Shown here: piece by piece, positions 1-64,000 of the stretch | Layout: each line of letters opens with the position of its first letter | Numbering within the stretch: the first letter of the stretch is position 1 | Assembly (NCBI RefSeq): GCF_033153115.1 | Contig: NW_026889757.1 | Span: 4,092,001-4,156,000, forward strand | Direction of reading: 5' to 3' | Length of the DNA: 64,000 nucleotides | Source of the DNA: Saccostrea echinata | Taxonomy: Eukaryota | Made by a program: the position numbers and the translations under genes | The notes under the pieces: model-generated | What the model was told of the DNA's origin: nothing | The model's input: only the letters and a program-made list of their open reading frames with translations | The model's database searches: none

Positions 1-10000: not shown

Positions 10001-13000
10001 TTACAAGAGACAATACATCGATGGCAAGCAGCATCCTTTCAGGGTTCTAGTCTTTTCTTAACCTTTAATGTTTTTCTTCATTAAAGTAATCAGCACCAAT
10101 TCTTTAAATCTTTTCATGGATACGATGCTTGAAAACAAAAAGGTTGGCGGAAGGCAACCAGGAAACAGATACCATATTACTTTAATCACTGCCAACCCCA
10201 AAATCTCTCTCTCTCTCCTGCCTGGAATAGCCAAGCAACAACTATTAAAATCTGAGGGTGTAGATTTTCCGATTCTAAACTAGAAAGAAATGTCATCAAA
10301 CCGATATACATTGCAGTGACTGCACTTGATGTTAAAGAGCTGTTAAAACTAGATACCTCTAATACCATCGAATTTTACAGGATTTAATGTGTTGATACAC
10401 AAAGACAAATATTTGAGCTCTTATCATGGGGGCACAGATTAAATAGTAATGAACATACCTAGAGTTATTATTTCAGTCTTTTTTCTGATATTACGACGAA
10501 TTTACTCATTGCAAAATCAATATTCATTTTGCAACAAAAGCAGTGAGTTAGTCGTTATATTATCATAGCATGGATGTTGTGTAATAAAACTACGGTGTAT
10601 CATAATCAAATAAAATATTCTACATTATTGCGCATACAAAATCTATTGGATCCATAAATCCAATGTGTGGATATTGAGCGATATTAAAGTTTTATTTTAT
10701 CAAGTGCCAAATTCCGGAAGTAAAAATTGGTTGCTAAGATAAAATCTCTAAAACGTGCATGTGAAATTAATCAGTCAAACTGTTTTCCCCCTCCTCGATG
10801 AATAAGAAGACGTACTTGTATTTTGTGCGGGTTTTGCCTTATAAGCAGAATAAATGAATGAATGAATAAATAAATAAAGACCTATGTAGGGCGATCACGA
10901 ACTATTATGTTGTTTTTTCGGTCCTCATAGGGCTCACGGCGGGTGTGGCCGGTCGACAGGGGATGCTTATTTCTCCTAGGTACCTGATCCCACCTCTGTT
11001 ATTTTCAGGGGTCCATGTTTCTGCCCTGTTCATGATTCGTTTTGTTTTCTGGATTTATGAGATTGATCAATGTTCGTTATCTTCAGCTTTTACATCCTCA
11101 CTAGTGTATCTGTTTTCCCCTCGATCGCATTTAAAATTAAGAACTGGTTGGAGAAGGGGGTAAATCATTGTTCAATGTATTTTTTTTTTGGAGGGGGGAT
11201 TTCATGTAACTGGAAAATCGCACATATTTTGGAATCTTCATAATCTAATAAGAGATGTTTGCAGATAAAAGACAGCGATATTTTCAAAGATTGGGATGTA
11301 GAAACTAGAATATTATTTTTTGTAAACATCTAATGGGTGTCAGAAAAAAAGTATAAAGAATTTTACTATACTGGCATATACTTGAAAATAATCAAAAATC
11401 ATTCCTGTTACACGATGCTTATACAGCAAGTATTAATCTGACTTTATAGTTATACAATATAAATTGTTGATATATATAGATGTAAATTATTTAGTAATTA
11501 AGAAAATGAGAATTTTGTTTAAATTTTCATTTAAAATATGAAAAAAAATTGAGTAAGAAAACAATCTATTACGGTCTAAAATGAATGAAGAGCCGGGTCA
11601 TATATTTATAATGACCACTGAGAAAACTGGAAAAGGGGGGGGTATATTTTTTTTATACTCCAGTTTCTTCAGTTGAATTAAAATGATCCAAAACTTCTGT
11701 GTAATGACTTGTGAACTTCTTGAGGATTTCTTATTCTGTATGCTATGCATGTAGTTTCTGAGGCACACCACGGGAAACTGCTTATTCTCATAGATTTTGA
11801 GTAAATTTAGCCTTTGTCTTTATCAAATAAAATCTTAGATCTTGAATTCATGAAGAAAAAAAATAATGGAAAAAAATCTTCTAAGATGATTACATGAATT
11901 TTGCTGTCTGTGTGATAAATGTTTTAATGTTATTTTTGAGTGTGTGTGTGTATGTGTGTGTGTTCGGGTTTTTTTTTTCGAGGGGGGGGGGGGGGGGTGA
12001 AGATTGACCATGAACCCTTTTCATAGAAGGTCGCAACAAAATATACTGTTAAATCAATTCTATTAAGGCTTTATGGCATGAATTTCTGATAACATTGTGG
12101 GGATCTGTCATTCACGCTTTTTGAGATTCATTAAATTGACAACATTCAGACGTTGTCTGTTAACAATAGTCGTCATTTAACTGGTATACTCAAATACATT
12201 AAAAATTTTATTAAAATGTAAATATACGTATTAAAAATGCAAAGCGCATTTGAAAATCACTTCAGTTCAATATTATTGTGATGTCAAACATATGCATTTC
12301 TTCATCCGTCATATTTTGAAAGTTTGATAGTGGGTTACAGCCAGTGCATAGAATATAGAATTTAAAGATACAAATTATCTACTGAAATTAATCAATGCAA
12401 GTAATCTATAAAACTTGTTAACTATATAAAGATGAACTTTATACTAGACTCGGTATAACATTAAATTATCAATACTATCAAGCAACAAAAGATTTAGATG
12501 CAAACTAGTGCACATCCTGGCATAAATGTGCATAGAAAATCCAATAACTGAAAACTTTTCATTTTCAGAATTTTCTACTGTAATTTGTCTAAAGATAATA
12601 TATTAATATTATCTCAAAGGTTATTAATAANNNNNNNNNNNNNNNNNNNNNNNNNNNNNNNNNNNNNNNNNNNNNNNNNNNNNNNNNNNNNNNNNNNNNN
12701 NNNNNNNNNNNNNNNNNNNNNNNNNNNNNNNNNNNNNNNNNNNNNNNNNNNNNNNNNNNNNNNNNNNNNNNNNNNNAAAGATTATTTTCATTTTTGAAAT
12801 CAAAGAAAATCTAGGCTACACTGTAATTTTAGGAACTTGTGCTCTAATTTAGTGCTCTAATCCAGGAAAGACTTAAGGCAAAATAAACGTGCACAGTTGT
12901 GCATTTGAGAATCTCTGGAAATCCAAGTTTATATAAAAGCCGTCGTACTAGTGTAACTTATATAAATATAAACCTCTGGTAGTTTATCTAAAAAATACAG

Positions 13001-14738
13001 ACTTAGAGTACCCGTATCGAAGCAATTGAGATTTTCTTTATCCCCAAACAATCTGATAAGGGGGAAATTGTGGGCCAAAACCTACACATGTCACTCATTT
13101 CAGTGAAAAATACCTACTAAGACTGATACCACATATCCCTCCAATTGATTGCGATTTCTTTCAAAGGACGCAACGTCACGGTTTAATCAAGTTCTGAATA
13201 TTTAAAGTCTGCACAGTTGAAGTATCTCTTTAACATGCTTAGTAACAGTAAGACAAGGAACTTTGCCATGCGAGAGAGCAGTTGTGAAAATGTGCTGATT
13301 GAAAGGAAATAATTCATTTGGAATTATAAAAGTTTTTTTTTTTTTTAATGTGACTTAAATGTGATAAGGCATTTGTGACCAAATCATGGCTTATTTTTGG
13401 AGTAAGCGACCGTATTATCAAAAAGACTATGAAGACTTTGGTTTGCCAGGGATTAATGAAGTAAACATGTTATTAAAGTTTATGAAGTATATGCATTTAA
13501 ATTTTTTTTTGCAATTAGCCAATTTACTAGCATACTTTTACGTTTTCTATTTTTTTTTCAGATAAACTACAAGACTGCAAACAAATTTTCAGAACACAAT
13601 AATAGACACGCATTTCAAGATCATGGCGTCTATTTTGGCAATGTAAGTACCTAAATACGAGAAAAAAATCGTTGAAGAAAGTAAACATAATACAGAAAAA
13701 CAATCAATTTTCATTGATCTCATTAAAATGATTGGTTCATTGAAATCGTTCATACCCCCAGATCATGCAACAGGACTCAATGTTTATATCAGAATGAAAT
13801 TTTAAACTTGTTGATGCATTATTTTTATTCAGTGAACCATTTCAAAGGTTGAAAAACAATCGTGGAGTAATAAAGGCGACTGATTCAGTTATACGAGAAA
13901 ATAAAATCGTCATAAAGATTATCTCTCGTTGTATTGTCAAGACATTTAACTATTTACAAATTGTGAGGTTTTGTTAGAGTTGTGAATTTTTTATGTGGCC
14001 ATTCAAGTTTCTAAAATAACATTTGTTTTACATCTTATACTTTTAAACAAGCATTTTTGTCCGGCTTTATGTTAGAATTAGAACATTTCTGTATATATTC
14101 AATACATTTGTTTTAGTTACTATTGAAACGATATATTCAGTACAGAATATATTCATAATACATGTACCAGTATTTAAGCCTTTTTTTTTAAAATGAAAAG
14201 ATGCTTCGGAATGACAATAAAGACTCCTTTTTGTAACAATTGCACTGCAATGTGCATTCTACGATTTTCAAATATTTGGTGTTTTATTTCAAAGGGGAAG
14301 GATGAAAGAACACTGGGTCGTAAAATAACCCTGCCCGAACTTCGTCTACATCACACAGAGAAGACGTTTTTAAAGCACCATTCCAGAAACCCCGTGGACG
14401 CTGATTTAAACACAAACTATAGGGTATCATACCTCGGCCAACCCACCGAAAATCCGCCAGCTCACCGGCGATTTGCCCGGAAGTACAGAGCTCCGGAAAC
14501 CGGAAGTATTAAATTACAAACATCCACAACTGATTGGCATAAGTCCCCGGATGTTCCGTACAGAACGCCAACTCACGTGTTAGCCGTATCACAGGAACCA
14601 TTTCCTAAGCATAATCCGTGGAAATACTCCAACCATGGCATGAGAGACATTTATCCCCCTTATGAGAGGAGCACCAAACCCCTAGTGAATAACCAATTTA
14701 ACAAATATGGCGCTGCTTTTGCGGCTGCAAGTGAATGA
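7072..14738 (+). CDS. TEX36: Testis-expressed protein 36 homologue (HDNR-motif family), 4 coding exons, ~238 aa
   Basis: Exons 7072-7122 (MARGRQFAPSPASDGKW), 9573-9713 (FVHRG...PPPPFRSKTE), 13562-13642 (INYKTANKFSEHNNRHAFQDHGVYFGN) and 14295-14738 (GKDERTLGRK...HRRFARKY...AAASE*). All introns are GT-AG, phase 0, and the frame stays open. It matches recalled vertebrate TEX36 motifs: GRRFxPxxxxDGRWF, FSxHDNRH, LGRK, RRFPRxY. Confidence 0.85.
8600..8891. mobile_element. Poly-C MITE (hAT5-like)
   Basis: Termini catggccgtagga...tcctacgggcctg; flanks AGAAT / TGAAT (4 of 5 match). Confidence 0.55.
9816..9984. mobile_element. Fully palindromic MITE with 7-bp TSD (P/hAT-like CA..TG ends) in a TEX36 intron
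   Basis: cataggagttcgcaattttatc...gataaaattgcgaactcctgtg, with the centre at 9900. GTTGGAG at 9809-9815 and 9985-9991. Confidence 0.8.
10925..11095 (+). mobile_element. 3'-terminal fragment of a Penelope-like retroelement
   Basis: Carries the same cacggcgggtgtg.ccggtcgacaggggatgctta...cacctgatcccacctctg motif that follows the RT fragments at 40.5-41.3, 42.7-43.4 and 49.1-50.2 kb. Confidence 0.65.
12631..12776. other. Assembly gap
   Basis: Run of N. Confidence 1.
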
Positions 14739-15546
14739 AAACTGTGATATATAATTATAGGAATAATTTTCTCAATTTTCCCTCTTGTATGTGACCACTG
14801 GTTATCAGGACTGTAATAGTATTCACATCTTATGATTTTTTTGTCTACATGTAAGAAAATGATATACGTAAGTTATAAAGAGATATGCATAGGATCATGG
14901 AAGTGCAAGTGTTAAGCGCATACCGGTACAAGGACTCATTGCATAAAAGAAACTATGAAAATATATGATTATTAATCTCTATGTATGCACTTTTACTTTT
15001 CTGTGTTAATGAATACTGCATCGATCTGCTTGGTGTCAGTCTGTTTTCATGCATTGGCATGTACTAGTATTATATTTGTTGAATACAATATAAATATTTT
15101 CCAGCTTTTTTTGCTTTGTGTTATAAAAAATACGACTGGGAAAGTTATGCTGATTTCAAATGTTTATGTACGATTAGAATTTTTAATAATTTTCCCGTTA
15201 AAAAGTTTGATAGCTACTTGTCAGAACATTAGCATAATAATTTTGCCTTCAAAATTCGAATTCCAACGCTGCGCCTGTGTAACATGGCCGTCGTTTGATA
15301 TGTTCTTATTAGTGCCGTTGGCGACAAGTTTGTTGCAGAAAATAAATTGATCTAGGAATCAATAAATTCCATTTATTCCTTTTATAGATATACACGAGAG
15401 CGCCGGAAACATGAATTCAGCCTTATTCTAATAGTGAACTAATTAGCTTATCTTCTTTCTTATGTTATATCAATTATTCACAACTGTATGATATTCTAAA
15501 TGTACATCTATTACAAAAGATGCTTAACTTTTTTGTTGAGTTCTTA

Positions 15547-15581
<35 letters not shown>

Positions 15582-15991
15582 ATGAAAAATGTTTTTGGGC
15601 TTTATAAAAACTACTAGTATATCACCTAAACATTTTAAGTTTATCCAGTTAATTTCAACATGATTAAGGTACCTGTCATATTTCCCATGAAAAATGAAGT
15701 TTTAGTGAACAGAAATCGCTGATATTTACTTACGTCGGTAAAATGTATATAATACTTTAGCTTACATCTAAGGGCAGATCACTCTAACTGCATACAACTA
15801 CCCAACGCTACGATTATGGAACCCTTTAAGTTTAGTGTGCAGTTTTTAGAGCTTCCTTAAACACACACCAGATGAAATGAAAAAGCATTTTAGGTCAGCA
15901 AGTTCGTAGAACCCCTGTCTTTATTCACGGAGACTATAAACAATTTTCAGCCGTTCATCCGAATGCCAATTAAAGATCGGGGGTTTCTTAA

Positions 15992-16445
15992 GGACACACG
16001 CAACGTAGTTTGAACTTTATAGTCTTTTTCCATAGGCACTCCCCAGCTTAATTGTTAAAAAATATATATCTACTATACTATAAACATAACGTTTATAGTA
16101 TAGTAGATATATATTTTTTAACAATTAAGCTGGGGAGTGCCTATGTCTTTTTCCCTGGAGTTGAAGAGTTCCAATACTTAAGGGAACTGTGTGCTACATT
16201 TTATTGTCTATATATGCTGTTGCGCACTTCTTCTAGAACAAGTCTGGATAAACAAAACATCTAGCATATATGTTTAGTAATTTTTGTAAATTTTTCTTTA
16301 TACAAAAATTTTCATCATTTGATATCTTTTCAAAACCCCTGGTAACGATGCTGATTTTTTGTCTACGAACATCTGATGGCACTATAATCTTAAATTAAGA
16401 ATATCTTGAAAAATTATCAGTAGGTAAGGTACGTTGCGTATGTCC
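15992..16445. mobile_element. Non-autonomous TTAA-target DNA transposon (Kolobok-like)
   Basis: TIR ggacacacgcaacgta / tacgttgcgtatgtcc; TTAA at 15988-91 and 16446-49. Confidence 0.7.
16031..16145. mobile_element. 115-bp palindromic MITE, 8-bp TSD (hAT/P-like), copy 1
   Basis: cataggcactccccagcttaattg...caattaagctggggagtgcctatg; TCTTTTTC at 16023-30 and 16146-53. Confidence 0.85.
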
Positions 16446-16932
16446 TTAACTCATAATTATTTCAAAGATATACTTCAGATATTATAAGAGTAGAATAGAT
16501 TAAAAATTTCTTTGTAAAAGTAACGAAATTTCTTTGAAAAAGTAACGAAAAAATTACCTTGGACCCTCTCTAGGATGGTAAAAAGCGTGTACCTGAAGAA
16601 AATTGACTTAGGATAGTGTTTTCTCCTAACCCCATAGTTTTTTCAAGTTTGGGGAAGTTGAAATTTGTGGGGGTTTTTTTCCAAAATCTTTCCGAGTCTG
16701 ATATCTTTTTAAAAAATCCCTGGATCCGCGCCTGGGTTTGATTTTGTCACTAAGAATTTTATTTAATTAGTCTCTCTTTCAAAATTGTTTCAAAGGGATA
16801 AATGTCTTGTGCGTAGGAAGAAATTTCAGTTTGGGAGTTGGGCTTACAGAATTGTCTTGATACGCAGTCATTATCAGACGGCACAACCATTGATTATGTA
16901 TAGTATATACTGGCAAAACTATTGGGGAGGGG

Positions 16933-17028
16933 CATAGGCACTCCCCAGCTTAATTGTTAAAAAATATATATCTACTATACTATAAGTAGATATATATTTT
17001 TTAACAATTAAGCTGGGGAGTGCCTATG
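16933..17028. mobile_element. 96-bp palindromic MITE, 8-bp TSD, copy 2
   Basis: Same arms as copy 1 with a central deletion; GGGAGGGG at 16925-32 and 17029-36. Confidence 0.85.
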
Positions 17029-17528
17029 GGGAGGGGGCATAACTTGTCTTTTACTGTAAAGTATATGCTAAGTCTGGCAAAATTATTGGGGAAAAAGATC
17101 CTGAATGCTACCGATTTAATTATTCCATATGTGTCATAGAAGCATGGCTCTTTTTCTCCAAATTCATCATGGAGCTGTCATTACAAAAACAATTCAAAGA
17201 ATAGGGTAAAAAAAAACTCTATCTTCTGTATATGTAGAGACATATCAGTGCATCCGTATTCTCTTGTGAAGTAAAACAAATCACAAGCTGATATTATTCA
17301 GTATCATTTTGCTTCACGACTTTGTATTTTGACAAGTAAACTGATCTACCTCGTGTTTGAGCTATTCAAGTGATTTTAAGGTAAAATACAGTGGAAATTT
17401 CTCCACCAAAAGATCTAAATCAAATGTAATAAAATGATCATAACATACATTTTATTATTTACAAGAAACACGGGCATATAAATCTCACATTTATAACAAA
17501 TAACTTTTAAACAACAATTGTAAAATAA

Positions 17529-20500
17529 CTAGCTGCTGTCAAGGAGTCTCTGGATTTCCGCTTCTCTCTTTTCTAGCTCTGCGATCTTTGCGTTGTTCTG
17601 TTCTAAACGGCTTTCCAAAGACTGAATTAATGGTCCATGCATTACTTCCATGATATGGCACAGTGAATTTGTAAAAACTACAAGGAAAAAAATTGTCAGA
17701 ATTTTGAGTTTTAACCGTTAGAGGCAAAAGAGAGACAACTCCAAAGACAAAACTAAAACTATGAGAATATATATACTGAAAGGATTTGTTTGTGTGCTGT
17801 TAAACGTCCCTCTCGAGAATTTTTCACTCATATGGAGACGCCACCACTTGCCGGTGGAGAGCTGCAAATTTACTCGGCACTCAGGGCTATTGAGCAGTGA
17901 GGGATCTTTTTTGTGCCAGCATATACTGAGACACGGGACCTCGGTTTATACGGTCTCATCCGAAGGACCGGTCTCCACTTCCCACAGTGGGATTCGAACC
18001 CGCGACGTAAGGATTAACACCTTACTCCGAGACCCTAGAGCAGACGCTCTACCACTGCGCCACGCGGGCGACTAAACCGAAAGGAAAAAGAAACGCAGGG
18101 TAACATAATACGCGCAATATTTTTGACTGAGTGGCCGAAAATTATGAAAATTGACCAGAGGTCTGTTTTGGTTACTGTGCACTAAAATTGGTTTTCAAAA
18201 TTACTCAACCGTGAAATGTATGACGTCACGTAGGAAAAGTGTTAAAAGCCAAAAACATGTGCATATTGATGATTTTAGGGCTGTTAAGAGATTTTTTAGT
18301 ACTACTTGATGCACTGAAGGTATACACATTGTTTTTCGATATTTACAGTCGATATGAATTTCTCGTAATCATGGTACGGCTAACGGAAGTTCCACTGGGT
18401 CTCACTCTGGTATTTGAATTGCCTAAGTGAAGAAAAGAGCAACAACATGTTGCTGTGCAGTTTGATATTAATTTTCCACCAAGGAACATTTTATTCCCTG
18501 TCAGATAGAAACAGGAAAGGTTTTTAACCAACCATGATGGTGACGCTGGCGAGTAACAACGTCATATGAAGATGTGGCTTTTCATCCTGCCACCTATGTA
18601 ATCACTACGGTATTACCACTGAAACAGATACTTATACAGTAACAAATCATAAGCATTACATTAACTCTAAAACTGAAAGAAATCTATTCCGTGAGTTCGT
18701 TAACTTTACGTGATACTCTCACTCGCGCACATGTGCGTCGTAAGCCTAATTATTCAGCATGTTCACCCACAGGAAAATGTGTCCCGAGTTTGTCAAGACT
18801 TTTTCGTACATATTCACATTTACACAATCAACTAGCATCGGTAAATTCTATCTTTTTTTCCCAATCGAAAATGTGTGGGACTAACTGGACGCTAGGGTTT
18901 GAAGGCGTCGGTATAGCCCTGCTAATCTCGACCAACTAGGGGCTACCCTGTCGGAAGGGTTGAATAAATATCAGATCTAGGTCCTGGTCTGCTGTATATT
19001 TTACTGACCTGAGGAGTTTTTGAGTTTGGTGATCAGACCTGGGTCCAGGTCTGCTGTATTTTCTTAATGACCTGAAGAGTTTTTGAGTTTGGTGATCAGA
19101 TCTAGGTCCTGGTTTGCTATATATTTTACTGACCTGAGGAGTTTTTGAGCTTAGTGATTAGATCTATGTGTAGGTCCTAGTTTGCTGTATATTTTACTGA
19201 CATGAGGAGTTTTGAGTTTGGTGATCAGATCTAGGTCCTGGTTTGCTGTATATTTTACTGACATGAGGAGTTTTGAGTTTGGTGATCAGATCTAGGTCCT
19301 GGTTTGCTGTATATTTTACTGACCTGAGGAGTTTTTGAGTTTGATGATAAGATCTAGGTCCTGGTTTGCTGTATATTTTACTGACCTGAGGAGTTTTTGA
19401 GTTTAGTGATCAGATCTAGGTCCTGGTTTGCTGTATATTTTACTGACCTGAGGAGTTTTTGAGTTTGGTGATCAGATCTAGGTCCTGGTTTGCTGTATAT
19501 TTTACTGACCTGAGGAGTTTTTGAGTTTGATGATAAGATCTAGGTCCTGGTTTGCTGTATATTTTACTGACCTGAGGAGTTTTTGAGTTTGGTGATCAGA
19601 TCTAGGTCCTGGTTTGCTATATATTTTACTGACCTGAGGAGTTTTTGAGTTTAGTGATCAGATCTAAGTCCTGGTCGGCCTCAGCCTTTTTGTACTCTTC
19701 TTCCTCCTCCTGACAAAGGATCTTGGGAAGTTCTATGAGAGATTCCAAACAAGCTTTTCCCAGCCCAGAGCTTGGGACAATGTGGAGGGGGACTTCAACT
19801 CTTGCATACCTAAAATTTCAAGGTTGTTTGTCATTAACAAAGGACTATATTCTGTAAATACTAACATCTGCCAACAAAATCAAACTTTGATGAAGAAGTC
19901 TATAATTATGTTCTAAACCAGAGGAATATCCGCATACTTGAAAGAACTACCTATTTTCATCAGCCATGATGCCATATGTTAGATATGACATCAAGAAGAA
20001 ACAAGAATTGTTGATAATCTACTTCCAAACTATAATACAACTGTGTATTAGTTCAAGAGACTTTCAAATTCTGGCTTTATGGGGGCAAAAATGTGCTTTT
20101 ATCTTATATAATTCTTTCCAAAAAGAAATTGTACTTTAGATGCAACTTTTAAATAAAAATAGAGAAAAAAAATTTTCTGTGATTTACTTAAAAGAGGTTA
20201 CAACAAGAGGCCTGAGGGCCAACACACCCACCTGAGTGATATTTCTCTTTCTGAGAAACAGATAAGTGAATATACAAAGACTCTGGACACTTATTCATAG
20301 GCTTTTGTTCTTTCCACACATTTGGTCTACAGGACACACATTGATGTTATCATCATCATATCATTTAAACAATTCACTGCCTTGCTGATCTTGATGTACC
20401 TACATGTTCATAAAATGGAGCTCCCTTTCAAGACAACATGAAGGCTATGACTCAGAAAATCTAGTCAATCAATGCATCACTTTCTAAACTGTGTGCAACC

Positions 20501-23500
20501 GTTACAACACATTAGGCCAACCACCTGGGATATTATGTAATGATTGAATCAAGTTAACAGTAATGCCATAATCCTCTAATGACAGTTTTGCATGCCGTTG
20601 TGTTGATTTCGATTTAATGTTAATCTGCAACTTACTGAATTGGCCATTCAGGATGCTACATGTAACAACTGTGTGAGAATGATTCTCATTCACAAATCTT
20701 TCATATCATTTACCAGTACAAGTTTCATTGAATTTTATATTTATGTAAAAAGTCAATCTGAGATGAACTCAAATGGAAAGTTGTTAGCTCCTTGGTATAA
20801 TGATGTTGTGTGCCAAGTTATATTGAAATCAGACTAAAACTGTAGGAGGAGAAGCTTTTTGAAAAATTGTTTACAGACGGACGGACTGCTAGACAGATGG
20901 ACTGACACCTTACTGACTATCGCATGAGCTTTTCTGGTCTCTGACCAGTAGAGCTAAAAACATAGGAGAAGTAACATTTTAACTTTTAAATGAATTCCAT
21001 TATTATCATATTACTGGTAAATATTGCCAAACTAAGACAAAACTTTAGGAAAAGTAGCATTTTCAAAGTATTTCACAGAAATTTCTATTTTTAGTAACCA
21101 TGGCAACACCATTTTTGAAAATCAAAAACAATTAAACAGAATTTTGTATCTTAGAGTAGTCTACTTGTGTACCGAATAGTATGTGCAACCTCTGCAAAGA
21201 AAATGAACGGAAACGGCAAATAATTGGAATTTTCCTAAGTCCAAGGGGCATAACTCTGTCAAAATCGTACCCAAAACAGAACTTGATCTAGATATTTTTA
21301 TGATTAATCTTTATACCAAATTTCATTTCAGTATGTGCAACCTCTGCAAAGAAAATGAAAGGAAACTGCAAATAATTGGAATTTTCCTATGTCCAAGGGG
21401 CGTAACTCTGTCAAAAATTGCTCAATCATACCCAAAACAGAACTTGTTTAAGATATTCTTATGATAAATCTGTATACTAAATTTCATTCCAGTATGTGCA
21501 ACCTCTGCAAAGAAAATGAATGGAAACTGCAAATAATTGGAATTTTTCAAAGTCCATGGGGCATAACTCTGTCAAAAATTGCTCAATTGTACCCAAAACA
21601 GAACTTGACCTAGATATTTTTATGATAAATCTGTATACCAAATTTCATTTCAGTAAGTCCACTTTCTGAGAAGAAAATGAACGGAAACTGTTGGTGGACC
21701 GACAGACAGACAGACAGACAGCTAGACAGACTGACCGACAGACGGCAGTAAAGCAATAAGCCCTCCATTCTTCAAATGCCCTCCATTCTTAAAAATCATT
21801 ACCAAATATACAGAATTATGAAACTTAGGGTAGTCTACTTGTGTACCAAGTCATATTGAAAATGGACAAAAAATGCAGGAGGAGTAGCGTTTTTAAAGAA
21901 TTTCACAGATATTTCTATTTTCAGGCAAGTTGTATCATGGCAACACTTTTTATCGAAATGAAAACCAATAAAGAAAAATATGTATCTTTGTATATTCTAC
22001 TTATGTACCAAGTCTTATTGAAATTTGGACTAAAACTGTAGGAGGAGTTGCATTTTGAAAGAATATCACAGAAAATTCTATTTTCAGTTACCATGGTTAC
22101 ACTGTTTATTTAAATCAATCACTGAGTGATAAACAGAATTGTGTATCCTAGTATAGCGTACTTGTTTCCTTAGTCTTTTTGAAATAGGACCTAAACTGTA
22201 GGAGGAGTAGCACTGTGAAGAATGATGGAGAGATAAACAGCTAGACAGACAGCAAACACCTTACTCATGCACAAGCTTTCTGGTATCTAACCGGTAGAGC
22301 TCAACCTCAGAAAAGCTAATATGTTGCCATTCTAACAGTGGAACCATAATTTGCACAAACTTAAATTTACATAATTTGAGAATGGTTATACATTAATTTC
22401 AATAATTTTATGAATTGTATACATTTATTTGTTGTTCCATAAAAGACAATTTTTCCTATATATTCCAAAGTCAATCTTTGACCCTCTCCTGTGCCTCATC
22501 CTAACCTTGTGGACCATGATTAGGCCAAATAAAAAAATATGTGTGGTTCTGGTTACCCGACCGTCCCTATTTTATACCCCCTTTTTTTCCGGCAATTTTC
22601 ATAATTTTTCCAGAATTTTCCCCGATTTCCATCATTGGCTCCAGTATTAGTTTTAGTTTCAGCAATGGCGGCCTCCTTGTAAAACATCATTTCAACATAT
22701 AGTGCAAGTTTTAATAGTGTTAAATCCAAAGCAAGCTAGCATGTAGGTGTCACCTACCAATGTTGACTAGTATATTATCACGCCACATCTAAATGCCACT
22801 TAAAAAGCAGTGATAGGTATTATTTAGAAAAATTATAAAAATCGTTTTGTAAAAAAAAAAAAAAAAAAAAAAAATCCCTACCTACCTACCCTAATTTTTT
22901 TAGAAGTGTAATCGGAACCACACATATTTTTTTGTTTGGCCTTAGAAGAAATATGGACATATGCTACACACAAGTCTTCATAATTTTGCCAAATGGCTCT
23001 ACCTCTTCCCTCTCATATCAAGAGACCATAAGAATTCAATTTTCAATCAGAACATCTGGATCAAGGGACCATAAGAATTCACTTTTCAATCAGAACATCT
23101 CGATCAAGAGACCATAAGAATTCACTTTTCAATCAGAACATCTGGATCAAGAGACCATAAGAATTCACTTTTCAATCAGAACATCTGAATCAAGGGACCA
23201 TTAGAATTCACTTTTCAATCAGAACATCTGAACACAAGAGATGAAACGAGACAATGAACAAACTTTGAACACAAAACCCTCAAGTGGGCAAATACAAGTT
23301 ACATCCCCCCCCCCCCCCCCCCCCTCCAATTTTGTCCACTTCTAGGAAAGCAAAGCAAGGGAAGTAATTCAAACAACAGTATACTTTTTAAAAATTATAT
23401 CCAAAAATATTTTTAAAAAAGATTAAATCATTATAAACATAAATTGCCCCCCCCCTCTTTTTCTCCCTACCAGTTGTGATCTTTTTTTCAATCAAAATAT

Positions 23501-37532: not shown

Positions 37533-38490
37533 CAACGACAACAAAATGTTTAAGGGTAACTTGGTGTTCTTTGAACTTTTTCTATGAAATTTAAGATCAC
37601 AACTTCCTATGGCCTTGAAAGACTACTATTGAATTTAAGGTCAAAGGTCAAGGAAATTCACTTTCGTTTCCGGGCGATATCTTAAAAAGTCTGAAATTTT
37701 GCAATGAAATGTTGTATCACAGCTACTTGTACCTATGGCCTAAGGAAGATACGTATGGATTTTGAGGTCTAAAGTTTAAAGACCAAGGCCAAAAATTAAT
37801 ATACATGTTGAAAAAAAATGGTTTTAAGTTGACAGTTTTGATTTTCATGGAGCCTTTTCAATGAAGTTATATATCATAACTCCAAGTGTCTTAGCAAGGA
37901 CCTCTACTGATTTTTTTAAGGTCGAAAGGTCAAAGGTTAAGATCAGAAATTCATACGATGCAAAAAAAAAAAAAAAAATTCCATACAATAACTTTAGTTC
38001 TTCTTAGCCTTTTTGAAATTATATACCATAACTCCAAATGTCATAAAGAAAACCTCTTGATTTTTACGTCAAAACGTCAAGGTAAAAAATTCATATCTTG
38101 TATAAAATGGTTTCCTGCTGATAACTCTAGTTCTAGTTCTCTTTGAGGTTTTGCAATTCAATTTTATACGCTTAGTCAATATGACCTAAAGAAAAATTCT
38201 TTGATTCTGAGGTTAAAAGGTCAAAGTCCAAGGTCAGAAATTTATGTATATCGCATACATAATACAGTTTTCAGGTGATAACTTTAGTTCTCTGTATGCT
38301 TTTGCGATGAAACTTAAGATCATGAATTTCTTTAACTTAAAAAGGACCCCTACTGACTTAAAGCCAAAAACTGAAAGGTGAAGGTTGACATTTTTCCCCC
38401 TCAATCTGTATATATATATATTTTTAAATTCTTCCCTCCTCTTTTTCTTCTTCAAGCGGGGGACACAAATTCCCTGAATTAGCTTGTTTT
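36960..38490 (+). mobile_element. Degenerate HINE-type element with ~160-bp repeats
   Basis: Recurrent aaggtcaaaggtcaaggtcagaaattcata / ttttgcaatgaaatttt units; 3' end aagcgggggacacaaattccctgaattagcttgtttt. Confidence 0.65.
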
Positions 38491-40460
38491 TTTTTTTTTC
38501 CAAAATCTGTTTTACATCTATTTTGATTTACATATATTTCAATTAAAAGAAAACCGACAGAAATTTTAGTCTAGGAAAACTCTACCAGAAAACACAGCTA
38601 AACCCTAACTAAAATACTCTATACTATTTTTAAGAAAGCTCGGAAGAATAAGTTTTTAATTTTTTTCATTATTAACGAGAAAAATCAGAATGACATGTCT
38701 ACTTATAGAGTACTCCAAATTTTGACGGCTAATGACATTAAGGCTAGATTGAAGGAAAAGTAAAAAAAAGAAATTAATGGCAATATTCGGCAAACAGAAA
38801 AAGTTCCAAATCGAAACACAATCTTTCAAAGTATATTTGGAATTTGCAAGCTTCCGCCTCTTTATATCATGCAGTTTTCACGTAAAATAAATTGCAAACA
38901 CCATTACGTACGGTTTTAATCTTTACCAGTGCAAAATGATCTGCAATCGTGGATATGGAAACTACTTGCGGGAAGTTCTAGGGAAAAGAACGATTTTCAG
39001 CAGGGTTTTTTTCCCAAAGATGGAAAAGTAAGTACAGACCAGAAAAGTTAATGAAACAGAGCTTTGTAGGTGATCTAAAGACGATGGCGGATTTCTGCAT
39101 TTAACATCCACCTCAGATACGTCAAACATACCCTAGGTCCCAAAATAATGTCCAACGCACTGATTTTGTGACGCGCAACACGTTTTATTACGCGATCATC
39201 TTACCAAAAATCGGGGTCTTCTTAGACTCTTTATTAAAGGATATATGTTTTATAAGTATTACTTAGGGGAATGATGGGAACTCAAACGAATCGACAAACT
39301 TACAACTCAAAAACTCGAAATTGAAGGTTGTCTTAACCCAACACACCCTACGAAATAAAAGTAGTCCACTACATTAGGCAGACTTTCTAGAAGTCCCGCA
39401 AGCAGAGAAACAACCATAACCTAATCTCTCCAACACTAGCATATGGAGAAAGGGGAACGGTAGTCATCACAAGACCATGAAGTCCACAATGACGAGAGAG
39501 TGGCCGAACCAGTAATCACAGTCTGAGACAAGAAGTCAACGCAGAGCCTACCTTACATCTAATACAACTGTAAATTTGAGATTCGATTTTCCTTGTATTT
39601 CTTAACAATGTAACGGTCGAAGGCCTTGTTACAGAACTTAATAATGATCAAGTAGCGGAAACAAGACCATGTATTCCGGCAAAGCAACCGTAAGGCATCC
39701 ACTTCGCTAATCAACAGACTATAGCTACTGTCTGTCCTTCTCCAGCGAACACCATCCCACCGAACCCCAAAACATTTTTAAAAAGGTATATGTGATTAAC
39801 TTTATTCACCAGAAATTGAACCAATGATTGAAAAGATATTATTACAACCTATGATTCTTACAATTCTTTTTGAAGATTCTTACACAACTGCTTTGTAAGA
39901 AATTACTTAACTGCATGTGGATCTACTTTAATACAACCTTGAGGTTGGCTATGATTAAAAGAGAAGATATCGAAAATGACGGTTTTCTATAGCTATAGTG
40001 AAATCCTTTAGATCTATTTTCATGAGCTGGCAAGTTAATAATATCCTTTTAAATATATATTTAATTGCATGTTAATTGCATGTTATAATGCCCTTACATG
40101 TCAGTGTGACAGGAAATGGGATTTTCTTTTGTGTGAACAGTACTGGTATTTCTCACATTATTATATGAATTATAAAAACTTTCTATTCTGAAAAGTGTAG
40201 GAGGTGACATTCCAACAAAATCAATGTATCCTATTAGCATATTTTGCACAGAAATAACTTAGTTCAACAAATGGCATTTTCCCCATAAATGATCAAATAT
40301 CAAAATCCAAGTGCCATGAAAAACTCTGATATATGTACAATTGAACTGCAAAATAAAAATGTTCCCGTCTAAAAAATACTGTAGGAGGAGTTATCCGGAC
40401 AAATAATGTACCCTATATGCAATATTTTGGGAAAAAACCTGGTATTTTTCTCAACTATCT

Positions 40461-41283
40461 GTAGGAATTCCCATTAGTACTAATTGCACCTCGTTATAAG
40501 CAGACCTATTTTCTTCTATTCATATGGAGCAGAATTTATTAAACAACTTCAAAAACTTCTACATGAAAAGTCTTGATGCGACCTTCATTTCAACATTTCG
40601 ATATAGCGACTTTTTAGCAATTAAAAATAATCATTTCCATTCCTACGTTCATTCGATATATCCCTTTGAATTCGAAAAAAGATACCATAGAGTCTGACTT
40701 TAATTTTTGGATATTTCAATAGAAAAATACGTTAATGGTAAGCTAACAATAAAACATTTTGATAAACGTGATGACATCAACTTTTCTATCGTCAACTTCC
40801 CTTATTTATGTAGCAATAAGTATACCATTATCGCCTGCATATGGAATTTATGTCTCCCGTTGATTCGATACGCAGGAGCATGCTCTACGTAAGAACAATT
40901 TCCAAAAGGAGGCAAGCTATTGACAAGTAAGTTGATGAAACAAGAATATCAACAATCTCGTTTAAAGTCAACATTTTGCAAATTCTATGGTCGATAAATG
41001 ACTTTGTCAGCAAATACAATATATCATTAAGTCGAATGTTGACTGACGTTTTTCATTGTTAGGTCATTTTTTTCACGCTGAATTGTCTACGGATTTTTGC
41101 GTTTGTCCGATCATAACAGGGAGCATATGGCGGGTATTAGCGATCAACAGGGGATGTGTACTCCTCCGTGGCACCTGAACCCACGTCTGATGTTTTTAGA
41201 GGCCCGTGTTTGCTCTGCTCCAAATCTGTGTTGTTTCCATGGACTTTTGAGCTTGATCACTGTGCATTATCCTCATATTTCAT
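40461..41283 (+). mobile_element. Degenerate Penelope-like retroelement (RT C-terminus plus 3' end)
   Basis: Frameshifted peptides GIPL..NCAP..ADLF, ..DKRDDINFSIVNFPYLCSN, LIRYAGACST, followed by the conserved 3' motif. It is inserted in a HINE remnant (~40170-40450 and 41290-41715). Confidence 0.75.
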
Positions 41284-41828
41284 ATAATAAATAATCAAAA
41301 GTCAAAACCTATGTAATTATACAATCAATTGTACATATATCAGAGATGAGCACATTTCTGATAAATGTACAGTTGATCTGCAATATAAAAAAACAGTTCC
41401 TCTATTGAAAACTGTAGGAGGACAAATGATGCACCCTAAATGCAATATTTTGTCCCCCCCCCCCCCAAAGTTCAACATCTGGTTTTTTTTTTTTCATACA
41501 AAATAATAATTAAAAAAAAAACCAAAATCCAAGTAACATGCATATTTCTGATATGTGTACAACTGATCTGCAAAATTAGAAAGTTCCCATCTTGAAAATT
41601 ATAGTAGGAGTTATCCGGACAATTAATGTACATTTTTGGCAGTGGCCCGTCAATCCCCCCTCCCCATTACCTCCAATTCGATAACCGGATTTTCTCCACG
41701 AAAAACCCGGTTTAAATTGTTTATGATACAAAAAAAGAAGTGATTTTCATTAGAGAAGGTAATAAAAACATATATAATTCATATGTTTGTCTTTAAAACA
41801 ATAATCAAGATCATGGAACATTCTAGTA

Positions 41829-42075
41829 TGTTTGTTTTTTGTTTAACGTCCCTCTCGAGAATTTTTCACTCAAATGGAGAAGACACCACTTGCCTGTGGA
41901 GGGCTGCAAATTCAGTCCTATACTCGGTACTCAGGACCATTGAGCAGTGAGGGATCTTTTACATCCCAGGACCCACTGCGACACGGGACCTCTGTTTATA
42001 CGGTCTCATCCGAAGGACCGGTCTCCACGTCCCGCAGTGGGATTCGAACCCGCGACGTAAGGATCAACTCCTTAC
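41829..42075 (-). mobile_element. Deu/Nin-like tRNA SINE, 5'-truncated copy
   Basis: Co-linear with 17785-18072; B box present, A box lost. Confidence 0.85.
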
Positions 42076-42684
42076 ATCGTGGAACTTTCTACTAAAATTA
42101 ACAAAGCAATTCTTTATATGGTATAAGAAAAATGAATTTAGGAATTTCAGTTGTCCCCAGAAAAAAAACCCACGAATTTGATTAAAGTTTTTATTTGTTA
42201 ATTATTATTTTTTTTAGATGTTGTGACTTTAGATTATTAATTGCTTAAGTACATCACAATTGATTTTTTGCAAAAGAAATATTATACTGATTGATTTTAA
42301 TAAATTATGAATTGTTTGGTTGCAAGATTAAATGCTTTGGTGAGAGAGTGCTCGTGACAAACCAATATCGATCTACTGCTTCACAGTTATCCATCGTATG
42401 GTCCACTTGTTGAGCAGTTGTAGTTCCCTCCCATTTTAGCACAATTTCCATTCAATGAAACACTAATCTTCAAATTTCATTTTAGTTTTATTTTGCAAAA
42501 CACTTATTGATTAATACAATTATAGCACAGGCACTTGTTTCTGTAAAACAAATTTACCCATAGTATAAAAATAACACCAGGTATCTGACTCCGAATTACA
42601 TGGGTGCCCCTTCCCAGAATCGCAGTCATTTACGCTTATTACGCTTATTTGAATGATATTGAACACTTCCAGGACAAACTCTGA

Positions 42685-43355
42685 TATTTCACATAACGAA
42701 CAGTATTCGAGCACAAATGTCCATTTAACATTACAAAATTGGAGCAGAGCAAACACGGACCTCTGAGACATCAGAGGTGGGATCAGGTGCCATGGAGGAA
42801 TGAGCATCCCCTGCCGACCGGTCACACCCGACGTGTGCTCCTTGTCATGATCGGGGAATTCCGTCGACAATTCAGTGTGTAAATAATGGCCTAACAATTA
42901 GTGTTGAAAAAAGTCAGCATTTTACGTAATGAAAGATTGTATTTGCTGACAAGGTCATTGTATCGACCATAAAACTTACGAAATGATGACTTTAAACGAG
43001 ACTGCTGATATTCTTGATTCATCAACTTGTTTGTCAATAACTTACCTCGTTTTAGAAATTGTTCATACGTAGAGCATGCTTTGGCGTATCGAATCAACTG
43101 AGAGATATAAACCCCGTATGCAGGTGATAAGGGTATATTGCTGCATAAGTAAGGGAAGTTGATGATTGAACAGTTAAAGTCATCACATTTATCATTTATT
43201 TAAAACTTTGTTGTTAGATTACCATTAATGTCTTTTTCTAATAAAATATCCAAATATGAAACAGATGTGTCAGACTCTGTGGTATCTTTTATCTCAAGCT
43301 CACCGGGATATATCGTGTCGACATAAGAATGGAAATAACCATTGTTAATTGACAA
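42685..43355 (-). mobile_element. Penelope-like retroelement fragment (RT thumb plus 3' end; Naiad-like, since no GIY-YIG follows the RT)
   Basis: FHSYVDTIYPGELEIKDTTESDTSVSYLDILL..NGNLTTK and LIRYAKACSTYEQFLKRGKLLTNKLMNQEYQQSRLKSSFRKFYGRYNDLVSKY; the ORF ends directly before the conserved 3' motif. Confidence 0.8.
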
Positions 43356-44053
43356 TGGTAAAATGTTTAAGCTATATAATAAAGGAGTTATTAAACTTAT
43401 ATTGGTGAATATTGGCACTCGTGCCAATATTCACCAACATAAGTTCAATAACCCTAAAATATCAAATTTGATTCTCCTATATTTGAACCGTGTTCATTCT
43501 TATGAAAATTTTGAAATGAATTATCAATAGCGAAATGTCAATATTGATATGGCGAATAATGATTGTCATTTAATGATGAAATTTTAATAAAAATCCTTTG
43601 ACGTTTCCAGGAAAAAAAACCAGAACCTGTCTCGCGCATATCCCTAGAGATCAAAGCTGTCAGAATTCAAATTGCAATGAGGAGAATCTAAATAAATCAT
43701 AAAGTTATATTTCATCATTAAGTAACTAAAAAAAAATATCCAAAATATTTGCATCATGAATTGAATTGAAATGAATGAAAGTTATTGTTTATTAAGAGTA
43801 CCGAAGAGCAGTTTGCTATCTGGTATCTTAGCACATGCCTGTCTTAGAGAAGTTTAACTCACGAAATCGGGGAAAAAATAATATCAATTGAGATGGGGTC
43901 GTGAGGACCACTTGAACTGGATAGGTAAAACTTGTTCGATTAGTACTGTGTTCAGTAAAGTATATTTCACTCTTTTCAGACGTATTTGAAAGAAAAAATG
44001 TTATGTTTGTAATTAACTAAGGAATAATTATTAATTGAAATCATAACAATCGG

Positions 44054-46297
44054 TCACACTTGAAAAATAAAAATTTTCCCAGTCTGTGTACCTATCCAAA
44101 GTCTATTCTTGACATCACATGCAAGTGACCAGCAATCATCAATGTCAACTATCTTTTTGTCGAAGCGACCATTAGCAGTTAGTCTCCAAACCGAGTTTGA
44201 ACCATTATTTACGACATAGATCCGGCCCTTGGAATCACAACAAATGCCACGTGGTATAAATTCCGACTCTTCCATGCACTCCGGGGCTTCGCCATCAAAA
44301 GAATTCAACTGGTTCCCTTCAAAGTCTGTCAATACCACCTGAAGAGTAATCCAGTCCGACACTACAAACCAGCTCTCTTCTGCGTTTAAGGCAATTCGAG
44401 CTGGATACTGTATAGTGTTTCTCCCCATTACTTTCTTTTCTGTCTTCATGTTTTGCATCTTGACCATCGATGCTGATGGGTTTTCACTGCAGTTATAAAA
44501 CACGTCTTTTTCGGTTAAGCCCACAGTGAGTGTGTTGCTATTCCTGTCAAAAGTCATACCACGGGCACAACATTTGGTACGCAGAAAGGTTTCTGGCTCG
44601 GTATCACCCTCTTTCTTTACAACCATTTTTCTTGCATTACAAGATAGATAAACAGTTCCTTTTCCATCATAAGCGATGTCATCTAGTTTATAATCAGTGA
44701 CAAAAGTGTCATGACATTTGCCTTTTACATCGTATAATTTTGCCACTCCTTCATTTCCCATACATATCCATGCTTTGTCGTCTTCCACACAAGAAATCCC
44801 CGTTATCACGGTATCCTCCATTTCACAATCAAACCATTTTACAAGTCTTATCTCTTCAACGCCTTCCTTCTCCTCTGGAATTGAAATGAATCCAAACAGA
44901 TCTCTAACTTTCTCCTTCATCAAGAACCCCTTTACAAAGTCAATATTTGTATTGTCCTTCGCAGGTGGTTTAGCTGTAGAATTTTTCACTTTTTCCAACA
45001 TTTCAGTCAGTTTTGTGCCGTGAATAATGATATCTATATCGTTTCCTTGTTCTAAAAGCATAGTTGAAAATTCATAGAGCCCTAAATACTGCAACTTGAT
45101 TTTTTCTACATTCTTCATAGCACTGTTGTCAGGAGAGTATTCCAATACCTTACTGGAACATTCATCTTGAATATCATCGACTAATCTGTGAAAAAGTTGT
45201 GCTTGTTCCCTTATATTATCGAGAAGTTTTTCCTCAGTATCTAGCATCTTGTTTTTTTCTTTCTTTGCTTTAGCTTTTTCGTTGGACAACTTTTCAATAA
45301 AGTCACGATGTTCCGAATTTTCAGTTGCACTTTCAAGGGAATTTCGAAACTCAATAACTGCCTCGGATATATCCTTACACTCATGACTCTTATGCATTGT
45401 CATGTTGCAGTCGATGCAGATTGGTTGTTTACAAGTTACACAAAAATATTTCAACTCCTGCGTAGTATGATGATCACATAAAGAAACACTTTGTGATATC
45501 ATTCTGTCTCCCTTTTCACTAATGGTTACAATTCTATGACTCTTAGTTCCTTGTAGTTTGGAATGTACCCGAAGACAAAATGAGCAGTAATTCTGATCAC
45601 ATACGAAACAGTAAAATTCAGCTCTCGTTTTTTCTCCGCAAACATCACACTTTAAAATCGCATTTCCATCCTTGTTGAAAAAGAAGAAATTTTTGGGAAA
45701 GCCCTCTTCTTTATTCTGAGGAATTTTACTTACAGCTCCACAAACAGTACACTCATAACTTGAAAATATACCTTTCGCCTCAATCTGGTATTTCAAGCAT
45801 TCTTTGCAGAAGGAATGATAGCACTCCAGTAACCTTGGATCTTTAAAAGTTTCGTAACAAAGTGAGCATTTAAGTGTGTTTGGGTCCTTCGCCTTTCGAC
45901 TTACGTTTTCTCCATTGTCTTTTTTTCCTCTGCTTTCTCCACTTCCCCTTCCTGTCCTGCTATCCTTTCTCCCTTTATTTTCCCTATTATCATTTTTCCC
46001 TCTGCTTTCAACACTATCCTCTCCTACTCTGCTGACTTTTTCTCCTTCGTTTCCCCCATTGTCATTTTTCTTTTTGCTTTCACCACTGTCCTTTCCTGTT
46101 CTACTGTTCATTTCACCTTCACTTTCCCCATTGCCATTTCTCCCTCTGCTTTCAACACTATCCTTTCCTTGTCTGCCGTCTCTTCCTTGCTCTTTTTCCC
46201 CATTGTCTTTTGTTTTTGTAATTTCTCCATTGTCCTTCCCTTCTTTATTTTCATCGTTGTCCACGGTATTTTCCGTTCTAACACCCAAGCTTGCCAT
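44054..46297 (-). CDS. TRIM-family E3 ligase: RING, two B-boxes, coiled coil, NHL-like beta-propeller; intronless, ~747 aa
   Basis: RING CSLC..LECYHSFCKEC..CTVC; B-box1 CDVC..CFVCDQNYCSFC..H..H; B-box2 CDHH..YFCVTCKQPICIDC..H..H; NHL-like YPARIAL and FIPRGICCDSKGRIYVV. The first ATG is at 46297, right after a candidate acceptor (ttcag|GATGG). AATAAA on the minus strand at 43788-93. Confidence 0.9.
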   Translation of the reverse strand: MASLGVRTENTVDNDENKEGKDNGEITKTKDNGEKEQGRDGRQGKDSVESRGRNGNGESEGEMNSRTGKDSGESKKKNDNGGNEGEKVSRVGEDSVESRGKNDNRENKGRKDSRTGRGSGESRGKKDNGENVSRKAKDPNTLKCSLCYETFKDPRLLECYHSFCKECLKYQIEAKGIFSSYECTVCGAVSKIPQNKEEGFPKNFFFFNKDGNAILKCDVCGEKTRAEFYCFVCDQNYCSFCLRVHSKLQGTKSHRIVTISEKGDRMISQSVSLCDHHTTQELKYFCVTCKQPICIDCNMTMHKSHECKDISEAVIEFRNSLESATENSEHRDFIEKLSNEKAKAKKEKNKMLDTEEKLLDNIREQAQLFHRLVDDIQDECSSKVLEYSPDNSAMKNVEKIKLQYLGLYEFSTMLLEQGNDIDIIIHGTKLTEMLEKVKNSTAKPPAKDNTNIDFVKGFLMKEKVRDLFGFISIPEEKEGVEEIRLVKWFDCEMEDTVITGISCVEDDKAWICMGNEGVAKLYDVKGKCHDTFVTDYKLDDIAYDGKGTVYLSCNARKMVVKKEGDTEPETFLRTKCCARGMTFDRNSNTLTVGLTEKDVFYNCSENPSASMVKMQNMKTEKKVMGRNTIQYPARIALNAEESWFVVSDWITLQVVLTDFEGNQLNSFDGEAPECMEESEFIPRGICCDSKGRIYVVNNGSNSVWRLTANGRFDKKIVDIDDCWSLACDVKNRLWIGTQTGKIFIFQV

Positions 46298-48194
46298 CCT
46301 GAACGGATATATCACCACTCAGAAAAGCTTTTAGTATTAACAAAGTAAATTGACTCTCCTTTGATTGATTTTTCAGATGCAAAACAGAGCATTTTCAATC
46401 CACATCTTCTTGTCTTGAACTCACAGATACATTACGCAGCATTAAACTTACAATGTATGTCCGCTGTATTATGTAAAGGAAAAGTTTAGAATTGAACAAT
46501 TTCTCTCGATAGCACTAAAAATGCTGATGTAAATACTACAGTTGGCAACGAAATCAAACTCATTACCTCGTGGCAGTTTTGTTATGCATCCTTTATGAGC
46601 GTCAGATAGTTTTTCATCTGCCATGAATTATTAATCACTCTTATCTTTTAGATGTTGCAAATTATTCTGTGATCCGATAAATCCCAAAATGACAATCTCG
46701 ATGCGTGACATCTCTCTTTATCCCAGGTGAATATAGGATCTTTTTCTCCTCCTTCCTATCTCCTTACTCAAATCACAAGCTCACTTATTTTATTGCATAT
46801 TTCTAGTCACCACGCACTGTTGTCAGTAGACTGTGGAAAAAGGAGTTTTGTTTCGATAATCATTTCATATTCCGAACTGTATCTGTGTCATGGAGTAAAG
46901 CCTATCAATTACTTGTCATCAAATATGTATCCTTTGAAAGATTAGTCTTCTTTCAATCAATATCAAATTCAATATCGTTTTCACACCTTCAATATTATTG
47001 CTTCAAACGCTTTTATAATGCATTAAATCACAAATATGAGAGGGGGCATATTCCAGTACATATACAAAAGTCCATATGTCTATGATTCCTTAAATCGTCG
47101 AAAACATCATTCACACAGCAATGCGTAGATAAAAGTGTTAACCGAAACGTTGATATAAAAGTATGTACGCTCGTAGAACGATTAAATTATATTTTATTTT
47201 TTATTTTATTTTATTTTATTTTTTTTATTTTTTAAATAATTCAAACTCAGAGTCGTAGTACGATCATAAAAGATGAATGGACCAAATGAATGATATAAAT
47301 AAAATGAAATGAATCCTGTTTGTAAATAAACTAAAATGTTTTTTAGACTTATAGTGGTAGTTCATAAACATAACCCTCAATTTTTCCTCAACAATGATTG
47401 AAAGGACTAAATATTTTTTTAACACACACTACTTCATGAAAACTGTTGACCCAAAACTTAACCGGATAGGGTAGGGTGGGTAGGGGTGGTGGTGGTTTAA
47501 GAAAAGAATTATTTAATAGAATATAGAATTATATATATTTCAAACTTTGATCACTTGAGCTTTGGGCTGAGAGAAAGATAAAATCAAAGGTAAACTGGTC
47601 ATTAGTGATCATTGATTTAAAAAAAAAGTCTGAGATATATATTTTTTGTTAAGGCTACTCAATTATTTATAATTATGAGTTTTTCTAACAACAGGGTTTC
47701 CAAAACAAATTTTGTGTGGTCTTATCAGACACACCCAAATTGTTTTGTCTGGCTACTTATTCTGTATTGTGAGATGTTTACAAAATTTCTACATATTATT
47801 ATGAAATAGATTTCAAATGCATATAAAATCATGACATGGGAAGAAAAAAATGCAATTGCATAACTAGTTGTGAATTTGTGATTTTTTTCAACTATGAATG
47901 TTATGCACAAATTTTACAAATTACAAATACTGGACACAGTTTATTATGACCTCAATATGTTTATTTCATTTTGTAAATTTTAAATTTACCAGGAGGTTGC
48001 AATATCAAAATTTTGAAATTTTGAATTTACTGCAACGCGGTCAATTAAAAACTCACAATTATGCAAAGTATTTTTTCTTTGGTCATAAATTACTTTTACC
48101 ACGCAAACGTTTTTTTCTGCATTTTATACAAAAAATTGAAATGTTTGGTTCTTTTACCATAGATGTACTAATTGTTGGGCCATTATTTACACAT

Positions 48195-48400
48195 TGAATT
48201 GTTTAAAGATTTTTCCGTTTTCCCGATCATGACAAGGAGCACACGGCGGGTGTGACCGGCGGACATGGGACGCTTACTCCTCAATAGCACCTGATCACAC
48301 CTCTGATGTTTTTAGAGGTCTGTAGTTTGCTCTACTCCCGATTTTTTTTTATTGTTTCAATGGACTTTTGAGCTTGATTACTGTTCTATATCTTCATATT
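48195..48400 (+). mobile_element. 3'-terminal fragment of a Penelope-like retroelement
   Basis: cccgatcatgacaaggagcacacggcgggtgtgaccgg...gcacctgatcacacctctgatg, matching the other copies. Confidence 0.7.
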
Positions 48401-48623
48401 TGATTAACACTACACAATGCAGACAAAAACTATGTCTCTTTTTAACCAAAAGGGGGAGCAACTGAATGTTTTTGCATATCCTTTGCTCATGCAGTTGGTT
48501 TTTGTAAAATATCAGGATTACTTACCTTATGAGATTTAAATAAACTTTGACAAAACTTTTTAAAAAAAAACCACAATTCCAGCAGTATGGCTTTTAAAAC
48601 AAGAGATACGTAATATATAGGAC

Positions 48624-49050
48624 AGTCACACAGAACTTTATGGATAGGATCGTGCCTCTACGATTTCCCCTTTAAAATTTTATCATTTGTAAAAAAAAAA
48701 ATTATTTTGTTTATTTTTAATCTCTTGCGATTCACCTACGTGTCTCTCTTTAAAAATCACAGAAAAATTACAACCCAGATACAAATACTAATAACATTCG
48801 TCACCATATAGAGGTGACGAATGTTATTATAATTTGCATTGGATACTAAAGTATAAAGCATCTGGACGCCCTCTAGGGGTAATGAATGTTATTAAAATTT
48901 GTATCTGAGTTGTTAATTTTGATGTGATTTTAAATAAAAACATAAAACTGAAAAGGTTATAAAGGTAAAAAAAAAAATCATACAATTACTAAAAAGGTGG
49001 TGGTGCATCATAGAAGCACAATCCTGTCCTCAGGTACCTGTAACTGTGAC
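48624..49050. mobile_element. Degenerate inverted-repeat element with internal hairpin
   Basis: Outer arms gtcacacag..gataggatcgtgcctctacgat / atcatagaagcacaatcctgtc..ctgtgac; inner hairpin aataacattcgtcacc..ggtgacgaatgttatt (48790-48828). Confidence 0.5.
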
Positions 49051-49082
49051 TAGGAAAATTATGCTTTCCTTTACAAGAGGAA

Positions 49083-50225
49083 TGAAATATGAAGATAACG
49101 AACAGTATTCAAGCTCAAATGTCCATCGAAACAATACAAATTATGAGCAGAGCAAACGCAGACCTCTAAAAATATCATAGATGGGATCGGGTGCCATGGG
49201 GGAATAAGCATCCCCTGTCGACCGGTCACACCCGCCGTGTGCTCCTTGTCATGATCAGATAAGTTGGAAAATCCGTAGACAATTCAGTGTGAAAATAAAA
49301 GCCGAACAATTTGAATGAGAAAGTCAGTTAACATTCAACATAATTTGCTAACAAGGTTTCTACACTATCGACAATAGAAATTACAAAATGTTGACTTCAA
49401 GCGAGACTGCTGATATCATTGGATCATCAACTTATTCGTCAATAGCTTGCCTAGTTTTAGAAATTGTTCTTACGTAGAACATGCTCTTACGTATACTAGT
49501 ATATTCAACTTCCAGACATAAACTCCATATGCAGGTGATAATGGTATATTCTACATAAATAAGGGAAGTTGACAATAGAAAATTCGAAGTCATCACGTTT
49601 ATCATAACGTTTAGTTGTTAGTTTGCCATAAATGTCAGTCTGTAGTAAAATATCCAAATATGAAACAGATGTGTCAGACTGTGGTGTCTTATTTTGAGTT
49701 CAAAGGGATATATTGAATCAACTCAGGAATGAAAATGAATACTTTTAACTGATAAAACGGCGCCGATATATCTAAATGTCGAAATGAGGGCAACATATTT
49801 TTTTTTCTTTTCAGATGTTTTTGAATAAACTCTGCTTCATATGAATACAAAAACAGGTCTAATAAAGAGGAACAATTAGAACACATGGCAATTCTAACAG
49901 ATTGTTGGAAGACCTGGTCTCCAAAAAGTACATATTAGATATTGACAATCAGAATTTAAGATCTTTTTAATATCAACTTTGGAGTATGTAAAGCCTGGTC
50001 TTTAATTTGTCATGGGGCATGGTTGTATATAGTCTTGAAATGGCGTGCGATTTGATACTTTGGATTTTGAAAAATTTGTGATTTTAAATTTTCTAATAGT
50101 TCCTTTAGAGTCTTTAAGTATCCACATCTGACTAACACCACTTCTCAAATATGTTGTGCAACACTCTTGAGATTTCTCCTTTGTTGCTGTTAATAAATTT
50201 GTGAGGAGTAAAGAGGGAGGCTTCG
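49083..50225 (-). mobile_element. Degenerate Penelope-like retroelement (longer RT fragment)
   Basis: FGDQVFQQSVRIAMCSNCSSLLDLFLYSYEAEFIQK (RT core) through the thumb and the 3' motif; many stops and frameshifts. Confidence 0.75.
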
Positions 50226-50522
50226 TTTTTTTCTTGTTTGCTTAACACCCTTCGCTAATTTTTCACTCATATTGAAAATCCATTACTTGCTGCTGGAGGG
50301 CTGCAAATTCAGACTTGTACTCGGCTTTTACGGCCTTTGAGCAGTGAGGGATCTTTTTCGTGCAAGCACCTACTGCGACACGGGACCTCGTTTATACGGT
50401 CTCATTCGAAGGACTGGCCTCCACGTCCTGCAGTGGGATTCGGACCCGCAACATAAGGATTAATTCCTCACTCCACAAATCAAGAGCAAACGCTATAACC
50501 ACTACATAGGCCACGCAGCGAC
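50226..50522 (-). mobile_element. Deu/Nin-like tRNA SINE, diverged full-length copy
   Basis: Co-linear with 17785-18072. Confidence 0.8.
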
Positions 50523-50901
50523 TAAGGCTTTTTAAAAAACATTTAGTAGAACACGCTATGAATCTCTATTTATAAAGATTTTTATGTAATTTAGGAATCA
50601 GTATAGGTATAGTAATTCAAATATTCAATTTGGTTGATATGAATATTAAAAATATTTAAAACTGACGTATGATTTTGAAAATTTTCCTCCTTAGAAAGGG
50701 AACTATGAGTATAAGTTGGAAGTGAAAAAAAGACACATTATTACAAAACATTTTTTAAAAAATTTCATTTATTTTGTTATGTACACAAATTAATGTAACA
50801 AAATACATTTTAGGAGGTTTAAAAAAAAAGAATGTTACTTATAGCACGCAATTTTGTATAAATATTTATAAATAATATGATGAAATATAAAGAAAAAAAT
50901 A

Positions 50902-52890
50902 TCAAATAATATCTAGCTCTGCACCTTTGTTAACACATTCAGAATCTTCAAATGATCTGTAAATTCCCGGAGTGTGTGCTGCGCCAGTAGCAATTTCGAC
51001 ATTTGTTTTGTAAAAATGGCGTTCTACCTCTTTTTTCAGAGGAAGTGACGTTACACCAGTATAAAGGGGTAGGAAAAATAATGTGGTAAACATGACTAAC
51101 AATAATAAAGCTTGTTCCACAAATAATGCAATGATTATGCTACAAATAACAGCAAAAACTGAATATCCCCAAAGATGTTTTAGACTGGATATGAAGCAAT
51201 TGGACGCTCTAAATTCGTCTTCTACTGCCCTCTGCGGGATCCATTTAACATTAGCACCAAGGTTCGCTTGTACTGCTTTCACAAATCTAACACAACCCAC
51301 TATTGCTTCTGGTGTGAATTGTAAAATAGAAGCGATAGTTTCAATAATGACATATTTGTAGTTCTTCTTATTACACGTTGCAAATTTTGGGAATACAAGA
51401 ACTAGAAACATTACAATGATGATAGAAGCATATCTGTATCGGAGATGTACGCTGATGTGAATAAGAACGTAAAAAAGTAAGAATGGTTTCATCATCATCT
51501 GTCTGAGAGCAGCATAGGCAATGAAACTGCTCACAAAATCGAGATGAGACTCGGTACGAAGTTTTGTAGGGTTAAACTTATCTCCTTTCATCTGCCTTTG
51601 AATCCATCTCATAAGCCTCCCTACGGCATTCTTCCAGAAGTACATCGCTAAAAGCACTTCTCCTCGATTCCAGCGTCTTTCTCGAATGTTCCATGTAACG
51701 AAATTAAATGAGGGTGCTTCTAGGAGATACGCCGAACCCGCATATAAAGGTTGTAATAATGCTGCCTCGAAAGTGTCATGACTCAAAACATCGACAGGAA
51801 CTCGCTCTATTAAATTATCTCTTGTCCCAATCACTCTTTCAATATATATTTTATTTTTTATCATTGCCTTCCCAAAGTAAGCTGATTGACCAAGCAAAGC
51901 CATCACTGCATTTGTCATTGGTTCATAAATAGACTGTCTCATTGCTTCTATGTGCATAAAAATTGTGTCTGTGTCATTGCAATACAGTTTGATGGCAGGC
52001 TGTATGATTCCTCGCTCAGGATTCGCTGCAGCGATGGACAATAACTCATAAACACACCCATCTGGTACACCAGTATCACCGTCTAACACTAAAGTATAGT
52101 CAAATTTTCTTCCAAAAATGTTATTCACGTCTTCTGAATCGTGAAATAGAGGCTCTGAGTACGGTCTAGCATCCCTGCCATAAAATTCTCTGTCACAGTA
52201 TGTGAAAGCTAAGTCATCCCCTTCCGAAAGGAGCATCAGGTCCTGGTACTGTCCACACTTGCGTAATACGCGACTGACACGATGTATAACCATAAATTCA
52301 CGCGCAAATCGATCACAAATATCATGCAAGTACTCTGTAATAAATACAGATTTCTCCACATCATCGTATAATTTCCACAAATGTTCCAAATGTGCAGGAT
52401 TGATTGAATCAAAATCCTCTTCAGCAAAAGATACCCCTTCCTGGAATAAATGATCATATATGAGGGATCTGTATTTTTGTACTACTTCTATTTCGTAGTC
52501 TTTAAGTTCTTGTGCACCAGTTGCACTAACAAGCACAGCTGAGACATTAGGACTCAGGTTCCCCATGAAAGCTTGGAACATATTATCCAAACAATCGTCA
52601 ATTTCATCTTTACTGAGCGCAAGAAGATTGTAGTTCAAAAGAATGGTAAACCTGTCACACTTGGCTCTTTGTGGGTCTCGAGTTTCTCCACCTATTAATA
52701 ATGTAGCCACAGTTTGCATGGGGAATTCCATCACGCTTCCCTGTAAAACACCCAATACTACAATGATGAAGATGGCGTTTATGTAGTTGGTTTTGGTCCA
52801 ATCCACGTTCAACACGTTTAATAAGATGGCGATAAAGGCAAGTAAAATCCAAATCCCAAAGAATATAAACACTCTCTTGTTTCTATTCAT
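50902..52890 (-). CDS. Membrane-bound processive GT2 glycosyltransferase, OpgH/MdoH- and Cgs-like (putative beta-1,2-glucan synthase), ~662 aa, intronless CDS
   Basis: Uninterrupted ~2-kb ORF with two N-terminal TM helices, a cytoplasmic GT-A domain (RKCG, DYTLVLDGDT, NPERGIIQP, YFGKAMI, VLSHDTFEAALL, RERRWNRG) and several C-terminal TM helices. ATG in AAAAACATG context. Acceptor ttttcag at 52925-27, candidate upstream donor G|GTAAGA at 54489, AATAAA on the minus strand at 50768-73. Confidence 0.88.
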   Translation of the reverse strand: MNRNKRVFIFFGIWILLAFIAILLNVLNVDWTKTNYINAIFIIVVLGVLQGSVMEFPMQTVATLLIGGETRDPQRAKCDRFTILLNYNLLALSKDEIDDCLDNMFQAFMGNLSPNVSAVLVSATGAQELKDYEIEVVQKYRSLIYDHLFQEGVSFAEEDFDSINPAHLEHLWKLYDDVEKSVFITEYLHDICDRFAREFMVIHRVSRVLRKCGQYQDLMLLSEGDDLAFTYCDREFYGRDARPYSEPLFHDSEDVNNIFGRKFDYTLVLDGDTGVPDGCVYELLSIAAANPERGIIQPAIKLYCNDTDTIFMHIEAMRQSIYEPMTNAVMALLGQSAYFGKAMIKNKIYIERVIGTRDNLIERVPVDVLSHDTFEAALLQPLYAGSAYLLEAPSFNFVTWNIRERRWNRGEVLLAMYFWKNAVGRLMRWIQRQMKGDKFNPTKLRTESHLDFVSSFIAYAALRQMMMKPFLLFYVLIHISVHLRYRYASIIIVMFLVLVFPKFATCNKKNYKYVIIETIASILQFTPEAIVGCVRFVKAVQANLGANVKWIPQRAVEDEFRASNCFISSLKHLWGYSVFAVICSIIIALFVEQALLLLVMFTTLFFLPLYTGVTSLPLKKEVERHFYKTNVEIATGAAHTPGIYRSFEDSECVNKGAELDII

Positions 52891-53239
52891 GTTTTTTAAA
52901 TAACTTCTTCCAATTCCAAACAACCTGAAAATGAAAGGAAGGAATTTACAAAGAACGGCAAAGAATCATACATTAAATAGCTCTCGATAATGCCAAACTG
53001 CAATTCCTGATCTCTTTTTCAAGTTTTTCGTTAGTTATCAGAATCAACCAAACTTTGGCTGAGAAGGAAAAAAAGTTTGTGTCAATGTATTTCTCTGTCG
53101 AAAAATAGTTTCGGAAAATATTTTTAATACTCAAGTTGCCTTGTAAATTTTAGAAATATAATAAAGAATGATGAATATTAAAAATTCATGTAATTGCACA
53201 TGACTAGATCTCATGAAAAAAGTGACCCCCCCTTACTTG

Positions 53240-53924
53240 CAAGTTAAATTATGTCAGCATGCGAGAAAAGTACGTCATCAGGCAAGATAATTATGTCTAC
53301 ATGCAAGATAAGTATGCTAATATGCAAGTTACCATTTTTTTTTTTTTAGAGAATTAGATTTTATTACGGGTAACTTAACTTACTAACGTCAGTATCTGAC
53401 ATCATACATGCGAGATGCAACATAATTATTTAGACATGCAACCAACTTATGACAACATGCGATATAATTATGTACACGCATGCGACTTATTTATGTCAAC
53501 ATTCGAGATATTTATGTTGGTATGCAACTGTTCGAAATAACTATTTTGCATGTTGACATAAGTAAGTCGCCTGTCAACACATAAAAAAGTCGCATGCTTA
53601 CATAACTATCTCGCATGTTTACGTAAAAAGGTCGCATGGCAACATATTTATCTCGCATGTTGACATAAAAAGGTCGCATGGCAACATAATTATCTCGCAT
53701 GTTGACATAAATAATTTAAATCGCATGTCTACATACTTATGTTGCATCTTGCATAGATAAATGATATCAGAAACTGTAAACAAAGTTGTCCATATTAAAA
53801 TCAAAATCTTATGTAAAAAATGGTATAAACTTTAATGTCAACATATAACTTGCACGTAGACATTATTATTTGGCATGTCGACATAATTTATCTTGCATGT
53901 AGAGGGCAGAAATATGCCACCATA
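53240..53924. mobile_element. Foldback-like element with inverted arrays of ~21-bp units
   Basis: Left arm (ttatgtcaacatgcgagataa)n, right arm (ttatctcgcatgttgacataa)n, right terminus ggcagaaatatgccaccata; the left terminus is unclear. Confidence 0.65.
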
Positions 53925-55632
53925 CTGATGTTATGCTTTTTTCCTTTCTGATTCTATTGTTTTAATCACAGAATGTAGTCAACAGTTTATTCCGATAAAG
54001 CACAAGATGTTCTAGCAATCGCCTGTTATGAAAGTATGACCGGATACTGTTATGAAATGTGGCATCAATATTGCTTACTCAAGATATGTAGATTCAAGGT
54101 GGTCGAAACATGTTGGAACGGATAAAACTATTTTCAGTCCTAGTAATTAAAGCTTACTTTCTCTTTCTATGTAATTTTTATGTCTCTGCAATGCTGGAGA
54201 TTGATTGATACACGTGTAAATACTGTACATAAAAGAGCTCTAAGTATACATATGGAATTGTCAAAGTATTCTTTAATTATCATGATTATAACGTATTCAA
54301 ATAATAAAAAGTATATATATTAATAAATTAAGATAAGAAAAAGTAGATATGACTTATTACATGAAATATATCACCTGTAATATTGTAAACACTTATTCTT
54401 TAATACTTATATAATCAATATGATATAATAGTAGTTGCCGTCATAAGATTCTCCACGCCATCACCAATAAAGAATTAAAAGTATCTTACCAAAGGAGAAC
54501 TCCACATGAAGGCCTACACACCTCTCAATAGACCAGACATAATTTCATGATATTTTTACACACGTAATGAATTAGGTCGTGCAATGTGTAATACCGACAA
54601 GCAAATAATTAAACCTGTCTTGGTATAAAAGGGCGTGTTTCGGAAGAAACAATCCATCACAAATAGTGGATCAATGCCGAGGTGTTCCATTCCTTTACGT
54701 ATGAAATCTGTAAAAACAATGAAATTTATTCAATTTGTAATTCGCCATTCTCTCCCTACAAATCACGCTGGAGGTAAAAAATATGACGTGTCTTTGTCTA
54801 ATTTGCATACTCGTGGGATCAGAAACTTTTGTTATTTATAAATGTTTTTATAGATGGTATTTGATCTATAATGCGTTAATTCTAGATAAATACTTAACAT
54901 TGTAAGTGAGACCACAATCCTTTTTAAATATAGAAAATTCCAAATTGACATTAATATTTTGGTTGCCTTCAGTTCGAAGTTCATAAAGATTAAAGCTATT
55001 ATAAAAATGCTACAAAGCTAATCTACAATTTATGAAGGCTGCATGTTGTTTTAATCACAGTCCGAGCTGCACATTATTTGAATACATTAAACAATTTTAG
55101 TCTACTTAATTAGAATTATTAACATTCAAAACATGCAGCCTAACAGAAAAAAAATAAATCAAATTTAACTTTATGAATTCAACGAATGCTAATAAAATGG
55201 AAATATTGTACACTCCAAGGAAAAACAAAGAATATTTATATTAACTTTTATCACCAGAAATGTTTCTCATCAAATGCAAACTTGTCGAAAATTAATGACC
55301 AAAGGTAATTATAAACTACAGAGAAATATCGTCTGTATAGATTCCCTAAGGCCCGCAAGTAATGACATTCATCAATCAAGAATAGAAGTAGGGGGAAAAT
55401 GATTGAAAAAATATTGTAAATAACTAAGTTATTAACAAGGAAATTGACATTTTCTCGTAATTCTAAAGAATTTTATCACTTTATTTAAAACAGTCCTGTT
55501 TTCAAACCTGTTAAACACGTTTTTGATATGAATAATGAAATAGTCATTCTCTGAATGTTTGAGTTCAGTCACCTTTTTAGATAAAAATTACAATTAATGA
55601 ATTTTTGCACATCATGGTTCGCCATTATCATC

Positions 55633-56145
55633 TAATATACAATGATACAAAATAAAATCAAATATACAATGATACAATATACAATCAAATATACAATGAT
55701 ACAATATACAATGATACAATATACAATCAAATATACAATGATACAATATACAATCAAATATACAATGATACAATATACAATCAAAAATACAATGATACAA
55801 TATATAATCAAATATACAATGATGCAATATATTAATGATACAATATACAATGATACAAATATACAATGATACAAATATACAATGATACAATATACAATCA
55901 AATATACAAAAAATGTACAATGATACAATATACAATCAAATATACAATGATACAATATACAATCAAATATACAAAAAATGTACAATGATACAATATACAA
56001 TCAAATATACAATGATACAATATACAATCAAATATACAATGACACAAATATACAATGATACAATATACAATCAAATATACAATGATACCATATACAATCA
56101 AATATACAATGATACAATATACAATCAAATATGCAATGATACAAG
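55633..56145. repeat. AT-rich minisatellite (~27-bp unit tacaatgatacaatatacaatcaaata)
   Basis: Direct inspection; it produces the spurious repetitive ORFs at 55612-56170. Confidence 0.95.
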
Positions 56146-56532
56146 ATGCCTGTTAAACACGAGTGACTGAAGCACCGTCAGTCTGTAGCCTTTATCGTGT
56201 TTTATACTTTTAATTGCATATGACCTTGATCTTATCAAAAATGTCCTTGATTAGTGTTGTGACATATAGTTTCTAGCTAATGCTTATTAAAGTTATAGGA
56301 AAACGCAGAGTCAAGCAGAATAACAGACAGAAGGACTTGATATAATATTCTTTTCCATCTTTGATTTCAGAACATCGAAAAAAATATTTGCATAACTTTA
56401 AAAGCAACCTTAGAAATAATGAATGGATTAAATCACCATTATGATATTGCTGTACAAATCCAAATATACTTAACTATCTAAATAATAACAATTAATTGGT
56501 GCAAATGCATCGTGTAAATACCTGAATATCCC

Positions 56533-56536
<4 letters not shown>

Positions 56537-56575
<39 letters not shown>
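56537..56575. repeat. (GA)n microsatellite
   Basis: Direct inspection. Confidence 0.95.
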
Positions 56576-56577
<2 letters not shown>

Positions 56578-57144
56578 CCTTCTTGCTCTGTGATTGATGA
56601 AGTTTTGAAGTTTACATTTTTTCTAAAGTCTTTCATCTACAATAAAGTTTGAAGTTTAATCTATTTAGGAAATAACTGGTTTATAAAAATACACTCTATA
56701 GTACATATAACTTTATATAAAAAGAGAGAGAGAGCTGTGTACATTTTTGCCTTGTCTTCGTAAGTGCTTACAAGAGAGTGCTATTATTGTGTATAGTGAG
56801 TGACATCTTTAACTAACGACCATCTCCGTAATAAATTTGTTACCTAGTTATCTATCACGGTAACTAAACAAAAACATGAAACGCTCTGATGGAGCGAGCT
56901 GGGGACGCGTCATAAAATCTGGAGGGAAATAAATCAAAGAAAACAAAATATACTATAACATGAAATTTTTGGACAAGAAAAAATAAAAGCAGTTTATAAA
57001 AAAGACAATTACAGTGACAGTAGGACTATTCAATGATTTAAAACTTTACTTATAAAAAATAAATTAAAGGGGTCCAATTTGGGAAAAAGTGGTTCTCTTG
57101 TTCAAAATTCTCTAAGAATTTCTTTCTGAAACTCTGAGTGGTAC

Positions 57145-57298
57145 AGTGAAACATACTAGAAGCATTTTCCATGCATCTCTGATTAATATAGGGCACAGAA
57201 GTACCTGAAATGAAATCTGCTCCAAAAACTTTAACCTGGGACGCCGACGTCGAGGGTACTACATAAGCTCCCCCCAATTTCGTTGATGTGAGCTAAAA
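57145..57298 (-). mobile_element. 5' fragment of the same HINE family as 717-1509
   Basis: Reverse complement of ~717-870. Confidence 0.8.
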
Positions 57299-57444
57299 AG
57301 TACGTGTCAAACTGTAAGAGAATTTTAAAGGTAAGAAAAAGTACTTGTAATGATATGGTTTATTGTGAGCTTGAAAGAGGATTCTTAAACATAATTTTTG
57401 CATGAAAGACATTGTAACTCTTTCTTATCATCATTTGTTAGTAT

Positions 57445-59446
57445 TAGAGATTGTTCTATCTGACGTATCCGTATACGTATCCGTATCCGTATCGAAGTAT
57501 GAGAGGCATCTCGATCCCGATGATTTAACCGTTGGGTAACATTTCCATCGTTTCTTGTTTGATTTTAACCTCATTCATTGGAAAATAAGATATATAGTAA
57601 TATTTCTAATGAAACGTATCAAGTTGCTGTTCTCACCTATTATTTTATGGAAGGATTTTTAAAAAAATAAAATTAGTACAAAAAAATATGTATATTTTTA
57701 TTAAATTGTTAAAAAATTAAAAAAAAAAAAGGTTCAAAAAGGGACTTTGTCTACATCAAGCAGACACTTAAAATTGATTAACAAAGTGAAGAAGGGGGAA
57801 GCTGGGCCGAGGCAGGGAGAAACTAAACTAAACTAAAAAATGACAAGTCACCTTATCAAAACTTTGACAATAAAAACGTGACCATACTGAATACTCTGTG
57901 TGTGTGTGGGTGGGGGGGGGGGGGTCACTGAAAATTTCCATCCTCATTTTCTTTTTTGTCATTATCAACATTCTGTATATCATTTGATTATATTTGATGG
58001 ACATAGTTCTCCAGAGAAGCTTTGGAAAACTGGCAATTCTGGGGTGGTTTGAAGACTCTAAATTCCCTAAATTGTTAGGTGATAACCGTATCCGAAATTC
58101 CAGAGAGCTTGAGAAAGGACTACGATTTCCGAAAGTGTTGCAATTACACGCAGTTTTTGTCGAGGATGAATTAACAATTGTCGATAAAAGGAGATAAACG
58201 GAGAAATTTTTTTATGTCTTATACATTACTTTATATACATGTTTACTAAAGTTTACTTAAATGATTTATTTATTGAAATTAAGATGACTGTAATTCTTTG
58301 TGTACAAGCGGGATCAAAACTCTGAAAAAATGCTGATATTTTATCTATATATGTTTTGTATAAATTTATCCTTTATTCTGTGTTTTTTTTTTATTTCTCT
58401 GCTACGTTGAAGCAGCCTCTTCTATTCAATTCTATGAACTGCGTGTTGAATTGACTCACACTTGTCCCAATCTGGGCCAAAATGCATAAATAAATAAAAA
58501 TAAAAATATATAAATAAATAAAAATCAACTGGATGGACAAGGTAGCATAGAAGAAATAGATAAATCTTTTGTTTTGGCATTTTTTAGTCTAATGTTCTTT
58601 TCTTTTTTATAAAAAGAGAGTTAAGATAATGAATACCCTATTTTGAAACAGTTCTATATCAAACCATGAATTATAATACACATGTACGACAACAAGAGAA
58701 CTAAAAAGAAAGATCAAATTTAACAACTGAATTTTCATTTCATTACCTATTTTTGTCGCCATGAAGTCTTTTCAAGTTATTACTGCTGAAAGGACAAAAT
58801 ATAAAACAAAATCAAGCCGTGTGAGAATAGGCCCGAAAGTAGCAATTTCAACTGGGGAGGGGAAGGGGAGACATACAGGTATTTGTCAAATAGTTCATTG
58901 AAAAAAAAAATGAAGAAAGTCAACAGACGCTATGAAAGTTTGTGTGTGTTCCGGGGGGGGGGGGGGGGACTGGCATTTTTAAGCATATACTGGTAAGGGT
59001 CTGGAAGCAAATTCTCTTTAGAAAACTGCTACACGGTTTTATTGATTGTGTGGATATCAACGTCTTTTGCATTTAGTGTGTGAGTGAGGGGGTTAAAGTT
59101 TATGTCATCTAATGTAAATTACAGAATCAATCAATAAAATGTCCTGATGTTAAGAGGGAGAGAGGCCGGGGATCCCGATAAATGTTTTTAAGCAAAATTT
59201 ATTGAATTTCATTATCTTTTTTTTTTTTTTAATTTTCCAGCAAAATAACAAACTTTTACAGCAGCTTAATACATTTTTTATTAGAAAAAATACCATATGC
59301 TATTCTTTAATGAATGGGGCTGCTTTAAAACCAAACAAATAACGATGGAAATTATAGTAAATAGTTTAGACATCGGGATCGATATGCCTCTCTCACCTCG
59401 ATATACTTATATACTTATACGGATACGTCAGATAGAACAATCTCTA
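57445..59446. mobile_element. ~2-kb non-autonomous DNA transposon with ~78-bp TIRs (TAG..CTA, Academ-like ends)
   Basis: tagagattgttctatctgacgtatccgtat...gagaggcatctcgatcccgatg at 57445-57522, with an inverted copy at 59371-59446; no clean TSD. Confidence 0.65.
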
Positions 59447-59984
59447 TTAATAAACATTCAGGAAAGTCGGTTCAGTAGTGATGGATATGTCCTCAGTATA
59501 TATATTGACTATTAAAGTTTGAATGAAATTTTTTGTTTGTGTTTAAGAAAGATTGTGTAATTTTTTATGTAATTGTTCTTAAAAAGAATATTTTACCTTT
59601 TTCATGTTTTTTTCGCTGATTTATAAATATTTATTTATTTATTATATTAATATTATTATTTAGTAGCAAATGAAATAAATTCTTCAATATTTTCTTAGTT
59701 TTAACCACAAATGAGTACTTTAACTTGTAATTATTCCAAATAATCATTATTCATTTGATTTATATTAAAAAGAATTTATTTACCTTGTGCAATGACATAA
59801 AATACAAACTGCCTTGATAACAGTCTTGAATTTTTTCATTGGTACATGTAGATACATGAGTGTTTCACACTCTATCTCAGTAGATTATCTGTGTTTCTTT
59901 GTGCTTTTGAAGTACATAAGGTATTTCTTAATGTAAATTAGGACAAAAATTGCACTGTTAACACACAAATTCTGCTAGTAGGGA

Positions 59985-61030
59985 CCTACCTTAAGTTACT
60001 GGTTAAAATTACAAAATGGTGATAATTGTATACTAAAGTCATGTTTACAGGATATGGTAGAAAATGATGTGTGGATTACAAACATAAGAAATGGATTCAA
60101 TCTGAATGGTCCATCAGATCTGTATAACAACAGTAATGTTGATTCACACTCTGTTAAGATATTGTATGAAAGCATTTGTGATATTTTCAAACAAAAAACA
60201 TTGTTAAATATCAATGTTTCATTCCAAGGATTTTTATACCGACATTTCGTGGATATTTTTACTTTACAATCATACTAAACATTTACACACAAATTATAGA
60301 ACATGTGTTTCCTGAATAAGATCATGTGCTCATGATTTGAAAATTGAATGAGAAAGAAATAATGATACCCCAAGGAATTGTAGAAAATGTGATCTTTGTA
60401 CTACAGGTGATTTAGAAGTTGAATTTCATTTTATACTTAAATGCCCAAAATTTGAAAATTTGAGAAAAAAGTATTTCAAAAACTATTACTCCTGTCGCCC
60501 TAGTGTTTATAAACTAATACAACTGTTGACCATTTCAAATACATACCTGTAGGAAATGTATAACCTTGGAAAATATATATTTTTTGCAAACCTTTAGAAA
60601 CAAGCATTCTGAGAGTATTGCATTAGCAATACTAGTCCCCTACCGGCAAGTGTAATCTGGTTCCCGTTAAAAATTGAAAATGCCATAATTCAGTCAAAAA
60701 TCAATGAAGCGGAACAAAATGCAAACTTGATCTATAACTCATCAAGGTACACTTACATACCAAAAATCAGCTCAATATCTGCAAGCGTTTAGAAGAAAGG
60801 TGCGGAAAACCAAGTGGGACAGACTGACAGACAGGCAGACGGACGGAGAGACTCAGAGGAAACCTATAGTCCCCTTCGGTTTCACCGGTAGGGGACTAAT
60901 AAACTGCTGGATTTATAAATGCTTTAATTATTTTACAATATTATGCTATAAATGTTGCTCTATTGTGTACTGTATTTAGGAATGTATTTATACCTATAAG
61001 AAGTATGTCTTTCAGTTCGATAAAAATCTG
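59985..61030 (+). mobile_element. 5'-truncated non-LTR retrotransposon (CR1/L2-group ORF2 C-terminus), interrupted by a HINE at ~60632-60900
   Basis: Degenerate peptides DIFKQK..FLYRHF, AHDLKIE, RKCDLC..DLEVEFHFILKCPKFENLRKKYF..YY..RPSVYKLIQLL. The inserted element is bounded by actagtcccctaccgg / ccggtaggggactaat and contains (GACA)n. Confidence 0.7.
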
Positions 61031-61544
61031 AAACTCTGATTTCTATTTAAACACTGGTCTAGCCGTTACCATGACTATCCTGTAATTTGTATTAATGATA
61101 TTGATCAAATCACCGTTGAGCACTGTGAATTGGTATGTGCTATCTTTGCAGTTATCTATCAAATTATCTTTTTAAAGAAAGATTGTAAATGAAGTCATAG
61201 TTCAGACTTAGTTTTGATTATGGTGACATTGCAGAATGAACTTGTGTGACATCTTCTCTGGAAAATTATCAATATCTGATTTCGTAGACATGTTTCATGC
61301 TCTTCTTAATTTTTTGTGTGTGTATTGAAATAGAAATAAACTATGTATCCATGTATAGTTTTCTGATCAAGATAAACAGAATGTTTCTAATTTCTGATGT
61401 GTGGGGTTTTTTTTTAGTCTTCTTGTGTATAATTATATGGAAAGAGCTTCCTGAAAAAAGTGTCAAGAAAATGTAAATGTGTATTTTGGTTTGATAAACC
61501 GGTTAATCGGTCGGAAGGTCTTGTGGTTAACCGATTAGGAATTC

Positions 61545-61675
61545 NNNNNNNNNNNNNNNNNNNNNNNNNNNNNNNNNNNNNNNNNNNNNNNNNNNNNNNN
61601 NNNNNNNNNNNNNNNNNNNNNNNNNNNNNNNNNNNNNNNNNNNNNNNNNNNNNNNNNNNNNNNNNNNNNNNNNNN
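61545..61675. other. Assembly gap
   Basis: Run of N. Confidence 1.
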
Positions 61676-61967
61676 GATCAAAACAGAGTTACCGATCGAA
61701 AGAGGATGAGTAGTCCTCTTAGGCACCTGATCCCATCTCGGATGCTTCCAGGGTTTCTATTTGTGCCTTGTTCATGATTCAGACTTTCATGATTCATGAT
61801 TCGCGTGCTACCTCTTTAGTAAGCCGATCTATGATTGGTCAGCATACATGTATAGTGTTTATAAATAGAGAGGCACTGAGAAGTTCTAAATCCACCAATA
61901 TGTCACAACAGCAATTACTGCACGATTCAGCGAAGGTGCAGGAGGTGATTATTTATTTTAGAAATGA

Positions 61968-62113
61968 TTTAATAGCTACCCAAGTTATACATGTACTGTT
62001 TAACCTGGGTTGGGGCTTTCTTACCTGCTTCAACCGCAGATCGAGCGGTTTTATAAAAAAGGGTAAACTGATCCACCCCAGCTTATACCAGTATAACTTG
62101 GGTAGCTATTAAA
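61968..62113. mobile_element. ~145-bp hairpin element
   Basis: tttaatagctacccaagttatac ... gtataacttgggtagctattaaa. Confidence 0.6.
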
Positions 62114-63307
62114 TTATGCCTTTAAACAATTTAATTTTCCATCATAAAGTGCAGAATATAAATTTCTCCTTCAAAAATGCTTTTGAACATATTTTAAAAG
62201 AACGTCAAGCGGATTGATACGTTTTTGACGTAAGTCATTGTGACGTAGGCAACCACAGGTTATAAGGTATAAACTAAGTTTTATCTAATCAAATGACGCG
62301 TTACAAACGAAATTAAATTATTAAATCATATTGGACGAATAAATAAATATCGTCGTCACAATAATGTTGAAAAATAGGACGTCACAATAAACTTCTACAT
62401 CGACGGTGCAGCTAAATACGACGTCACAATGGGCATAGATTCAGGACAGAATCGACCTGAATGTCTTGTAGTCCACCTGGCGCGGAGTATACAAGGCATA
62501 GCAGGGACAGGGAACCAGGCTATTGTTTACATTAGTTACGGCACACCTTCTCGGACATGTACGCGCCTTCCCATAATTTATTGTATACAAAGGCGCATAT
62601 ACTTGTACCTTTACCAGAAACAATATTTTCCTACGACCTAGGTCCATTTAGAGTGTTTTTATATTTATTTTACACATTATTCCTGACGAATGTATTATCC
62701 CTTGGATCTACCTCGTCAGCTGTTAACCTCAGCATTGGTGTAATTTTTAATTTATTACAATAAATTTGTGTGTATTTAAAAAAGACTTTGTTGTCTTGTC
62801 GACCGATAAAGGTACAGAGCCCACCTATTATTTATAACGAAATGCTGTAGAATACATTAAATAATTAAATTAAAATAATAAGATCAATTAATTAAATTTA
62901 ACCTCGGTATTTTTCGTTACAATATACTTTCTTTCTACATCAAAAATTGAATTGAAAACTACTTGAACCAAATCAGATGCTTGATTTAAATCGATGTATG
63001 ATAACGAAAGTTTGGGAGGAACAGATAACCGCATCGATATCTTATCAATAATTTGCAATATAGAAAAAGGTAATCAGCCAAAAGGAGACAATGACTCAAA
63101 AGAACTTGCGAACAAAATAACACTCCCGAAGACTTGGACTATTGCAGGAGAATTTAAACTGGATAAAAACCAAGCGTAAACAAATCCATGTAACGAAAAA
63201 GAAGAGTTAAGAAATGTAGGATAGATTGAATGTATCTCATTAGTCTGACGTAAATAATGAAATACCAGAATGGTGTTTTAGTTGAGGGTGGAATATTTTT
63301 TCCTGTA

Positions 63308-64000
63308 TTTTTTATGCCCCCGTATCGAAGAATTGGGGAAATATAGTTTTTGCCCTGTCCGTTCGTCTGTCTAGCTGTCTGTCCGTCTGTTTATCTGTTT
63401 GTCTGTTTTCCCGCAAAACTTTAACATTGCTCATAACTTTTGATTGATTAGAGCTATGACATTCATATTTCACATGTGTATTCCTTGTGACAAGACCTTT
63501 CTTTGGGTACCATCATATTTGACCTTTCGACCTTGACCTTGGAGTTTGACCCAGTTTTACAAATTTTTCCCAACTTTAACTTTGGCCATAACATTTGAAC
63601 GGTTGATGCTTGGGCTTTCATACTGCACATGTGTAATCTTTGTGACAAGACCTCTTTTTGGATACCAACAACTTTGACCCTTTAACCTTGACCCTGGAGG
63701 TTGACCTACTTTTGAAAAACTTTAACATTGGCTATAACTTTTGAACACTTGAAGCTAGGGCTTTCACACTTCACATATGTAATCCTTGTGACAAGACCTT
63801 TCTACGGATACCAATAACTTTGACGCTTTGACCTTGACCTTGGAGTTTGATCTACTTTTGAAAAACATTAACATTGGCTATAACTTTTGAACGCTTAATG
63901 CTAGGGCTTTCATACTTCATATGTGTAATCCTTGTGACAAGACCTTTCTATGAATACCAACAACTTTGCCCCTTTGACCTTGACCTTGGAGTTTGACGTA
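63308..64000 (+). mobile_element. HINE-type element with (GTCT/GTCC)n and ~146-bp tandem repeats, running off the window
   Basis: tttttatgcccccg..hairpin..gtccgttcgtctgtc, then repeated ccttgtgacaagacctttc..tttgaccttgaccttggagtttgacc units. Confidence 0.8.

What the first reader, a model, noticed from the sequence alone, without database searches (positions are those of the whole stretch)
50902..52890. Bacterial-type beta-1,2-glucan synthase (OpgH/Cgs-like) gene embedded in an animal genome
Seen: an intact 662-aa ORF with the layout 2 TM / GT-A domain / multi-TM. Its motifs, in order, are RKCG..QDL, DYTLVLDGDT, NPERGIIQP, LGQSAYFGK, VLSHDTFEAALL, EAPS and RERRWNRG. Established: the SHD catalytic motif with RxRRWxxG is the signature of osmoregulated periplasmic glucan synthase OpgH (RKAGN, VLDADS, NPxAGIIQ, ILSHDFVEAALM, RDRRWCxGN) and of the related domain in cyclic beta-1,2-glucan synthase Cgs/NdvB (RKRG, TLDADT, GILQP, GKG, LLSHD, RWxRGD). 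Animal chitin and hyaluronan synthases use GEDR/GDDR and QRRRW/QQTRW instead. Beta-1,2-glucan synthesis is not an established animal pathway. Inference: a horizontally acquired (or patchily retained) polysaccharide synthase giving a mollusc a novel glucan. Plausible roles are salinity adaptation (bacterial OPGs are osmoregulated), mucus or shell matrix, or microbe interaction.
Basis: partly seen in the sequence, partly recalled or inferred. Interest (0 to 1): 0.92.

Follow-up and report, generated by a model that had tools for sequence, protein, structure and literature searches.

The report
Oyster OpgH/Cgs-like membrane sugar-polymer synthase
An oyster chromosome carries an intact, strongly conserved gene for a membrane sugar-polymer synthase whose only characterised relatives are the bacterial beta-1,2-glucan synthases OpgH and Cgs; it is an old family shared by molluscs, hemichordates, a ribbon worm, dinoflagellates and giant viruses, and nobody knows what it makes.

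Summary
It sits 4.1 Mb into a contig of a 923 Mb Saccostrea genome, is single-copy, and has host-like GC, animal neighbour genes and a host dispersed repeat beside it.

The OpgH/Cgs kinship is real but distant:
- NCBIfam MdoH models: E 4e-12, far below cutoff.
- hhalign against E. coli OpgH: 97.8%, E 1e-12. The BcsA control finds nothing.
- AF2 model (pLDDT 87): the best fold match is Cgs (Z 23.4), against BcsA at 17.7.
- The catalytic residues D, DxD, SHD and RxRW are invariant in 93 homologues.

The "bacterial gene in an animal" framing is only partly right. Orthologues occur across bivalves, gastropods and cephalopods with a species-like tree, and also in hemichordates and a nemertean. The nearest non-animal relatives are dinoflagellate transcripts (44-51% identity; 1 to at least 5 tandem synthase modules fused to ABC-transporter domains). 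Marine giant viruses follow at about 31%. Bacterial relatives (about 25%) are rare multidomain giants. The direction of transfer is unresolved (AU p=0.37).

The product is untested. OpgG, GH94 and GH144 partners are absent. No expression data could be obtained. NCBI already names some members "OpgH-like", and I found no paper on them.

The parts
50902..52890 (-). Complete coding sequence in one exon: 662 codons plus the TGA stop at 50904-50902
   Evidence: open frame of 687 codons, no internal stops. Orthologues have the same length and N-terminus: S. cucullata 662 aa, M. gigas 664 aa.
52693..52884 (-). N-terminal pair of transmembrane helices (residues 3-66)
   Evidence: AF2 helices 3-28 and 36-66; hydropathy peaks at 9-27 and 36-54.
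51706..52653 (-). Cytosolic GT-A catalytic domain (residues about 80-395), including a family-specific helical insert at about 127-196
   Evidence: AF2 alpha/beta pattern. Fold matches to the Cgs GT domain, BcsA and HAS. OpgH and Cgs sequence matches over residues 255-418.
52240..52266 (-). LRKCGQYQD signature (residues 209-217). D217 is the inferred first UDP-binding aspartate.
   Evidence: D217 is invariant in 93/93 rows. KxGQYQD is shared by the animal, dinoflagellate, giant-virus and bacterial multidomain members but not by E. coli OpgH. The equivalence to Cgs D527 is inferred from PMC10901819.
52075..52083 (-). DxD motif (D270-G-D272)
   Evidence: D270 is in 93/93 rows and D272 in 92/93. 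It aligns with Cgs D624/D626 (PMC10901819) and with OpgH VLDADS.
51775..51783 (-). SHD motif (S370-H371-D372). D372 is the inferred catalytic base.
   Evidence: S and H are in 93/93 rows and D in 92/93. It aligns with Cgs LSHD, where D739 is the catalytic base (PMC10901819), and with OpgH LSHD.
51670..51684 (-). RERRW motif (residues 403-407), the family's version of the QxxRW motif at the start of an interface helix
   Evidence: R406 is in 93/93 rows and W407 in 92/93. It aligns with Cgs RQHRW (R773) and OpgH RDRRW.
51049..51702 (-). C-terminal interface and transmembrane helix bundle (residues 397-614), the presumed polymer path
   Evidence: AF2 helices at 397-418, 420-438, 452-480, 488-505, 511-544, 553-590 and 595-614. 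This region aligns with the Cgs and BcsA membrane parts.
50905..51027 (-). Disordered C-terminal tail (residues 622-662)
   Evidence: pLDDT below 50. The tail varies in length between species: 800-900 aa forms occur in Mya and Mercenaria.
52925..52965 (-). Splice-acceptor-like polypyrimidine tract ending in CAG (52927-52925), 34 nt upstream of the ATG. An in-frame TGA lies at 52968-52966. This suggests a 5'-UTR intron.
   Evidence: Read directly from the sequence. The intron is an inference, since no RNA data were available.
50768..50773 (-). AATAAA polyadenylation-signal-like hexamer, 129 nt after the stop codon
   Evidence: Read directly from the sequence. Its function is inferred.
50330..50560 (.). 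Copy of a high-copy dispersed repeat of the host genome, 340-570 bp downstream of the stop codon
   Evidence: 3285 first-look candidates. The 40 that were scored lie on many contigs at 83-90% identity.

Best explanation
The ORF is a functional oyster nuclear gene, inherited vertically within Mollusca. It encodes a membrane-embedded, probably processive, inverting GT2-type polysaccharide synthase. It belongs to a distinct clade shared by eukaryotes and giant viruses, whose only characterised relatives are the two bacterial beta-1,2-glucan synthases OpgH and Cgs. Proposed mechanism (inferred): the cytosolic GT-A domain binds a UDP-sugar, most likely UDP-glucose, through D217 and D270xD272 with a divalent cation. 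D372 of the SHD motif deprotonates the acceptor hydroxyl. R406/W407 of RERRW position the diphosphate and the chain end at the membrane interface. The growing chain passes through the bundle formed by the 2 N-terminal and about 6 C-terminal helices, to the outside of the cell or into a secretory compartment. My sub-probabilities: functional enzyme 0.9; polymer-forming membrane synthase 0.8; glucose donor 0.6; beta-1,2 linkage about 0.4. Origin: the gene was present before bivalves, gastropods and cephalopods diverged. The family was exchanged between marine animals, dinoflagellates and giant viruses at least once, in a direction that these data do not resolve. There is no sign of a recent bacterial donor.
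For: The ORF is intact and single-copy inside a large host contig. Its neighbours are animal genes: a TRIM-like protein, a Ras GTPase and an HDNR-domain protein. The gene has host-like GC, 38.7% against 33.5% for the window, compared with 22-26% in the viral copies, 43-55% in the dinoflagellate-type copies and 60-63% in the bacterial copies. A host dispersed repeat lies 340 bp downstream, and acceptor-like and AATAAA signals flank the ORF. Orthologues at 59-98% identity occur in more than 25 mollusc species on chromosome-scale contigs, at 49-52% in three hemichordates and in the nemertean Tubulanus. The tree within molluscs resembles the species tree: Saccostrea+Magallana 100*, then Pinctada and Mizuhopecten, with gastropods together at 99*. 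Catalytic residues are invariant over 93 rows. Sequence kinship: 8 NCBIfam MdoH models, best E 4e-12; hhalign against E. coli OpgH gives 97.8%, E 1.3e-12 and 30% identity over 160 columns, while the BcsA control gives 0.2%; the family profile hits only Cgs in the PDB. Fold: the AF2 model has pLDDT 86.7 and pTM 0.85; Foldseek ranks Cgs first at E 9e-16, TMq 0.59, then BcsA 0.46, HAS 0.43 and chitin synthase 0.26; VIA-align gives Cgs Z 23.4 with 511 residues at 3.3 A, and BcsA Z 17.7. Relatives: dinoflagellate transcripts (EukProt Gymnodinium smaydae and MMETSP) at 44-51% identity over the full length; GVMAG giant-virus contigs with fused TopoII, Hsp70 and NAD-ligase neighbours; rare bacterial multidomain proteins.
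Against: The protein scores below the curated cutoffs of every library family (Pfam PF13632 12 bits against 27; MdoH 45 bits against 419), so the family assignment rests on remote homology and a predicted structure. Donor sugar and linkage cannot be read from sequence. The OpgH partner OpgG and the Cgs accessory domains GH94 and GH144 were not detected in the genome, and the Cgs priming tyrosine is not conserved, so the bacterial pathways are not reproduced. Fusion of the dinoflagellate homologues to ABC-exporter modules could mean the synthase module does not translocate its own product. The vertical-inheritance claim rests on protein trees only; I did not examine orthologue DNA or synteny.
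Confidence: 0.75

Rival explanations
1. The enzyme class is right but the polymer is different. The family makes some other glycan (for example a beta-1,3, beta-1,4 or beta-1,6 glucan, a mannan, or a lipid- or protein-linked oligosaccharide), not a beta-1,2-glucan.
For: The clade is separated from OpgH by a very long branch (7.7 substitutions per site), and only about 160 of 662 residues align with OpgH. OpgG, GH94 and GH144 partners are absent. GT2 specificity is known to change over much shorter distances (general knowledge).
Against: The only two characterised families that use an SHD catalytic motif with RxRW in this arrangement both make beta-1,2-glucan (PMC10901819, PMC11842490). They are the top hits by sequence and by fold, while BcsA is undetectable by sequence.
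Confidence: 0.4
2. Origin by horizontal transfer among marine eukaryotes, possibly carried by giant viruses. Molluscs, hemichordates and nemerteans, or an early ancestor of some of them, acquired the gene from a protist or a giant virus, or dinoflagellates acquired it from an animal.
For: The gene was found in only three animal phyla among named hits. The dinoflagellate clade groups with molluscs to the exclusion of hemichordates (98*, 97*). Giant-virus copies exist. The nemertean copy branched away from the other animals in the 93-row tree. The coding sequence is intronless in the oyster.
Against: The AU test does not reject a single animal clade (delta lnL 5.2, p 0.37). The giant-virus clade is not nested next to animals, and compositional bias affects those rows. 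No donor lineage was identified.
Confidence: 0.5
3. Origin by ancient vertical descent. The gene was present in the bilaterian (or an older eukaryotic) ancestor and was lost many times.
For: It is present in both Lophotrochozoa and Ambulacraria. Animal monophyly is not rejected. Several old paralogue lineages exist inside molluscs.
Against: This would require loss in most animal phyla, since named hits come only from molluscs, hemichordates and one nemertean. Identity between oyster and dinoflagellate (44-51%) is as high as between oyster and hemichordate (49-52%).
Confidence: 0.3
4. Recent bacterial transfer into the oyster, or bacterial contamination of the assembly.
For: The ORF is intronless, and its best named library matches are bacterial MdoH models.
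Against: The gene is 4.1 Mb inside a host contig and single-copy, with host GC, host repeats and animal neighbour genes. Orthologues occur in independent assemblies of many molluscs. The best prokaryotic relatives among 185,579 species genomes are about 25% identical.
Confidence: 0.02
5. A catalytically inactive or purely regulatory membrane protein, by analogy with the cell-size moonlighting role of OpgH.
For: I have no direct activity data.
Against: Every catalytic residue is invariant across more than 500 My and 93 sequences. The OpgH N-terminal cytoplasmic domain that carries the moonlighting role is absent, because the protein starts with a TM helix at residue 3.
Confidence: 0.03

Closest known systems
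OpgH / MdoH (E. coli b1049), the GT2 synthase of the linear beta-1,2 backbone of osmoregulated periplasmic glucans
   Same: It is the closest characterised family by sequence: 8 NCBIfam MdoH models hit (best E 4e-12), and hhalign gives 97.8%, E 1.3e-12 and 30% identity over the catalytic core. The motifs VLDxD, GIIQ, LSHD..EAA and RxRRW..G are shared. The TM - GT - TM layout is shared.
   Different: The protein scores 45 bits against equivalog cutoffs of 328-1131. Only about 160 residues align. It lacks the roughly 130-aa N-terminal cytoplasmic domain. It has the KxGQYQD signature and a helical insert that OpgH lacks. There is no OpgG/OpgD in the genome. The host is a eukaryote.
[quoted passage not shown]
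   Same: It is the best structural match by two methods (Foldseek E 9e-16, TMq 0.59; VIA-align Z 23.4, 511 residues, 3.3 A). It is the only solved structure reached by the family profile. DxD, SHD and RW align with Cgs D624/D626, D739 and R773 (PMC10901819).
   Different: Cgs is about 2,800 aa, with NTD, GH144-like cyclase and GH94 phosphorylase domains, a Tyr694 glucan primer on an unwound IF1 loop, and no export channel. The oyster protein is 662 aa with none of these domains. The IF1 region is predicted to be helical (310-333), and the tyrosine is not conserved (35 of 93 rows).
BcsA, plant CesA and hyaluronan synthases (processive membrane GT2 synthase-translocases)
   Same: The overall fold and membrane-embedded architecture are shared (Z 14-18). 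The D, DxD, catalytic D and xRW logic is the same.
   Different: No sequence similarity is detectable (hhalign against BcsA gives 0.2%). The catalytic motif is SHD, not TED or GDD. There is no PilZ domain.
Chlorovirus hyaluronan and chitin synthases (virus-encoded membrane GT2 enzymes shared with animals)
   Same: The distribution pattern is similar: a membrane polysaccharide synthase found in some animals, some protists and large DNA viruses of protists. The analogy comes from general knowledge.
   Different: It is a different GT2 lineage. The viral copies here lie on mimivirus-like metagenomic contigs of unknown host, and no product is known.

Membership tests
OpgH/MdoH (NCBIfam equivalogs PRK05454.x) | Whole-protein score above the curated equivalog cutoff | tested here: not met
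   The best model, NF003958, gives 45.1 bits against a cutoff of 419. All 8 models that hit are far below their cutoffs.
OpgH/MdoH (NCBIfam equivalogs PRK05454.x) | Catalytic motifs D, DxD, (S)HD and RxRW in the GT core | tested here: met
   The motifs align with E. coli OpgH residues 332-501. The residues are invariant in 93 rows that include OpgH.
OpgH/MdoH (NCBIfam equivalogs PRK05454.x) | Genomic partner OpgG/OpgD (MdoG, PF04349), required for OPG synthesis | tested here: not met
   There is no match in the 923 Mb genome in six frames, and the E. coli control was positive. Exon fragmentation could hide a weak homologue.
OpgH/MdoH (NCBIfam equivalogs PRK05454.x) | N-terminal cytoplasmic domain before the first TM helix | tested here: not met
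   The first TM helix begins at residue 3.
OpgH/MdoH (NCBIfam equivalogs PRK05454.x) | Makes linear beta-1,2-glucan from UDP-glucose | not testable with these tools
   This needs biochemistry.
[quoted passage not shown] | GT84-type modified GT2 fold with flanking TM helices | tested here: met
   Cgs is the top hit by Foldseek and by VIA-align, with a clear margin over BcsA. The comparison uses a predicted model.
[quoted passage not shown] | Multidomain architecture with a GH144-like cyclase and a GH94 phosphorylase | tested here: not met
   The protein is 662 aa with no extra domain. PF17167 and PF10091 are not found anywhere in the genome.
[quoted passage not shown] | Tyr694 O-glucan primer on the IF1-homology loop | tested here: not met
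   The nearest tyrosine (Y322) is present in only 35 of 93 family rows, and the region is predicted to be helical. The residue equivalence is approximate.
Pfam Glyco_trans_2_3 (PF13632), general GT2 group | Score above the gathering threshold | tested here: not met
   The oyster protein scores 12.3 bits against 27. Several giant-virus and bacterial members do carry precomputed PF13632 hits.
Animal chitin synthase / hyaluronan synthase | Closest fold or sequence match, with EDR/GDD and QRRRW/QxxRW motifs | tested here: not met
   Chitin synthases give TMq 0.25-0.27 and Z 11-12.5; HAS gives TMq 0.43 and Z 16.5, below Cgs. No sequence hit was found. The motif is SHD with RERRW.

The most novel reading that the evidence does not exclude
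Molluscs, hemichordates and nemerteans make a previously unknown glucan, possibly the first animal beta-1,2-glucan. They would do so with a synthase family that has moved between marine invertebrates, dinoflagellates (where 1 to at least 5 synthase modules are strung together and fused to an ABC exporter) and giant viruses. This would parallel the hyaluronan synthase story of vertebrates and chloroviruses.
Probability: 0.35. Interest if true: 0.85.

Novelty: new variant of a known kind. Interest (0 to 1): 0.7.

Why it matters
Beta-1,2-glucans are regarded as rare, essentially bacterial polymers. The enzymes that make them (OpgH, Cgs) matter for osmoadaptation, symbiosis and virulence.

A strongly conserved relative in three marine animal phyla points to an uncharacterised glycan pathway in animals. 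These include commercially important oysters, scallops, abalone and octopus.

The same family in dinoflagellates, as tandem multi-synthase ABC fusions, and in giant viruses points to a widely used but unstudied marine polysaccharide system. It also gives a concrete case for studying gene exchange between viruses, protists and animals.

The question can be tested directly by expression and product analysis. Database pipelines already label some members "OpgH-like", so the similarity itself is not new. What appears undescribed is the clade structure, its relatives and its distinctness from true OpgH.

Tried and rejected
- Tandem paralogue: the other long ORF (44054-46318, minus strand) is an unrelated TRIM-like RING/B-box/NHL protein.
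- Contaminant or recent bacterial transfer: rejected.
- Single-sequence PDB search: only noise. The profile search was needed.
I used IMG/VR and metagenome scans instead.
No expression claim is made.
- Dinoflagellate spliced-leader core in the fetched loci: no match, so this test was uninformative.
- Dinoflagellates nested inside animals: the trees suggested it, but the AU test does not reject animal monophyly (p 0.37), so I do not claim a direction of transfer.
- ABC-transporter partner or Mya-type C-terminal extension in the window: none by tblastn.
- Cgs-like tyrosine primer: not conserved.
- OpgG, GH94 and GH144 in the genome: none found.
- Identity of lineage P0098 and of the short 'S' group: not resolved.
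- tRNA-like stretch downstream of the gene: not a tRNA; it is a dispersed repeat.
- Literature: no paper links OpgH/MdoH-like genes to molluscs, animals, dinoflagellates or giant viruses. The supplement of the metazoan HGT compendium is not held. One search was a badly framed search.
Full report
**The observation.** The window holds one long open frame on the minus strand, 50902..52923. From the first ATG (52890) it encodes 662 aa, ending at TGA 50904-50902. Only two ORFs above 600 aa exist in this 64 kb window of 33% GC DNA. The other (44054-46318, minus strand) is an unrelated TRIM-like RING/B-box/NHL protein.

**Is it really in an animal genome?** Yes.
- The window is G000:C8:4092001-4156000 of a 923 Mb, 425-contig assembly, and the gene is single-copy there.
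- The protein is 98% identical to a Saccostrea cucullata protein and about 90% identical to the Magallana gigas protein XP_011437382.2.
- Neighbouring ORFs are typical animal genes: a TRIM-like protein, a Ras-family GTPase and an HDNR-domain protein.
- The gene's GC is 38.7% against 33.5% for the window, which is host-like. The viral copies are 22-26%, the dinoflagellate-type copies 43-55% and the bacterial copies 60-63%.
- A dispersed repeat with more than 3,000 candidate copies in this genome lies 340-570 bp past the stop codon.
- On the coding strand, a polypyrimidine tract ending in CAG lies 34 nt upstream of the ATG. An in-frame TGA lies further upstream, and an AATAAA lies 129 nt after the stop. 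These signals suggest a eukaryotic transcription unit with a 5'-UTR intron. That is an inference from sequence only.

**What the protein is.** No library family is matched above threshold.
- Pfam gives only Glyco_trans_2_3 at 12 bits against a cutoff of 27.
- Eight NCBIfam OpgH/MdoH equivalog models hit residues about 255-413 significantly (best E 4.2e-12), but at 45 bits against cutoffs of 328-1131.
- A 31-sequence family profile (A1) aligned with E. coli OpgH by hhalign gives 97.8% probability, E 1.3e-12 and 30% identity over 160 columns (query 256-418 against OpgH 332-501).
- The same profile against E. coli cellulose synthase BcsA finds nothing (0.2%).
[quoted passage not shown] The alignment puts DxD on Cgs D624/D626, SHD on the catalytic base D739, and RERRW on R773 (residue roles from PMC10901819).

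**Structure.**
- The AlphaFold2 model is confident: pLDDT 86.7 and pTM 0.85, with only the tail 622-662 disordered.
- Foldseek ranks Cgs first (E 9e-16, TMq 0.59). BcsA follows at 0.46, hyaluronan synthase at 0.43 and chitin synthases at about 0.26.
- An independent all-against-representatives search gives Cgs Z 23.4 (511 residues, 3.3 A), BcsA Z 17.7 and HAS Z 16.5.
- Language-model features also place bacterial OpgH clusters nearest among named families.
- No OpgH structure is in the PDB copy searched.

**It is not an OpgH or a Cgs.**
- It fails the equivalog cutoffs.
- It lacks the N-terminal cytoplasmic domain of OpgH; the first TM helix starts at residue 3.
- The genome has no detectable OpgG/MdoG.
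- The genome has no detectable GH94 or GH144-type domain of Cgs. The controls were positive in all three searches.
- The Cgs priming tyrosine Y694 has no conserved counterpart: Tyr occurs in 35 of 93 rows. The corresponding IF1 region is predicted helical, as in BcsA, and not an unwound loop as in Cgs (PMC10901819).
- The family has its own KxGQYQD signature, which E. coli OpgH lacks.

**Who else has it.** An exhaustive phmmer search of 1.84 billion representatives returns only 197 hits at E<=1e-3. Classical OpgH is not among them, so this is a compact, well-separated family.
- Animals. Named members come from bivalves, gastropods and cephalopods (59-98% identity), three hemichordates (49-52%) and the nemertean Tubulanus polymorphus. 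Most are on chromosome-scale contigs.
- Dinoflagellates. The nearest non-animal relatives are dinoflagellate transcripts (EukProt Gymnodinium smaydae and an MMETSP transcript) and many marine metatranscriptome-like contigs. They are 44-51% identical over the whole 620-aa module. In them the module lies between a roughly 700-aa N-terminal region and ABC-transporter membrane and ATPase domains. It is repeated head to tail from 1 to at least 5 times in one open frame.
- Giant viruses. The next tier (about 30-33% identity, stand-alone 600-650 aa, very AT-rich) lies on giant-virus metagenomic genomes (IMG/VR GVMAG contigs). Their neighbours include a fused topoisomerase II, Hsp70, an NAD-dependent ligase and another GT2.
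- Bacteria. In 185,579 prokaryotic species genomes only two loci were found, an Elusimicrobia MAG and an Omnitrophota MAG. Both are about 25% identical and embedded in proteins of 1,832 and at least 1,304 aa. In a sample of 151 genomes of that phylum, 2 carry it.

**Phylogeny.**
- The 93-row ML tree (647 columns, LG+C20 PMSF, SH-aLRT) was rooted on E. coli OpgH, which has a 7.7 substitutions-per-site branch. The bacterial multidomain clade (99*) and a giant-virus-plus-anonymous clade lie outside a eukaryotic group (97*). In that group hemichordates (99*) are sister (96*) to a clade (98*) of mollusc lineages plus a 100* clade that holds all dinoflagellate-type sequences.
- Within molluscs the window protein groups with S. 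cucullata (98*), then M. gigas (100*), then Pinctada and Mizuhopecten. Gastropods form one clade (99*). Several old mollusc paralogue lineages exist. This pattern indicates vertical inheritance since before the mollusc classes split.
- A 48-row tree without the longest branches again joins molluscs with the dinoflagellate clade (97*).
- However, an AU test shows that forcing all 22 animal rows into one clade costs only 5.2 lnL units (p 0.37).
- So animals and the dinoflagellate clade are each other's closest known relatives, but neither the direction nor the number of transfers is resolved. The AT-rich viral rows violate compositional homogeneity, so their position should be read cautiously.

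**How it most likely works.**
- Shown: D217, D270, G340, S370, H371, R406 and G410 are invariant in all 93 rows. D272, K341, D372 and W407 are kept in 92 of 93. The fold is that of a membrane-embedded GT2 synthase.
- Inferred from the Cgs and BcsA structures: D217 and the DxD motif bind UDP-sugar and metal. D372 is the catalytic base. RERRW sits on the interface helix that holds the acceptor end. The chain leaves through the helical bundle.
- Weak hints: the helical IF1 and eight-helix bundle suggest a self-translocating enzyme like OpgH or BcsA. The ABC fusion in dinoflagellates echoes the Cgs plus Cgt-exporter arrangement and points the other way.
- Donor and linkage are guesses. The only characterised enzymes with the SHD and RxRW arrangement both make beta-1,2-glucan from UDP-glucose. 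I therefore put glucose at about 0.6 and the beta-1,2 linkage at about 0.4.

**Novelty.** NCBI and UniProt pipelines already name some members "glucans biosynthesis glucosyltransferase H(-like)", so the resemblance is on record. I found no paper that discusses such genes in animals, dinoflagellates or giant viruses. The following appear to be undescribed:
- the distinct clade and its failure of the OpgH and Cgs membership tests;
- the dinoflagellate tandem-module ABC fusions;
- the giant-virus copies;
- the age of the gene in molluscs.

**Limits.**
- No orthologue DNA was available, so I could not compute dN/dS. Constraint is inferred from intact ORFs and from 59-98% protein identity across molluscs.

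Noticed in passing
L017:1-11159, L022:1-11031, L018:1-12015; proteins P0121-P0123: In dinoflagellate-type marine transcripts the complete ~620-aa synthase module (TM helices plus GT) is repeated head to tail 2 to at least 5 times in one open frame (at least 3,666 aa in L017). A ~700-aa N-terminal region precedes the repeats, and ABC-transporter membrane and ATPase domains follow. This looks like a polyprotein-like or multi-synthase exporter fusion.
   Followed up: partly
L009:10001-11803, L010, L011:2800-4749, L012, L013 (IMG/VR GVMAG contigs): Giant-virus metagenomic genomes (22-26% GC) encode stand-alone members of the family. The neighbours include a fused topoisomerase II, Hsp70 and an NAD-dependent DNA ligase. 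A second GT2 gene lies nearby (L009:18340-19584).
   Followed up: partly
P0138 (Tubulanus polymorphus LOC141905500, on a 24.9 Mb contig): A nemertean carries a divergent copy. In the 93-row tree it did not group with molluscs or hemichordates (long branch). It was not included in the AU test.
   Followed up: no
P0098 / P0325 (ENA contigs of 202-241 kb): This deep-branching eukaryote-like member is about 49% identical to the mollusc proteins. The organism is unidentified, and no closer relative was found.
   Followed up: partly
L003:3802-9279 (Elusimicrobia MAG), L002 (Omnitrophota MAG), G126:C1:525852-527480: The bacterial relatives are embedded in very large proteins (1,832, at least 1,304 and 3,390-aa open frames). 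Their other regions match no Pfam family.
   Followed up: partly
window 44054-46318 (-): A single-exon 754-aa ORF encodes a TRIM-like protein (RING, two B-boxes, NHL/SGL beta-propeller), a type that is expanded in bivalves.
   Followed up: partly
window 29766-30311 (+) and 14193-14738 (+): There is an intronless 181-aa Ras-family GTPase ORF (Pfam Ras, E 1e-56) and a 181-aa ORF with an HDNR domain.
   Followed up: no
window 50330-50560: This is a high-copy dispersed repeat of the host genome (3,285 first-look candidates; scored copies at 83-90% identity on many contigs), just downstream of the gene. ARAGORN does not call it a tRNA.
   Followed up: partly
P0020, P0022, P0033 (Mya, Mercenaria, Mactra) and L020, L021: Heterodont bivalve orthologues are 880-905 aa, with a ~230-aa C-terminal extension that oysters lack. 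Two marine metagenome contigs (35-37% GC) carry near-identical forms, presumably from mollusc DNA in the sample.
   Followed up: no
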